A stretch of DNA of 64,000 nucleotides from Candidatus Kapaibacterium sp. (GTDB lineage Bacteria; Bacteroidota; Ignavibacteria; Kapaibacteriales; UBA2268), in contig OY761611.1 of NCBI GenBank assembly GCA_963664875.1, forward strand, positions 2,976,001-3,040,000, written 5' to 3'. The notes under the pieces were generated by a model. The model saw only the letters and a list, made by a program, of their open reading frames with translations, made no database searches and was not told where the DNA came from. This document shows, piece after piece, positions 1-64,000 of the stretch. The translations under genes were made by a program, and so were the position numbers. Position 1 is the stretch's first letter. Every line of letters begins with the position of its first letter.

Positions 1-444
1 ATGTATGATTAAGTTATCGCCAACAAAAATACCAACATGATTAATGTGTGCTCCTGACTTGAAAAAAACAAGATCTCCTGCAATTAGTGAGGAGCGTGCT
101 ATTCTTTGTACAAAATCCCATTGCTGAGCCGCAGTCCTTGGTAAATCTATACCACAGCTGCTAAATACACTTTGCACAAAGCCGGAACAGTCCGCACCGG
201 ATTTGGATTCGCCACCATACTTATAAGGTGTGCCGAGCCAAAGTTTTGCGTTTTTGACAATACAGTTTGTTTCTTCAATGTCAGAAGGCTTGACAGTTTT
301 GCGGTCTTTTTTTTGACTATGTGATGTTTTTTTGACAGTATTATGTCTGACATCAGATGCAAAACGCACGGAAGAGGTGCAACTAAAAAGAAATAATGAT
401 GCACAAAGAGTAATAGTGATATATAAAGCACCTGTAGGCTTCAT
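1..444 (-). CDS. NlpC/P60 (C40) family lipoprotein peptidase, runs off the window edge; missed by the ORF track
   Basis: Manual translation MKPTGALYITITLCASLFLFSC...LWLGTPYKYGGESKSGADCSGFVQSVF...LPRTA...GDLVFF...INHVGIFVGDNLIIH; classic NlpC/P60 motifs and lipobox LFSC. Confidence 0.92.
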   Translation of the reverse strand, partial: MKPTGALYITITLCASLFLFSCTSSVRFASDVRHNTVKKTSHSQKKDRKTVKPSDIEETNCIVKNAKLWLGTPYKYGGESKSGADCSGFVQSVFSSCGIDLPRTAAQQWDFVQRIARSSLIAGDLVFFKSGAHINHVGIFVGDNLIIH

Positions 445-450
445 ATATCA

Positions 451-582
451 CTATCTTTTGATTTTTAATTTTATCATGTTCTTTTCAGCATGACGTTTGT
501 GGAATCTTGCACTCATATTTATTGCCCAAAAACCTGCCGCTGTGGCAAAAATGAAAGCTGCTTTTAATAATACCGGGTCCAT
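451..582 (-). CDS. Small 43-aa membrane protein (one N-terminal hydrophobic helix, basic tail)
   Basis: MDPVLLKAAFIFATAAGFWAINMSARFHKRHAEKNMIKLKIKR; GGAGG 5 nt before ATG; lies between a sigma54 box and the NlpC/P60 gene. Confidence 0.6.
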   Translation of the reverse strand: MDPVLLKAAFIFATAAGFWAINMSARFHKRHAEKNMIKLKIKR

Positions 583-618
583 CGTTTCCTCCATTGATTA
601 AATTGAGTACTTTACTAT

Positions 619-634
619 TGCAAGATATGTGCCA
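619..634 (-). promoter_or_regulatory. sigma54 (RpoN) -24/-12 promoter
   Basis: Minus strand TGGCAC-ATATC-TTGCA, matches TGGCAC-N5-TTGCW, 36 nt upstream of the small ORF. Confidence 0.75.
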
Positions 635-728
635 AAAAAAACATAATCGAGATTTCCAAACACATTTTTAGTTGACTAAAAGCAGAATCTTATAGGTGCC
701 ACAATTCGAGCCATTTTGTTGACGTACA

Positions 729-1157
729 CTATTCGAGATGCGGCCCTTTGCCAATTTGCATTTTCCCTTTGAAATACATCTTTTTTGTGTATAACGATTT
801 GCAAATAAAAGCTTCGATGCCCTGATGTTCTATGATGCTGAGGTTAAGGATTTTTAGGTTGTGTGGCAAAATATCAGCTCTATCGTAGCAGGGGTAAAGA
901 TTGCTGCAGGGATAGTCAGAACATTCGAAACAAAATCGAGCATTTTTGCTTTGGATGCAACTATAGGTCGGGCATACATCTTTCATAAGAGGGCATTTGC
1001 CTTCTGAGGGCAGGCAAGCCTTGCAGGGAAGAATGCTTTCAGGTATTCCTTTGCTTATAAGATAGTTTTTGATATCTTCATTCTCTGCGGCAAGGTACAT
1101 TTCGCAATTAGCACAATCTATTCCGCAGGGAGCGATTAATTCTTTTCGAGAAGTCAT
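729..1157 (-). CDS. DUF3795-type Cys-rich (Fe-S/Zn-binding) protein
   Basis: APCGIDCANC, CKAC, CPTYSC, FCFECSDYPC pattern; start taken at MTSRKE. Confidence 0.8.
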   Translation of the reverse strand: MTSRKELIAPCGIDCANCEMYLAAENEDIKNYLISKGIPESILPCKACLPSEGKCPLMKDVCPTYSCIQSKNARFCFECSDYPCSNLYPCYDRADILPHNLKILNLSIIEHQGIEAFICKSLYTKKMYFKGKMQIGKGPHLE

Positions 1158-1330
1158 CTTTTTCTTCCTTATTTGTACAAAAAAAGATAACCTGTGGATT
1201 GACATTCAGATAGACTGCAATATACAAAATAAATACTGATTAGATTGAGTCAGTTATTGCAAAAAAAACACTCATTGTGAAGTTACATCATCGTCAAATA
1301 CTTTAAAAAGATTTGAGCTTAAGATAAGAA

Positions 1331-1355
1331 CAGAGACACTATGTTTGTATCTCTG
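1331..1355 (-). terminator. Probable intrinsic terminator after the histidine kinase gene
   Basis: Minus strand CAGAGATAC-N7-GTGTCTCTG followed by TTCTT. Confidence 0.45.
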
Positions 1356-1422
1356 CCTATCAAATAGCAAATTAGTTACATTATTGTTGTTTTTAGGAAA
1401 GCGGGATACAGCTAAATAAATA

Positions 1423-2526
1423 TTATTTATCGAACTGTATAAAAAAGCTCGTGCCTACTTCTTTGGTACTTTCGAACCATGCTTTGCCTTTTAGATATTT
1501 CTCTGTGAAGAGTTTGATGCTATATGTTCCAATCCCTCTTCCTGTTCCTTTTGTAGAAAAGGATTTCCTGAAGATTTTTGATTGTACCTCTTCTGACATA
1601 ACAAGATTATTGTGAACTGAGAAAGTGAAAGAATTTTCTGATTGAAATGCAGATAAAGTTACTATCCCTGAAGGGTAAACAGCCTCTAATGCATTTTTGA
1701 GTAAATTACTTACAATTCTACCCAACAATGCGGGGTCAGATTCAAACTGAAATTTCTCGAATTTCTCGCTTAAACGAATTTCACTTTTTTTGGCAAAATC
1801 ATAGGCAGAGTTAGTGCGAATCATTTCATTCGCAAAAGTCAATGTATTCATTTTTACTTTTTTTACTTCTAATTGGTCTTTTTCCGCCTGTACTAATTGC
1901 TTGTGATTTTGGATTTCGTCAATCAATCTTTTTGAAGAGTCTTTGAGCATTGTTTTGTATTCATTGTATTCATCAGGCAAATCCATATCCAACAGAATAG
2001 AAATCGAAGTAATTGAGCTTGCGGTATTGAGTATGTCGTGAAAGAAAACACGCTCTAAGATTTCCTTTCGCTTCTCATCGCTGATGTCGAACAAAGAAAA
2101 AATAACATACTTTTCGTCGTTGATAAAGGTTGGTGCTGAGCTGACTCTGAGAGTGAGCGAATTATTTTCTTTATCCAATATCTGACATTCGTTTGTGTTT
2201 TCATTCTCGTTCAAAGCAGAAATGATAGATACAAATGCACCGCAATACTGGCACTCTTTTGCATTGCCACATCCGCCCAGCTCTTTAAAAGAATATACAC
2301 ATGAAAAAATTTCTCCGGGTCGTTTTCCAAGAGTTGATTTGTTGTCAAGAAAATCGAAGAATTTGAAAAATGATAAATTAGCATACACAGCTTGCCTGTA
2401 TTGATTCAAAATAAGAATCAAATCAGGAATCTTATCAAACAGCTGCTTATAAAGGAGTTGTTCGGAAAAGAATTTGACTTGTCTGTCCAAATCTTTCCCT
2501 TCTAATCTTGCCATAGTGTCGTACAT
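1423..2526 (-). CDS. Cytoplasmic PAS-domain sensor histidine kinase
   Basis: PAS-like N-terminus with Cys cluster (GGCGNAKECQYCGA), H-box FFHDILNT, N-box NLLKNALEA, FSTKGTGRGIG. Confidence 0.88.
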   Translation of the reverse strand: MYDTMARLEGKDLDRQVKFFSEQLLYKQLFDKIPDLILILNQYRQAVYANLSFFKFFDFLDNKSTLGKRPGEIFSCVYSFKELGGCGNAKECQYCGAFVSIISALNENENTNECQILDKENNSLTLRVSSAPTFINDEKYVIFSLFDISDEKRKEILERVFFHDILNTASSITSISILLDMDLPDEYNEYKTMLKDSSKRLIDEIQNHKQLVQAEKDQLEVKKVKMNTLTFANEMIRTNSAYDFAKKSEIRLSEKFEKFQFESDPALLGRIVSNLLKNALEAVYPSGIVTLSAFQSENSFTFSVHNNLVMSEEVQSKIFRKSFSTKGTGRGIGTYSIKLFTEKYLKGKAWFESTKEVGTSFFIQFDK

Positions 2527-2651
2527 TTTCGCCCCAAATTTACAATCTTAGATTTGTAAAGAGAATATACACAAAATACATTATACTATGAATAACTATT
2601 TTCTTATCTTGTCGTATATGTTAGATGTTTATTTGTTTTTAGGAAAGTAAG

Positions 2652-3440
2652 ATGAAATCTCATGAAGTTGATTATCAGATTTTCGGCGACGATATGCAGG
2701 TTGTCGAGATAGAATTAGATCCACAGGAAACTGTAATTGCCGAAGCCGGTGCTATGAATTGGATGGATGATAGTATCGAGTTTGAAGCAAAGCTGGGCGA
2801 TGGTTCTAAACCTAATCAGGGTATGTTTGGCAAGCTATTAGATGTTGGCAAAAGAGTTCTAACCGGTGAATCAGTATTTATGACTCACTTCACAAATGTT
2901 GGTCACGGCAAAAAAAGAGTAGCATTTGCAGCACCATACCCGGGCAAAATTGTGCCTTTAGATATGGCACAAATGGGTGGTGATTTCATTTGCCAAAAAG
3001 ATGCTTTCCTATGTGCAGCTTTAGGAACTGAAGTAAGTATCACTTTTAACAAAAGACTCGGTGCCGGCTTTTTTGGCGGCGAAGGCTTTATTTTGCAACG
3101 TCTTCGCGGAGATGGTCTTGCTTTTGTGCATGCAGGCGGTACTATAGTTAAAAAAGAACTAAAAGGTGAAACTATTAAAGTTGATACCGGCTGTATCGTT
3201 GGGTTCACAGCAGGCATAGATTATGATATTCAAAGAGCAGGCGGACTAAAATCTATGTTTTTTGGTGGAGAGGGCTTGTTTTTAGCTACTTTGCAGGGTC
3301 ATGGTACTATTTATCTCCAATCACTTCCATTTTCTCGTATGGCTGACAGAATACTTCAACATGCACCGTCAGCAGGTGGCTCGTCCAAAGGTGAAGGATC
3401 TGTACTTGGCGGTTTTGGCAGAATGATTAGTGGTGATTAG
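2652..3440 (+). CDS. TIGR00266 / AIM24 family protein
   Basis: [23 protein letters not shown], repeated FFGGEGF/L motifs, LQSLPFSR. Confidence 0.9.
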
Positions 3441-3496
3441 TATTTTAACCAGAAAATGTCATTTGAAACCCAATTAAGTCTTTAACTTATTTTTTT

Positions 3497-3520
3497 GGCA
3501 AGGGGTTAAAACCCCTTGTC
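3497..3520. repeat. REP-like palindrome
   Basis: GGCAAGGGG-TTAAAA-CCCCTTGTC, a GC-rich hairpin in an AT-rich convergent intergenic region. Confidence 0.5.
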
Positions 3521-3752
3521 CCTTGATACAATATATAAGTTTTCCTTTCATTTACGACTTGAATTCTTCTTCGTAAATAAAGCATGTTGCAAGTGTTTTT
3601 GATCTCTAATGACAAAAAGGGATTAAAAGTAGTTGTGGAAAATAATGCCACATTTAATCCCTACCATTGGAAGAAGGGCGAGGTCATTGTTGCATTTTGG
3701 ACATCTTATTCGACTGATGAGAGAGCCTCTTTTACTTGACTCTAAAAACAAT

Positions 3753-4670
3753 TTACAGCTTGAAGTAATAACCAATGTTTATGCCCAGGGAATATGCCAA
3801 ACCAAGCTGATAACCATTGGGATACCTGAGTATAGGTATATCTGTAAATGCTGCGAAATTGAAATTATCATAACTGTAGTTAATCTGCGGAGACAGGAGG
3901 ATAAAATTGCCACCGGTGTTGTCCACAGCTTTTCCGGACTGGTAGTCATGGGTTCTGTTGGTGTGTTGTATTTCTAATATCGCTGTGAGTTTTTCTATTA
4001 TCGGGTATGATACAAAAAGCGAGCTAGTGATATTGTTCCCAAATCTATATTCATCATCATTCTCTCCAGTTAATTCAAATCTTGAAACAGCATACAAATG
4101 CAGACCAAAAGGGAAACCCTTATGGAAGAATGCATTAAAAGTTACAGCTCTGCTGGCGACCGCAGTTCTTTGGTAAATAGCAATATCTTCACTGTTATTG
4201 TCATTGTCACCAAGCGGGAATTTTACTCCCACACCGCCGGAAAACTCGATATCGTATTTAGGCTTTAGATAAAAAATGAACTTACCTGAAATCCCAATAT
4301 GCGAAAATCCGCTTGCTTTAGTAGTGCCTGAGCCATCTGTAAACTCTCTATTCAGGTAGTAGCCGGTTTCCAAATCCGCCATAAATCTATCCGCAAGTCC
4401 ATAGCTTAAATTAAGTAAAGAGTATTGTGCGTTGAAATCAGAATATCTTAAGCTTGTATCAACTGCACTTCCATTGTGGTAATAAGTATCGCCACTCATT
4501 GATTTTGTCATCAAAGATGCAGAAACATAGCGTTCTTTTATGACGCCGGTGTTGGTGATAGAAGCCGCCGGAGAAAATCCGCCAAAAATAGTTCCACCCC
4601 AGCAGTTACATTGAGCAGAAGCATTCGCTGAGATAGCAAGTAACAAAATAGCAGTAATAATATATTTCAT
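3753..4670 (-). CDS. Outer-membrane beta-barrel 'transporter' family protein with N-terminal CxC motif
   Basis: Signal peptide MKYII...ASA-QCNCWGG, amphipathic strands, GVKFPLG and NTGG motifs, aromatic C-terminal strand IGYYFKL. Confidence 0.75.
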   Translation of the reverse strand: MKYIITAILLLAISANASAQCNCWGGTIFGGFSPAASITNTGVIKERYVSASLMTKSMSGDTYYHNGSAVDTSLRYSDFNAQYSLLNLSYGLADRFMADLETGYYLNREFTDGSGTTKASGFSHIGISGKFIFYLKPKYDIEFSGGVGVKFPLGDNDNNSEDIAIYQRTAVASRAVTFNAFFHKGFPFGLHLYAVSRFELTGENDDEYRFGNNITSSLFVSYPIIEKLTAILEIQHTNRTHDYQSGKAVDNTGGNFILLSPQINYSYDNFNFAAFTDIPILRYPNGYQLGLAYSLGINIGYYFKL

Positions 4671-4675
4671 AAGTT

Positions 4676-5164
4676 TTATTCTTTGCAGTATTTGATAATA
4701 TCTTTTTCCCATGAGAAGATAGGTCCTTCAATTTTCCCGATTAACTTGCCATTTTTTTCTATGAAAAGGGTAGGGACAGAGTATATGCTAAATCTTTTGT
4801 GATTGCCGCCTGACTCCTCAAAATCATCGTTTACATTGAAAAGTTCAATATTGCTTTCTGTAATTCCGTATTTATCTAAGATCTTAAGTATCTTTGCTAC
4901 TTCCTGAATGCAATGGCTACATTCCGTATTAGCAAATATAGTAAAATTAAACTCATCTGTGCCTATACTTTCAAAGGTAAGTTCGACCTCGTATTCTTCA
5001 TAGGCAGAGATAGAATTAGTTGTTTCCAGCCATGATGTAATACTCATTTTCCTGTATTTGTTGTCGATAATACGAATATTAGGCGAACAAGAATTATATA
5101 TCAATAATAATGATAATAAGATAAATAATGCGGAAACATTTATATTAAGAACATTTTTTAGCAT
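4676..5164 (-). CDS. Thioredoxin-fold lipoprotein
   Basis: Lipobox-like YNSC, CSHC (CxxC), cis-Pro motif SVPTLF, GKLIGKIEG. Confidence 0.75.
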   Translation of the reverse strand: MLKNVLNINVSALFILLSLLLIYNSCSPNIRIIDNKYRKMSITSWLETTNSISAYEEYEVELTFESIGTDEFNFTIFANTECSHCIQEVAKILKILDKYGITESNIELFNVNDDFEESGGNHKRFSIYSVPTLFIEKNGKLIGKIEGPIFSWEKDIIKYCKE

Positions 5165-5246
5165 ATCTTATAAATATTTATTGTAAATGTAATATAGTTT
5201 AATTATCTTTAGATATGGTATGCCCAATCTTTTAAGTGTAGAGACT

Positions 5247-8200
5247 ATGAGTTTGAAAGATAAAAGTAAAGAAGAACTTTTGCAAGAAATAAAAAAATTG
5301 CAGGAAGAATTACTTTCTAAGGACTTGCAAATCGAAGAATTATCGGAGCGTCTGACAGGCTTTCAAATCAGACAGGATGATACGCTCATTAGTAGCTCTA
5401 TGCCTTATCAATCTTTAGCTCCTGACGGCAAATTTTTATATGTAAACGAAGCTTGGTCGATTCTTTTGGGCTATAGTGCTGAAGATATAGCCGGAAAAAA
5501 CTTTGGAGATATTATCCTTCCGGAACTTTATGAAAAATTTTGTGAAAAGTTTGAGGAATTTAAGAACGAAGGAATTATCATTGATGCTGAATTGATACTT
5601 TTGGCTAAGTCAGGAAAGGAGATTGCTGTAAAAATAGACGGCAGATTTGTCAAAGATGAGATTGGTAATTATTTACATACGCATTGTATTTTGAAAGATG
5701 TAACAACTGAGTATAAACTAAGAACTGAATTAGAGAGAAGAGAGATCCTTTTTTCGAATACTTTTGATTCACTTGCGTTAGGTGTTGGATTGTATTCCAA
5801 AGACGGATTCCTTTTTCAATCAAATAATAGATTTGCAGAAATTTTAGGTTATAGCATTGAAGAGATAAAAGATGTTTCATTCCGACAATTTGCTGTTGAT
5901 ACTGATGAACTGGATAGTTTTACCGAGGAATTGCGATCTCTTGCAATGAATCCTAAGAAAACTTTAAGCTTCGAGAAAAGAAATATTCGAAAAGACAAAC
6001 AGATAATTTGGGTAAAAATGCATATATCTGTATCTGTAAACTCAGAAGGAGATTTTGAACATTTTAATGTTGTTCTGGAAGACATTACTAAACAAAAGGA
6101 ACAGGAGAAGAGCCTCGAGCTTTTCAAAGCAGTAATAGACCATGCAAACTATGGCGTTGTTATCTGCACACAGGATAGAGAAGTTGTATTTTCCAATCAA
6201 TATTTTGGAGATTGTCACGGCCTGAGTGTGGAAGAATCCATCGGAAAGACAATAGATATTTACCATAGCCAAAGTCAACTTGAAGATGCGTATAATATGT
6301 TTGAGGAAATGGCAAAAGACAAAGCTCACACTCCAAGATTAGTCTGGCATGCTAAGAAAAATGGTGATGAGTTCCCTATGCTTATGAATGGAGGTATCGT
6401 ACAAAGTAACGGAGAGACTTATATTACTGTTTCAGCGCTTGACATCAGCGAATTGTATTCTCAAAGTATCGAGTTAGAAGAAAACCGTGCAAAATACTCT
6501 GCTATCATTTCGCAATCAATAGACTGTATATATATAGCCGATGCAGAAACACTGCAAATTTTAGAAGCTAATCAGTCTTTGCTCAATTTGACGGGCTACT
6601 CCGAAGATGAAATAAAAAAACTGACAATAAAGGACTTAGTGTATTCTGTGGATCCGGATTTTGTCAAATCTAATCTTCAAAAATTGCTGGTAGATAAATC
6701 TATAAAATTAGATTTGATTTATTACTTAAAGAAATCCGGAGAAAAAATAGCAGTAGAAGTAAATGCTAATTTGATTCAAGTCAGAGAAAAGTTTTATATA
6801 AGTGGGCTTGTAAGGGATATATCAGAAAAAATTAGAATAGAAAATGAACTAAGAGAAAGAGAAAACTTCATTCGAAGCATTACTGATAATGTCCCGGTTG
6901 TGATATTCTTGTTTAATTTCAAACAAAAACGAACTATTTATGCCAATTCTCAACTTAATAAGCAACTTGGATATACTATGGAAGACCTTGCAGAGCGGCA
7001 GTCCGATATGCTTTTAGATATTATCCATCCGGATGACGTTTTCAGACTTCGTACAGATTTTTCCTTTGAAAACTTCTCTCAGAAATCGGTTTACTCTGAA
7101 TTTAGAATCAAGCACAAAAAAGGTTCCTATATTTGGTTTAGTGCTGTTGGGACAGAGCTTAAAATTGGCGAAACAACGCATCTTCTCGGATTTGCACAAA
7201 ATATCGATGAAAAAAGGCGCTATAGCCAGGCACTGATTGATAGTGAGCGTATGTATAGAATCTTAGCAGAATCTCTTCCTGATACAATCATGCGATTTGA
7301 CAAAAACATGAGGCATCTCTATGTCAGTGAAAACGTAACTAAAGTTGTTGATATCAAAGCCAAAGATATGTTTAACAAGACGCATGCGGAACTTGGTTTC
7401 CCTGAGGAAATGGTAGAGTTTTGGGAAAGAAAAATCAGGAAGGTATTTGAAACAGGAAAAGCGGGAGACTATGAATTTACCATTGACTCCAAAGCCGGAT
7501 TAGCTGTAATTGACTGGAGACTATTACCTGAATTTGATGATAAAGGAGAAGTCGAGTCTGTCCTTGCTATAGCAAGAATTATCAATGACTTGAGAAATAC
7601 CGAAAGAGATTATCAGCGTCTATTTAATGAACTAAATGCCGGGTTTGCAGTACATGAAATTATTTTAGATAACGCAGGCAACCCAATTGATTATAGGTTT
7701 ATTGTTGTAAATAAAGCTTTCGAAAAAATGACAGGTCTTTTCCAAGAGGACATCAAAGGAAAGACTGTCAAAGAAATCCTGCCGGGTACTGAAGATTATT
7801 GGATTCAGACTTACGGCGAGGTTGCCCTTACCGGAAAAACTACTCAGATTGAAAATTACTCTGCAGACCTAGATAGATATTATGAAGTAACAGCCTATTC
7901 GCCATTGAAATATCAATTTGCAACTATTATTGAAGATATTACAGAAAAGAAAAAGATACGAAACCGAATAAAAGAACAGGAAGAAAAATACAGACTAATA
8001 GTGGAAAATCAGTCTGATATGGTTCTAAAACTGGACAGAAATTACAAAATACTTTACGCGAACCCCAATTTTACCCAAGCTCTTAATTTGGAAGAAAGAG
8101 ATATACTATCAAAGAACTTTCTCGAAGTAATTCCTGAAGAAAATCGTTCCTGTTTTGTCGAAGTTCTCAATGAGGTCGCAAATAAAGATAAAGAAATTGC

Positions 8201-9233
8201 CACCAAAGAATGCAAAAAAAGTGATGAAGATTTGTGGATTAACTGGACAATAAAAGCAGTAAAAAATGACTTGGGCAAATTGGAGTACCTAATTGCGGTT
8301 GGCCATGATATTAGCGAAATCAAAAAAGTACAGCAAAAAATCCAAGAGTTAAATATGGAACTCGAGGAAAAGGTAATCCAAAGGACTCATCAGCTACAAA
8401 ATGTAGTAAATCAACTTCAGAAAGAAAATGAAGAACATAAAAAGACTAAGATGCAGCTGGAAGTTGCCAAAACACAAATAGAAAAAGCATTGAATGAAGA
8501 GAAGGAACTTAGCCAGTTAAAAACGCGCTTCATCTCTATGGTATCGCACGAATATAGAACTCCACTTACTGTAATACTATCATCTTCATTTTTGATAGAA
8601 AGACTTGGTAGAAAAAATGAATACGACAAAGTAGATAACCATTTGGAGAAAATAAGGGCAAGCGTTAAGCAGATGACAAATTTGCTTGAAGATGTAATTG
8701 CAGTTGGTAAAAGCGAGGAAGGACTACTTACACCAAAGCCTCAATATTTTGATTTGTCAGTGCTTATGAATACTTTGATTGACGAAGTATATTCTATTGA
8801 CAGTAGAATGCATGCTATTGATTTGAACTTTAATGCCGATAATACAATAATCTACTCAGACCCAAAACTTTTACGACAGGTTATAAATAATCTACTTACA
8901 AATGCGTGTAAGTACTCAAAGATAGGTACAAAGGTCTATATACTTGTCAGCATCAAAAATGACTGTTTCAATATTGATGTTAAAGATGAAGGTATTGGCA
9001 TTTCCGATGATGATTTGCAAAGTCTATTTACTCCGTTTTTCAGAAACAAAGAACATATTGGTGCAATCCCCGGCTCCGGTCTTGGTTTGACAATAGTTAA
9101 ACGTTCGGTAGAATTGTTGGGTGGCAAGCTTAGTGTGATTTCGAAAGTTAACGAAGGTAGTACTTTTACTGTAACTTTCCCATTGAAAGTTATTTACCCT
9201 GATTTTTATAAGGATATGGATAAAAATGTTTAG
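5247..9233 (+). CDS. Large cytoplasmic multi-PAS (about 8 PAS/PAC) sensor histidine kinase
   Basis: Repeated PAS/PAC units ending DIT/DIS/DVT; H-box SHEYRTPL, NLLTNACKYS, DEGIG, GSGLGL; start may be 5220. Confidence 0.92.
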   Translation: MSLKDKSKEELLQEIKKLQEELLSKDLQIEELSERLTGFQIRQDDTLISSSMPYQSLAPDGKFLYVNEAWSILLGYSAEDIAGKNFGDIILPELYEKFCEKFEEFKNEGIIIDAELILLAKSGKEIAVKIDGRFVKDEIGNYLHTHCILKDVTTEYKLRTELERREILFSNTFDSLALGVGLYSKDGFLFQSNNRFAEILGYSIEEIKDVSFRQFAVDTDELDSFTEELRSLAMNPKKTLSFEKRNIRKDKQIIWVKMHISVSVNSEGDFEHFNVVLEDITKQKEQEKSLELFKAVIDHANYGVVICTQDREVVFSNQYFGDCHGLSVEESIGKTIDIYHSQSQLEDAYNMFEEMAKDKAHTPRLVWHAKKNGDEFPMLMNGGIVQSNGETYITVSALDISELYSQSIELEENRAKYSAIISQSIDCIYIADAETLQILEANQSLLNLTGYSEDEIKKLTIKDLVYSVDPDFVKSNLQKLLVDKSIKLDLIYYLKKSGEKIAVEVNANLIQVREKFYISGLVRDISEKIRIENELRERENFIRSITDNVPVVIFLFNFKQKRTIYANSQLNKQLGYTMEDLAERQSDMLLDIIHPDDVFRLRTDFSFENFSQKSVYSEFRIKHKKGSYIWFSAVGTELKIGETTHLLGFAQNIDEKRRYSQALIDSERMYRILAESLPDTIMRFDKNMRHLYVSENVTKVVDIKAKDMFNKTHAELGFPEEMVEFWERKIRKVFETGKAGDYEFTIDSKAGLAVIDWRLLPEFDDKGEVESVLAIARIINDLRNTERDYQRLFNELNAGFAVHEIILDNAGNPIDYRFIVVNKAFEKMTGLFQEDIKGKTVKEILPGTEDYWIQTYGEVALTGKTTQIENYSADLDRYYEVTAYSPLKYQFATIIEDITEKKKIRNRIKEQEEKYRLIVENQSDMVLKLDRNYKILYANPNFTQALNLEERDILSKNFLEVIPEENRSCFVEVLNEVANKDKEIATKECKKSDEDLWINWTIKAVKNDLGKLEYLIAVGHDISEIKKVQQKIQELNMELEEKVIQRTHQLQNVVNQLQKENEEHKKTKMQLEVAKTQIEKALNEEKELSQLKTRFISMVSHEYRTPLTVILSSSFLIERLGRKNEYDKVDNHLEKIRASVKQMTNLLEDVIAVGKSEEGLLTPKPQYFDLSVLMNTLIDEVYSIDSRMHAIDLNFNADNTIIYSDPKLLRQVINNLLTNACKYSKIGTKVYILVSIKNDCFNIDVKDEGIGISDDDLQSLFTPFFRNKEHIGAIPGSGLGLTIVKRSVELLGGKLSVISKVNEGSTFTVTFPLKVIYPDFYKDMDKNV

Positions 9234-10170
9234 AACACTGATAGTAGATGATGTTGAGCAAAATGCTATAATGCTTAGAGTTCTTTTAGAGAATTACAAT
9301 CATCGTGTTACGTTTGCTTCAAATGGGAAAGATGCTCTCGAGATACTTAAGGATAAAGAATTTGACCTTATAATATCGGATATTCTGATGCCCTATATCG
9401 ATGGATTTGAGTTTTGCAAGTTAGTAAAAGCAAACGAATCTACTCAGAACATCCCTTTCATTTTTTATACTGCAACTTATATGGATCAGGAAAGCAAAAA
9501 GTATGGTCTTTCGCTTGGGGCTGATAGGTATCTTTTGAAACCTCTTGAACCACATTATTTATTAGCTACAATTGATGATCTTTTTGCGGACTATAAATCC
9601 AGAAGTTTGATGGATAGCAGAGAAAGTTTGACCAATCCAACAGAAATGGATTTGCAACAGATTAACTTATTAGACCGACTTGAAAATGGCTTATTTGAGC
9701 TGGAAAAAAAGAATAGAATTCTAAAAAAACTGAATAATTTAACCTTAGAGCTAATCGGAGCAAAATCTGTTCAGGAATATTTCGATTATCTGCTTGGTAC
9801 AGTGCAAAAGTATTTCCCATTCAATAGAGTGCTCGTAACGGCACTTAGGGACAATCAATTTATCACAATGCTCAATAAAAATATGCCTATGACTACTAAG
9901 ATAATATTGCTCAAATATATAGCAGGCTCGCATGATTTGATGAAGTTCGAAAAGTATGTCTTGGTGCGTAATTGTTTGAGGCACAATATCGAGGATATTC
10001 CATTAAGTATCACCGGTTCATGTTGCTTTTTGCCGTATGATAATACCAAGGAATCAGGAATTATTACTTTGATTTCCGATAATGAATATAATTATGAATA
10101 CGCTGAGTATTTCTTTGATAATTTGCAGTCAATCATCAATAAAACTATTGTATTAATCAATAAAGATTAG
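9226..10170 (+). CDS. Response regulator (REC) with degenerate GAF-like C-terminal domain
   Basis: LIVDD, IISDILMP, YTAT, LLKP receiver motifs; overlaps the kinase stop by 8 nt. Confidence 0.85.
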   Translation: MFRTLIVDDVEQNAIMLRVLLENYNHRVTFASNGKDALEILKDKEFDLIISDILMPYIDGFEFCKLVKANESTQNIPFIFYTATYMDQESKKYGLSLGADRYLLKPLEPHYLLATIDDLFADYKSRSLMDSRESLTNPTEMDLQQINLLDRLENGLFELEKKNRILKKLNNLTLELIGAKSVQEYFDYLLGTVQKYFPFNRVLVTALRDNQFITMLNKNMPMTTKIILLKYIAGSHDLMKFEKYVLVRNCLRHNIEDIPLSITGSCCFLPYDNTKESGIITLISDNEYNYEYAEYFFDNLQSIINKTIVLINKD

Positions 10171-10838
10171 AACTTACCAAATTTAAAAGCTATGGTATAA
10201 GACAAACCGCGAAGATCGGCATCTGCCGTATTCGAGAGATTAACACCGCTAACATAGCGGTATGATAAACCGGCAGAAATTCTAAAAAAGCTCACTATAT
10301 TCAGCTCTGCAGTAATGCCCGGCTCTAAAACAAAAAATGCAGAGTTTTCGTGTTGTAATGTTTCTTCCTCTTCGTAATTGGCAGTTTTTATCTTACTGTT
10401 ACTTACGTAATTAGCTCCACCTGCACCTATTAAAGTATTCACGGTAAAATGAAATAATTCATCAGAGTTATGAGTATATTCCATAAAAAAGCCACCGTAG
10501 CCTAACTGTAGAGTTGGTAGCTCCCAAGTTGCATTATCAAAAGCGATTTCGCTCTGGTAATGGTCAAGAGTATATTTAGAAACCATACCATAGCCGCCTC
10601 CGCCTATGGACAAAGTGCTGTTTATAATCCATCCGCCTCTTGCCCCTACAAAAACGGCAGAAGAAGTGTTGTCGTTTATCTTAATGTTGCTCATCCTTAC
10701 TTCAAAAGCACCATAACCTCCACTTTCGATTTCACCAATGTCTATAATTGCAGCAGCTTTCGCATTGTCCTGCAACTCCTGTGTATAAAGATTGAAACAG
10801 GGAAATAATATCAATAAAATAACAATAGCGTTTTTCAT
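10167..10838 (-). CDS. Outer-membrane beta-barrel protein (about 8 strands)
   Basis: Signal peptide, GARGGWIIN, GYGGFFMEY, EPGITAELN, SYRYVSG, C-terminal FKFGKF. Confidence 0.8.
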   Translation of the reverse strand: MKNAIVILLILFPCFNLYTQELQDNAKAAAIIDIGEIESGGYGAFEVRMSNIKINDNTSSAVFVGARGGWIINSTLSIGGGGYGMVSKYTLDHYQSEIAFDNATWELPTLQLGYGGFFMEYTHNSDELFHFTVNTLIGAGGANYVSNSKIKTANYEEEETLQHENSAFFVLEPGITAELNIVSFFRISAGLSYRYVSGVNLSNTADADLRGLSYTIAFKFGKF

Positions 10839-10852
10839 TTTTTAGCCCTCTT

Positions 10853-11479
10853 TTAGTAAAATCCAAAATGCAAGCCTATGCCGAAAAGTGGCGAAGAACA
10901 GTCGTCCTGTGTTATCAAAAAAACTTCTTCGTACTTGTACTCAAATTGCGAATAAATTTTATACCCAATCAAGAAAGAAGCATCTAACCATTCTCGGACT
11001 CTATAATATAAATTAAGTTGCGGGAAAAGAACTACTACTTTTTCTTTGCCTAAGTCCAAGTTAATAGGATTGCCGTTAGAGTCTTTGTAGTTTGTTTCGT
11101 ACCATAAAGAGTTCAAACCTGCCTGTAATCCTAAAGCCAGTCCCCATCTTAAATCAAAATTGTATTTATACAGTGCAGTTGCATAATATACATTGCTGTT
11201 GAGCACAGCTGACTCGTTTAGTTCACTAATCAACACATTAGCTGTTATGTCTTTATTTAGCATACCTTCATAGCCGATTCCAAAGATGAAGTTATCCGAA
11301 ATCATATAAGAAAATGACATGCCTGCCCCCGTAGCAGAGACGCCGACAAACTTGCCTACTAAGCTATTTGTTGTAGTGCTAAATCCGATAGTCAAACCTG
11401 AACGATTATCCTGCTCGGGCACATAATCCGCCAATATTGCAAGCGGAAACAATAGGAATAATATAACAAAAAGTTTCAT
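10853..11479 (-). CDS. Outer-membrane beta-barrel protein
   Basis: Signal peptide, alternating strands, C-terminal GLHFGFY; resembles neighbours. Confidence 0.72.
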   Translation of the reverse strand: MKLFVILFLLFPLAILADYVPEQDNRSGLTIGFSTTTNSLVGKFVGVSATGAGMSFSYMISDNFIFGIGYEGMLNKDITANVLISELNESAVLNSNVYYATALYKYNFDLRWGLALGLQAGLNSLWYETNYKDSNGNPINLDLGKEKVVVLFPQLNLYYRVREWLDASFLIGYKIYSQFEYKYEEVFLITQDDCSSPLFGIGLHFGFY

Positions 11480-11480
11480 C

Positions 11481-12131
11481 TTATAAATATGTTTTTATAC
11501 TTAATGCAATCACAGCACTTTCTAAATCACTATTGCTGACTGATCCGAAATCGAAGCCTGACATGAATCTATAAGCAGCCTGAACTTCCAGAAAAGTAGA
11601 GCCGCCTACAGCATAGCCCAATGCCACTTTAGGCATAATTGAAAAACCCCACTGTCCATTATAATCTGTTGAAATATCGATGCTGCTGTTAGTGCCATAG
11701 CTTATATAGCTCATGGCAAACTCTGCAGAAGGAGTTATATACAATAAGTCTGATAAATCGATATTATATCCTGTTTGCATTCCTATATGTGACATCCTCA
11801 GAAAAGGAGTGCCTACTTCACCTTCGAAATCATATTCTATATTTTTAGAAATTAGAGTATGCATTCCGAATCCCATGAAATAGTTACCGCCAAAAGTTGA
11901 GCCAAAATCGAACCCCATTTCCAGCCCGACTTTTTTATTTATCAAAGGAGCTCCAAGCCTATAGTCGGCATATAGTCTGCTCTCGTCTTTACTTTTTTGA
12001 TTTCTGTGGGAGTATTCCTCTTCTTCTAAACCTCCCGGCAGCATCTGGGAATTTAGGAATGTCGGAACTATAAGCATAATAGATAAAATCAAGTATTTCA
12101 TGATAGTAAAAGATTTAAAATTCTTAAACAT
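11481..12131 (-). CDS. Outer-membrane beta-barrel protein
   Basis: Signal peptide (likely start MKYLIL), AYRFMSG motif shared with 10167..10838, C-terminal strand IKTYL. Confidence 0.72.
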   Translation of the reverse strand: MFKNFKSFTIMKYLILSIMLIVPTFLNSQMLPGGLEEEEYSHRNQKSKDESRLYADYRLGAPLINKKVGLEMGFDFGSTFGGNYFMGFGMHTLISKNIEYDFEGEVGTPFLRMSHIGMQTGYNIDLSDLLYITPSAEFAMSYISYGTNSSIDISTDYNGQWGFSIMPKVALGYAVGGSTFLEVQAAYRFMSGFDFGSVSNSDLESAVIALSIKTYL

Positions 12132-12166
12132 ATTTTGATTATATACGTAGTTTACAAAGTAATATT

Positions 12167-12182
12167 AGGAAATATTGTGCCA
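12167..12182 (-). promoter_or_regulatory. sigma54-type box, variant -12
   Basis: Minus strand TGGCAC-AATAT-TTCCT directly upstream of the three-OMP operon. Confidence 0.45.
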
Positions 12183-12204
12183 GTAATCCAAATATAGAAA
12201 AACT

Positions 12205-14562
12205 ATGAGACTGTTTACTCTTCTTCTTGCGTTTTTTTTGCTATCCATCAGTTTGGAAGCTGCTCAGACTATTTACGGTAAAGTGCAAAGCAAAGACGAA
12301 AAAACTCCTTTGCCGGGTGCTTCTGTCAGGGTAGTTGATTCTCAAAAAGGTACCTATGCTAACTCGCGAGGTGTTTTCAAACTACAGATAGATGGCAAAG
12401 ACAAAGAGCTTCTAATTAAATCAATCGGTTATAAGTCCAAAAAAGTTTCAGTAAATTCTCTAACTGATACATTATTAATCCTTTTGGAAGCAGACAGAGT
12501 AGTTAGCGGCACAGCATTAGTCTATGGGGAAATTGAGCCCTATACTTTGATAGAACGAGCGATTGCAAGGAAGAAGAGCAATTCTGCAAAGATTAAAACG
12601 GTGGAAGGTAAATTGCAGACCAAAGTGTATGCAGATGCCGGTGAGTCTTTACTCCCGGGTGGTGGTGATAATTCCATAAGTGTTACTATGGAAATTGGTG
12701 GCGAAGACAAGAAAGAAGCACCAAAAAAAATTCTTATGGAGTCAATAGCGATAAACTACAAAGACTACGACAAAGATATTTATCATTCTCATATTATTTC
12801 GCGGCGTCAGACTAAAAATGTACCTGCTCAGGTGAATATGTTTGTAATGGGAGAATTTATCAATTTTTACGATGAAAGAATAGAGCTGATGGAGACTAAA
12901 GTTATCTCACCGTTGGCAGATGATGCACAGGATTATTATTCTTACAAAATCATAGAACGACAAATCTTAGACGGCAAATATATCTATATCGTTGAGGTAA
13001 TCCCAAATTCTACATTATACCCGACCTTCGATGGCAAAATAATGATTTCCGAAGGGGATTATGATTTTGTTGGGGCAGAGCTCACGACCAGTCCACACAC
13101 TGCAATATCGTTTGTAAAATCACTCAAATTTACAGAGAAATTTGAAAAATATGACAATAATCTTTGGTATCCTAACTTCCTCGAGATTAAGTCGGCATTA
13201 GGTGCAGATATTATCAAAGGCAGTTTCTCTATAGATTTAGAGCTGACAGTGACCAGCATTTATAGCGATCTCAAACTCAATGAAAAACTTCCTGACTCTT
13301 TATATACAGAGCAGGTAAAATGGGTTACAGTTTCCTCTCTTGCTGATAGCACTGATAAAGATTATTGGCAGAACAACTCACTTTTTGCTGATAGCAAAGA
13401 AGATGAAAAAATTTATGCTGAAGTAGATTCACTTGTCGTGAATGTTGATTCGTTGCAGCAAGAAGAAGATTTTTCTTTTGGGTTTACTCCTTATCTTGAT
13501 TTCAACAGAGCTTCTGATGTGATGTATGGTTTGACTCCGAATGTTGGATATCAAAATTGGTATTTAAGTTATAAAGGAGCTTACAGCACAGGGACAGATC
13601 AATATTACAGCTCCTTGTTTCTAAACGGTATATTCGACGTTTCTTCTGTTCAGTTTTCAGCAAACGTAGGCTATCACCAAGAAATTGCAGTTTTTTCTGA
13701 TGACAATACCTCTCCGCGAGAACTAAATACTCTGCAGGCAGGTTTGTTTGGAAAGGATTACTATGATTACTATCAGTCTGATGTGTTTCGTGCTTCGATT
13801 GGTATGCAGTATAAAGAGCTAAACTTAGGACTTAGTTTTGAACAATCTGATCAGCATGCTATCGGAGTGAATACATCGAAATATGCTTTTGGAGATATAA
13901 ATTGGAGAGCAAATCCAACTATAGACAATCAAAAATATCAAACCCTAAAATACAATCTTTTGTTCGGATCAAAAGGCTTTTTGGGGATTGGGGAAACTCC
14001 GTTTTATTTTTCTCTTTATGGCTTATTCGGAAACCAAATCTCTAATGACATCGGATTTTCAACAGTGCATGCCGAAGGTAAAATATCGATGCCTTTATAC
14101 GAAACTGGCTATGCACCTCTTGAACTTGTAGTTTATGCACAAGCAGCTATTGCCTCAGAGGATACCCCGGCTCAATATCAGTTCAGATTGCAAAACAATC
14201 TTGTATTCCAAAACAGTGCCTTAGGTTTTTATTCTGCTCCTTTAGCTGAAATAGGTGGCAATGAACTATACAGCTCAACTGTCAGGTTCAAACTCTCTGA
14301 CTATTTGTGGCGTGCAGTCGGACTGCCGGTCTATAAAGGTAGAGGGCTTGAACTCGAACTTGTAGGCTCTGCAGCATATTCTTATGATAACAGCAAAAGT
14401 TACTATAAAGGAACCGGAGAGCGAGGGTACTTGGAAGCAGGATTTCATATTGGAAGGATTCCATCATATTTTTCTGATTTTATTTTCTTTGGTTTTGATT
14501 ACCGAAAGCAGATTGATGGAGACAATTGCGGTTGGGGAATTAGTTTTTCTGCTCCTTTTTAG
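12205..14562 (+). CDS. CarboxypepD_reg-like plus DUF5686-type outer-membrane protein
   Basis: GKVQSKDEKTPLPGASV...IKSIGYK N-domain; ISPLADDAQDYYSY; WYP motif; C-terminal barrel ending FSAPF. Confidence 0.8.
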   Translation: MRLFTLLLAFFLLSISLEAAQTIYGKVQSKDEKTPLPGASVRVVDSQKGTYANSRGVFKLQIDGKDKELLIKSIGYKSKKVSVNSLTDTLLILLEADRVVSGTALVYGEIEPYTLIERAIARKKSNSAKIKTVEGKLQTKVYADAGESLLPGGGDNSISVTMEIGGEDKKEAPKKILMESIAINYKDYDKDIYHSHIISRRQTKNVPAQVNMFVMGEFINFYDERIELMETKVISPLADDAQDYYSYKIIERQILDGKYIYIVEVIPNSTLYPTFDGKIMISEGDYDFVGAELTTSPHTAISFVKSLKFTEKFEKYDNNLWYPNFLEIKSALGADIIKGSFSIDLELTVTSIYSDLKLNEKLPDSLYTEQVKWVTVSSLADSTDKDYWQNNSLFADSKEDEKIYAEVDSLVVNVDSLQQEEDFSFGFTPYLDFNRASDVMYGLTPNVGYQNWYLSYKGAYSTGTDQYYSSLFLNGIFDVSSVQFSANVGYHQEIAVFSDDNTSPRELNTLQAGLFGKDYYDYYQSDVFRASIGMQYKELNLGLSFEQSDQHAIGVNTSKYAFGDINWRANPTIDNQKYQTLKYNLLFGSKGFLGIGETPFYFSLYGLFGNQISNDIGFSTVHAEGKISMPLYETGYAPLELVVYAQAAIASEDTPAQYQFRLQNNLVFQNSALGFYSAPLAEIGGNELYSSTVRFKLSDYLWRAVGLPVYKGRGLELELVGSAAYSYDNSKSYYKGTGERGYLEAGFHIGRIPSYFSDFIFFGFDYRKQIDGDNCGWGISFSAPF

Positions 14563-14651
14563 CAGGAATACTGAGAATAATAAGATAAAAGAGCAGGAAA
14601 GAAATTTGAATTTGCTATATTGTTTTTTTATTACTTTTTTCGGAGAATTTT

Positions 14652-15062
14652 ATGTTCAAAAAAATACTGTTTGTTGTGCTTGGCATTGTCCTTGCGAGTG
14701 TTGTCGTTGCACTTATTGAGGGATTGTCTCATCAAATATATCCGGTGCCCGAAGGATTAGATACAACTGACATTGACGCTTTGAAAGCTTATATAGAATC
14801 AGGCATGGAAGTAGGTGCTATGCTGTTTGTAGTGCTTGCACATGCCTTAGGTTCATTTGCAGGTGGTATTTTTTCTGCAAAAATGTGCCAAAATAGTTTG
14901 GCATGTGGTGTCTCAGTTGGGGTAGTGATGATGCTGTTCGGGATTGTAAATATGTTTATTTTTCCTCATCCGCTTTGGATGCAGGTACTAGATATTGCTG
15001 TTTACATACCATCAGCATATATAGGAGCAAAACTAATTATTAACAATAATAAGGCTAAGTAA
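14652..15062 (+). CDS. Small integral membrane protein
   Basis: About 4 hydrophobic helices, FPHPLW motif. Confidence 0.75.
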   Translation: MFKKILFVVLGIVLASVVVALIEGLSHQIYPVPEGLDTTDIDALKAYIESGMEVGAMLFVVLAHALGSFAGGIFSAKMCQNSLACGVSVGVVMMLFGIVNMFIFPHPLWMQVLDIAVYIPSAYIGAKLIINNNKAK

Positions 15063-15500
15063 ATGTACAAAATTATCTCGATCTTTCTGTTCTTGCTTGC
15101 TTGCCTTGCTTATGCAGCAAGTGCTAACGATAAAGTAATGGGCAACTGGTACAGCGAAGACAAAGAAGCAAAAATCGAAATCTATAAAGAGGGCGATAAA
15201 TACTTTGGTAAAATTGTTTGGCTGAAAGAACCTAAAAATGCAGAAGGTAAAGACAAAACGGACAAGAATAATCCCGACGAAGCTAAGAGGAGTAAGAAAA
15301 TTGTAGGAATGAAAATGCTTTGGGATTTTGTTTATGATGAGGATAATGTCTGGGAAGATGGTAAAATTTATGATGCCAAATCAGGCAAGACATACTCTTG
15401 CAAAATGACTCTAAGCGAAGATGGGAATACATTAGAAGTCAGAGGATATGTTGGCTTTTCTATGTTTGGAAGAACTGCTGTGTGGACAAGAGCTAAATAG
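15063..15500 (+). CDS. DUF2147 family exported protein
   Basis: GKIVW, DKNNPD, GKIYDAKSGKTYSC, LEVRGYVGFSMFGRTAVWTR. Confidence 0.9.
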   Translation: MYKIISIFLFLLACLAYAASANDKVMGNWYSEDKEAKIEIYKEGDKYFGKIVWLKEPKNAEGKDKTDKNNPDEAKRSKKIVGMKMLWDFVYDEDNVWEDGKIYDAKSGKTYSCKMTLSEDGNTLEVRGYVGFSMFGRTAVWTRAK

Positions 15501-15508
15501 AGGTTGAA

Positions 15509-16261
15509 ATGGAAAATCTTGAATTGCTAATTGATTTACATATTGGACATCACCGTCAGGGGCCAGGAAGTGACGAAGATGCTTTAAAGGCATTAAATAT
15601 GACCGGTCTCGATGATAAAATGAAATTGAAAATTGCAGATATTGGCTGCGGAACAGGTGCAGGTACTTTGCTCCTTGCAGATAAATTGAATGCTGAAATA
15701 TATGCAGTCGATTTCTTAAAACCCTTTTTAGACGAGATGATGTTAAGAGCTAATAAAAGTGGTGTTGCCGAAAAAATAAAACCCTTGGCTAAATCCATGG
15801 ACGAACTCGATTTTGCAGTTGAAGAGCTTGACTTGCTTTGGTCTGAAGGAGCCATTTATAATATTGGCTTCGAAAATGGAATAAGGATTTGGAAGAAGTT
15901 CCTGAAGCCCGGTGGACACATTGTGTTGTCTGAAATCACATGGTTGACAAAAGACAGACCTCTAGAAATTACTGAGCATTGGTTGGGTGAGTACCCTGAA
16001 ATAGACTTAGCTTCCAATAAAATAAGAATCCTTGAGGATAATGATTTCGAATTACAGGGATATTTTACCTTACCTGAAAAAAGCTGGATAGATAACTATT
16101 ATAGACCTATTATAGACGAATTTGACAGTTTTCTGGAAAGGAATAATAATGTACCTGCAGCTATTGAGATAGTTGAATCAGAAAAACATGAAATAGAGCT
16201 CTATAACAAGTATAAAAAATATCTAAGTTATGGGTTTTATATTGCACGGAAAGTGAAATAG
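15509..16261 (+). CDS. Class I SAM-dependent methyltransferase
   Basis: RQGPGS, IADIGCGTG, WSEGAIYNIGF, LKPGG. Confidence 0.9.
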   Translation: MENLELLIDLHIGHHRQGPGSDEDALKALNMTGLDDKMKLKIADIGCGTGAGTLLLADKLNAEIYAVDFLKPFLDEMMLRANKSGVAEKIKPLAKSMDELDFAVEELDLLWSEGAIYNIGFENGIRIWKKFLKPGGHIVLSEITWLTKDRPLEITEHWLGEYPEIDLASNKIRILEDNDFELQGYFTLPEKSWIDNYYRPIIDEFDSFLERNNNVPAAIEIVESEKHEIELYNKYKKYLSYGFYIARKVK

Positions 16262-16295
16262 AGAGCATTAGCTTACACAGGTCATATTTAAACAG

Positions 16296-16345
16296 AAAAA
16301 GTGAACAATAATCCTGCTTTATTCGCAAATCATTGTTCACTTTTT
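16296..16345. terminator. Bidirectional intrinsic terminator
   Basis: AAAAAGTGAACAAT...ATTGTTCACTTTTT between convergent genes. Confidence 0.7.
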
Positions 16346-16380
16346 GTTGTAATGAAAATGTTATCAATTATTGCTTTTGC

Positions 16381-17664
16381 TTAGTCGAAATAATAGTTCA
16401 AACCAAGTGATACAGCAAAAATATCCATAGAGTGAGTGCCGGGCATAGCGATCCAATCTTCTTTCATATCTGCAGGTTTGATTTCTCTGTCTGCACCAAT
16501 TAGATATTCTAAGCCTAAATCAACACCAAAGTTGCCAAATTTGTAACCTGTACCGATAGTAAAAGCATTGAATGAAATGCTTGGGAACATGATTGTTAGA
16601 GTATGGTCCGGAGATGGAGCCGGATCGTAGTAATAGCCTGCACGCAAAGCAAGTTTTTCATTAGCCATGTACTCAGCACCAAATCTAATTTGAAGGCAAT
16701 CTTCCCATTTTAGTTCCATTGAGTCTAAGATACCGCCCCAATCGTTGTATGTTGTTTCCAAGTATTCAGCAGAAGTTGACCATTGACTCCACTGACCATC
16801 AAATGTAAGTGTTAGATTTTTCATCGGTTTGACAGCAATACCACCGGCTATCCACATAGGGGTAGTCAAATCTCTGTCAAAATTAGATACAGCAGGCAAT
16901 TTCATAGCTGCCATTAATGGATTTTCTGCATCGCCGGAAAGTGAAATTTTTGCAGGAGAACGGAAAGTCAAGCCCATGCTCAACTCTTCCATCGGTTTAT
17001 ACAGCACACCAACTGTAAAGCCAACACCTATACCGGAAGATGATTCTTCGTATTGTGTATCCATTGCACCATCTTCACCCGGGCCACCGGTTGCAAGATT
17101 GATTTTATCTAATGGACGGCGCATGTCGAGCATACCGTATTTGATATTAAGAGAAGCACCTGCGTAGAACTTGTCAGAAAATTTATAAGAAAGAGCAGGG
17201 GAGAAATTGATATTTCTCACATAGTTGTACCATTCGAATGCAGTAGCAGAAGGCCCGCTAAAAACTTTTAAATCTTCACCTTCCCATTCTACACCAAGCC
17301 CTGATGAAACGTAAGCACCGAAGCCGAGAGTCATCTTTCCGTCCATAATTGGCAGGTAGCCGGTAAGGTTGGGGCTGACATAGTGTTTGGTTTTAGCAGT
17401 AGCGTCGATTTTGTATGTGTCAAATTCGTATTTACTTTGGGGGATAACGTCCATGGCAAAAAAGCTAACCAATGGTTTGTCAAAATTGCTCATACCTGCT
17501 GGGTTCCAGTAAATTGTCATAGGGTCGTCTGCCAGACCTACCATTGCTCCACCCATACCGAGTGCCCTTGCTCCCGGGCTATTGAGAGAGATACCGTTTG
17601 AATAAGCATTTTGCAAAGAAATGCAGCAAATCAAAACGAATAGTAAGAAGTACTTGTTCATCAA
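16381..17664 (-). CDS. OmpP1/FadL family outer-membrane transporter
   Basis: GARALGMGGA, DDPMTIYWNPAGM, LRAGYYYDPAP, C-terminal LNYYFD. Confidence 0.9.
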   Translation of the reverse strand: MMNKYFLLFVLICCISLQNAYSNGISLNSPGARALGMGGAMVGLADDPMTIYWNPAGMSNFDKPLVSFFAMDVIPQSKYEFDTYKIDATAKTKHYVSPNLTGYLPIMDGKMTLGFGAYVSSGLGVEWEGEDLKVFSGPSATAFEWYNYVRNINFSPALSYKFSDKFYAGASLNIKYGMLDMRRPLDKINLATGGPGEDGAMDTQYEESSSGIGVGFTVGVLYKPMEELSMGLTFRSPAKISLSGDAENPLMAAMKLPAVSNFDRDLTTPMWIAGGIAVKPMKNLTLTFDGQWSQWSTSAEYLETTYNDWGGILDSMELKWEDCLQIRFGAEYMANEKLALRAGYYYDPAPSPDHTLTIMFPSISFNAFTIGTGYKFGNFGVDLGLEYLIGADREIKPADMKEDWIAMPGTHSMDIFAVSLGLNYYFD

Positions 17665-17864
17665 GTTTTTCCTTTAAAAATATACGAATAGCGAATAATA
17701 AGTTTTTATATTCATGAATCAAGGTTCAGTATTAAATTAGCTAAAAAAATTGGCATCTGCAATTAGAACATTGTTTAATAATAAAAAAGCATTCTCTATT
17801 CGACGGTAATAGCAGGATTTGCGTGTAAATCGATAAGTATATGTGAAATATGGAGATAAAAAAA

Positions 17865-17895
17865 AGCCCGAATATAATTTGCTTATATTCGGGCT
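17865..17895 (-). terminator. Intrinsic terminator
   Basis: AGCCCGAATATAA/TTATATTCGGGCT stem followed by a T-run on the minus strand. Confidence 0.75.
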
Positions 17896-17930
17896 CAAAC
17901 TTATGAGTTTAAAAGACAATTGTGAATAGC

Positions 17931-19106
17931 TTATTTAGCGTAAGGCACATTCACAGCTTTTTGGTAAGAAATTGTAACCTCAACGTAGCGGTTAGGTGCA
18001 GTACCTTTCAAAAATCCGCCTTTACCGTTTACTAATACTTTAGCATAGTTAAATTTGTCACCATTTGGAACTTTAACGAAGAACAAAATGTTTTTGCCTT
18101 GTAATGTAGCATCAGTAAGGTCAAACAATTCTTCAGTGTAAGTAACTTGACTGTCCATAGCCTGAGAGCCGTAAAGATCATCTAAGGTTACGTTTTCTAA
18201 TGCGATAACATTGCTTATGAGAGAAGCGATAGGAGTAGCGCCGCCCCAGTTGAATGAAATTTTAGAAGCAGAGCCAAATTTCACTTCATTGTTTTTAGCG
18301 TACAAACCTAAGTTCCAGTTGTCAGATTCTGCAACTGTAAGGATTTTTGGAGAAGCATCTGTATCGTTGTATAAGTCGATACCTGAACCAAAAGAAGACG
18401 CAGCTTCGTAAAGTTTAATAGTGTTAGTACCATCAAGGCTTTCAAATCTGTAAGCAGGTGCCCAAGAAACTTTCGCAGCAGGACCTGCATTGTTGTCAGC
18501 ACTTATTGTATGAACACTAAATTCGTAAACTGTACCTTCGTCAAGACCGGTAATTTTAGTTGCCATCTGTGGTTCAGTAGTCGCTGAAATTTCTTTTTCT
18601 TGGTCGCCATATTTTACTAAATATTTAGAAGCACCTTCTACTTTATCCCAAGCTAAAGCAACAGAAGATTCATTTTCAGATCTTGCCATTAGGTTAGTAG
18701 GAGCAGGAAGTACAGCACCAACATAAAACATGATTGGTTCAGAAGTATAAACAGTGCCGTCGATAGTTTTTTCAACTTTCAATTCACCTGATTTGGCACC
18801 CATAGGTACTATTACTTCAATTTTGGTATTTGTCCATGAAACGTAGTCGCTGCCTGAAGCTCCAACTTCGCCTTTTGCCTGAACTGTACCAAAATGTACT
18901 GATCCATTATCGTCTGCAGTACCAAAGTCAGTACCATTGATAGTAACGGTGTCGCCAACGTTAGCGTTGTTGGTAGATAGAGAAGTGATTACAGGCTTAT
19001 TAGTATCGCCCGGTGTAAGTGGATCATCTTCGTCATCGCAGGCTGTGAATGTAAGCCCTAAAAATGCAATTAGAGCGATATAGCTCCATAGTTTGAAGAT
19101 TTTCAT
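17931..19106 (-). CDS. Surface lipoprotein with IPT/TIG and FN3 domains and possible HmuY-like C-terminal domain
   Basis: Lipobox FTAC-DDEDD; PVITSLS...VTINGTDFG...SWTNTKIEVIVP (IPT); APTNL...VALAW...ITGLDEGTVYEFSV (FN3); AAAGGAGA SD before MKIFK. Confidence 0.8.
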   Translation of the reverse strand: MKIFKLWSYIALIAFLGLTFTACDDEDDPLTPGDTNKPVITSLSTNNANVGDTVTINGTDFGTADDNGSVHFGTVQAKGEVGASGSDYVSWTNTKIEVIVPMGAKSGELKVEKTIDGTVYTSEPIMFYVGAVLPAPTNLMARSENESSVALAWDKVEGASKYLVKYGDQEKEISATTEPQMATKITGLDEGTVYEFSVHTISADNNAGPAAKVSWAPAYRFESLDGTNTIKLYEAASSFGSGIDLYNDTDASPKILTVAESDNWNLGLYAKNNEVKFGSASKISFNWGGATPIASLISNVIALENVTLDDLYGSQAMDSQVTYTEELFDLTDATLQGKNILFFVKVPNGDKFNYAKVLVNGKGGFLKGTAPNRYVEVTISYQKAVNVPYAK

Positions 19107-19213
19107 AATATCTCCTTTGAAATTAGTTAAAACACAGTAAAACATTTTATAAACAAAATGAAATGATATACAAACTTATTACGAGTGATTTCGCAATTTG
19201 TTTTAAAATTTAA

Positions 19214-20473
19214 CTACATATCTGCACATAACCCTAACTCTCTTGCAAGCTCGCCGGTTAGAAATTTACGGTTATATTGCTCTACAAAGCTTTCAGAAGG
19301 GATTGGGAGTTTCCCTGCTTTCCATAAAGAATATAAGTTTTCCAAAGCATTTTCGATAGCTTTTACATCCTTAGGTCCTGTAGCAAAAGCTGCTTCTGAA
19401 TCCAAAGCTGTTTTTCTTATAATGCCGTCAGGAGAGCATGCTAACATAGTTTTGCGTGCACCAAAATACTCATAAAGCTTGCCGGGTGAGCGTATTGTGT
19501 CATTAAGCATGAACCACAGCACGTCCGATTCCTGAAGCTGTTTTACTGCTTCTTTGTGCGAGAGATAGCCCACAAGATTTACGTTTTCTTCTAATTTGTA
19601 TTTTTTGATAAGTTTTTCGTGAGGCTTTCTCATCAGACCAATAAATCGAGCTTCGAAATGAAATTTTGCTTCCGGGTGTTTTTTCAGGAATGCATCCATA
19701 GCCTTGAAGAAATACTTTGGAGTTCTGTCGTCCTGAAATAAACCGGAATGTGTAATTACGAACTTGGATTTATCAATGCTTAGTTCGCTTCTCGGAGCAA
19801 AATCTTCAGGATCAAAACCGTGACTTATGATTTTGATATCGTTGTGTGATAAAAATTTGTATCTTCTTAGTAGCAACTCTTTAGAATGTCGCGTGGTTAC
19901 AATGATTTTTTCAGCTCTTGTAAGTACACGTTTTTCGAGTTTGATACTATAATTTTTGTGAAAAGGAGTAGCGTAAAAGTGGAAAGGGTTATCCACCCAG
20001 CTATCTCTGTAGTCAATTATGTATGGCTTATGATACTTTACTGCAAGCTCATCAGCAACGAGGAAATCAGTAAATGGGGGTGCTGTAGAAAAAATTGCAT
20101 TTATGTTATGCTCTTCAAGGATTTGTTCACCGAGAGCAACAGCATGTTTTTTCCATTTGATACAGGAATCCGGTTGGTAGATAGTCTGAAGTGCAGCTCT
20201 GCCAATTTTTTGTAAAGTATATGAAGGGAATTTTTTTTGTTTAGCAGGCTTTGGATTTCCCGCTTCAGTTCTATATATAATTATCCCTTCATCGTTGCAC
20301 TCTTCCAACAAAGAATCGTCAAAAGCATAGTAATCAGCAGGCGAAGTTGTTAGTACAATCACCTTCCAGCCGTAATCCCTCAAGTACTTGACAAACTTTA
20401 ATGTCCTTTGCACACCACTAAGCCCAAGAGGCGGAAAGTAATATGCCACCACAAGTACCGTTCTTTCTATCAT
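19214..20473 (-). CDS. Glycosyltransferase family 4
   Basis: YYFPPLGLSGVQR, STAPPF, DYRDSW, PGKLYEY. Confidence 0.88.
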   Translation of the reverse strand: MIERTVLVVAYYFPPLGLSGVQRTLKFVKYLRDYGWKVIVLTTSPADYYAFDDSLLEECNDEGIIIYRTEAGNPKPAKQKKFPSYTLQKIGRAALQTIYQPDSCIKWKKHAVALGEQILEEHNINAIFSTAPPFTDFLVADELAVKYHKPYIIDYRDSWVDNPFHFYATPFHKNYSIKLEKRVLTRAEKIIVTTRHSKELLLRRYKFLSHNDIKIISHGFDPEDFAPRSELSIDKSKFVITHSGLFQDDRTPKYFFKAMDAFLKKHPEAKFHFEARFIGLMRKPHEKLIKKYKLEENVNLVGYLSHKEAVKQLQESDVLWFMLNDTIRSPGKLYEYFGARKTMLACSPDGIIRKTALDSEAAFATGPKDVKAIENALENLYSLWKAGKLPIPSESFVEQYNRKFLTGELARELGLCADM

Positions 20474-20620
20474 AAGTAAGTTTCTCCCCCCACAGGAATA
20501 ATATCAAAGCAACAAAAGACAAAACTTGCCTCAAGTTACATACATAAATATAATGATATTTTGGCAATGTAGATTAAGAAAATTGTCTTCTGAGATAGTA
20601 AAGGTTTCCACATTGCTGTT

Positions 20621-21373
20621 CTATAAGTCCGGAATGCGGTTAAAGAAATTGTAAACTTTAGGCATTTCTTTTCTGGATTTAAGTTCCGCGGGAGTGCCTT
20701 CGGCGATTATACCTCTTACAGATTTGTCCAACATTATTATCCTGTCGGATATACTCAGGATACTATCCAAATCATGCGTTACAATTACCATAGTTGAACC
20801 AAGCGAAGAGTTCAATTCTTTTATTAGTTTGTCAAGGGAAGCTGAGGTTACAGGATCTAAACCCGAAGAAGGCTCATCAAAAAACAAAATATCGGGATCT
20901 AAAGCAAGAGCCCTTGCAAGTGCTGCTCTTTTTTTCATACCCCCACTGATTTCTGATGGGTAATGTCCCTGAAAACCGTCCAAACCCACTGCCGCCAGCT
21001 TCATTCTGACAAGATTGCGAATATCTTCTTTACTCAAATCCGTATATGTTTCAAGTTGGAGTGCTATGTTCTCCTCTATTGTCATCGAGGCAAATAAGCC
21101 GGAGAATTGGAAGAGTACACCATATTTTTTTAGTATATTTTCCCTGACCTTACCTTTAGCAGTTACTAAATTGTTTCCTGCCACAAGTATTTCGCCGTCA
21201 GTCGGGGTTTCCAAACCTATAAGCTGGCGAAGAAGAGTGCTTTTACCGCAACCACTGCCGCCTACGATAACAAAGATTTCTCCCTTTTTCACCGAGAAAT
21301 TTACGTTTTCGAGGATTACCCTGCCATCATAAACTTTTGAAAGTGAATTGACCTCTATGATTGCTTGACTCAT
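20621..21373 (-). CDS. mlaF: MlaF/Ttg2A-type ABC ATPase
   Basis: Walker A GGSGCGKS, ISGGMKKRAALARA, FFDEPSSGLDP. Confidence 0.88.
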   Translation of the reverse strand: MSQAIIEVNSLSKVYDGRVILENVNFSVKKGEIFVIVGGSGCGKSTLLRQLIGLETPTDGEILVAGNNLVTAKGKVRENILKKYGVLFQFSGLFASMTIEENIALQLETYTDLSKEDIRNLVRMKLAAVGLDGFQGHYPSEISGGMKKRAALARALALDPDILFFDEPSSGLDPVTSASLDKLIKELNSSLGSTMVIVTHDLDSILSISDRIIMLDKSVRGIIAEGTPAELKSRKEMPKVYNFFNRIPDL

Positions 21374-22503
21374 ATATTCAGCACCTGGAAGATAAATGTG
21401 AAAATTGCATCTGTGAATATAATAAGGAAAACACCGGTTACCACGGAAGCTGTTGTAAATTTGCCGACACTTTCTGCACCTCCGGTTACCTGCAAGCCTC
21501 TATAACATCCAATCGTAGCAACAAGAAAACCAAATATAATTGACTTTATCAATCCGCTGACAATATCACCTATCCCGACTGCAAGCTGCAATTCATTGAG
21601 ATAGCCGGAGATGGTGATGTCTAATGTGCTTAAAGCAGCAATTAATCCACCGCCAATCCCGGCGATGTTGCAAAGCATTGTCAGCAGTGGCATTGCAAGC
21701 GTTACAGCAAGCACTCTTGGTAGCACAAGAAATGAAATTATATTATAACCCATAGAGTTAAGAGCATCGATTTCCTCTGCTACTTTCATTGTGCCGATTT
21801 CCGCAGCAAACGCTGAGCCCGACCTGCCCGCTACAAGTATTGCAACCATAAGCGGGGATAGCTCCCTAGTGATGGAAATACCCACAAGGTCAGCAATGAA
21901 TATATCGGCACCAAACTGAGCAAGTTGGACAGCTCCCTGATAGCCAGATATCAAACCGATAAGGAAAACAATCAGCACCGTAATCGGAACAGCGAACACT
22001 CCGGCTTTGGAAAAGTGATGAGGGAAATCCTTCCATCTGATTCCGGTTGGTTTAATTATCAATCTTGCCAATCCTGTAATCAGCTCGCCTAAAAACTCTA
22101 TGAAACTGTAAATATCTTTTGCTTTTTGTCTGAAATTGTCACCAATTTCAGCGACGTAGAGATAAAAGGCACTTTTGTCAGATTTTGTATCATTGACTGC
22201 TGCATTTTTTGCTCTGAGAGCATTGACAAAACTCTCAATTTTTTTACTCATGCCTCTTATTTCTAATTTGGCAGAGTTTTCCTGAGCGATAGACGTGAGC
22301 TTGTCCAAATATATCAATATGTACGAATCGAAATCATCAACAAGAGATAAATCAAGCGAAACAGCAGATAAGCCCTTAAGCAAGTGCTTAGGAGGCAGTA
22401 TCTTGTTGCTCTCATAGATAGAGACCTTGCCTTCTAATCTAATAAAAAGGATATTATCTTCCTTTTCGAATTGGACTTTGATTTTACTTGTTTTCTCTGA
22501 CAT
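21370..22503 (-). CDS. mlaE: MlaE-type ABC permease with N-terminal STAS-like domain
   Basis: RELSPLMVAILVAGRSGSAFAAEIGTMKVAEEIDAL, GGAESVGKFTTASVV. Confidence 0.9.
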   Translation of the reverse strand: MSEKTSKIKVQFEKEDNILFIRLEGKVSIYESNKILPPKHLLKGLSAVSLDLSLVDDFDSYILIYLDKLTSIAQENSAKLEIRGMSKKIESFVNALRAKNAAVNDTKSDKSAFYLYVAEIGDNFRQKAKDIYSFIEFLGELITGLARLIIKPTGIRWKDFPHHFSKAGVFAVPITVLIVFLIGLISGYQGAVQLAQFGADIFIADLVGISITRELSPLMVAILVAGRSGSAFAAEIGTMKVAEEIDALNSMGYNIISFLVLPRVLAVTLAMPLLTMLCNIAGIGGGLIAALSTLDITISGYLNELQLAVGIGDIVSGLIKSIIFGFLVATIGCYRGLQVTGGAESVGKFTTASVVTGVFLIIFTDAIFTFIFQVLNI

Positions 22504-22685
22504 AGAAACGCCTATATTTTATGTCGAAATTACGCAGACGCTAAGATTGTAAAACTCCTCATTGCTAAGATAATATAAATTTGGCAAGAGATAAAATTGT
22601 TTTAATATTTTTGTTGTCTGTTTTTTTTATATATTGCCAATTCGATATAAAACATATTTTGTATTACTTTGGCGTTCTTTGATAC

Positions 22686-23291
22686 ATGACACTCGATCTA
22701 AACGAACTGCTGCCAATGAGCAAGACTAAGAAGACAAAAGGCTCGCGTCACCTTGCTCGCGTAAAAGTGCTTCAGGTATTAGTAGCTTACGATGTATGCC
22801 AAACCGAATTGTCTTTGGTTTATTCGCATATAATGAATAGAGATTTTAATCTCATAGACGATGATGAGCAAGCTGCCGAACCTGTGCAGAAAACTAACAG
22901 GATTATGCGTCCGGAAGAAGTATTTGAGTTAGACGCAGACGTTCCCATAGAATGGAAAGAAGATGAGCTGACATTTGCATATTCACTTCTCAACGAAGTG
23001 CTTAACAGACAAAAATATTTAGATGATTTGCTTAGCTCTCTTGCTGAAAACTGGGATCTTAGCCGAATCGACAAAATAGACAAGTATCTGATGCAAATGG
23101 CTGCAGTAGAATTGATGTATTTCCCTGAAATACCTCCTAAAGTCAGTATCAATGAAGCTATTGACATAGCTAAAGACTACTCCTCTGATAAAAGTAGTGT
23201 TTTCATCAACGGAGTTTTAGATGCAATGCTCAATAAACTCAAAGAAGAAAACAAACTCAATAAAGTCGGAAGAGGTCTCATAGACAAATAG
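22686..23291 (+). CDS. nusB: Transcription antitermination factor NusB
   Basis: SRHLARVKVLQ, NWDLSRI, IPPKVSINEAIDIAKDYS, FINGVLD. Confidence 0.93.
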   Translation: MTLDLNELLPMSKTKKTKGSRHLARVKVLQVLVAYDVCQTELSLVYSHIMNRDFNLIDDDEQAAEPVQKTNRIMRPEEVFELDADVPIEWKEDELTFAYSLLNEVLNRQKYLDDLLSSLAENWDLSRIDKIDKYLMQMAAVELMYFPEIPPKVSINEAIDIAKDYSSDKSSVFINGVLDAMLNKLKEENKLNKVGRGLIDK

Positions 23292-23316
23292 ACTATATTG
23301 ATAATTTTATAAAAAA

Positions 23317-23364
23317 AACTCCTTCTTTTAAAGCGTCTTGCAGATAAGAAGGAGTTCTTTTTTT
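23317..23364. terminator. Bidirectional intrinsic terminator
   Basis: AACTCCTTCTT...AAGAAGGAGTT flanked by A- and T-runs between convergent genes. Confidence 0.7.
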
Positions 23365-23388
23365 GAATTTTCAGATTTGTAAGAAAGA

Positions 23389-24675
23389 TTACTTGGGATC
23401 GCGTTTGATTACCACTAAAGTTTTATCATCGTTATAAACTGTGTTAGTAGAAAAAGTCTGAACATCTTCCAGTATTTTCAAGGCAATTTCTTTAGAACTC
23501 AAATCTCCAAATTCTCTGACTTTTTGCATCAGTCTTTCTTCGCCGTAGAGGTCTCCTTCTGAGCTGTGGGCTTCGGTAATCCCGTCAGTATAAAGCACCA
23601 GTATGTCACCCGGCAACATACGGCAGTTTTCTATTTTATATTTTGAATCTTTGATAATGCCAAGCAATCCGCCTGTCGGACCTAACATTTGGTAGCTGTC
23701 AGTGCTCGGGCGGTAATGTATTGGAGCATTATGTCCTGCATTAGCATAAACTACCATTCTGTTGTGAGTCATATTCAATTCGCAATAAAACAAAGTAACG
23801 AAGTCATCATAAGGGAAGGTCTCGCATACAAGATTGTTCAGTCTGTTGAACATGTGAGACAGCTTAGGAACAAAATTCATAGCCATGCGAACAGCTCCGG
23901 TAACAAAAAGAGCCTGAATTGCTGCAGGTAAGCCTTTGCTTACAGCATCTCCTATTAGAATCCCTACACTTTCCTCTTCTGTGTCCTTGCTTTTTATATA
24001 ATCGAAGTAATCTCCACCAACAGCACTATCAGGCACGCAAACCCCGAAGATTTTGAAATCATTGAATTCGAGATAATGTTCAGGCAAAATCCCCCTTTGT
24101 ATCTCAGAAGCTCTGTCGATATCTTTTTTGATTTTAGCCTGCTCGAGCTGAGCGGAAAGGTCACGTAAAGACATCGTAGCAATTGAGCTGATTATGCTTA
24201 GTGTTTCGAAAAAGCTTTGTAGTATCTCGGGTGCATTAAAGCCCAAAACATATTTGAAAAATTTGCCGTTAGGAGTATTGATTATATTTCCTACGCCTGT
24301 TACAGAATAAACTGTGATTCCCTTTGTCTGCAGGAAAGAGTCTGTTTCTTTGTGGAGCTGAGTTTTATTATTGATTAAATCTTTGAGAATCGGGTATTCG
24401 TCCACCGGTAGAGAGTAATTCTGTGGAATTTCCTGAACATTGCCGTACTGATACTGTAAAGTATATGCCATATCGTCAGCACAAAATTCCCAAACTCTGC
24501 CGCCTACAATTTCGAAGCTCCTGTTATCCACCAGCTCCTTAATCATAGATGTAAGGAAATGGACTTCACTTTTATATTCACCTGAAGTGAATTTTTCGAT
24601 GATTTTATAGGTTTGTCTTTGAGAGTAGCTATCGCTGCTCAAACCGGGGTGATGACCTAAAGTTTTAATACTCAT
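23389..24675 (-). CDS. SpoIIE/RsbU-like PP2C serine phosphatase with N-terminal GAF-like region
   Basis: VGGDYFD, IGDAVSKGLPAA, FVTLFY, NAGH, LYTDGITEA, DDKT. Confidence 0.9.
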   Translation of the reverse strand: MSIKTLGHHPGLSSDSYSQRQTYKIIEKFTSGEYKSEVHFLTSMIKELVDNRSFEIVGGRVWEFCADDMAYTLQYQYGNVQEIPQNYSLPVDEYPILKDLINNKTQLHKETDSFLQTKGITVYSVTGVGNIINTPNGKFFKYVLGFNAPEILQSFFETLSIISSIATMSLRDLSAQLEQAKIKKDIDRASEIQRGILPEHYLEFNDFKIFGVCVPDSAVGGDYFDYIKSKDTEEESVGILIGDAVSKGLPAAIQALFVTGAVRMAMNFVPKLSHMFNRLNNLVCETFPYDDFVTLFYCELNMTHNRMVVYANAGHNAPIHYRPSTDSYQMLGPTGGLLGIIKDSKYKIENCRMLPGDILVLYTDGITEAHSSEGDLYGEERLMQKVREFGDLSSKEIALKILEDVQTFSTNTVYNDDKTLVVIKRDPK

Positions 24676-24778
24676 TGTTGTTTCTATATTTTTGGAATGT
24701 ATAATAATAGCAAGAGACGAAGCAATCTGCAATCTCTTTAGATATTTTGCAGAAAATATAAAAAAAACAAAAGAAAGA

Positions 24779-25804
24779 TTATTTACTTCCTTTTGTTTTA
24801 GATTTTTTGTTGTTTCTAATAAAAACTCTGAGCAGGTTTTCTATTTCTTTGGAATTGCCATAATCACCCGTCATGAAATATGCACCGCCTGAGCTTTTGT
24901 TGCCGGAGTCCTGCTCTGTTTCGTGTTCCTGTTTGGAATACATCAAAGTAACTGCGTAAGTAATAAGAAGCGAAAATTCCAATCCCAGAGCAAAAAAGAT
25001 AATAGATGGCTGAGTCGAAGGTATAAATTTCAAACCTCGCAAGCCAATTATTATAATAAGAACTGCCGCACCTACATATACATAGCCCAAGACAGTATTG
25101 CCGTATTTTGCAGTGAAATAGAACCTTAAATAAACTTTTATGTAATCATTGAGAGAAAGAATTTTGGTGAAAATATTTTTTTCACGCCATTTCAAAGCTT
25201 TATGTAGAGTTTTTAAATCCTCAAGATGGAAGCCCCATTCCTCTTCGAAGTCGTGCATATCTCTAAGATTAGCAGTCAGTATCTCCTGAGCCAGTTCGTC
25301 CAAATGCTCGTCCGATTGGTAACCGTATTTAGCCAAAGCAATTTTATCGAGAGTATTAGCAATTTCTCTCTCAATTTTTTGTCTCATAAACCCAAACTGT
25401 TGCGGCAGTAGGGTAGATATAAATACTGAAATTACTAATCCGATAATCAATGAAGGAATCAATAAAGACAAAAGAGGATTGAACCAGTACCTAACTTCCT
25501 GAGGCGTATTGATATAAATATCTATAGCCCAGTTTGTATAATAAGAAGTTTCATGCAGCGAAGCACTACTTTCTTTGACATATTCCACATGTTCGCCTGC
25601 ATTGTAAACCTTACCGTCAAGTCCGGACTCTAATACAGCCTCTACCACAGGAAGCGAAAACAAAAAAGTAGTAATTACAGCCAAAACAAACAGAACGAAT
25701 ACAATAATCATTTGTAAAGTATTGTGCTCTGACAAATCAAAGTATTTTTTTCTTGATTGATTATTCGATTGCATAAGCCTCTCTGTCTCTTCAAAGTCTT
25801 TCAA
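24779..25804 (-). CDS. Four-TM membrane protein whose C-terminal helix pair resembles GldL/PorL
   Basis: TTG start; YVYVGAAVLIIIIGLR...FFALGLEFSLL (see findings). Confidence 0.65.
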   Translation of the reverse strand: MKDFEETERLMQSNNQSRKKYFDLSEHNTLQMIIVFVLFVLAVITTFLFSLPVVEAVLESGLDGKVYNAGEHVEYVKESSASLHETSYYTNWAIDIYINTPQEVRYWFNPLLSLLIPSLIIGLVISVFISTLLPQQFGFMRQKIEREIANTLDKIALAKYGYQSDEHLDELAQEILTANLRDMHDFEEEWGFHLEDLKTLHKALKWREKNIFTKILSLNDYIKVYLRFYFTAKYGNTVLGYVYVGAAVLIIIIGLRGLKFIPSTQPSIIFFALGLEFSLLITYAVTLMYSKQEHETEQDSGNKSSGGAYFMTGDYGNSKEIENLLRVFIRNNKKSKTKGSK

Positions 25805-25862
25805 TATAAGTCTTTATTTCTTAATTACAAATTCAATTCATTTTACTTCAATAAAAAAATAG

Positions 25863-25878
25863 AGCCAATAACGTGCCA
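25863..25878 (-). promoter_or_regulatory. sigma54-type box
   Basis: Minus strand TGGCAC-GTTAT-TGGCT about 60 nt upstream of the 24779..25804 gene. Confidence 0.6.
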
Positions 25879-25991
25879 ATATACCGCATATATAATCTAA
25901 TACGCGATATATTGGCTTGTGGTTCAATTCCCGAAATAGTAAATGTCCATTTTACGGACAAGGCAATTCTCTTATTGAAGTGAATCAACTG

Positions 25992-27272
25992 TTAGATCCA
26001 ATCAGCCGGATTGGTGTACATTGATAGTATGTATATTGCTGTAAATGCAACAAAAAATAATATACCAATGAGTGCAAGTATATTTAGCCATTTCTTTGGA
26101 CGAAATTCCTGTGGAACAAGGCTGCTATTTACAAGCTTATAATTTAGTACTGCATAGATTGGGCCTGCTACAAATGAGACAAATGTAGCGATATCTATCA
26201 GGTAAGTCATGCCTGAAGTGAAAAATTCGATTATAAAAATACTTGCAACAACTAAGGCTAATGTTATGTATAGCTCGATTTTGTCAGAATCTGTTTTAGA
26301 ATTTGGAACTATATTTTTGTAGCAGGCTCCAAGGACTCTTGGATATGCATCAAATACTGTTATTGTCGTAGAAATCATTGTAATGGTTGCAATGGTTGTG
26401 ATTATCGGCAAAGTCCAGTTTCCTAAGGTTTTTGAGTACAAACCAATCAGCTGTGCTGAAAAAGCAACTCCCTGAGCAGAAAATTCTTCGCCCGTGCCGT
26501 ACATTACCAAAGCACCTAAGGCAAGAAAACAAACAGCGAGAATGGCAGTGATGATATATCCAAAATTGAAATCGAACAGAACATTTTTAATATCAGGTCG
26601 ATAGCCGAGTTGCTTAGTTTGCTCTGCTGACCATAAGGATGGCCAGACTGATACTTCAATAGGGGCAGGCATCCAACCCATCAGCGAAATAAGGAACGCA
26701 ATGCCGGCACCGCTTAGCAATTCAGGAGCTACAAAATCAGGCATTGCATTAGAACCTTTTAGCATAGCTGCTATCATAGCAAAAACTGTAGCAAAACTAA
26801 GAATAGCAACCAAATATTTAACTACTTTGTCGAGCATTTTGTATTTACCAAAGAAGAGGAGTGAAAGCGAAACTACATACAAAATGATTAACGAAAATCT
26901 CGTACTAAGTTCGATTCCTGTCAGCACTTTAACAGAATATCCGCTAATAGCAGCAGTTACTAAACTGACTGCCGCAACTGTTATAAACGAAGTGATACCC
27001 GACATGATAAAATAAGTGGTCAGAGCCCATTTACCTAATTTGCGATAACCGTCTATCATATTCTCGCCGGTCGCACCGGTCCATCTTTGAGCAAATTCGA
27101 AAAACGGATATTTGAAAAGATTTACTAAGATGACTATCACTATGAGGTTAGACCCATAAAGAGCTCCGGCACGGGTGGATTGCACCAGATGTGAGACTCC
27201 GACTGCGGCTGCAGCAAAAAGCAAGCCCGGTCCTAAAGTTTTCAGTAATGATTGTTTTGAAGACAGAGTCAT
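25992..27272 (-). CDS. NRAMP/SLC11-like divalent metal transporter
   Basis: LGPGLLFAAAAVGVSHLVQSTRAGA, KYPFFEF, LMGWMPAPIE, about 11 TM helices. Confidence 0.85.
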   Translation of the reverse strand: MTLSSKQSLLKTLGPGLLFAAAAVGVSHLVQSTRAGALYGSNLIVIVILVNLFKYPFFEFAQRWTGATGENMIDGYRKLGKWALTTYFIMSGITSFITVAAVSLVTAAISGYSVKVLTGIELSTRFSLIILYVVSLSLLFFGKYKMLDKVVKYLVAILSFATVFAMIAAMLKGSNAMPDFVAPELLSGAGIAFLISLMGWMPAPIEVSVWPSLWSAEQTKQLGYRPDIKNVLFDFNFGYIITAILAVCFLALGALVMYGTGEEFSAQGVAFSAQLIGLYSKTLGNWTLPIITTIATITMISTTITVFDAYPRVLGACYKNIVPNSKTDSDKIELYITLALVVASIFIIEFFTSGMTYLIDIATFVSFVAGPIYAVLNYKLVNSSLVPQEFRPKKWLNILALIGILFFVAFTAIYILSMYTNPADWI

Positions 27273-27402
27273 AATTCAAATCCAAAGCTATAAAATTAGA
27301 ATTTTGTTAAATTACAGCACAAAGCGGAATTTTACAAATTAAGTTCTCTGTATTGCAATCCGCGATTGCTTAGGAGCATTGAGTTGATAATTGGAGTAAA
27401 AC

Positions 27403-27431
27403 AAAAGTAGAGAATACTTATTATAATCTCT
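27403..27431. repeat. 29-bp direct repeat, copy 1
   Basis: AAAAGTAGAGAATACTTATTATAATCTCT, identical to 29496..29524. Confidence 0.9.
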
Positions 27432-27611
27432 CTTTGTGATGCGAAAGGTAAATGAGAAAACAAATTAGACTGTCAAATTAAAAGGCATGCATGCTGCACG
27501 ACTTTATTTTAAAAGTTTTCTAAAAAATTAGAATTTTGACTTTGCCACAGTATTATATTTATGTATGTTTGTTTGAAATAAATATTGCATGATACCAATT
27601 AAACCAAACAT

Positions 27612-28112
27612 ATGAAATCATTACTAACTTTACTTGTTATTATAATCCTCAATGTCAATCTTTTTGCAAACGAAGGATCTCCACTCAAAACTTACGACAA
27701 AGCAAAGATTGTTTTGACAGACTATAAAAGACAAATTGTACAAGACATTTCCTTATTTGAAACACATATTACTTATCAGGAACCCGTAACTGGAACTCCA
27801 AAAAGTGTACCTATCGAGGATGTTGAGATGATACTTGCAAGAACCGGAAATAGAGCACTTGAAGGAGCAATTTCAGGTGCTGGTTTAGGTTTTTTATTCG
27901 GATGGCGATATGGCCTCTCGCTTGACCGCTCAGAATATGAAAGAACAATGTTGCTTTCTACAGTAGTCTCTGCCGGAATTGGAGCAATAGTAGGATATTT
28001 TCTTGATTCTTTTGACATAGTTTATCAAAACAAAACATTTGATTTTACTTATTCTTCTGCTATTCCGACAATCCATAGTTTACCTATTTTGTCTTACACT
28101 TATAACTTTTGA
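27612..28112 (+). CDS. Hypothetical exported protein with glycine-zipper helices
   Basis: Signal peptide; GAISGAGLGFLFG and SAGIGAIVG. Confidence 0.7.
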   Translation: MKSLLTLLVIIILNVNLFANEGSPLKTYDKAKIVLTDYKRQIVQDISLFETHITYQEPVTGTPKSVPIEDVEMILARTGNRALEGAISGAGLGFLFGWRYGLSLDRSEYERTMLLSTVVSAGIGAIVGYFLDSFDIVYQNKTFDFTYSSAIPTIHSLPILSYTYNF

Positions 28113-28942
28113 GATTTCCAATGAGAACTTCTAAAATATTAATTTGCTTGATAATTACTTTGCTGCTTAGCTCTTGTAGTTCTTATAAAATAAAAAACAA
28201 AGGATCTGAAGATGCAGTTAGAAAAATGAAAAAAATCGCTTTGCTTAACGTATTCATATTTCCACCTTTTGAAACAGAATCAATCATACTACAAACAATT
28301 TATAGTAATATTTATGAAATTCTACCGCAACTGTCACAGTTCCATGCAGATTATGCGGACACAATAGAGACCTATATGGGAGTTAAACTCCAAGAATCAG
28401 CTGGCTTAGAGGTGCTTTACGGAAAAAATCTATATTCTAAACTCACACCTCATATTTTAGATAGCCTCGGAATTAAAACATACACTACTAAACTGAAAGA
28501 TAATCAATACTTTCCGCAACTTGCTATACCTTCACATAGTTTAAACTTTTCGGATTTTTATTATAATATAGGACCAAATTTATTTGAAAATAGAGCGAGG
28601 TTTGAATCCAAAAATGTTGTCTTTTCTAAGCTCTGTGACTATCTGGAAATTGATGGAATCGTTGTAGCATATGTTCGAAGTCAAACAATCGATTATAGTG
28701 TGGTATCTGATGAAGTTCTAAGACAAATGATAGAAAAAGTCATTTTCTATAATAACAAAGGTCAAAAGATTTATACTACCATTATAGAATCTGAGAAACT
28801 ATTTGAGCAAGGAAACGATATAGTTTTTTATAAAGAAGTTATCGACCTATATTTCCCATATACAGATGCTTTTTTAAGGAATCTATTCCGCGATGAATCC
28901 TTCGATGATGTTTTGGAAGAGTATAAAACTAAAGACAAATAG
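28109..28942 (+). CDS. Hypothetical lipoprotein
   Basis: Lipobox LLSSC; likely start MRTSK at 28121. Confidence 0.7.
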   Translation: MRFPMRTSKILICLIITLLLSSCSSYKIKNKGSEDAVRKMKKIALLNVFIFPPFETESIILQTIYSNIYEILPQLSQFHADYADTIETYMGVKLQESAGLEVLYGKNLYSKLTPHILDSLGIKTYTTKLKDNQYFPQLAIPSHSLNFSDFYYNIGPNLFENRARFESKNVVFSKLCDYLEIDGIVVAYVRSQTIDYSVVSDEVLRQMIEKVIFYNNKGQKIYTTIIESEKLFEQGNDIVFYKEVIDLYFPYTDAFLRNLFRDESFDDVLEEYKTKDK

Positions 28943-29495
28943 ACTTTTTTAGTCTTATCTCAACCACATAGATTGCCAGAACAGTTGTAAATACTCAATT
29001 TATAACATAAATCGAATTTTGACTGCCGTTGTCAAGCTGTAAATCTATGTTTAGTAAACAAATATGCTTAAAATCAACGAGTAAAAGCCTGTTGACTTTT
29101 CATGCGAATCTCATTCCTCATAGAGTTAGAATCAGACGTAATATTTTCGGTTTAACTCTATCTATAATAATAGACATTCCCGTATTATCGATATATCTCT
29201 GTGGAAGATGCCAGTAATTTATGATATGTGTAGTACCTTTATCGAGGATTAATCAGCTTTATTGTAATAAAAGTTTGCCTTATACTAAAACAGTTGAACT
29301 ACCTTGTATGCAGTATTTCAGTTGAGCTTGTATGCATGTCAAGTAGCTCTTTTCTACTTCATCTAATACCTGCTCAATTTAAAAGCTAAACTTTATTCTT
29401 TTTGAGTACGCATTATTTTGACGACGGAGTGTTTTTTTTATAATGTCATCATTTTATGTAAATACTTTTTAGTACGGGGGAATCCTTACTGAAAA

Positions 29496-29530
29496 AAAAG
29501 TAGAGAATACTTATTATAATCTCTACTTTT
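29496..29530. repeat. 29-bp direct repeat, copy 2; also the terminator hairpin of the dehydratase operon
   Basis: AAAAGTAGAGA...TCTCTACTTTT with a T-run on the minus strand. Confidence 0.85.
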
Positions 29531-29562
29531 TAAAGAAGTGGGTACTATTGAATGTATTTCCC

Positions 29563-30507
29563 TTAAAACACTAACTTGCCCAGATCTACATTACCACCTG
29601 AAATGATAATCGCAATCTTTTGTCCGGCAAAAAGCTCTTTGTTTTTGAGAACAACAGCAAGAGGTACCGCCGAAGATGGCTCTATTATTATCTTCATTCT
29701 TTCCCAGACTAAGCGCATAGCGCTCTTGATTTCATCATCGTTCGCTGTGAATATCTCATCTACATTTTTAGAGATTATCTCAAAATTCAGCTTCCCGAGT
29801 GAAGTTAATAGTCCGTCGCAAATTGTGTTGGGTTTGACAGATGGTATTATTTCACCTGCTTTGAATGAACGGTATGCGTCGTCAGCTCCTTCAGGCTCGG
29901 CAGCATATACTTTTATGGAAGGATTAATGCACTTAGTAGCAATTGCAGTCCCTGAAAGTAAGCCGCCGCCACCAACAGGAGCTATCACTGCATCAAAGTC
30001 GTGTGCTTCTTCCAATATCTCCATTGCAGCAGTTCCCTGTCCGCAGATGACGTTGTAATTGTCGTAAGGGTGGATAAAAGTATGTCCTTTCTCAGCTATT
30101 ACTTTGTCAAGAGTTGACTCTCTTGCTTCCAAAGTTGGCTCACAAAAAACTATCTCAGCTCCGTATCCTGCTACTGCATCTTTTTTCACCTGAGGCGAGT
30201 TGTTTGGCATAACTATCGTAGCCGGAATCCCACGCATCTTAGCTGCTAAAGCTAACGCCTGAGCATGATTGCCTGAAGAGTGAGTTGCCACTCCCTTCGA
30301 AGCTGATTGATCATCCAAAGCAAAAACGGAATTACAGGCACCTCTAAACTTAAAAGCACCAACTTTCTGGAAATTTTCGCATTTGAAGTGAATCTCGGCC
30401 CCACTTAGCTCATTTATTGTCTTGTTAGTAAGAAGCGGAGTGCTATTAACAAAAGAAGATATACGCGCCTTGGCAGCACGTATATCTGCAAAATTTGGAA
30501 TTTTCAT
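29563..30507 (-). CDS. PLP-dependent serine/threonine dehydratase, serine-racemase-like (fold type II)
   Basis: FKCENFQKVGAFKFRGA (PLP lysine), THSSGNHAQA, PVGGGGL, IISGGNVD. Confidence 0.9.
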   Translation of the reverse strand: MKIPNFADIRAAKARISSFVNSTPLLTNKTINELSGAEIHFKCENFQKVGAFKFRGACNSVFALDDQSASKGVATHSSGNHAQALALAAKMRGIPATIVMPNNSPQVKKDAVAGYGAEIVFCEPTLEARESTLDKVIAEKGHTFIHPYDNYNVICGQGTAAMEILEEAHDFDAVIAPVGGGGLLSGTAIATKCINPSIKVYAAEPEGADDAYRSFKAGEIIPSVKPNTICDGLLTSLGKLNFEIISKNVDEIFTANDDEIKSAMRLVWERMKIIIEPSSAVPLAVVLKNKELFAGQKIAIIISGGNVDLGKLVF

Positions 30508-30516
30508 TTTTAAAAC

Positions 30517-31470
30517 CTAAATCATTTCGTCGATTAGTTTTTTGCCGAGAGAAATAGCTCCGTCAAGAGCAGTTCCTTTTGGCTCTACAATTTTAAGTTG
30601 CTCATACTTAGCAAGCTCTTCTCTTAACAATCTTGCAAGAAGAGTGTCCGCATCAATTATACCGCCCATAAGAGCAACAGGTACAGTTTTACCATTATAT
30701 TGCTTTGCTAAAGTGAGTGGCAATTCGGACAAGTGCTTAGCAGATCTTTCGATTATTTTCAAACATACTTCGTCGCCGTCAACTGCACATTGCATTACGT
30801 GAGGGGTAAGCATGTGATATTCGAATGCTCTCTCTGCATAAGCTTTAACTATAGTGCGAGGATTATCTATGTCGATAGTAGGATAAAGATTGCCGATTAC
30901 TTCTGTCATTTTTGTAGGCATACCTCTGCCGTCAAGTGCTCTAACAGCTGCAGTAAGACCTTCACGACCAATCCATGCTCCGCTGCCTTCGTCATCTAAT
31001 TCGATGCCCCAGCCACCAACACGAATAAATTTGCCTTTGCCTTGCTTGCCGAGACCAATCGAGCCGGTACCAACGATGGTAATCACACCGTTGCCACCAT
31101 CAAAAGCACCTTCCACCGCAAGTTCTGCATCAGAAGTTACAATCAAATCGTTAAAACTTAAATTTTGACCGCGAGCAAGTGTGCGGAGCAAATGTTGAGA
31201 TCTTTTCTTTTCTTCATCAAGCCAAACGCCTGCAAGCCCAACGACAACGGCATCTAATTCGGATGTTTCTATCTCTGCCTGATGGCATAATTCCATAATA
31301 ACATTGAGAGTTCTTTCGCAAGATTCGCCTACGCCTACGGCGCCGATACGAGTTGTGCCTGCTTTTGCAGTAGCAATTACTTTACCTTCTCTATATAGGA
31401 CACCGCGAGTATGAGTGCCACCGCCATCAATACCAATTATAGTATAATCATTGCTTGAGTTCGCCATCAA
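30517..31470 (-). CDS. BadF/BadG/BcrA/BcrD family kinase (GlcNAc/MurNAc kinase-like)
   Basis: GIDGGGTHT, IVGTGS, RVGGWGIELDDEGSGAWIG. Confidence 0.87.
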   Translation of the reverse strand: MMANSSNDYTIIGIDGGGTHTRGVLYREGKVIATAKAGTTRIGAVGVGESCERTLNVIMELCHQAEIETSELDAVVVGLAGVWLDEEKKRSQHLLRTLARGQNLSFNDLIVTSDAELAVEGAFDGGNGVITIVGTGSIGLGKQGKGKFIRVGGWGIELDDEGSGAWIGREGLTAAVRALDGRGMPTKMTEVIGNLYPTIDIDNPRTIVKAYAERAFEYHMLTPHVMQCAVDGDEVCLKIIERSAKHLSELPLTLAKQYNGKTVPVALMGGIIDADTLLARLLREELAKYEQLKIVEPKGTALDGAISLGKKLIDEMI

Positions 31471-31520
31471 AATAATCCAATAAGATTTTTAGAAATCAAT
31501 TTTATAACTGCAGAGATTAT

Positions 31521-31536
31521 TACAATTACTGTGCCA
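31521..31536 (-). promoter_or_regulatory. sigma54-type box
   Basis: Minus strand TGGCAC-AGTAA-TTGTA about 50 nt upstream of the kinase gene; IHF-like ATTCAATGAGTTG near 31650. Confidence 0.6.
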
Positions 31537-31686
31537 GTAATCAAAAAATCGTAGGTCTGCAAATCGAGGGAAGCTTGCAAAAAAATGCTGCTGAATTTAA
31601 TCGTTTTACAAATTAAAGCAGTTACACGGCACTTGCAATTATTTGTTATTCAATGAGTTGTAAGGGATAGGCGAGTGGTAAGCGAA

Positions 31687-31713
31687 GCCCCGCACTTTTA
31701 ACTTTTGCGGGGC
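31687..31713 (-). terminator. Probable terminator hairpin
   Basis: GCCCCGCA...TGCGGGGC just past the stop of 31726..33264. Confidence 0.55.
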
Positions 31714-31725
31714 ATAAAAGATTTT

Positions 31726-33264
31726 CTATTTGACTTCAATTTCTAAAGTAATTTTGCCGTAAGCTTCGCTTGTATCATTGCCCGGAGGCATAAGGTAGTA
31801 TTCTATAATATTTTTTCCCGGTTTTAGGTATTCACCAGGGATGTTATCTGAAAACGGTGATGATATGCCTTCGGAGTTTACGCTCATGCCTACATTCTGA
31901 CCATCCTGCATTGTAAGTATCCAAGCTCCAAATGCCGAAGCGAGTTTTTCATTGAAAGAAATACTTACTGGCACGCTTTCCGATGCAGCTATGCTTAACT
32001 TGGTAGCAGTAGGAGTGTGGAGTTTGAAAGCAAAATCTGCTTTGAAGCCCGGGGCTTTTGTAGTCAGTTTGAAAAGATTTTTGTCGGAATATTCGTTGTA
32101 ATCCAGAGCTACAATATTAGCTTTCGCATCTGTCAGCACCAAATAGCCTCTCTTTTCACCGAAGCTTTCTTCTCTGATGAAGACAATAGTATTATCTTTT
32201 TTGATGATTTCTTTTTGTGATTCATCACCAACCGGGCTAAATAAATCGATCATAGCTTCAAAATCTTTAGTTGCGGCATCTGTTTTGAGGTTGAAGCTCT
32301 TGTTTATGTTTGCAAGGAAAATATCTGACTGTAAAAGACGATATAAGTCACTTGCATGGAAGTATTTCTTATCTTTTGCAATTACAAGAGTCATTTCAGT
32401 GCTTTCTATTATAGTTTCATCTGATGAGTCCATAATAACTAAAGTGGCTTTGAATATTTGCGCAGAACATACTTTCGAGATAATTGGGCTGTTAATTGCT
32501 TCAGTCTCGAATCTATGTTTATAATTTTGTTCTGTCATCGCTTGTATAGTTTTGCTGTCTTTTGCATTTAATTTGACAGAAGGCGGGCCAAATTCGTAGC
32601 TATCTTCGCTCTTTTCTTTATCTGATTTTTCCAAACTACCCATAAAGATGTCAAGAAGTAATTTTGTAGCTTCTTCGGAGTTTAGCTTGACTGTTTCGTT
32701 GCTGCCTTTTAACTCCGGTATTTCTTTATCCATTTTGCTACTGTAATCAATTTTAAGAACTTGACCATTTTTATCGCAACTTACTATGTATCCTTGTTTG
32801 TCACCGAACCAGTTCTTTCTTACAAAATACCAAGTGTCCGACTCAGAGTAAAAGCCGGCAGGAGAATAATTTTTGTCAAAAGAAGAAAGCATCGTTTGGA
32901 AAGTTAGAGCGTCATCGTCGGTTTTTAAAGTGAAATCTTTGCGAATAGATCCGATGAATTCCTGAGTTAGAGGAATTTGCTCGGGTATGGTATTAAGTTG
33001 TATAAACTTGTCGCCCTGTTTCATAAACAGAAAATATTTGGGGAATCCTCCATATTCGAGATTAGAGAGATTGTAATTGATACTGCTTTCCACAAAAATT
33101 CCTGAAGATACCTTTGCAAGGGTTGCATCGGCTATAACTGTTTCGGAATATTGCCGAATCGATTCGAGATATTTTATAATATCCTCGTTTTTTGTCTCTG
33201 CCATTATCGAAACAGCTAAAAACATCATTAATGAAGAGAACAGAATTAAAAACCTATGCTTCAT
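31726..33264 (-). CDS. Hypothetical exported protein with an internal domain duplication
   Basis: Signal peptide from MKHRF; two copies of F.LKTD...F..M...F(V/I)R...FG.K.GY.V..D.....(I/L)DY. Confidence 0.75.
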   Translation of the reverse strand: MKHRFLILFSSLMMFLAVSIMAETKNEDIIKYLESIRQYSETVIADATLAKVSSGIFVESSINYNLSNLEYGGFPKYFLFMKQGDKFIQLNTIPEQIPLTQEFIGSIRKDFTLKTDDDALTFQTMLSSFDKNYSPAGFYSESDTWYFVRKNWFGDKQGYIVSCDKNGQVLKIDYSSKMDKEIPELKGSNETVKLNSEEATKLLLDIFMGSLEKSDKEKSEDSYEFGPPSVKLNAKDSKTIQAMTEQNYKHRFETEAINSPIISKVCSAQIFKATLVIMDSSDETIIESTEMTLVIAKDKKYFHASDLYRLLQSDIFLANINKSFNLKTDAATKDFEAMIDLFSPVGDESQKEIIKKDNTIVFIREESFGEKRGYLVLTDAKANIVALDYNEYSDKNLFKLTTKAPGFKADFAFKLHTPTATKLSIAASESVPVSISFNEKLASAFGAWILTMQDGQNVGMSVNSEGISSPFSDNIPGEYLKPGKNIIEYYLMPPGNDTSEAYGKITLEIEVK

Positions 33265-33435
33265 AGCAAACCATATATTGTTGATAGAAATATAAAATTC
33301 CATTTTGAGGGATACATTTTCTAAAATCGTAACCAACCGCTTAAACAATATAATAATATTTGATTATAAGATGATGATGATTTGTAATTGTTTTTGGTTA
33401 AATTCTTTGGCTTGCGGAAATAAGCGGAATAAGCA

Positions 33436-33467
33436 AAAAAAAAGAGGCAGTTTTTACTTTGCCTCTT
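33436..33467 (-). terminator. Intrinsic terminator
   Basis: AAGAGGCA/TGCCTCTT stem with a long T-run on the minus strand. Confidence 0.7.
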
Positions 33468-33477
33468 GCTGTCTATT

Positions 33478-33771
33478 TTAATAGCTTACTTCAAATTCAA
33501 AATCTTTTTCCTGCAAAGATTGTTCTGCCTCACTCTCGATGTAATCTCTTACTGCAGGTTTGATAAATATATTGTTGATTTCTAAGGCAGCTAAACCTTT
33601 GGCAATAACTGAAACTGCCCCTTCTACAGGAGTAGTTTTGTTAATCACAATCACCGGAGCGTCATTCACCATGCAGAGACCGCTGCGAAATTTGCCGTCT
33701 CCTTTTCTGATTTTAACTCCTAAATCTTTAGCAATCTCTGTAAGTTCTTTATATAGCTCTTTAGGCTTCAT
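33478..33771 (-). CDS. Small conserved-looking hypothetical protein
   Basis: 97-aa ORF overlapping the upstream stop; LGVKIRKGDGKFRSGLC...IFIKPAVRDYIE. Confidence 0.7.
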   Translation of the reverse strand: MKPKELYKELTEIAKDLGVKIRKGDGKFRSGLCMVNDAPVIVINKTTPVEGAVSVIAKGLAALEINNIFIKPAVRDYIESEAEQSLQEKDFEFEVSY

Positions 33772-34330
33772 CGCTGTAATTCTCCGATTTGTTGGAAAAT
33801 CTTTGGAGAGGCTTGTGTATTAGGCATATCGCTGCCGAAATGTTCGACAAAAACGAGAGAACCGTAAATACTTTAAGCCCGTTATCCTGAAAACGAATTA
33901 AAAAGTAATCTTTTATTTGAGTTGCATATATATCTTGAATATAATTGTCTTTGAAATCATTGATCAAACGCCAGTCTAAGTAATGATTATAAAGTTCGCC
34001 TGGTAAACCGAGTAGTAAGAAAAGAGAAGCCATCATCAGCCAGCCGTGGGTTTTGATTTTGCCACGATTGAAAAACAGAAGTAAGACTAAGCCTATAAAA
34101 AACAATCCATAGCCCAAATCAGGATAAAAAAACATCTCTGCGAACTGCCTCACTGCAAAATACAAATTTTCCGGTGAGATTGATTGATTGAGCGGCATAC
34201 CGTCTTCTAAAAGCAATAAATTATAAGCAAAATTTGAGCGTAGTATATTTGCTCCAAACCAAATAGAAAAGCCCATTAGGCTAATCAGTAATGACCATTT
34301 GCTCTTTTTGTCCAAATTCATGTTGTTCAC
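33761..34330 (-). CDS. Hypothetical 4-TM membrane protein
   Basis: Four hydrophobic segments; IWFG, HGWL, HKPL. Confidence 0.7.
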   Translation of the reverse strand: MNNMNLDKKSKWSLLISLMGFSIWFGANILRSNFAYNLLLLEDGMPLNQSISPENLYFAVRQFAEMFFYPDLGYGLFFIGLVLLLFFNRGKIKTHGWLMMASLFLLLGLPGELYNHYLDWRLINDFKDNYIQDIYATQIKDYFLIRFQDNGLKVFTVLSFLSNISAAICLIHKPLQRFSNKSENYSDEA

Positions 34331-34585
34331 TGCCTGAGCTGTTTATATATATAAGTATATTTGAAACCAACTTCTCAAAAATACAAAAGAATTATTTACA
34401 AAGCATATAAAGTATTCCACATATACCACCACTGCCAATCTATCTATCGGAGAAGCCTTAAAATGTGGCAAAACAAAGTCGAAATAAGATTTTTAATTCA
34501 TCTACTACCTATCACTTGACCAATAAGGAAAATTTTATGCTTGTGCAATACTTGTAACTACTTATTATTTAATGTAGTTAGAATT

Positions 34586-34624
34586 CCCCTCTTGAGGGGT
34601 GGCATGCGTAGCATGGCGGGGTGG
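34586..34624. repeat. GC-rich double-hairpin REP-like element
   Basis: CCCCTC-TT-GAGGGG then CATGC-GTA-GCATG, GGCGGGGTGG in an AT-rich divergent intergenic region. Confidence 0.45.
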
Positions 34625-34780
34625 AAAAATACCACTATAACTAATAATTACCCAAGCATTGGATTTCAATGGTAAACTCTATTGCACTATTACCATATAT
34701 CTAAAAAAGCGAAATCAACTTTTCGGAAATTGTCTTAGTATTTGTTATCTTTGCCATTATTTTTATTTAGGTGTAAAATT

Positions 34781-35557
34781 TTGAATAAGTTGCCTTTGAG
34801 TGTTTCGATTATTTCATTCAATGAAGAAAAAAATATCGCACGCACACTCGATTCCGTAATTGATATCGCTTCGGAAATCATTATCGTCGATAGTCATTCG
34901 ACCGATAATACAAAAGCTATTGCCGAAGGCTATGGTGCAAAAGTTTTTGTGGAAGATTGGAAGGGGCATGTAGCTCAAAAAAATTCTGCTCTGGATAAAT
35001 GCTCCCAACCTTGGATTCTTATGCTCGATTGCGACGAAGTGCTAAGCGACGAGCTTCGCAATTCTATTATAAAGGCTATTGATAGCTCTGAGGCTCAGGC
35101 TTATTCTGTAAACCGTAAAACACATTACCTCGGCAAACTGCTGCACTATGCCTGGCAGCCGGATTGGAATCTCCGACTTGTACGAAGAGAGACTAAACCC
35201 TACTGGCAGGGATTAAATCCGCACGATGAGCTAAAATGCACAGCCGAGCCAAAACCACTCCAAGGCGAATTGGTTCATTACTCCTATAAAGACGTTCGTA
35301 ATCATTTCGATAAAACATTGGATTATGCACAAATTTCTGCAAAGTCCTACAAAGAGCGTGGCAGAAAGTTCTCTATGCTCAATCTTTTGCTCAATCCGGT
35401 TGTGGCTTTTGTGAGACTTTACATCATTCGTAAAGGCTTTTTAGACGGCAAGCACGGATTGATAGCCGGATTTTCTACATTTGTTTATACATTTCTGAAA
35501 TATATCTTTTTTTGGGAGCTTGAGCTACAGGAAAAGAGAGAAAAGAAACTCAAATAA
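34781..35557 (+). CDS. Glycosyltransferase family 2 (WaaE/KdtX/LgtF-like, LPS core)
   Basis: IISFNEEKNI, VDSHSTDNT, LDCDEVL, PDWNLRL, HYSY, GFLDGKHG; TTG start. Confidence 0.88.
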   Translation: MNKLPLSVSIISFNEEKNIARTLDSVIDIASEIIIVDSHSTDNTKAIAEGYGAKVFVEDWKGHVAQKNSALDKCSQPWILMLDCDEVLSDELRNSIIKAIDSSEAQAYSVNRKTHYLGKLLHYAWQPDWNLRLVRRETKPYWQGLNPHDELKCTAEPKPLQGELVHYSYKDVRNHFDKTLDYAQISAKSYKERGRKFSMLNLLLNPVVAFVRLYIIRKGFLDGKHGLIAGFSTFVYTFLKYIFFWELELQEKREKKLK

Positions 35558-35833
35558 TAGCCCCTCAACCTGACAGAAACCGCTCCGACCGGCAATAATG
35601 CCTGCGATTTCGCCACAAATGCCATTGGCGGCATTAGTATATATCTATATAGAGACATATATATAATAATCGCCACTGCGGAAAACACGTAATTTTCAAA
35701 AACAGAAAAAATAGCAAAAAATACTTACGCGAAGAGCGGTACTAATAAGTCCTTATAAAATAAGGTAAAGGTATAATTTAATCAGCCGATAAATATATAT
35801 AGTTATAGCATATCAATCGGCGGAGAAGAAAAT

Positions 35834-35849
35834 TGGCACTTGAATTGTC
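35834..35849 (+). promoter_or_regulatory. sigma54-type box upstream of the giant surface-protein operon
   Basis: TGGCAC-TTGAA-TTGTC; GCCGAT...ATCGGC inverted repeat just upstream (35785-35821). Confidence 0.5.
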
Positions 35850-36292
35850 AATAGTGTAAATAGGTAAAAAAATACAGGAAAACTATGTATATATGGCTAT
35901 TATTATACATAGCAGTGCCGATTATAGGCTTGCTTGACAATATTCAATCAAATAAATATTGTTAAGCACTAAAGAATTTTACACAAATGCTAAAGTTTGT
36001 GAAGATTTATCCGATAACAGTGGATAAGTGCATAGGTACATAAAAATAGAATATTATTATACGCCAAGATAATAAGTCCAAAAAACAAAAGAAACCCACA
36101 GGAAGTGGTTTAAATGTCTAACTAATTATGGAGGATTCTATGCAAGAGTCAATTCTGCCTGCGAACAAATCACCCGGCTGATAGCAAATCAGCCTCGGAA
36201 AGATGATTAGGCACGCTAAGCGAAGGCAATAAAAAAGCTAAGCGCACGAAAACGACAAAAAATTATATTTTTTAATAAAGGGATATACTGTC

Positions 36293-39200
36293 ATGAAAAA
36301 GAATTTCAAACTTTTCAAAATAGGAATTTTCCTTGCTTTAATACTCGGCTTTGCGTTAGGGCAGGACGCATACGGGGAAACATTTACGTCAGTTCAAACT
36401 GGACCTTGGAATGATCCAGCGACATGGGGAGGAGCTCCTGTAGGAACTGATGTGGATGGTATTCCAGATGCAGATGACATAGTTAATATTGATGCTAACC
36501 ATACAGTTACTTTGACAGCTGATGCGATATGTCAATCTCTGGTATTCGCGGATCCAAATGCTGGTGGTAGTAATAGCCTTACAGCAAATACTACTGTGAA
36601 CTTAGTGGTTTTAGGTAATATTGACTTAGGAACGAATGGTGGTGGTAATACAGCAAGTATTACAAATGGTACAGGTGCTGTTAATTTGGTAATTGGTGAT
36701 ACTACAAATGCTTCATCTAGTACAGTTAGTGTGATTGATATAGAAAGTACTCATAGCATTACAGTAAATAATGTAACATTATATAATGCTGCGGTTACTT
36801 ATGATGTTGATGTTGCTGCTTCAGCAATTACTATTTTAGGGAATCTTGATTTACAAGGTACAAGTACATTAACACCAGGTGGAACAGCTGCAGTTACTAT
36901 TACCTTTGATGGCACAGGTAGCTCGGCAGCAAGTATAACTGTATCAGATGATTCTTACTTAGATTTTGAATCATTTGCAACAGCTAATAGTGCGGCAATT
37001 ACAACAACTGATGATATTACTTTTTCTGGTGATATTGATATTGCTTCCGGATCGTTTAATCAAACGGCTGGGACAAGCTATTTAGTTGGTAGTGCTGCAG
37101 CAGACCCAGAGATTACTGGCGGTTCAATAAGTTTTTATAACTTGAATGTAAATACAACTGCTGAGGCTGTGACATGTGATGCAACTGCATTGGTTGTTAA
37201 AGGTGATTTAACTAAAGTTGGTGCAAATGCCATGACACTTGCAGATGCTATTACCTTTACTAATACAAGTGCTAAAGAAATTGTAGCAAGTGGCGCAGGT
37301 GCTTTAGCTTTTGAGAATATTAATATATCTTCCAATTCAAGAATAACTACTAATAGTAGCTTCCGAATTGGAGATGGTACTAGTGGATCTACGTTTACAA
37401 TTGGAAATGGTGGTTCATTTAATGCTGCAACCGGAACTATCACTTTAGATGGGACAGGTGGTAATGTTGTTTTAGTTAATAGTGGAGGTCAAGATACATG
37501 TTTGACTTTTGCTAACATAACGTTCGTAACTGCAACAACAACTACTACTGCGACAGATCTAGTAATTACAGGATCTTTTGATGATGGTGGTGCAACATTT
37601 ACAGCGACTGCAGGCAAAGTAGTTTTTGATAATGCTGTAAGTAAATCAATAACTTCAACAGGAACAACAACTTTTTGTGTCTTGGAAGTGGCTGATGGCT
37701 CAAAAGTCACTTGTGCTTCGCCTATCGTGATAGCTGATGCTGGTGCTGATCAAGCTTCAGGTATAACAGTAGGTACTGATGGATCTTTAGTCTTTAGTAC
37801 TCCAAGTGTTGTAACCCTTAGCGATACAGATTCTGCTACTGATATGCTTATAAATAATGATGGCACGTTGACATTTTTTGGTTTAACAATTGCAGATAAT
37901 GTCGCTAATGATATAGTTACAACAGATGATTTCAATGTAACAGATACTTGGACTTTTGCTGGTGATGGTACTTTTGCAGCTAGCGGAACTAGTAATATCT
38001 CATTTACTGGAACAGGTGCTCAAAATATTACGGGAGCTGATGCACCATCTCAATTGATTTTAAATGATATGACAATTGAAACAGGTGCTTTGGTTACTTT
38101 AGCTGCTACCAATTTTTTGGAACTTACAGGTGATTTAACAATCAATGGAACTGGTACATTTACTCATGCAACAAATGTTGCAGGTACTGTGGAGTTTAAT
38201 GGTACCAGTCAACAAAAAATTAAAGGTTCAAGTGCTTCAGCTGTCGCAATGTCACAGTTAGTAGTTGATAAACTCAATGCTCCAAATGGTACTATTGGAA
38301 CTGAAGATGAAGTATTGATGGAATTGGATGTAACGGTACCGGCTGCTACTGGTGCTGTAACTATTACAAATGGTCGTTTAAATTTAGGGAGCAAAACATT
38401 AACTACAGGTGTTGCTCCGACCACTCCTGCAGGTTATATTGATGGTAACCTAGGTACTTTTGCTTCAAGTACTGCAGCAATAACAATTGATAATACGTTA
38501 TTTAGTGCTGATAATTCGTCAACTTCTGGTACACTTTATAATTTAGAAGTTGGAACTGGTGCAGTTGTTACTATTACAGCTACAAGCAAGTTGACAGTTA
38601 ATAAAGATTTGACACTTGACGATAACTTGACATTTACAAATTCAACCTTGCATTTGTTTGGTGAAGTAACTCTTGTTACTGGAGATGAAGAATTGGTATA
38701 TACTTCAGGTACTGCAGCTACTTCTTTAGTTATCTTTGATGGTACTAGAACGGTTCCGGTTCTTCAGAATTCGTTATTTAATGATGGTGCTGATAACGAA
38801 GTATCTTCAATTGAAATAAGAGCAAATGAAATACTTGCTGGCGACGTATCTATGGAAAAAGATGGGAATGGCGCTGTTCTTACAATGAATTCTAGTATCA
38901 ATAATCTCAATTTAGCTGGTAATACTTTAACTTTGGTTGCAGATGGATCTGTAAATATCGTGTCTGGTCAAATGTTAGCAAATGCTACAAGTTCTGCAGT
39001 TGATTTTGGTACAATTACACAAATCCCTGCGAACATGTTTGTTGATGATGAAATAGAAGATATTACAATAGCTGCAGATATTACTTTATTAGGCAATTTA
39101 ACTATAAACGGATTGTTAACTACCGCTCCGAATAGTATCTATACTGGTGATAATATATTAACATTTGGACCGGACTATACTCAAAGTAATCCATTTACTA

Positions 39201-40894
39201 CAGCGAAACACGTTATTGGACGTTTAAGAAAAACAGTAACAAATGGTGCTACACTTTTTGAATTGGGTGATGGAACAGCGACTACATATAGAGCTGCTGA
39301 AATTACTTTTTCAAATACTAATACATCTCAAGTTGTAGAAGTGTCTAGTGAGTTAGTAAATGCAACTGTAGATAGACAAGGTGATCCTGTAAAAGCATTA
39401 AATGCGGTTTGGACGATAACTCCTATAGGAACAGTATCAAATACATTTGATAGTGTCAATGTTAAATTCTATTGGGGAACTGAACACGATAACGGTTTGA
39501 CTTTTGCCGTACCAGGTGATGCTACTGATGAGACTACAGTTACTACTTTCCCTGTTAGATGGGATGGTTCTCAGTGGGAAGATTATTCTCAAAGTGTTGT
39601 ATTGGGTACTCCTTATGCAGCTGGACCTCCTAAGTCTTTAGATATGACTGGTTGGAATACATACCCATTGACTGCCACTGATTTTGGTGGTGTATGGTCT
39701 GTATTTGTTGATGCTCATCCTTATGACGATGCTCTTGAAGCAAGTACTGACGGGAATCTAGTATTTTCAAGTTTCCCGGAATATATTGAAAATGGTATTC
39801 CTTTTAATGCGACAGTTCAATACCAAGATCAATATGGAAATCCAATTACTGTAGGAAGTACTGATGGTGCATTCACAGTTGAAGTTAAGAAATTAGCTGG
39901 AGATGGTAATATTACTTTGTCTGGAACAACTGTTTCAGCTGTTATTCCAATTGGATCTTCTTCAGTCGCCATTAGCGGTTTGGTAATGGACGATGCTACT
40001 ATAGCGACATTTACTGATAGAAATAATATTCAACTTAAAGTACAAGCAGCTTCGCCAGGTAATTATACTGATGTAAGAACAGGTACAAGTGAGGTATTTA
40101 ATATGCTTGCTACAGAACCTGCTGCTCAAGCTAATAGCCTTACATTTGCTAATCTAGGTTATACTTCCATGACTGTTGGTTTTACCGGCAATGGTAGCGC
40201 GAGTGACAAAGCACTCATTATTGCAAAACCTGGTAGAAAAATGGATTCTGACGAATTCCCGGTTGATGGTACTTCTTATATTGGTAACAATGTATTTGGT
40301 GCCGGTTCTGTAATTGGTGATAGTGCTGTTGTTGTATATAATGGTCCTGCTAATGGTGCTGGTAATTATAGCTTTAGCTTAAGTGGTTTAGCTCCTGGGG
40401 AAACTTATTATTTCAGAGCTTTTGCGTATGCCGGTGCTAATGGTTCAGAGAACTATTTTTATAACCCTGGACCTCAATCAGCACTTAGCAAAACTACAAC
40501 TTCAGAAACTGACGACGACGTAGCATTTGGCTCTAACGATACAAGAGCTACTGCTAAACCAATCGGTTCAAACTCTGCAGTAAAAGGTACTATTGCTGAT
40601 GCAACTGACGAAGACTGGTTCTCATTTATGGTAACAAGCGCAGCTTCTAACATTAGAGTAAAACTCACAGGCGTGCCTGCTAACTATAACTTAGAACTTT
40701 ACAATGCAGATAATAGAAGAGTTCGCCGTGCTACATTAAGTGGTATAGAAAGCGAATATGTTGTAATAAATAATCTTGACGCCGGAACTTATTCTATTAG
40801 AATCTATGGCGTTGATGGCGCTTATGATAATACTCTTACTTACACTGTAGAAGTGCAGACAAGAGATACAGAAATCTTTAGCGTCACTCAATAA
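36293..40894 (+). CDS. Giant secreted protein: G8-like start, Thr/Gly/Ala-rich beta-helix-like stalk, FN3-like and C-terminal PPC (pre-peptidase C-terminal) domains
   Basis: Signal peptide; TSVQTGPWNDPATW; LSGLAPGETYYFRAFAY; GTIADATDEDWFSF...NYNLELY...LDAGTYSIRIYG; no T9SS CTD visible. Confidence 0.8.
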   Translation: MKKNFKLFKIGIFLALILGFALGQDAYGETFTSVQTGPWNDPATWGGAPVGTDVDGIPDADDIVNIDANHTVTLTADAICQSLVFADPNAGGSNSLTANTTVNLVVLGNIDLGTNGGGNTASITNGTGAVNLVIGDTTNASSSTVSVIDIESTHSITVNNVTLYNAAVTYDVDVAASAITILGNLDLQGTSTLTPGGTAAVTITFDGTGSSAASITVSDDSYLDFESFATANSAAITTTDDITFSGDIDIASGSFNQTAGTSYLVGSAAADPEITGGSISFYNLNVNTTAEAVTCDATALVVKGDLTKVGANAMTLADAITFTNTSAKEIVASGAGALAFENINISSNSRITTNSSFRIGDGTSGSTFTIGNGGSFNAATGTITLDGTGGNVVLVNSGGQDTCLTFANITFVTATTTTTATDLVITGSFDDGGATFTATAGKVVFDNAVSKSITSTGTTTFCVLEVADGSKVTCASPIVIADAGADQASGITVGTDGSLVFSTPSVVTLSDTDSATDMLINNDGTLTFFGLTIADNVANDIVTTDDFNVTDTWTFAGDGTFAASGTSNISFTGTGAQNITGADAPSQLILNDMTIETGALVTLAATNFLELTGDLTINGTGTFTHATNVAGTVEFNGTSQQKIKGSSASAVAMSQLVVDKLNAPNGTIGTEDEVLMELDVTVPAATGAVTITNGRLNLGSKTLTTGVAPTTPAGYIDGNLGTFASSTAAITIDNTLFSADNSSTSGTLYNLEVGTGAVVTITATSKLTVNKDLTLDDNLTFTNSTLHLFGEVTLVTGDEELVYTSGTAATSLVIFDGTRTVPVLQNSLFNDGADNEVSSIEIRANEILAGDVSMEKDGNGAVLTMNSSINNLNLAGNTLTLVADGSVNIVSGQMLANATSSAVDFGTITQIPANMFVDDEIEDITIAADITLLGNLTINGLLTTAPNSIYTGDNILTFGPDYTQSNPFTTAKHVIGRLRKTVTNGATLFELGDGTATTYRAAEITFSNTNTSQVVEVSSELVNATVDRQGDPVKALNAVWTITPIGTVSNTFDSVNVKFYWGTEHDNGLTFAVPGDATDETTVTTFPVRWDGSQWEDYSQSVVLGTPYAAGPPKSLDMTGWNTYPLTATDFGGVWSVFVDAHPYDDALEASTDGNLVFSSFPEYIENGIPFNATVQYQDQYGNPITVGSTDGAFTVEVKKLAGDGNITLSGTTVSAVIPIGSSSVAISGLVMDDATIATFTDRNNIQLKVQAASPGNYTDVRTGTSEVFNMLATEPAAQANSLTFANLGYTSMTVGFTGNGSASDKALIIAKPGRKMDSDEFPVDGTSYIGNNVFGAGSVIGDSAVVVYNGPANGAGNYSFSLSGLAPGETYYFRAFAYAGANGSENYFYNPGPQSALSKTTTSETDDDVAFGSNDTRATAKPIGSNSAVKGTIADATDEDWFSFMVTSAASNIRVKLTGVPANYNLELYNADNRRVRRATLSGIESEYVVINNLDAGTYSIRIYGVDGAYDNTLTYTVEVQTRDTEIFSVTQ

Positions 40895-40940
40895 GATAAA
40901 TTAAGTAAATAAATTTTAGTAATAATAAAGGATTTATGCT

Positions 40941-43900
40941 ATGACAAGCAAAATTAAAAATCCCGCGAGACATGGAAGTAAATTGTCATGGGGAAGTTTA
41001 GTATGGTTTGCTGCGGCGCTCTTCCTTTTCGCCATAGAAGGTTTCGCACAAGATTACGAACTTTCCATGAAGCCTCGCCGCTTGGGCAACCAGCTTGGGG
41101 TTGAGATTTGGATGAAATCTCTAAACTCGAATACCGCTGCCCTTGGCAACGCTTCTATCTATATCGAGTATAACAATGCAAAGTTAAAACCAGCAGATTT
41201 GGGTGCAACTAACCCATCTTCTACTTCAGACTCGATTAATGTAGATATAGATAATGATGGTACTCCATACGAATCATTGACATCTGCCTATGCGAGCGGT
41301 GACTACAAAGCACTATCAGCACAAGCAGTAACAGCTACCCAAGGTGGAGTAACAGTTAATGTATTTGGTTTGGATGTAAATTATAACATCAACGGTACGG
41401 GTGTAGGTGTAGTTCCATCTACAGACGGTCGCGGTTCATTTATCGGTATGTTACGCTTTGATATCAACTGGAACGGTCCTGATGGTAATCCAAGCACAGC
41501 TGATGATATTACATTGACAGATACAGATCTTGCAATGTTCGATTGGAACAGTGCAACATTTGCCGGCGACATTACATTGCAAGATGTAAATGGTAACAAT
41601 ATCGAACCAAATGTAACTTTGGTAACTCCTGATGATTTCACAATTCGCGGTATCGAAATCTTTACAGCAGATGGTGGAAATAATCAAGTAGTAAACAGAT
41701 ACCCAACTACAGAATATCCTGTGTTTGATACACAAAATAATTTAGGCTATCCAATTTATTTCGAACGTTCAGGTTTGACTGATGATGCTGCTGACTATGG
41801 TCATGCAGATGGTAAAATAGCCTATGTATTAGAATATTCATTGGATGGTGGTACAACTTGGACAGAAACAGCAAGATTTGCTGAAACAACACAAGGACAT
41901 GCTGCACTTACAGGAGCCGGAACAGTTGCACAATTTGCAGATGGTTTCGTTGACTATCCTGCAGCCGGTACAGACTACTATGTTACAGATGCAGATGGTA
42001 CTGTAATGGATGGTTCTGATCAGGACATCTTAAGAACAATCTGGAAAGCAGACGATAACTTCCCATACAGATCAGAAAATGCAAAAATCAGATTAACACA
42101 GTTGCAAAATACAAGCGGTGTTGCAATCGACGGACGTACTAAATTGACAGGCACAACTCAAATGAATGCAAGTGATGACACATTTGTATTAGGCAGATTG
42201 TTCTTTGCTCAATTAGATGGTTCTTCTACTTATTTCAAAACACGCTGGCCATATAGCAATGCTTCACAGCTTACTGTAATGGCTTGGGTAAACTTGAACG
42301 GTGTATCTGCGACTCCTGGAGCAGAACCTGGTATTATCGCATGCTCTGAAGGTTCAAAATCTGACGAAGAAGGTGCATGGATACTTTACTTGGAAGATGG
42401 CAACAGACCAGCTTTCCGTGCAAGAGAAAAAGAAGGTCGTGGCACTAACGGGTACTTAGGTTCAGTAGTAGCTCCTACAGTTGATGCTCTATCAACTACA
42501 AGCTCTGCAGTTCCTATCACTGATGCACATGGCGATAACTGGATGCACATTGCTGCAACAGTAGCTAATGGCGTAACTACACTTTATGTAAATGGTGAAA
42601 TCGTAGCTCAGGACATCAATACTACAGTTGTAGATCCACGTTTGGCAAACTTTAACCAGACAATCTGGGTAGGTGTTAACCCTAACGATGGCATCACTGC
42701 AACTGACTATTTGAATGCCGGTATCAAAGAAGTGAGTGTATGGCGTATAGCTTTATCTCAAGATGTTTTGAGATCTTACATTCCTGGCGTGTATGATCCA
42801 AGTGGAGAAGTACTCGGTAACGAATTGGAAGAAGCAAACGTTGATTACAGAACAGGCTTGGAACTTTACTATCCATTGCAAGGTTCACGTCTTGATTTGG
42901 CTGATGACAACATTCAGTTCTCAGACAACAACTTAAACTATTACACTGATTCAAATATCGATGCTGTTGCAACTAACAGCTCTATAAACTACAGACCTGA
43001 CCGCTCACACATCCGCTTGACAGCACCTTTGGGTGGCGAAGGCGTAAGTAATTTGATTGATAAAACATTCGAAGTACGTTGGGCAGCTTATGGTCTTGGT
43101 TCAACAACAACATTGTCAGAAGATTTGCAGATTATGATTAGCCGCGATGGTGGCACAACATGGTTTGATGCAATCGACAATGCTGCACCTGCAATGCCTT
43201 TGGATAATGTAGAGGTTGAAGCAGGTAAAGCAACATGGGAACCATATAACAATATTACAATTTCCGGTTCTGATGATGACTTACAAGGTGTAATCGATAT
43301 CGAAGCTAACTGGTCTAAATCAGTTAAACTTAGAATATCCGGTACAGATGACAGAGCTCAGAGCTCAATCTATGATGAATCAGGTAACTTTTTGGTAGCT
43401 CCTTGGTTTGCAATGCAAAACACAGGCGATTCAAAAATCGAAGTACCTTCCAACACAGAATTGAACTTGAATGCCGGTGCGCAAATGATTGAAGCATGGG
43501 TCCGTCCTTATCGCTTCCCAACTGCTGACGAAGCTTATTTCCCAATTATGGCGAAAAAAGCAGCAGATGGTTCTGAAACACACTATGCATTTAGATTATT
43601 ACAATCAGGACAATTACAATTAGTACTTGAATCTTCTACCGGCGACGCTTTGAGAACAGCTACTTCTGATGCAGCTTTACCATTGGTAAAACCATCAGTA
43701 GAAACTAAAGACTCATTGTGGTACCACGTAGCAGTATATTTCAATTTGGCAAGTGGTAGCCAGTCAAGTGTATATTTCTTTATTGATGGTACAATCCAAG
43801 ATGCAGCTGCAATTACAGAACAACTTGGTACAAACATCACTATTGATAATTTGAATACACTTCCTGCATATATTGCTTCTGAACCAACAAGTGCTACAGA

Positions 43901-46900
43901 AACTAAAAACTTTATCGGTCAGATAAAAGAAGTTAGATTCTGGAATGGTAATCCTGCAGGTTTGACTAGTTTAGCGACAATCACACAATTTGTACAAGGT
44001 GCAGCAACTGTAAGAGCAGATGAATTGATATCATTTGGTGGTATTGACTACTCAGAAAACTTAGCTGCTGCTTTCATATTGAACGGTGGAAGTTTTGTTA
44101 ATAATGGTATGGTTCGTACTGTTGCAGCTTACCCTGCTTCTTCAGGCCTTTATGCAAATATTACAGATGCAGATGGCGAAGGTGACGGTAATGTTACATA
44201 CAACTTTACTAAACCAACACTAAAACTTATTGAACCTATTTATAAACAAGCAATTCCAAACAGCAAAACCGATCTTAGAGTTCGTTGGACTGGCTTTGAC
44301 TATAACAGAAATGATATAGCTGAAAAGTTTTACCCTGGCGATGCTGTTATGAACGAATCTGACTTAGGTTTTGGTACAGTAGGTGGCGGTGGTGCTGAGA
44401 TACTTTATTACGAGCCAACTGCCTCAAAGAAAGACAATCCGACATTTACAAATGCAATGACCTTGACTGAAATTAATCCTCAGTTTGAGTTTCAGGGTTC
44501 GTTCCCTCACAAATCTCAGTATGCAGCATCATTAAATGTATCAATCACTGATCCTGATGCAAATGATGATGGTACTTCAGATGACCAAGGACCTATGGGC
44601 GCAGCTATGACAAACGGACGTTTGAAATTATCTGGTCGCTCTAATGTCAATGGCTATGTAGTAAAATGGGATAACGATGCTGATGGTATGATGCACTCTC
44701 TATTTGCAGAGTCTCAATACTTCAATATTACTCCTCCTTCTAACTTTACTGTAAGAGTAATTCCTGAAGGGTATTATACTCCTAATACAGTTGCAGCCGG
44801 AGATGGTGCAATTGATGTAACAGGTAGTACTAATAATGATTTAGGTACTACTTATGATCAAGGTGGTTTGAAAATTTCACTTTATAGTGATAATGCAGGC
44901 ACTCCGGGTACATTAGTGGCTACAAATGTATCGACAGAAGGTTACTTGAATGCAACTTCGTTCTCTTTAGCGAATAGAAATCAAGGTACTAATGATTTTG
45001 CAAACGTACCTTACGTATTTACTGATATCGAAGATGGTGACTATTGGGTAGTCGTTGAACATATCAATCACTTACCTGTAATGTCAAGGTACCCTGCACA
45101 TTTCAAATTCTCAGGCGACGATGGAGATACTTGGACTCTTGAATCAGGTTGGGATTTTACAAGTTGGACTGGTGGTAATACTACTGCCGATGTAATGACT
45201 CCAGCAGAAGCGGCAACAGATCCAACTACTTTTGGCTCTAAATACTCTGCTTACGGCAATAATGAGACGACTGAAAGTAATGAAAAATATTCTAATACAG
45301 GTTTACACTATAAACGTGGTAGAATATTGGATGCTAATATTGATGATAAGATTCCTTTGATTGTTGCCGGTGATGTCGTGAAGGACTACCAAATCAATGG
45401 TCTTGACAGAACTGCAATAAGAACTCAAACGATGAATGCAGCTACTACAGCACAATACGATGTAACCGGTGACGGTCAGAATAATGCTGAAGATCGTACT
45501 TTAGTTGATATCAATAACGGTAAAGTGTCATCTTTGACAGATGTTTCTACAATTAGTCTTACAGCTCCAAAAATTAACTTAGGAGATGTAATTGATAATG
45601 ACATGGTTGCATATTTGGATAAAGCTGCAAAAGAATACAATCCTGACAAGATATCAAAACAGATTTCTAAAACTGATTTGATTTTATCTGGGTTAGCATA
45701 TACTGTGTTTGCAGAAACATCAATAAACAACGATATGGTAGAAGTTTCTATGTTCATTGAAAACAATGGTGGTCAATGGGCAATGGGTAATGCTTCGTTT
45801 GTTCTTGATTATAATCAGGTTAATCTACAGTTTGTAGAACTTGTAAATAATGAAGAAGTTATTTTTGCAAACAGACAAGACTTGGGTTATTCTTCTAACT
45901 ATGCGGCTCCTCAGCCAAATGTTAAAAACCCTATGGCAGGTGTAAAATCAATCGAAATCGATTATGATGCTTATACTCGCAAAGCAGGTCAAATTGTTCC
46001 TAATTCTAAAACATATCTTGGTACTTTGAAATTTAAAGTTATCAAAGCTACTGATGTTTATGCTTTTGATTGGCATCCTGCAACTGCTGTCTTAGCTACA
46101 AACGGTTTAAACATGAATAAATACGGTGACTTCCGTGTGATTAAACCAGTAATCGTACAAAGAGATGCGGCTATCTTAACTCCTAACGGTGGTGAAGATT
46201 GGGATGCAGGTGCTCTTTACACTATCACTTGGACAAAACCTAACACTAACAGCCAGGTTAACGTAGAATACACTACTGATAACGGTAACACTTGGAATAG
46301 AATTTCAGCTGCTGCTCTTGACGTAGTTTCAGGTTCTTATAACTGGAAAACTCCTGCTGTTAACTCTGACGAATGCTTAGTTAGATTGGTAGATGCTAAA
46401 ACTTCTATTGAAATTGACAGAAGTGATGCTCCGTTCTCTATTATCTCTGCTCCTGCAGAAATCGTTCGCCCAACTTCTACAGATCCTATCTACAGAGGTG
46501 GTGCTAATGACTTCATTCGCTGGTCAGTAAACGAACCGAGCAAAGTACGTTTCGAATTCTCTTCTAATGGTGTAGATAGCTGGCAGTCTGTTTCTGCAAC
46601 TGTTAACTCTACTCTTGGTCAAGTAGAATGGATCGTTCCTTCAGTTAACTCTAAACAAGCTGTTGTTAGAATGATTGAAACTGAAACTAGCGAAGTATTA
46701 GCTGTCTCTAAACCATTTAAAGTATTGGCTGGTGCTGTTACTTTGGCTAACCCTACAGGCGTTAAAGAAAACAAACCAACTGATGTTAAATGGTCTGCTG
46801 ACAACGTAAGTAAGTTCGACTTACAACTTTCTATCGATGGTGGTAAAACTTGGGGCGTAGTTGCTACTAATGTTGCTGCTTTGAAAAAAGTTTACACTTG

Positions 46901-47303
46901 GACTCCTAACTTGTCAACTGATAACAAACCAACAGCTGTATTACGTGCAGTTTACAACAATGATAATGAACTTGAATATGACAGAACTGACTTGTTTGCT
47001 ATCGAAGCTAATACATCTGTAGCCGGTTTCGAAGCTCAAGGTTACTTGTTCAATCAACCTATGCCAAATCCGTTTAGAGAAGAAGCAAAACTTACATTTA
47101 CTCTTCCTGCTACAGAATCAGTTACAATGACTGTTTACAATGCAGTAGGTAATAAAGTTGCTACTCTTATCAATGGTGATTTGATCTCTGCTGGTGACCA
47201 TGAAGTAACATTGTCCGGTCATGACTTACCTCAAGGTGTATATGTTGTACGCTTGACAGCTGGTTCATTCTCAATGCTTAGAGAAGTTGTATTAGTAAAA
47301 TAG
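40941..47303 (+). CDS. Giant T9SS cargo protein: 2 cohesin-like, 2 LamG, dockerin-like and Ig-like (PNGGE) domains, T9SS type A CTD
   Basis: LamG WMHIAATV...LYVNGE and WYHVAVYF...FFIDG; dockerin-like GDVVKDYQINGLD...YDVTGDGQNNAED; CTD QPMPNPF...VYNAVGNKVATL...LPQGVYVVRL. Confidence 0.85.
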   Translation: MTSKIKNPARHGSKLSWGSLVWFAAALFLFAIEGFAQDYELSMKPRRLGNQLGVEIWMKSLNSNTAALGNASIYIEYNNAKLKPADLGATNPSSTSDSINVDIDNDGTPYESLTSAYASGDYKALSAQAVTATQGGVTVNVFGLDVNYNINGTGVGVVPSTDGRGSFIGMLRFDINWNGPDGNPSTADDITLTDTDLAMFDWNSATFAGDITLQDVNGNNIEPNVTLVTPDDFTIRGIEIFTADGGNNQVVNRYPTTEYPVFDTQNNLGYPIYFERSGLTDDAADYGHADGKIAYVLEYSLDGGTTWTETARFAETTQGHAALTGAGTVAQFADGFVDYPAAGTDYYVTDADGTVMDGSDQDILRTIWKADDNFPYRSENAKIRLTQLQNTSGVAIDGRTKLTGTTQMNASDDTFVLGRLFFAQLDGSSTYFKTRWPYSNASQLTVMAWVNLNGVSATPGAEPGIIACSEGSKSDEEGAWILYLEDGNRPAFRAREKEGRGTNGYLGSVVAPTVDALSTTSSAVPITDAHGDNWMHIAATVANGVTTLYVNGEIVAQDINTTVVDPRLANFNQTIWVGVNPNDGITATDYLNAGIKEVSVWRIALSQDVLRSYIPGVYDPSGEVLGNELEEANVDYRTGLELYYPLQGSRLDLADDNIQFSDNNLNYYTDSNIDAVATNSSINYRPDRSHIRLTAPLGGEGVSNLIDKTFEVRWAAYGLGSTTTLSEDLQIMISRDGGTTWFDAIDNAAPAMPLDNVEVEAGKATWEPYNNITISGSDDDLQGVIDIEANWSKSVKLRISGTDDRAQSSIYDESGNFLVAPWFAMQNTGDSKIEVPSNTELNLNAGAQMIEAWVRPYRFPTADEAYFPIMAKKAADGSETHYAFRLLQSGQLQLVLESSTGDALRTATSDAALPLVKPSVETKDSLWYHVAVYFNLASGSQSSVYFFIDGTIQDAAAITEQLGTNITIDNLNTLPAYIASEPTSATETKNFIGQIKEVRFWNGNPAGLTSLATITQFVQGAATVRADELISFGGIDYSENLAAAFILNGGSFVNNGMVRTVAAYPASSGLYANITDADGEGDGNVTYNFTKPTLKLIEPIYKQAIPNSKTDLRVRWTGFDYNRNDIAEKFYPGDAVMNESDLGFGTVGGGGAEILYYEPTASKKDNPTFTNAMTLTEINPQFEFQGSFPHKSQYAASLNVSITDPDANDDGTSDDQGPMGAAMTNGRLKLSGRSNVNGYVVKWDNDADGMMHSLFAESQYFNITPPSNFTVRVIPEGYYTPNTVAAGDGAIDVTGSTNNDLGTTYDQGGLKISLYSDNAGTPGTLVATNVSTEGYLNATSFSLANRNQGTNDFANVPYVFTDIEDGDYWVVVEHINHLPVMSRYPAHFKFSGDDGDTWTLESGWDFTSWTGGNTTADVMTPAEAATDPTTFGSKYSAYGNNETTESNEKYSNTGLHYKRGRILDANIDDKIPLIVAGDVVKDYQINGLDRTAIRTQTMNAATTAQYDVTGDGQNNAEDRTLVDINNGKVSSLTDVSTISLTAPKINLGDVIDNDMVAYLDKAAKEYNPDKISKQISKTDLILSGLAYTVFAETSINNDMVEVSMFIENNGGQWAMGNASFVLDYNQVNLQFVELVNNEEVIFANRQDLGYSSNYAAPQPNVKNPMAGVKSIEIDYDAYTRKAGQIVPNSKTYLGTLKFKVIKATDVYAFDWHPATAVLATNGLNMNKYGDFRVIKPVIVQRDAAILTPNGGEDWDAGALYTITWTKPNTNSQVNVEYTTDNGNTWNRISAAALDVVSGSYNWKTPAVNSDECLVRLVDAKTSIEIDRSDAPFSIISAPAEIVRPTSTDPIYRGGANDFIRWSVNEPSKVRFEFSSNGVDSWQSVSATVNSTLGQVEWIVPSVNSKQAVVRMIETETSEVLAVSKPFKVLAGAVTLANPTGVKENKPTDVKWSADNVSKFDLQLSIDGGKTWGVVATNVAALKKVYTWTPNLSTDNKPTAVLRAVYNNDNELEYDRTDLFAIEANTSVAGFEAQGYLFNQPMPNPFREEAKLTFTLPATESVTMTVYNAVGNKVATLINGDLISAGDHEVTLSGHDLPQGVYVVRLTAGSFSMLREVVLVK

Positions 47304-47330
47304 TATGACATGACATATATCTTTATTAAA

Positions 47331-47364
47331 AAAAGCTGCCTCCGCAAGGGGGCGGCTTTTTTTT
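47331..47364 (+). terminator. Intrinsic terminator of the giant-protein operon
   Basis: AAAAGCTGCCTCC-GCAA-GGGGGCGGCTTTT followed by more Ts. Confidence 0.88.
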
Positions 47365-47538
47365 AGAGCCATACGTAATGAAAGATATACTGTACAAAAG
47401 AAGTAGAAAGAAAAGAATGGATGTGATAAAATTGTCTCTTCCACATTCTGCCTCTGCCTTAATCATGTAACTAATTGCTTTTTTATATTCGTGTTCTTTA
47501 GGTATTTTTGCTTTCTTTGAATTCTAAAATGGGAATAT

Positions 47539-48435
47539 ATGGAAAAGCAATCTATAGAGTCTTTTATTATACTTTTTGTCCTAAGTCTAATCTGGGGGAG
47601 CTCATTTATTCTTATGAAGCTCGGCTTGCAAAGTTTCGCTCCTGAGCAGGTGGGTGCATTGCGTATATTGTTTTCAGCCTTTGTATTTCTTCCTGTATTT
47701 ATACGCAATCTTAAGAAATATAGTTTTAAAGAATATAGGGTACTATTTGTTTATGGAGCCTTAGGTGTTGGTTTCCCGCCTTTTTTATATACATTTGCTC
47801 AAACGCATATTGATAGTTCAACTGCAGGGATTTTAAACTCCTTAGTTCCTCTGTGGACTCTTATAACAGGGATATTTGCTTTCTCTCAAAAGTTTGAAAT
47901 AAAGAAAATGCTTGGTGTTTCTATTGGACTTGCAGGTGCTTTAATACTGACATTTGCCAGAGCCGGGGAAAACGGTTTAGCATTCGATTTTTCTAATGCC
48001 TGGGGACTTTTGGTTGTAGTGGCTACGCTCTGTTACGGATTGGCGGACAATCTACTTAAAGCAAAACTACAAGACTATAGGAGTGCGGAGTTGGCAGCGT
48101 TTGCATTTGGCTTGATGAGTGTTCCTGCTTTAATAATTTTACTCTCTACAGATTTGAGTAGTATTGATATTGGGGCTGCTGAGGTTCAGAAATCTTTAAT
48201 TGCAATTCTGATCCTTTCTATAGTTGGCTCTGCTTTGGCTCAATATCTGTTTGCAAAATTGATACAAAAATCTAATCCTTTATTTGCGTCGTTTGTTACT
48301 TACCTGATACCGATTATTGCTTTGATGTGGGGTGCTATTGATGGTGAAAGTATAGGGATATTGCACTTTGTTGGGTTGATAGTAATATTATCATCTATAT
48401 ATTTTATTAATTCAAAAAATACAGCAGGGCATTAG
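47539..48435 (+). CDS. EamA/DMT family transporter
   Basis: LIWGSSFILMK, IDSSTAGILNSLVP, VTYLIPIIALMWG; about 10 TM. Confidence 0.9.
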   Translation: MEKQSIESFIILFVLSLIWGSSFILMKLGLQSFAPEQVGALRILFSAFVFLPVFIRNLKKYSFKEYRVLFVYGALGVGFPPFLYTFAQTHIDSSTAGILNSLVPLWTLITGIFAFSQKFEIKKMLGVSIGLAGALILTFARAGENGLAFDFSNAWGLLVVVATLCYGLADNLLKAKLQDYRSAELAAFAFGLMSVPALIILLSTDLSSIDIGAAEVQKSLIAILILSIVGSALAQYLFAKLIQKSNPLFASFVTYLIPIIALMWGAIDGESIGILHFVGLIVILSSIYFINSKNTAGH

Positions 48436-48517
48436 TGAACTTTTTTATCAGGTGCTGAATTTGTTTAGTTGCTACAAAAAATTAGAACGCTAATAACAGA
48501 TTTGGAAAATATATATA

Positions 48518-48560
48518 AAAAAAGCAGAGACTATACATATAGTTGTAGCTCTGCTTTTTT
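48518..48560. terminator. Bidirectional intrinsic terminator
   Basis: AAAAAAGCAGAG...CTCTGCTTTTTT between convergent genes. Confidence 0.8.
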
Positions 48561-48580
48561 GTTTGAAAGATTGTGTCTTG

Positions 48581-49033
48581 TTACTTGGGATATTTCCCAA
48601 AGAGCTTGTTGATTCCTCTATGGAATCTATGCACTCCTGAGACAGGCTCTAAATACATCAGAATACATTCTTTGCATATAATGTTTTTTTCTGAATTAGC
48701 TGACTTTTGAATAATATTATCAGTCTCTGATGACTGCTGAATCCAAATATTATCGAAGTTACCTTCTTTAGCAGCTTCAAAGAGCTCTTCAGACTTTTGT
48801 TTGCCGGTTACAATAATTATGCTTTTACAAGATTTAGGCAAATCCTGCAAATTATGATAACATTGTTGTCCTTCAAATTCTTCCATGTGAGGATTGATAG
48901 GGATTACATTCTTACCTTGCTTTTTCAGCTCTTTAAATATAATGCTACCAAATTTTTTGTCATCTCTTGAGACTCCGGCAACAGCGATGCTTTCAGATTC
49001 TAAGAACTTTTTTATAGACGAAAGATTCACCAT
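48581..49033 (-). CDS. CoA-binding protein
   Basis: IAVAGVSRDDKKFG, PINP, IWIQQ, ECILM. Confidence 0.88.
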   Translation of the reverse strand: MVNLSSIKKFLESESIAVAGVSRDDKKFGSIIFKELKKQGKNVIPINPHMEEFEGQQCYHNLQDLPKSCKSIIIVTGKQKSEELFEAAKEGNFDNIWIQQSSETDNIIQKSANSEKNIICKECILMYLEPVSGVHRFHRGINKLFGKYPK

Positions 49034-49061
49034 GAGCTTCGCTCCTTTAAGTCAGTTATAA

Positions 49062-49808
49062 CTAAAATCGGAATGACACACCCATTCTAAAAGCAAGTAT
49101 ATCTGTTTTGGACTTAGCCGTTTCGTAAATAGATTGACCATTTTCTATGTCTTTAGAATTTGGAACTATATAATCGGCTGTGCCACCAAAAAGGTATTCA
49201 ACATTCAAGTCTATTAGGAATTCCCAATACCTTCTGACAGGTTCATCTGTGATACCTCTATATACATTAAAAGCAATGCCGCCACCAAATCCGTAATTAT
49301 AAGTCCAGTCGGATTTATCGTTAGAAGATGCTATATCGTCATATTCATCGTTTTTATTAATATCTTCTACCGTGGTTGTTGTCGATAGATTGTTGAAACC
49401 TGCCATAGCTTCTATGTATGGTCGGATTGGGCCAAATTCAGGCATCACTCTAACTGCCAAATCCATATTGTACATTTTATAGTCGGTAGTTACATCTACT
49501 TTCACATCAGGGATAGTCATGCTCCAAGGTCTTTGTTCCGTTGTAGAAGCAAAGTTCATCCACCCAAATTTTAATCCAAGATGGATAGGGGAGTTTTCGA
49601 TATTATAGAATAGATTTAGTCCGATACCCAATCCTGTCTTATTGTTATGGTCTTCAAAGTCCTTTTGAGGCAAGCCTGCGAGGAAGCTGGCATTAAAGGA
49701 AATTGGGTAGTATTGACTTGTGTCTTTTGTTGTGGCTGTTTCTTTTTGTGAAAAAAGCTGCAAAGTGCCCAAAACTAAAAGAGCTAATAAAATGAGTAGA
49801 TTTTTCAT
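49062..49808 (-). CDS. Outer-membrane beta-barrel protein
   Basis: Signal peptide from MKNLL; IRPYIE, YGFGGGI, YLFGGTADY, C-terminal GVSFRF. Confidence 0.8.
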   Translation of the reverse strand: MKNLLILLALLVLGTLQLFSQKETATTKDTSQYYPISFNASFLAGLPQKDFEDHNNKTGLGIGLNLFYNIENSPIHLGLKFGWMNFASTTEQRPWSMTIPDVKVDVTTDYKMYNMDLAVRVMPEFGPIRPYIEAMAGFNNLSTTTTVEDINKNDEYDDIASSNDKSDWTYNYGFGGGIAFNVYRGITDEPVRRYWEFLIDLNVEYLFGGTADYIVPNSKDIENGQSIYETAKSKTDILAFRMGVSFRF

Positions 49809-49952
49809 ATAGATTCCTTGAGTATAGAAAACAATACAGATACGGGAAAAAGTTAGGCATGTTACAAAAAATATCAAAATCTGTTCGATAAAAGTTTTTT
49901 GCTTGCTCTAATGCAAATTTTATTATTATTGTATATTGCTTGATTTAATAAA

Positions 49953-50083
49953 CGGAGTGAGCTATTGTATCGTGTACCAACATTCTGCAAGTCAATCTGC
50001 TAAGTTTGTGGTGCGAATAAGCCTCTCAGATTGGATTGTTAAGTTTTTGGTACGCTTATTGTACAGATACTAAAAACTCACCG
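49953..50083 (+). ncRNA. Candidate rod-shaped ncRNA (6S-like)
   Basis: Nested pairings GTGAG/CTCAC, GTATC/GATAC, GTGTACCAA/TTGGTACGC (or TGTAC/GTACA), GCAAgTCAATCTG/CAGATTGGaTTGT, GTTTGT/ATAAGC; several G-U pairs favour the + strand. Confidence 0.5.
50048..50063 (+). promoter_or_regulatory. sigma54-type box upstream of nadK-lgt
   Basis: TGGTAC-GCTTA-TTGTA. Confidence 0.5.
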
Positions 50084-50170
50084 CCATACGTCCCTGCGTT
50101 TGTGAAATGGGATATGTACGGAGATAAGACTTAGATTTGAAAAAAATATCGCTTCAGGAGCGGAATAAAT

Positions 50171-51091
50171 ATGATGGAAAAAATTGCTTTTTTTGAGTCA
50201 TCCGGCAAACAGGATGCTATAATTTGGGCAGAAAAAGCTTTCGAAATACTTCAAAATCATAAAGTACAAGTCATTGCTGACGAATCTTTGGCTGAGCGTA
50301 TGAGAGATGATATAAGGGAAAGACTGAAGGTTGTACCTTTAAAAGACTTTGAAAAACATGCTGACATGGTTATCTCATTTGGAGGCGATGGCACAATGCT
50401 CGCTGCAGCGAGGATTTTGATAGAATCCGGCATTCCTATTATGGGTGTAAATGTCGGTAAACTTGGCTTTCTTGCTGAATACCCGACAGGCAAATTGGAA
50501 CAAGCCATTGCTGAAGTATTAGCCGGAAAATTTAGAGTTGTGGATAGAACTGTTTTGGAAACTGAAGTAGAAGATGGCGGTACTACATTCGCTTTGAACG
50601 ATTTTGTGATTGAGAAAAAAGATTCTTCACGAATGATTACGCTCGAAGCATACAGCAATGATCACTATATCGGAGATTACAGAGCTGATGGGCTTATTGT
50701 AACTACGCCAACAGGTTCTTCGGCATATTCGCTATCTTGTGGCGGGCCTATAATTGCTCCAACTACAGAAGTGATTTGTCTCACACCAATTTCTCCCCAC
50801 ACTTTGACTTTGAGGCCTCTTGTTATCCCTGATTCTAACGAATTGCGTTTAAAAGTTTATTCTCCAACCGGAAAAGCTGCTTTGGTTGCTGACGGACAAG
50901 TGGAAAAAACTCTAAAGAACAACGAGACTATTGTTATCAGAAAATCCGAATCTAAGATTAAGTTGATTAAGCCTTTGGATTCTTCGTATTTTAGTGTGCT
51001 GCGGAGGAAATTGCTTTGGGCTGCAAATACTTTAGAAAACGAAAATAATAACTGCCCTTGTAAGGATAAAGAGAAGGAAGAGAATGTTTGA
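50171..51091 (+). CDS. nadK: NAD(+) kinase
   Basis: GGDGTML, GVNVGKLGFL, ALND, DGLIVTTPTGSSAYSLSCGGP. Confidence 0.95.
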   Translation: MMEKIAFFESSGKQDAIIWAEKAFEILQNHKVQVIADESLAERMRDDIRERLKVVPLKDFEKHADMVISFGGDGTMLAAARILIESGIPIMGVNVGKLGFLAEYPTGKLEQAIAEVLAGKFRVVDRTVLETEVEDGGTTFALNDFVIEKKDSSRMITLEAYSNDHYIGDYRADGLIVTTPTGSSAYSLSCGGPIIAPTTEVICLTPISPHTLTLRPLVIPDSNELRLKVYSPTGKAALVADGQVEKTLKNNETIVIRKSESKIKLIKPLDSSYFSVLRRKLLWAANTLENENNNCPCKDKEKEENV

Positions 51092-51878
51092 TTATCTGAT
51101 TAATTTGATTGCTGCCATTACTTGGAATGTTGACCCGACAATTTTCAAAATATGGCATATTCAACCGAGATGGTATGGATTACTATTTGCTTTAAGCTTT
51201 GTAGCCGGCTATCATATCATGCAAAAAATATTTTTGAAAGAAGGAAAAACTATAAAACAGCTTGAATCTCTTACTTATACTATGATAGCTTCTACAGTAA
51301 TAGGTGCAAGATTGGGGCATTGTTTGTTTTATGATCCTGTTTACTATTTAAGCAATCCATTAGAAATCCTGATGGTGTGGGAGGGAGGTCTTGCCTCTCA
51401 TGGTGCTGCCGTAGGTATTATCTTGGGATTATGGCTTTATATCAGAAAACAAAAAGATATGAGTTTACTCTGGATTTTAGACAGGATTGTGATTGTTGTT
51501 GCTCTTTCTGGTTTGTTTATTCGTTTAGGTAATTTCTTTAATTCCGAAATACTTGGCAGAGCAGCTGATGTTCCGTGGGCGGTGATATTTCCGAGAGTAG
51601 ATGATATACCTCGTCATCCGGCTCAGTTATATGAAGCATTTTCATATTTTGGTATTTTTATTTATCTATATATGCTTTACTTGCGCTCCGGAACTGAGCT
51701 AAAACAGGGCAAGCTATTTGGCTTATTTTTGATTTTGGTATTTGGAGCAAGATTCATTATAGAATTTTTCAAAGAGGTGCAGTCTGCATTTGAAATTGGC
51801 TTACCGTTGGATATGGGGCAAATATTAAGCATTCCGTTTGTTTTAGCAGGCTTGTATTTCGTTTTTCGTAAGAAATAA
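51084..51878 (+). CDS. lgt: Prolipoprotein diacylglyceryl transferase
   Basis: RWYGL, GARLGHCLFY, GGLASHGA, RLGNFFNSE, RHPAQLYEA, MGQILSIP. Confidence 0.96.
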   Translation: MFDYLINLIAAITWNVDPTIFKIWHIQPRWYGLLFALSFVAGYHIMQKIFLKEGKTIKQLESLTYTMIASTVIGARLGHCLFYDPVYYLSNPLEILMVWEGGLASHGAAVGIILGLWLYIRKQKDMSLLWILDRIVIVVALSGLFIRLGNFFNSEILGRAADVPWAVIFPRVDDIPRHPAQLYEAFSYFGIFIYLYMLYLRSGTELKQGKLFGLFLILVFGARFIIEFFKEVQSAFEIGLPLDMGQILSIPFVLAGLYFVFRKK

Positions 51879-51933
51879 AAAAACAGTGTTGCTAAAGTGA
51901 AAGTTGACAAATGTTTTGAAATTTGGTATATAT

Positions 51934-51965
51934 AAAAAAACCGCAGAGCTTCTGCGGTTTTTTTT
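51934..51965. terminator. Bidirectional intrinsic terminator
   Basis: AAAAAAACCGCAGA-GCT-TCTGCGGTTTTTTTT. Confidence 0.88.
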
Positions 51966-51972
51966 GTAAGAA

Positions 51973-52119
51973 CTATTTTCTTTTATGACCGGGACTTGTT
52001 TTGAAGCCGGTTTTGTGTTTTTTCTTTTCTTCGTGAGCCTCTTTTTTTATGCTTTTAAGCAATTTTTGAGCAATAAAAGCAATCAGAACTAACATCACGA
52101 GTAGTATCAATACTTCCAT
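51973..52119 (-). CDS. Small 48-aa membrane-anchored basic protein (missed by the ORF track)
   Basis: MEVLILLVMLVLIAFIAQKLLKSIKKEAHEEKKKHKTGFKTSPGHKRK; AGGGAGG SD; ends just before a terminator. Confidence 0.65.
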   Translation of the reverse strand: MEVLILLVMLVLIAFIAQKLLKSIKKEAHEEKKKHKTGFKTSPGHKRK

Positions 52120-52206
52120 ATATCCTCCCTAAATAACAGAAATGCATAATTATTAAGCTATTTGCATTATACACTATTATTGTTAAATATCAAAGGATAT
52201 TTTCAT

Positions 52207-53433
52207 CTAACTTTTATTTTTGTCGAATTTCTCTAATAATTCTTTGACTGCGTCTTTGTGGATTAGGAAATTCATCATTTTCAATTTAACATAATCTTCA
52301 TGGTAGAAATAGTATCCTTTATTTGCACCATTGCGAGCTCCACTGCCGGAATCTTTAATCAAAAACCAAGTTACACCGTCTTTTTCGGTATATCCGACAA
52401 GATGAATTGCGTGATCATCTCCTGTAGTTCCATTAGACCATCTCAGCTGTCTTGCATTTTCGTCAATATACTCTGAAGGTATGTCGTAGCTTGGGATGAC
52501 TGCTACATCTGCAAAAGAGTAATAGCCGGTGGAGGATACATCACCACCTATCATCATAGTATAGCCTGATCTGATAGCTTTTTTTATTGCAGTCATAAAA
52601 TCATCTAAAGGTACGTTCTTGTATTTATCACAGTTCCACCAATTATCTGCTGCAGGATAGACTACTTCATCCCAATAGCCCTGTTGCAGCAAAGACATAA
52701 TATCTACATAATCATTTTTATTGAATTTTGTTACTTCATCGCGGAAACTGATAGGAGTGTATTTTTTACCTTTGTAAGTAAATTCAGTTGGAGGTGTCCC
52801 GATGTAATGATCTAATATGGCTTTTACTGTTTTGACTGCGAAGTCCGGATCCCAAGCATTATTTGCTTTTAGAGATTTCATAAACTTTTCGATTTCTTCA
52901 AACATAAGATTATGTCCGTGAAATTCTTGTCCTGATTGCAATCCGGTAAACGCTTCAGCAGGAACGCAGCCGTATTTGTCCCATACTCTCAAAACTGCAT
53001 TGCCTTGAGAGCCTTCGCCAAGTGTAGAATTTCCGCGAGTCCTAACGAATTCTTCAACTTTTTGCAGGTATTCGTAATAGACTGTATGTAGCTCAGAAAT
53101 TTTGACTTCAGTTCCGGTTCTTCGTTTGATATCAGATTCGAGCATTGATGTAGTTGAAAAACACCAGCACATACCTGACCAGCCCTGAGAAATAGGGGAG
53201 TTATGCCACTGAGATTTGAATTCAGAACTTGATTTCGGCAAGTTCCAACCTTCCAAATCGACTTTAAATTCTTTTTTGACATCAGCCTTAGGATTTTGAC
53301 TTGTTGTTACACTTTCTTTGATAGAGTCCCAGTATGGGTTGTTATATTCTATCATTTTTCCTTTGTGATGCTGAGCTGAAAGTGAGCTTGAGAGCAATAT
53401 TGAAGTGCCCAGTACTAAAAGATATTTTTTCAT
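52207..53433 (-). CDS. Secreted C1-family cysteine aminopeptidase (PepC/bleomycin hydrolase-like)
   Basis: Signal peptide; SQGWSGMCWCFS (catalytic Cys), DDHAIHLVG (His), LIKDSG. Confidence 0.88.
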   Translation of the reverse strand: MKKYLLVLGTSILLSSSLSAQHHKGKMIEYNNPYWDSIKESVTTSQNPKADVKKEFKVDLEGWNLPKSSSEFKSQWHNSPISQGWSGMCWCFSTTSMLESDIKRRTGTEVKISELHTVYYEYLQKVEEFVRTRGNSTLGEGSQGNAVLRVWDKYGCVPAEAFTGLQSGQEFHGHNLMFEEIEKFMKSLKANNAWDPDFAVKTVKAILDHYIGTPPTEFTYKGKKYTPISFRDEVTKFNKNDYVDIMSLLQQGYWDEVVYPAADNWWNCDKYKNVPLDDFMTAIKKAIRSGYTMMIGGDVSSTGYYSFADVAVIPSYDIPSEYIDENARQLRWSNGTTGDDHAIHLVGYTEKDGVTWFLIKDSGSGARNGANKGYYFYHEDYVKLKMMNFLIHKDAVKELLEKFDKNKS

Positions 53434-53544
53434 ATTTTGTCACCGAATTATTGAAATTTTGTAGAGGCTAAAAATAAACAAAATGGCTTACCCAAGCAAA
53501 ATAATTATAACTTGGATATGCCATTGCTTGTTTTTTATTTTTGA

Positions 53545-54768
53545 TTATGCGGGAAGGAATAGTATAAACTTACTACCTTTGTTGAGTTCTGATTCGATTC
53601 TTATGTTCCCGCCGTGTTTTAATGCAAAATCTTTGCAAAGAATGAGACCAAGTCCTGTACCTTTTTCGTTGTCAGTTCCCGGTAGTGATTGGTTATGTTC
53701 AATTTGGAAAAGTTTATTTTTAGTTTTTTCATCCATACCTACTCCATCGTCGGAGACACAAATTTCGACGCCACTCTCAACGGATTTAGCAGAGATAATG
53801 ACATTGCCGTTGACTTTTGTGTATTTGATTGCGTTCGAAACGAAATTGCGAAGTATTGTCATAAGCATATTTTCGTCAGCATTGATTGTAAGTTCGGGAT
53901 GGACATTTATATCTAAGTTTATCTGTTTTTTAATTGCGTTGTTCTTATATTGGAGTTCGATATTTTTGAAAATCGGAGCAAGGGTAACTGTCTCCGGGCA
54001 AAACTGAATTCTTCCTGTCTGGGTGCGTGCCCATTCAAGCAAGTTCTCAAGGAAAGTACGCATTTGAGTCAGACCGTCAAAAATATGACAAAGATATGTT
54101 TCTCGGTCATTATCCGAGATGTTGCTTCCAAATCTGGTGAGCAACTCTGCCAGACCCAAAACTCCGGAAAATTGACTTTTTAAATCATGCCCGATGATAG
54201 AAAAGAATTTGTCTTTAGTTCTATTAAGTTCCTGCAAATTTGCTTCAGATTCTGCTAAACTGTTATTTAGCTCTACAATTTTTAATGCATCTTGGTAGAT
54301 GCTTTTTTGACTTTGCTTCAGTATCTCGTTTTGCTCTGCTATTATGTCCTGAGATATTTTCACAAGTAGAAGATTCTTTATTCTTGCTAAAATCTCTTCT
54401 GCCTTGAATGGTTTAGAAACAAAATCAGCTCCGCCGGATTGGAAGCCTTTTACAAGATCAGTAATGTCATTTTTCGCAGTAAGAAAAATAATAGGAATGT
54501 CTGAGGTAGAGGGATTTGCTTTGATTTTTTCACAAGCTTCATAGCCATCCATTTCGGGCATCATTACATCCATTAATATAAGATCAGGTTTCTTTTCCGT
54601 GGCAAATTGAATAGCTTTTTCTCCTGAATTTGCCATCGCTAAGCGGTAACCCAAAGGCTTTAAAATGCTGGCAACCATTTTTAGGTTCATAGGATTATCA
54701 TCAACGACTAATATTGAGAGATCTTCAGTTTTCTCGAGTCTTTCTAAAATTTGTTTGTTGTTTGTCAT
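53545..54768 (-). CDS. Hybrid response regulator-histidine kinase (REC-HisKA-HATPase)
   Basis: ILVVDD, ILMDVMMP, IGHDLKS, NFVSNAIKY, GTGLGL. Confidence 0.92.
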   Translation of the reverse strand: MTNNKQILERLEKTEDLSILVVDDNPMNLKMVASILKPLGYRLAMANSGEKAIQFATEKKPDLILMDVMMPEMDGYEACEKIKANPSTSDIPIIFLTAKNDITDLVKGFQSGGADFVSKPFKAEEILARIKNLLLVKISQDIIAEQNEILKQSQKSIYQDALKIVELNNSLAESEANLQELNRTKDKFFSIIGHDLKSQFSGVLGLAELLTRFGSNISDNDRETYLCHIFDGLTQMRTFLENLLEWARTQTGRIQFCPETVTLAPIFKNIELQYKNNAIKKQINLDINVHPELTINADENMLMTILRNFVSNAIKYTKVNGNVIISAKSVESGVEICVSDDGVGMDEKTKNKLFQIEHNQSLPGTDNEKGTGLGLILCKDFALKHGGNIRIESELNKGSKFILFLPA

Positions 54769-57700
54769 AACGAACCTATTTGTTTTTTTAATTTATCTAT
54801 CAAATCACCGAACTTATAAAGAAGTAGCTCTATCTGCTCGAAATCTATTTCTGAAACTACTTTACTGAGCTGTTCGGAATATTTGTTCAAGAGAAGTAAT
54901 TCAAATTGGTTGCTCAGGTTGCTTATATTATATGCAAATTTTTCAACTTTGTCTAATTCCATGAAGGAACTGTCGTCTTCAAAATGAGAAGCAAATAACT
55001 TTTCCAATGTATCAATAATATAAGGAAGTTTACTAAGTAAATCTACCGATATTGGGATTTCTTTTTCGTCTTCGATCATCTCTACAGAATTTTCTAAAGC
55101 ACTTACATCTTTTTCTATCGGAGTAAAGAATTTAGCTATAGAGGAAACAAGCTCTAATTTTGTAACCGGTTTTCTGAGGAAGTCATCAAACAGTCCATCA
55201 ATCCTGTCTTGATCTGCTTTCATAGAGGAAGCCGTTAGAGCAATAATTTTAGTACTAAAGTCAGGGAAAGTTGTTTTGATTGTTTCTGTTGCTGCATAGC
55301 CATCTAAAACAGGCATCCTAATATCCATAAACACTAGGTCATAGTCACCTGTTGCAATCATATCTACAGCTTGGCTGCCGTTTTCTGCCTCGTCGATAAT
55401 AACTGAATTGCCGGAAAGGTATGATTTTACCAAATTTCTGTTATCCGTAATATCATCAACTACGAGAATTTTCAAATTTTCGAAATAAAGATTGATGTTT
55501 TTGTTTTTCTCTTGAGCAAATGACAATTGATTTTCGGCTACTTCTACATTTGGTATGGTAATAATAAATGTACTGCCTTCGCCCGGAATGCTTTCCACAT
55601 CAATTCTTCCATTCATCATTTCTACTAACTTTTGCGTAATCGCAAGCCCAAGCCCGGTGCCTCCATATTTTCGTGTGGATTGTCCGCTTTGTTGTCTGAA
55701 AGATTCAAAAATTACATCTTTTTGGTCTTCAGGGATGCCAATTCCGGAATCCTGTACTTTTAGCTGTAGTGTAAATTTATTGGGAGAAGTCAACTCTGTT
55801 GCTTCTGCAGAAACTTTTACAAAACCGGAATCTGTAAACTTGATGGCGTTGCCCACAATATTGAAAAGTAACTGTCTAACTCTAATTTCGTCTATAATAA
55901 TTTGATTTGGAATTTTGATGTCAACCGAACTCATATAGTTCAACTCTTTAGATCGAACTTTCTGAGAAAATACCTGCTGTATTTCGCTTAATATCATTTT
56001 TAGATCAACAGGTTCCAGATTAAGTTCTAATTTTCCTGATTCAATTTTTGACAAGTCAAGAATATCATTTATAAGTGAGAGTAAGGTATTTCCGGAATTT
56101 AAAATTGTTTCGAGATAGCCTTTATGTTTTTGATCCGGAATTTCATGGAGCAATATCTCGCTAAACCCAAGGATAGCATTCATAGGTGTTCTTATTTCAT
56201 GGCTCATGTTCGCTAAAAATTCACTTTTCGCCCTATTTGCATCTTCTGCAACCTGTTTAGCGAGTAGTAATTGAGTTTCAGCTTTTTTTCTGTCGGTGAT
56301 GTCTGTGGCTACTTCAAATCTCACAATTCTCCCGTCAACCCAGTGTATAGCTCTATCGTGAACTTCGTACCATCTCTGTGTCAAATCATTATAGACCTCC
56401 CAGACCAAGGCTTCGCCGGGTTTCCCGTCTTTGTCGAGCAGCTTGCTATTGGTGCAGAATTCACAAGGACCGAGCTTGTTTTTATGAAGAACCTGCCAGC
56501 AAATTCTTCCATTGATGTCGCCGAGCAATTCCTGTGTATATTTGTTTGTAAAAAGCACTTCATACGACTGGATATCTGATACGTAAATCACGGCATCGAT
56601 ACTATTTAGCACAGTAGTGAATCGTTCGTGCGACATCCGAAGCCGCTCTTCTGCATTTTTTCTTTCAGTAATGTCTAAGACAGTGCCGACTGTTCTTAAA
56701 GGTAGTCCTTTTGAGTTTCGTTCTACAACTTTACCTTTGGCAAGTACCCATTTTTGAATACCATTTATTGAAGAAGTTCTGTACTCGACTTCAAATTGTG
56801 GAGAAAGATTCCTGAAATGAATTTTCATCTTAGTTTTGAATTTCCTTCTGTCTTCTTCTGATATGCTGTGCATCCAGTCTGTAAAATTCAAATCTGAAAT
56901 TAGTATGTCGTGTTGCATAATCTCTAAAAATCTGTCATTTGCAGTGAAAGTTTTTTTACCCAAATCCCAATCCCAAAGCCCCAAGTCTGCTCCAAGAAGC
57001 GAGAGTTCCAAACGCTGTTCGCTTTCTTTCAGCTTTTCTCTTGCGGATTCGAGGTCGGAAATGTCAATAAATGTTTCAAGGATTGCATCTTTATCTAAGT
57101 ATTCTATCTCGATAGCTGTTTTCAATATAGTGATAGGATCGCCAAAATTTCTGAAGAGTTTGCCCTTTACATTGCTTATTTCTTCATTTTTATCAATTAT
57201 TGGGCATACGGCAGTATCTTTACAGCTGGGGTTACCGGCACCGGGTATAGTATTGTAGCAGGCTTTGCCTGTGATTTGACTTTTGTCACTTATGCCAAGC
57301 AGCTCAAGTGCGGTGTTATTTAAATCAAGAATTTCTTTTTTTCTATTACTGAAAATCATACCAACCGGCATAAAGTCTATAATCTTTTGTAGAGATTCGC
57401 TGATTTTTTTTGCTCTGTTTTGAGCTTTTTTTCTTTGACTAAGCATCAGAGCGAATAAAACTATCAGCAATACTAAAATCAGGACGTAATATATAGAAAT
57501 ACTGATTGTATTAGATTCTAAGCTGCTGAAAAGAGTGGATCTGTCCACAGAAAAAATGATTCCAAACATCTGATCCGAAAGTCTGACAGGATAATATGCT
57601 GAAAGTACTCTATAATCTGCGCCGCCAAGCTGTATTTCATGGGACAGATTTCCTTCATATTCCATCCATAAGTCATTGATTATAAGGTCTTTTTTGTCAG

Positions 57701-58358
57701 AAGCAAATTCTTCCGGCTGAATTTTGTATTCAGAATAATTTACGCTTCTGAGATTGCCCTTACCATCAATAATCCAATGCCAGGAATTTTTACCAATATA
57801 AAAATTATCGAAATGACTTTCTATAAACCTTTTTATGTCGAGTTCGAACTTAACATTATATTTTACTTTGCCTTTATCGTCTAGAATAGGCAAAACATAT
57901 ATGAATCCGTTGTCTGTGTCGGTGGTGTTTTTTTTAGTCAGTTCGATGGTTTTAGGATGATTCAAAATAGCTGACTGTTCGTAGTAATTTTTATCTTTAC
58001 GAGTAATATCTCTGTACGAAGAGTTGCTTGTTACTCTGATTCTGCTTATTATGTCTTGATGTTTAGCATAAAAGCGGTTTAAATATTTATTATCAGTTAC
58101 AGTAATATCTTTGTCCAGATATTGAGCAAAGTCAAAAGTACTTACCATAAACTTCAACTCAGTTTCAAATTCTAAGAAACTGCTTTCTATCGATATGCCG
58201 CATAGCTTCGTTTGCTTTAGTATAATGTTTGACTGTTTATCACTTTCTGTGTTAATAAGTTCCATATAGTCATTAACAGCAAAATAGGAAAGCAGAACTA
58301 TCATCAGAGCGATAATAGGCATATAAATATTTTGAAGGTATGGTAAGTTTTTGCGCAT
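54765..58358 (-). CDS. Membrane hybrid sensor kinase (periplasmic Cache-like, 3 PAS, HisKA, HATPase, REC)
   Basis: Two TMs flanking a periplasmic domain; NMSHEIRTPMNA, GNAIKFT, YGGTGLGL, FMDIRMP. Confidence 0.92.
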   Translation of the reverse strand: MRKNLPYLQNIYMPIIALMIVLLSYFAVNDYMELINTESDKQSNIILKQTKLCGISIESSFLEFETELKFMVSTFDFAQYLDKDITVTDNKYLNRFYAKHQDIISRIRVTSNSSYRDITRKDKNYYEQSAILNHPKTIELTKKNTTDTDNGFIYVLPILDDKGKVKYNVKFELDIKRFIESHFDNFYIGKNSWHWIIDGKGNLRSVNYSEYKIQPEEFASDKKDLIINDLWMEYEGNLSHEIQLGGADYRVLSAYYPVRLSDQMFGIIFSVDRSTLFSSLESNTISISIYYVLILVLLIVLFALMLSQRKKAQNRAKKISESLQKIIDFMPVGMIFSNRKKEILDLNNTALELLGISDKSQITGKACYNTIPGAGNPSCKDTAVCPIIDKNEEISNVKGKLFRNFGDPITILKTAIEIEYLDKDAILETFIDISDLESAREKLKESEQRLELSLLGADLGLWDWDLGKKTFTANDRFLEIMQHDILISDLNFTDWMHSISEEDRRKFKTKMKIHFRNLSPQFEVEYRTSSINGIQKWVLAKGKVVERNSKGLPLRTVGTVLDITERKNAEERLRMSHERFTTVLNSIDAVIYVSDIQSYEVLFTNKYTQELLGDINGRICWQVLHKNKLGPCEFCTNSKLLDKDGKPGEALVWEVYNDLTQRWYEVHDRAIHWVDGRIVRFEVATDITDRKKAETQLLLAKQVAEDANRAKSEFLANMSHEIRTPMNAILGFSEILLHEIPDQKHKGYLETILNSGNTLLSLINDILDLSKIESGKLELNLEPVDLKMILSEIQQVFSQKVRSKELNYMSSVDIKIPNQIIIDEIRVRQLLFNIVGNAIKFTDSGFVKVSAEATELTSPNKFTLQLKVQDSGIGIPEDQKDVIFESFRQQSGQSTRKYGGTGLGLAITQKLVEMMNGRIDVESIPGEGSTFIITIPNVEVAENQLSFAQEKNKNINLYFENLKILVVDDITDNRNLVKSYLSGNSVIIDEAENGSQAVDMIATGDYDLVFMDIRMPVLDGYAATETIKTTFPDFSTKIIALTASSMKADQDRIDGLFDDFLRKPVTKLELVSSIAKFFTPIEKDVSALENSVEMIEDEKEIPISVDLLSKLPYIIDTLEKLFASHFEDDSSFMELDKVEKFAYNISNLSNQFELLLLNKYSEQLSKVVSEIDFEQIELLLYKFGDLIDKLKKQIGSL

Positions 58359-59363
58359 TTATTTTATTTCCTCGAAAGCGATTATAGTCCAGGATAACTC
58401 ATCTATTGATTTGGCAACTGCTATATATTCACTGTTTTTAGTCACGAGCTTTACTTCCCGTTCGCCTTTTTCCAAAATTGATTTTGCCATCTCCCTTACG
58501 TTTTTTTCTTTGCTTTTAAGCAGATTGTAGTTGTCTCTTCTGTAAGTATCCATCTTAATAGTCTCGATATATCTGTGATCTTTCAGAGGAGGTAGAGAAA
58601 GTAAGTTAATCGAGAAGTCTTTTGCAGTAACTATTACACTGTGCTTATCTACAATCACAATGTTTTGATCGCTTTCATCGAGGAACTGCTCAGTCAATGT
58701 GTTAGTAGTGATATCAATACCGGGTACTCCGACGAACTTATCATCAACATATACGGGAGCGATAGCACTAACCATCCAGCCTCTTCCGGCAGGATCTACG
58801 TATGCCTCTTTGACCCAAACAGCTTCTTTTTTGGGATTATGCTCAGCGTCTGCCATATAATAAAAATTAAATTCGGAGATATTAAGAGCAGGTTCGTACT
58901 GAGCTAAAACATCCATGAAAGGATAAATCCTGTTATAGTTATTACAATCATTATAATAGACCTGCGAAACAGCGTCGTAGTGATTAGTTATGCGTTTAAG
59001 TTCGCTGTCAATAGGTTCGGTAAAGTAAACAATTTGCTTTACTTCACTGTTTTCTTTTTTTGCAGCTGATACATAGACAGCAGCCCCACCATTATCTTTA
59101 GGTCGGTAAAAAACACCGGTATTAGCAAGCATATATTGGGATTTGTCGATAGTCGGCAAAATACTGTCTTTTTTGAGGTATAGATTTTGAATTATGGTTG
59201 CCAAATTTTTTACTTCCAATCGAATCTGTTGAAGCTCGTTATTTATTTTTTGAGCTTTGACATCAATTTTATTTTTAGTCGGAGTCAGATCAGGCATTTT
59301 GTTTTCTTCATTGCATGCAATAAGGAAGGCAAAAACTGTGAAGAAGAGGATTGATTTTAGCAT
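58359..59363 (-). CDS. Stand-alone dCache-domain lipoprotein
   Basis: Lipobox FLIAC; YYMAD...WVKEAYVDPAGRGWMVSAIAPVY...GVPGIDI, WTIIA; no TM or output domain. Confidence 0.8.
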   Translation of the reverse strand: MLKSILFFTVFAFLIACNEENKMPDLTPTKNKIDVKAQKINNELQQIRLEVKNLATIIQNLYLKKDSILPTIDKSQYMLANTGVFYRPKDNGGAAVYVSAAKKENSEVKQIVYFTEPIDSELKRITNHYDAVSQVYYNDCNNYNRIYPFMDVLAQYEPALNISEFNFYYMADAEHNPKKEAVWVKEAYVDPAGRGWMVSAIAPVYVDDKFVGVPGIDITTNTLTEQFLDESDQNIVIVDKHSVIVTAKDFSINLLSLPPLKDHRYIETIKMDTYRRDNYNLLKSKEKNVREMAKSILEKGEREVKLVTKNSEYIAVAKSIDELSWTIIAFEEIK

Positions 59364-59563
59364 TGAGTCAGCCTTTAAAATATTATAAAAATCCTATATA
59401 TGTAAAAGCAAAAACAAAGGATTTATTTTATATAAATAAGTAGAACTTTTCAATATTTTCAATAATAGGATAGGTATTGCGTGTTAGAAATATTATTTTT
59501 GCATTGTAGATAGAGTGCGATTAATTGTTTAGCTTATATAAATAAATAGTAAGGATTTTCGAA

Positions 59564-60967
59564 ATGAATAATCACTCTTGCGACGTAGTAGTATTGGGAG
59601 CCGGCCCTGGCGGGTATGTGGCTGCTATCAGAGCATCACAGCTTGGACTAAAAACTATCTGCGTAGAAAAAGCAGACCTTGGTGGAGTTTGTCTTAACTG
59701 GGGTTGCATACCGACAAAAGCATTACTGAAAAATGCGGAATATATGCACTTTTTAAATCATTCATCAGATTTTGGCTTTACAGTGTCTAACGTAGAAGTT
59801 GATTTCTCTAAAGTTATCAAAAGAAGCCGCGACGTTTCAGGTCAGATGTCAAAAGGTGTAGGATTTTTGCTTAAAAAATATAACGTAGAGCATGTAAAGG
59901 GGCATGGTACAATCAAGCCCGGTAAAAAAATAGAAATTACAAATAAGGACGGCGAAGTTACTGATGTAATTGAAGCTAAAAACATTATCATTGCTACAGG
60001 AGCTCGCCCTCGCATGTTCCCCGGCATTGAAGTTGACCACAAAAAAATCATTACCAGCAAAGAAGCTCTTATACAGCCAAAAGCTCCAAAATCTATGATT
60101 ATTATGGGTGCTGGTGCTATTGGTGTAGAATTTGCTTATTTCTTCAACGCATTTGGTGCGGAAGTTACTATCATAGAAATGCAGGACAGATTGCTTCCGG
60201 TCGAAGATAAAGACGTCTCAAAAGAGCTTGAAAGACATTACAGAAAAGATAAAATCAAAATTATGACTTCTACCCGAGTTTTGTCTGCTAAACCTACAGC
60301 GGACGGTGTAGAAATTATAGTAGAGAACAAAAAAGGCGAAAAAGAAACTCTTACTGCAGAAATCGCATTAAATGCAATTGGAATTCAAGCCAATATTGAA
60401 AATATCGGATTGGAAAATGCAGGCATTGAATTGGATAGAGGCTTTATCAAAATCAATGAAAAAATGCAGACTAATATAGAAGGTATTTATGCAATCGGCG
60501 ATGTGGCAGGTCCTCCTTGGTTGGCTCACAAAGCTTCTGCTGAAGGCATAGCTACGGCTGAGATAATAGCAGGCGAAAGAGACCACGGTATCGACTATGG
60601 CAACATACCGGGCTGTACATATTGCAATCCGCAGGTAGCTTCAGTTGGTTTGACTGAAGAACAGGCAAAAGAGAAGGGATATGAAGTCAAAGTTGGCAAA
60701 TTCCCATTCACTGCAAGTGGCAAAGCACACGGCATTGGCGAAGCAAAAGGCTTTGTGAAGATGGTGTTTGATGCAAAATACGGCGAAGTGCTTGGTGCTC
60801 ACATGATTGGCCCTGATGTAACTGAGATGATAGGGGAAATCGGCTTGGCACGCTCACTTGATGCTACTGCTGAGACAATCTATCACACAATCCATGCCCA
60901 TCCTACATTGAGCGAAGCAATAATGGAAGCAGCTGCACAGGCTTATGGTGAAGCTGTTAATATTTAA
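59564..60967 (+). CDS. lpdA: Dihydrolipoyl dehydrogenase (E3)
   Basis: GAGPGGYVAAIRA, GGVCLNWGCIPTKAL, LAHKAS, HAHPTLSE. Confidence 0.96.
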   Translation: MNNHSCDVVVLGAGPGGYVAAIRASQLGLKTICVEKADLGGVCLNWGCIPTKALLKNAEYMHFLNHSSDFGFTVSNVEVDFSKVIKRSRDVSGQMSKGVGFLLKKYNVEHVKGHGTIKPGKKIEITNKDGEVTDVIEAKNIIIATGARPRMFPGIEVDHKKIITSKEALIQPKAPKSMIIMGAGAIGVEFAYFFNAFGAEVTIIEMQDRLLPVEDKDVSKELERHYRKDKIKIMTSTRVLSAKPTADGVEIIVENKKGEKETLTAEIALNAIGIQANIENIGLENAGIELDRGFIKINEKMQTNIEGIYAIGDVAGPPWLAHKASAEGIATAEIIAGERDHGIDYGNIPGCTYCNPQVASVGLTEEQAKEKGYEVKVGKFPFTASGKAHGIGEAKGFVKMVFDAKYGEVLGAHMIGPDVTEMIGEIGLARSLDATAETIYHTIHAHPTLSEAIMEAAAQAYGEAVNI

Positions 60968-60999
60968 TATTTCGCAATTGTTTGATGTATAAAGAAATT

Positions 61000-61033
61000 A
61001 AAGTGCTGCATAGTTGCTATGTGGCACTTTTTT
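61000..61033 (+). terminator. Intrinsic terminator after lpdA
   Basis: AAAGTGCTGCATAG-TTG-CTATGTGGCACTTT followed by more Ts. Confidence 0.85.
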
Positions 61034-61079
61034 AAAAATTATATTTGCATTTGTTATAGAAAACTACTTATATTTGTAA

Positions 61080-61138
61080 CTCTTTTTAAAAGCATCAGAT
61101 GCTATGTGAGTTGCACTACAAGCAGACTCATAAAAGAG
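61080..61138 (+). ncRNA. Candidate 59-nt structured small RNA with its own promoter
   Basis: Three-way junction CTCTTTT/AAAAGAG, AGCAT/ATGCT, TGAGT-TGC/GCA-G-ACTCA, directly after TTGCAT-N18-TATATTTG. Confidence 0.35.
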
Positions 61139-61243
61139 AAAACAAAAAAAAATCAAGAGTTCTTAAAAAAGGTATGTTTTTTGCTTGCATAAATCGAGAA
61201 AAAAACTTATTTTTGAATTGTTCTTTTGAGGGCAAAACTAAAT

Positions 61244-61316
61244 GCGAGAATAGCTCAGTTGGTAGAGCACAACCTTGCCAAGGTTGGGGTCGCGAGTTCG
61301 AGTCTCGTTTCTCGCT
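61244..61316 (+). tRNA. tRNA-Gly(GCC), CCA not encoded
   Basis: Full cloverleaf GCGAGAA...CAACC-TTGCCAA-GGTTG...TTCGAGT...TTCTCGC-T; promoter TTGCAT-N17-TATTTT upstream. Confidence 0.97.
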
Positions 61317-61408
61317 CTGAAAAAATCTTTTTGCAAAAGTAAAATTTTGCTTGCAGGTTTTAAAAGTTTTTTGTAATTTGAATATACTTCTTTAATAAAG
61401 AAAGTAAT

Positions 61409-61481
61409 GCGAGAATAGCTCAGTTGGTAGAGCACAACCTTGCCAAGGTTGGGGTCGCGAGTTCGAGTCTCGTTTCTCGCT
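61409..61481 (+). tRNA. tRNA-Gly(GCC), identical second copy
   Basis: Identical to 61244..61316; own promoter TTGCAG-N17-TAATTT. Confidence 0.97.
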
Positions 61482-61516
61482 CGACGACGTAAGTCGTTTC
61501 TTCCTCTTTATGCTGC

Positions 61517-61558
61517 ATGCCTTGCCGACATTCCCCCCGTTGGTAGGGCATTTTTTTT
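61517..61558 (+). terminator. Intrinsic terminator after the tRNA pair
   Basis: ATGCCTTGCCGAC...GTTGGTAGGGCAT followed by a T-run. Confidence 0.85.
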
Positions 61559-61736
61559 GTCTTGTCTTATAAATCAGGTTGTTACAAGGTCTTAACGATG
61601 AGTTTTACTAATTGGATAGCTCATATTTGTTTATCCATACTCTTAAAAAGATAAATGATTAGAATTGAAGCTAGAAAATTGTATTTGAATTTTGTAAATT
61701 ATTAAACATTTGCATATATTGAGTTGTGTCATTTTC

Positions 61737-62609
61737 ATGGAGCATGATTTGAAACAACTATTTGATGAAACGATACATAATATTCTTGATAAAAGATTAT
61801 TAGAACTCGAAGACCATTTCGATTCTGACGTATTATTCTATTATGGTGAGATATACTCTTCTCTTGAAAAAGAGTTCCGCAATTTGATAGAACAATTAAA
61901 AAAAGACTCAAATATTAGGAAGCGGCTGACAATTATTCTCAATACTCCGGGTGGTAGTGCTGAAACTGTTGAAAAATTGGTTAATGTAATTCGTTTCCAC
62001 TACGAAGAGATTTATTTTATTGTCCCTGATTATGCAATGTCTGCCGGAACAATTTTTTGCATGGCAGGCGATAAAATTTTCATGGATTATACTTCCTCTC
62101 TTGGTCCAATTGATCCACAAATTTTCAATGGTAAGAGTTGGGTTCCAGCATTAGGTTATTTAGATCAAGTAAATAAACTTATTAAGAAATCTGCTGACGG
62201 AGTATTAACTGAAGCAGAGTTTCTTATCCTTAGAGAAATAGATTTAGCTGAATTAAGAAGTTTTGAAATGGCACGTGATTTAACCGTAACGCTACTAAAG
62301 GACTGGTTAGTTAAGTATAAGTTTAAGAATTGGACTAAACATAGGAGTAATAAAAAACCGGTAACTGATAAAGAGAAACAAGACAGAGCTGAAGAAATTG
62401 CGAAGAAATTAGGTGATAATACTATTTGGCAATCACATGGTAGAACAATCAATATAGATACTTTGAAAAATTTTCTTAAATTAGAAATTGAAGATTATTC
62501 AAATGATGCAAACAGAACAAATTTAATCCGACAATATAACGACCTAATAACGGAATATATCTTACGTCATAGATTTAGTGCTTTCAAACATACAAGAAAA
62601 TACTTTTAG
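61737..62609 (+). CDS. SDH-family Clp/crotonase-fold serine proteinase
   Basis: LNTPGG, YAMSAGT (Ser), SLGPIDPQ (Asp), WQSHGR (His); start taken at MEHDL. Confidence 0.85.
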   Translation: MEHDLKQLFDETIHNILDKRLLELEDHFDSDVLFYYGEIYSSLEKEFRNLIEQLKKDSNIRKRLTIILNTPGGSAETVEKLVNVIRFHYEEIYFIVPDYAMSAGTIFCMAGDKIFMDYTSSLGPIDPQIFNGKSWVPALGYLDQVNKLIKKSADGVLTEAEFLILREIDLAELRSFEMARDLTVTLLKDWLVKYKFKNWTKHRSNKKPVTDKEKQDRAEEIAKKLGDNTIWQSHGRTINIDTLKNFLKLEIEDYSNDANRTNLIRQYNDLITEYILRHRFSAFKHTRKYF

Positions 62610-62629
62610 TCAATGAAGGACTATCAAAA

Positions 62630-62824
62630 ATGCAAGAAACCAAAAATATAGAAGCAATACTAGCAAAGGAATCAAAGACTTTTCAGCATGGAAGACTTAT
62701 TAATAGTGAGTTTATCAAAAAGATAAGTAAAATGAAACTATCTCCAAAAAAATCAAACTACAGTTTGCCTTTGAAAGATACAATTGGTCGCAATCACTAC
62801 GATAATACTGCTACTGCAAAATAG
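62630..62824 (+). CDS. Small basic hypothetical protein co-transcribed with the protease
   Basis: 64-aa ORF 20 nt after the protease stop, AAGGA SD, followed by a terminator. Confidence 0.6.
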   Translation: MQETKNIEAILAKESKTFQHGRLINSEFIKKISKMKLSPKKSNYSLPLKDTIGRNHYDNTATAK

Positions 62825-62832
62825 ATTTTTAG

Positions 62833-62865
62833 AGAGCCAAAGCAAAATGTTTTGGCTTTTTTTTT
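62833..62865 (+). terminator. Intrinsic terminator
   Basis: AGAGCCAAAGCA-AAA-TGTTTTGGCTTT followed by a T-run. Confidence 0.8.
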
Positions 62866-62931
62866 CTCTCCTACCCTATTTCTTTCCTTTATACGTAAAT
62901 TTGTATCATTGCAAATTTGAAATATCAAGAT

Positions 62932-64000
62932 ATGAAATACAAAAAAATACAGATAAAAGTGCCGACTGATTATACAAAAGAGCAGTTGGAAAAGAAAATC
63001 AGACAGGAAGTTAAAACTTCTGAGTTTGAGTATAGCATTGACAAAAAAAGCTTAGATGCCCGAAATAAGAGAAGTATTCACTGGCAGATGACTGTACTTG
63101 TAAAGTCTGATGCTATTAAAGATGGAGAGCTCTACGAAGAGCAACATTTAGAAATTCCTAAGCTAAATACTCAGAAGAAGGTTCTTGTTGTAGGTAGCGG
63201 ACCGGCAGGATTTTTTGCGGGCTATGTGCTCCAAAAAGCAGGCTTTGAGGTTACTCTTATCGAACAAGGCAAGAAAGTTCGGGACAGGCATAAAGATATT
63301 TTGAGTTTTGAGAAAACGGGTGAGCTTGTTGAGAACAGCAATTATGGTTTTGGTGAAGGTGGTGCAGGAACTTTTTCTGATGGTAAACTGACGTCAAGAA
63401 CTAAGTCTATTTCTTTAGAGAAGCAGTTTGTTTTTGATGAATATGTAAAAGCAGGAGCTCCCGAAGAAATTAAGTTTTTGGCTCATCCACATATCGGAAG
63501 TGATATTTTAAGAACGGTAGTTACAAATCTCCGCAAGCAGTTTGAAGAAGATGGCGGCAAGATATTATTTTCGACAAAGTTGCTGAATATTGAAAAAGCA
63601 GGTCGTGATATTATCAAAGCGGAAACGAGTGCCGGAACTATAGATGCTGATTATTTCGTTATTGCGCCGGGGCACTCCTCTTACGAAACTTATAAAATGC
63701 TTATTCGCAACGGTGTTCTTTTTAGGACTAAGGGCTTTGCTATTGGCGCGAGAGCTGAGCATAGGCAAGAGCTTATAAATACCTCTCAGTGGGGCTTTAA
63801 ACAGCTTCAGGGCGTAAAAGCAGCAGAGTACAGACTGACTTCTAAAAGCAAAGAAGGTTCTGCCTTTACATTTTGTATGTGTCCGGGCGGAATGGTTGTT
63901 CCGGCGGCGACACATGAAGGCATGAATATAGTAAACGGTATGAGCAATTATAAAAGGAACTCCCCTTATGCAAATGCTGCTGTAGTGGCAAGTCTTAACT
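62932..64000 (+). CDS. FAD-dependent oxidoreductase (COG2509-type), runs off the window edge; absent from the ORF track
   Basis: MKYKKIQIK...KKSLDAR...VVGSGPAGFFA...FGEGGAGTFSDGKL...AHPHIGSD...FCMCPGG...VNGMS. Confidence 0.9.
   Translation, partial: MKYKKIQIKVPTDYTKEQLEKKIRQEVKTSEFEYSIDKKSLDARNKRSIHWQMTVLVKSDAIKDGELYEEQHLEIPKLNTQKKVLVVGSGPAGFFAGYVLQKAGFEVTLIEQGKKVRDRHKDILSFEKTGELVENSNYGFGEGGAGTFSDGKLTSRTKSISLEKQFVFDEYVKAGAPEEIKFLAHPHIGSDILRTVVTNLRKQFEEDGGKILFSTKLLNIEKAGRDIIKAETSAGTIDADYFVIAPGHSSYETYKMLIRNGVLFRTKGFAIGARAEHRQELINTSQWGFKQLQGVKAAEYRLTSKSKEGSAFTFCMCPGGMVVPAATHEGMNIVNGMSNYKRNSPYANAAVVASLN

Follow-up and report, generated by a model that had tools for sequence, protein, structure and literature searches.

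The spacer upstream of nadK most plausibly holds a sigma-54-type promoter of the nadK-lgt genes, beside which lies junction DNA that is complementary to the promoter region by chance, and we regard this explanation as a whole as probable. In regard to its parts, the box TGGTACG-CTTA-TTGT, with T for C at −12, is quite likely the promoter itself, its sigma-54 dependence and the operon organization being deduced from sequence, and the 131-nt rod into which this DNA can be folded very probably has no function. All coordinates given below refer to the window, i.e. the whole stretch of 64 kb that was analyzed, which belongs to a genome represented by a single 3.83-Mb contig with a G+C content of 36%. 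The features of the locus are as follows:

49062..49808, minus strand: gene of an outer-membrane beta-barrel protein (OMP; Pfam OMP_b-brl), divergent from nadK
49905..50040: lineage-specific junction DNA, with the OMP promoter region on one side and the nadK promoter on the other
49953..50083: predicted rod, an imperfect inverted repeat of 131 nt, seen in silico only and without sign of selection
50048..50062, plus strand: sigma-54-type −24/−12 box TGGTACG-CTTA-TTGT, with GG at 50049-50 and TTGT at 50059-62
50067..50074, plus strand: conserved ATACTAAA, putative start-site region, invariant in 5/5 species
50132..50139, plus strand: TAGATTTG, an exact TAnnTTTG match and candidate second nadK promoter
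50171..51091, plus strand: nadK, NAD kinase (Pfam NAD_kinase and NAD_kinase_C)
51084..51878, plus strand: lgt, prolipoprotein diacylglyceryl transferase (Pfam LGT)

The spacer between nadK and the divergent OMP gene is 362 nt long. The OMP gene has its probable ATG at 49808, and the N-terminus of its product resembles a signal peptide. Because the start of lgt overlaps the 3′ end of nadK by 8 nt, we infer that the two genes form an operon.

According to the explanation we favor, a sigma-54-dependent −24/−12 promoter within the spacer would drive the nadK-lgt operon. If T50062 is taken as −12, textbook sigma-54 geometry would place +1 near 50074, inside the conserved ATACTAAA, and the leader would be about 97 nt long. 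A rearrangement in this lineage would have put the OMP gene divergently upstream of nadK, and about 135 nt of unrelated junction DNA would now abut the promoter, with part of it happening to complement the promoter region. Such chance complementarity would be what makes a folding program draw a 131-nt rod, and with a start near 50074 nearly the whole rod, the last ten or so bases excepted, would be left untranscribed.

Closer to the gene, the ribosome-binding site CAGGAG of nadK (within 50150-50170) is flanked by two short, mutually complementary stretches in each of the five species, CGCT..AGCG in the present genome and CCTC..GAGG in the congeners (L006-L009). A small hairpin formed by these arms could present or mask the Shine-Dalgarno sequence of nadK.

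The nadK box and its genome-wide class

The 3′ arm of the rod does contain a sigma-54-type −24/−12 sequence, TGGTACG-CTTA-TTGT at 50048-62, as had been recognized in a sequence-only reading of this DNA. The sigma-54 consensus is TGGCACG-N4-TTGC(W), and the distance between GG and TTGT in the nadK box is exactly that of the consensus. Of the non-coding DNA that precedes the start-codon region of nadK, a single block is retained by all five species of the genus, and the box lies within this block, 121-123 nt before the ATG and amid diverged flanks. It was detected in none of 24 relatives from the family and order and in none of 14 metagenomic relatives, some of which had short flanks; several of the relatives devoid of the box have nadK closely behind another gene. 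A metagenome scan with NadK for closer relatives yielded 15 loci, all with identities of 62% or less and none with the box. The genome encodes rpoN (Sigma54_DBD, 190.9 bits), and the Sigma54_activat domain was found in six full-scoring proteins (204-258 bits) and in four weak matches.

Taken as a whole, the nadK box is like known sigma-54 promoters in the spacing of GG and TTG, the intergenic site, the fixed distance to the gene and the conservation among species, in a host that likewise encodes rpoN and AAA+ activators and in which members of the same class precede flagellar and envelope genes. Some features count against this assignment. The −12 element reads GT, without the canonical GC, and no enhancer (UAS) site was recognized near the box; a shared upstream activator site is not evident, because the DNA more than about 10 nt 5′ of the box differs from that of the congeners. 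Furthermore, nadK is a housekeeping gene and as such an unusual sigma-54 target, and a term search of the sigma-54 regulon survey PMC12316311 gave no occurrence of nadK or lgt. By its −12 element, its nadK-lgt target and the lack of a recognized enhancer, the nadK box differs from canonical sigma-54 promoters, and its dependence on RpoN is presumed. Two candidates for a second sigma-54 box were inspected by eye and rejected: on the minus strand, TTGGTACAC shows ACAA where TTGT is required, and in the 5′ arm on the plus strand, the spacing between GG at 49954-55 and TTGT at 49965-68 is one base off.

The genome-wide distribution of similar sequences speaks for a class of sites to which the nadK box belongs. 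With ORFs of 150 codons or more serving as a crude mask to tell coding from intergenic DNA, TGGYAY-N5-TTGT was found 26 times in intergenic and 39 times in coding DNA, whereas the corresponding intergenic/coding counts at wrong spacings were 2/21 for N3, 0/35 for N4, 4/23 for N6 and 2/27 for N7, and TGGYAY-N5-TTGC gave 4 and 37. Intergenic sites thus number 26 for TTGT at the proper distance, compared to 0-4 at the other distances and 4 for TTGC, which marks a class that is intergenic, depends on the spacing and has T at −12. Two of its members, the bamA (Omp85) box TGGCACTTTTTTTGT and the fliP box TGGCATATCAATTGT, located on the minus strand at G000:C1:2684990 and 3819348 (loci L198-L205), do not differ by a single letter among the five species, in contrast to their diverged flanks. 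Among the products encoded behind 16 further boxes are flagellin, FliP, Omp85/BamA, another OMP, RodZ, a TonB-dependent receptor, an ABC ATPase and a large protein of the FkbM/GT2 type, whereas Pfam gave no match for three; ribosomal protein L6 is encoded behind one of the 16 boxes as well, and this site is probably false. Six more boxes, with seven downstream ORFs, added little. The window itself contains two other boxes, one at 31521-31536 on the minus strand, preceding the gene of a BadF/BcrA-family ATPase, and one at 35834-35848 on the plus strand, 443 nt before an ORF of 1533 aa whose first 1000 residues have no Pfam match.

A good box, TGGCACGCAAATTGT, was also observed at G000:C1:1945244 on the plus strand (locus L197), followed by about 1.1 kb without an ORF of 85 aa or more and with sub-threshold Rfam matches only; this stretch may yield a non-coding RNA or consist of genes in decay. 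Separately, eight records of Flavobacteriaceae (L045, L076, L085, L086, L092, L104, L113 and L114; Winogradskyella, Algibacter, Olleya, Maribacter and one uncultured) have the 17-mer TTGGTACGCTTATTGT(A/G), or its T variant, at a distance of 36-50 nt upstream of a conserved gene. The product of this gene begins ...KSQKHDANLQKNS.LYFQ and the flanks are similar (GGGATTTT...), and related matches precede a lipoprotein-like gene in Chitinophaga. As the matches in the wider collection, at least 119 in total, fall within a rough chance estimate, only recurrent orthologous sites are meaningful.

In Flavobacterium psychrophilum, a −24/−12 motif derived from start sites (SM4) is described in the text of PMC9723704 as driving chaperone, envelope and gliding/motility genes, with confirmation by mutagenesis at one operon. 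Going by that text, envelope and housekeeping targets of sigma-54 are therefore not new in the phylum. The survey PMC12316311, as far as its text describes the search, relies on TGGCACN5-7TTGCT. The string TTGT occurs in the main text of neither source.

Alternatively, the block TTGGTACGYTTATTGTR...ATACTAAA could be an operator bound by a transcription factor, or a promoter of nadK-lgt recognized by a sigma factor other than sigma-54 (ECF or atypical sigma-A), which we consider unlikely. Such a reading would accommodate the GT in place of GC at −12 and the missing UAS, and it draws on conservation reaching beyond the sigma-54 core, into the spacer CTTA and the downstream ATACTAAA, and on TTATTGTAATAA, which is nearly palindromic in two species. 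However, the near-palindrome is lost in the present genome, and the box matches neither TAnnTTTG nor a sigma-70 −35/−10 pair. Moreover, the spacing-specific enrichment of 26 over 0-4 sites is what would be predicted for a class of sigma-factor sites and not for a single operator, and members of this class with other spacers are kept upstream of fliP and bamA as well.

The spacer also contains candidate promoter signals of another type. The sequence TAnnTTTG, given as the flavobacterial −7 consensus in the text of PMC9723704, occurs 126 times in the window against 83 ± 9 expected, a number reached in none of 100 shuffles, which agrees with a Bacteroidota-like housekeeping sigma factor. On the plus strand of the spacer it is found at 50001-08 and 50132-39, and there is no exact copy upstream of the rod. 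The copy at 50132-39, which precedes the ATG of nadK by 32 nt, offers the exact −7 element of Bacteroidota sigma-A promoters (−33 TTTG / −7 TAnnTTTG), while the nearest upstream TTTG is 29 nt away. It is not conserved in the congeners, one variant run changes position 50133, and, being located outside the rod, it does not explain the rod; judged from its sequence, it may be a lineage-specific second promoter of nadK. Metatranscriptome contigs from two runs cover 50147-50431 together with 49700-49732 (X20) and 50295-50500 (X19), and none of them extends over the rod. As such contigs cannot show absence, strand or ends, the termination of one of them at 50147 is only a weak hint for the 50132-39 box. 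Nevertheless, the box and the contig end could mean that another promoter drives nadK here, which counts against the sigma-54 reading. A simple sigma-70 scan of the spacer, including the plus strand upstream of the rod, returned nothing, and a simple scan between the rod and nadK revealed no terminator-like site.

The rod as a predicted fold

The stems on which the rod had been proposed exist: GTGAG at 49957-61 faces CTCAC at 50077-81 and GTATC at 49967-71 faces GATAC at 50066-70, and GTGTACCAA at 49972-80 indeed has two possible partners in the sequence, TTGGTACGC at 50047-55 and GTACA at 50061-65. RNAfold reproduces the end-to-end rod, leaving TTATTGTACA as a one-sided bulge. The 131-nt stretch folds with −36.7 kcal/mol (z −2.83), 2 of 200 shuffles folding equally well, into a minimum free energy (MFE) structure of 41 pairs that makes up merely 2% of the ensemble. 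Six of these pairs are G-U; their earlier interpretation as a strand-specific RNA signal does not hold, because the reverse complement (−31.9 kcal/mol) has a z-score of −2.92, the same as that of the plus strand, and the G-U pairs therefore single out no RNA strand. Furthermore, among all 131-nt segments of the 64 kb, taken in steps of 20 on both strands (n = 6388), 84 have a GC-adjusted MFE equal to or lower than that of the rod (94 by raw MFE), so that many such folds are expected in the window by chance. With the minus strand equal in z-score, 84 segments at least as stable and 2% of the ensemble, a rod exceeding chance was not borne out.

Corrected for GC, the lowest folding energies over 131 nt in the window are found at 47241-47411 (+), 48501-48651 (+) and 25790-26000 (−), with residuals of −18 to −22 kcal/mol compared to −11.6 for the rod. 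The first two of them sit at gene ends and may be terminators or repeats.

Related to this, known RNA families were sought. At gathering thresholds, Rfam returned two tRNAs only in the whole window and no match on the rod, and at E ≤ 10 over 49700-50300 it returned three meaningless eukaryotic matches, none of them on the rod, and no NAD+ riboswitch or other leader family. The presumed leader at 50085-50146 has 13 listed changes in the 95%-identical variants described below and aligns poorly to the congeners. The 6S model RF00013 had zero matches genome-wide even at E ≤ 10, and the 6S-Flavo model RF01685 had none in the genome either; since the former is also silent in a Bacteroides control and the latter in all 14 control genomes, this silence does not show that a 6S RNA is absent. 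As for the rod, comparison with 6S and 6S-Flavo gave no covariance-model match at any threshold used. The two tRNA genes, at 61244-61316 and 61409-61481 on the plus strand, are 165 nt apart and have identical Rfam scores.

The rod resembles 6S RNA (RF00013) and 6S-Flavo RNA (RF01685) in its elongated predicted stem, its internal single-stranded region and its location in an intergenic spacer. On the other hand, its unpaired region is a one-sided bulge of 10 nt, in contrast to the two-sided central bubble of 6S RNA, and, unlike 6S RNA, it matches no model, is not conserved within the genus and has no promoter or terminator of its own that simple scans would recognize.

Origin and conservation of the rod

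nadK was located in all 41 genomes, and the DNA upstream of it was compared at 30 loci. In a blastn search of 49900-50170 against 40 relatives, two congeners were matched, over 50039-50074 only. The four congeners, whose NadK is about 82% identical (tblastn), have a different gene upstream of nadK, its end resembling a TRAM domain, together with its terminator hairpin, and all four lack the 5′ arm and apical part of the rod. Homology with them upstream of nadK starts about 10 nt before the box and comprises TTGGTACG(C/T)TTATTGT(A/G)-N3-ATACTAAA, followed by a short CGTC as well as the region of the ribosome-binding site. For the five equivalent stretches, the RNAalifold consensus has −5.9 kcal/mol, its covariation term is positive, and instead of a rod it shows just the terminator of the congeners and a trivial local hairpin. 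Likewise, a covariance model built from the rod (R1) found no match at nadK in 24 relatives. The lone R1 match, in genome G002 (23.2 bits, E 0.03 per genome), runs antisense inside an ORF of 620 aa with many non-standard pairs and was dismissed as chance. Neither the alignments nor RNAalifold nor R1 thus revealed a conserved or covarying rod structure in relatives, an outcome named in advance as speaking against the rod. Two loci of sister species, L039 and L111, carry the same sequence upstream of nadK.

Orthologues of the OMP gene reside elsewhere in the genomes of the congeners, and their upstream DNA resembles that of the present genome for about 95 nt before the ATG only, as judged by eye. 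Because the homologies on the OMP side and on the nadK side both stop outside it, the segment 49905-50040 represents lineage-specific junction DNA, from which the rod draws its 5′ arm and its apical part. No significant local alignment was obtained between 49905-50046 and the nadK-upstream DNA of the congeners. Two origins of the segment were considered and rejected. The apical hairpin is not a decayed congener terminator, as the alignment scores obtained were matched by 61 to 294 out of 300 shuffles, and a repeat or mobile element is contradicted by short chance words being the only matches of 49900-50170 in the whole genome (blastn-short).

Variants of about 95% identity, recovered as contigs from two DNA runs of different studies, differ from the reference across the spacer at 35 positions in 676 nt (X7 record 5) and 34 in 724 nt (X9 record 8). 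Substitutions in the rod common to both runs are at 50028, 50033, 50036, 50038 and 50042, with X9 also changed at 50063; all fall in the 3′ arm, and 49943-50027 is free of them. Of the five shared substitutions, four disrupt Watson-Crick pairs and the fifth converts A-U to G-U, with no compensation, and the reference structure imposed on the variant has −26.4 kcal/mol, which equals the mean over shuffles of the reference sequence (−26.8). In the variants, the box at 50048-62 is intact, and the change at 50063 is to G, as in one congener.

The listed variant changes are unevenly spread along the spacer, with 1 in 49813-50027, 6 in 50028-50063 and 13 in 50085-50146, plus one further change; the OMP-proximal half is nearly invariant and the presumed nadK leader evolves fast. 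To judge from this pattern, the unchanged 5′ arm (49943-50027) between changed flanks could reflect a constraint of another kind.

One such constraint would arise if the inverted repeat acted as DNA, for example as the binding site of a regulator or of a looping activator in the divergent OMP/nadK region, with inverted TTGGTAC half-sites at 49974-80 (−) and 50047-53 (+). The repeat is symmetric on both strands, its 5′ arm is invariant in the variants, and sigma-54 promoters need an activator site, of which none is otherwise seen here. However, the arrangement is absent in all four congeners, which keep the same promoter, its inner part has decayed in the variants, the genome holds just one copy of the region, and the binding of a protein is hypothetical, so this reading is improbable.

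More doubtful still is the reading of the rod as a functional RNA specific to this lineage, either a short 6S-like decoy of RNA polymerase, possibly of the sigma-54 holoenzyme, or a read-through leader that switches its pairings. It can draw on a fold that beats 198 of 200 shuffles with six G-U pairs, on both alternative partners of GTGTACCAA being present in the sequence, on the 5′ arm left unchanged in the variants and on no 6S RNA having been found elsewhere in the genome, though the models are also silent in the Bacteroides control. Against it stand the missing Rfam match, the equal folding of the minus strand and the 84 of 6388 comparable segments, the absence of the rod in 4/4 congeners and the failure to find it elsewhere in 24 relatives, the four of five variant substitutions that break pairs uncompensated, and a plus strand without a promoter-like site before the rod or a terminator-like site after it. 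A 6S-like RNA and an RNA mimicking a sigma-54 promoter, both suggested by the sequence-only reading, are thus unsupported, given that no Rfam match exists, that the 5′ arm is missing in the congeners and that the variants are uncompensated; the same goes for a switchable leader over the sigma-54 promoter, as the rod is unconserved and the presumed start leaves it mostly untranscribed. The evidence also strongly disfavors a newborn decoy, the least credible of the readings, in which a read-through plus-strand RNA with its −24 copy in duplex and its −12 copy bulged would titrate sigma-54 holoenzyme or occlude the nadK promoter. A 6S-like or sigma-54-mimicking RNA would be remarkable if true; what was found points against it.

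The preferred reading, a sigma-54-type promoter of nadK-lgt beside junction DNA, bears on how such promoters are sought. The sigma-54 boxes of this genome appear to use TTGT over TTGC, and most of the regulon would escape a scan restricted to TTGC. The putative regulon spans essential envelope and housekeeping genes, bamA and nadK-lgt among them, along with flagellar genes, and a reach of this kind fits the start-site mapping in Flavobacterium as presented in the text of PMC9723704.
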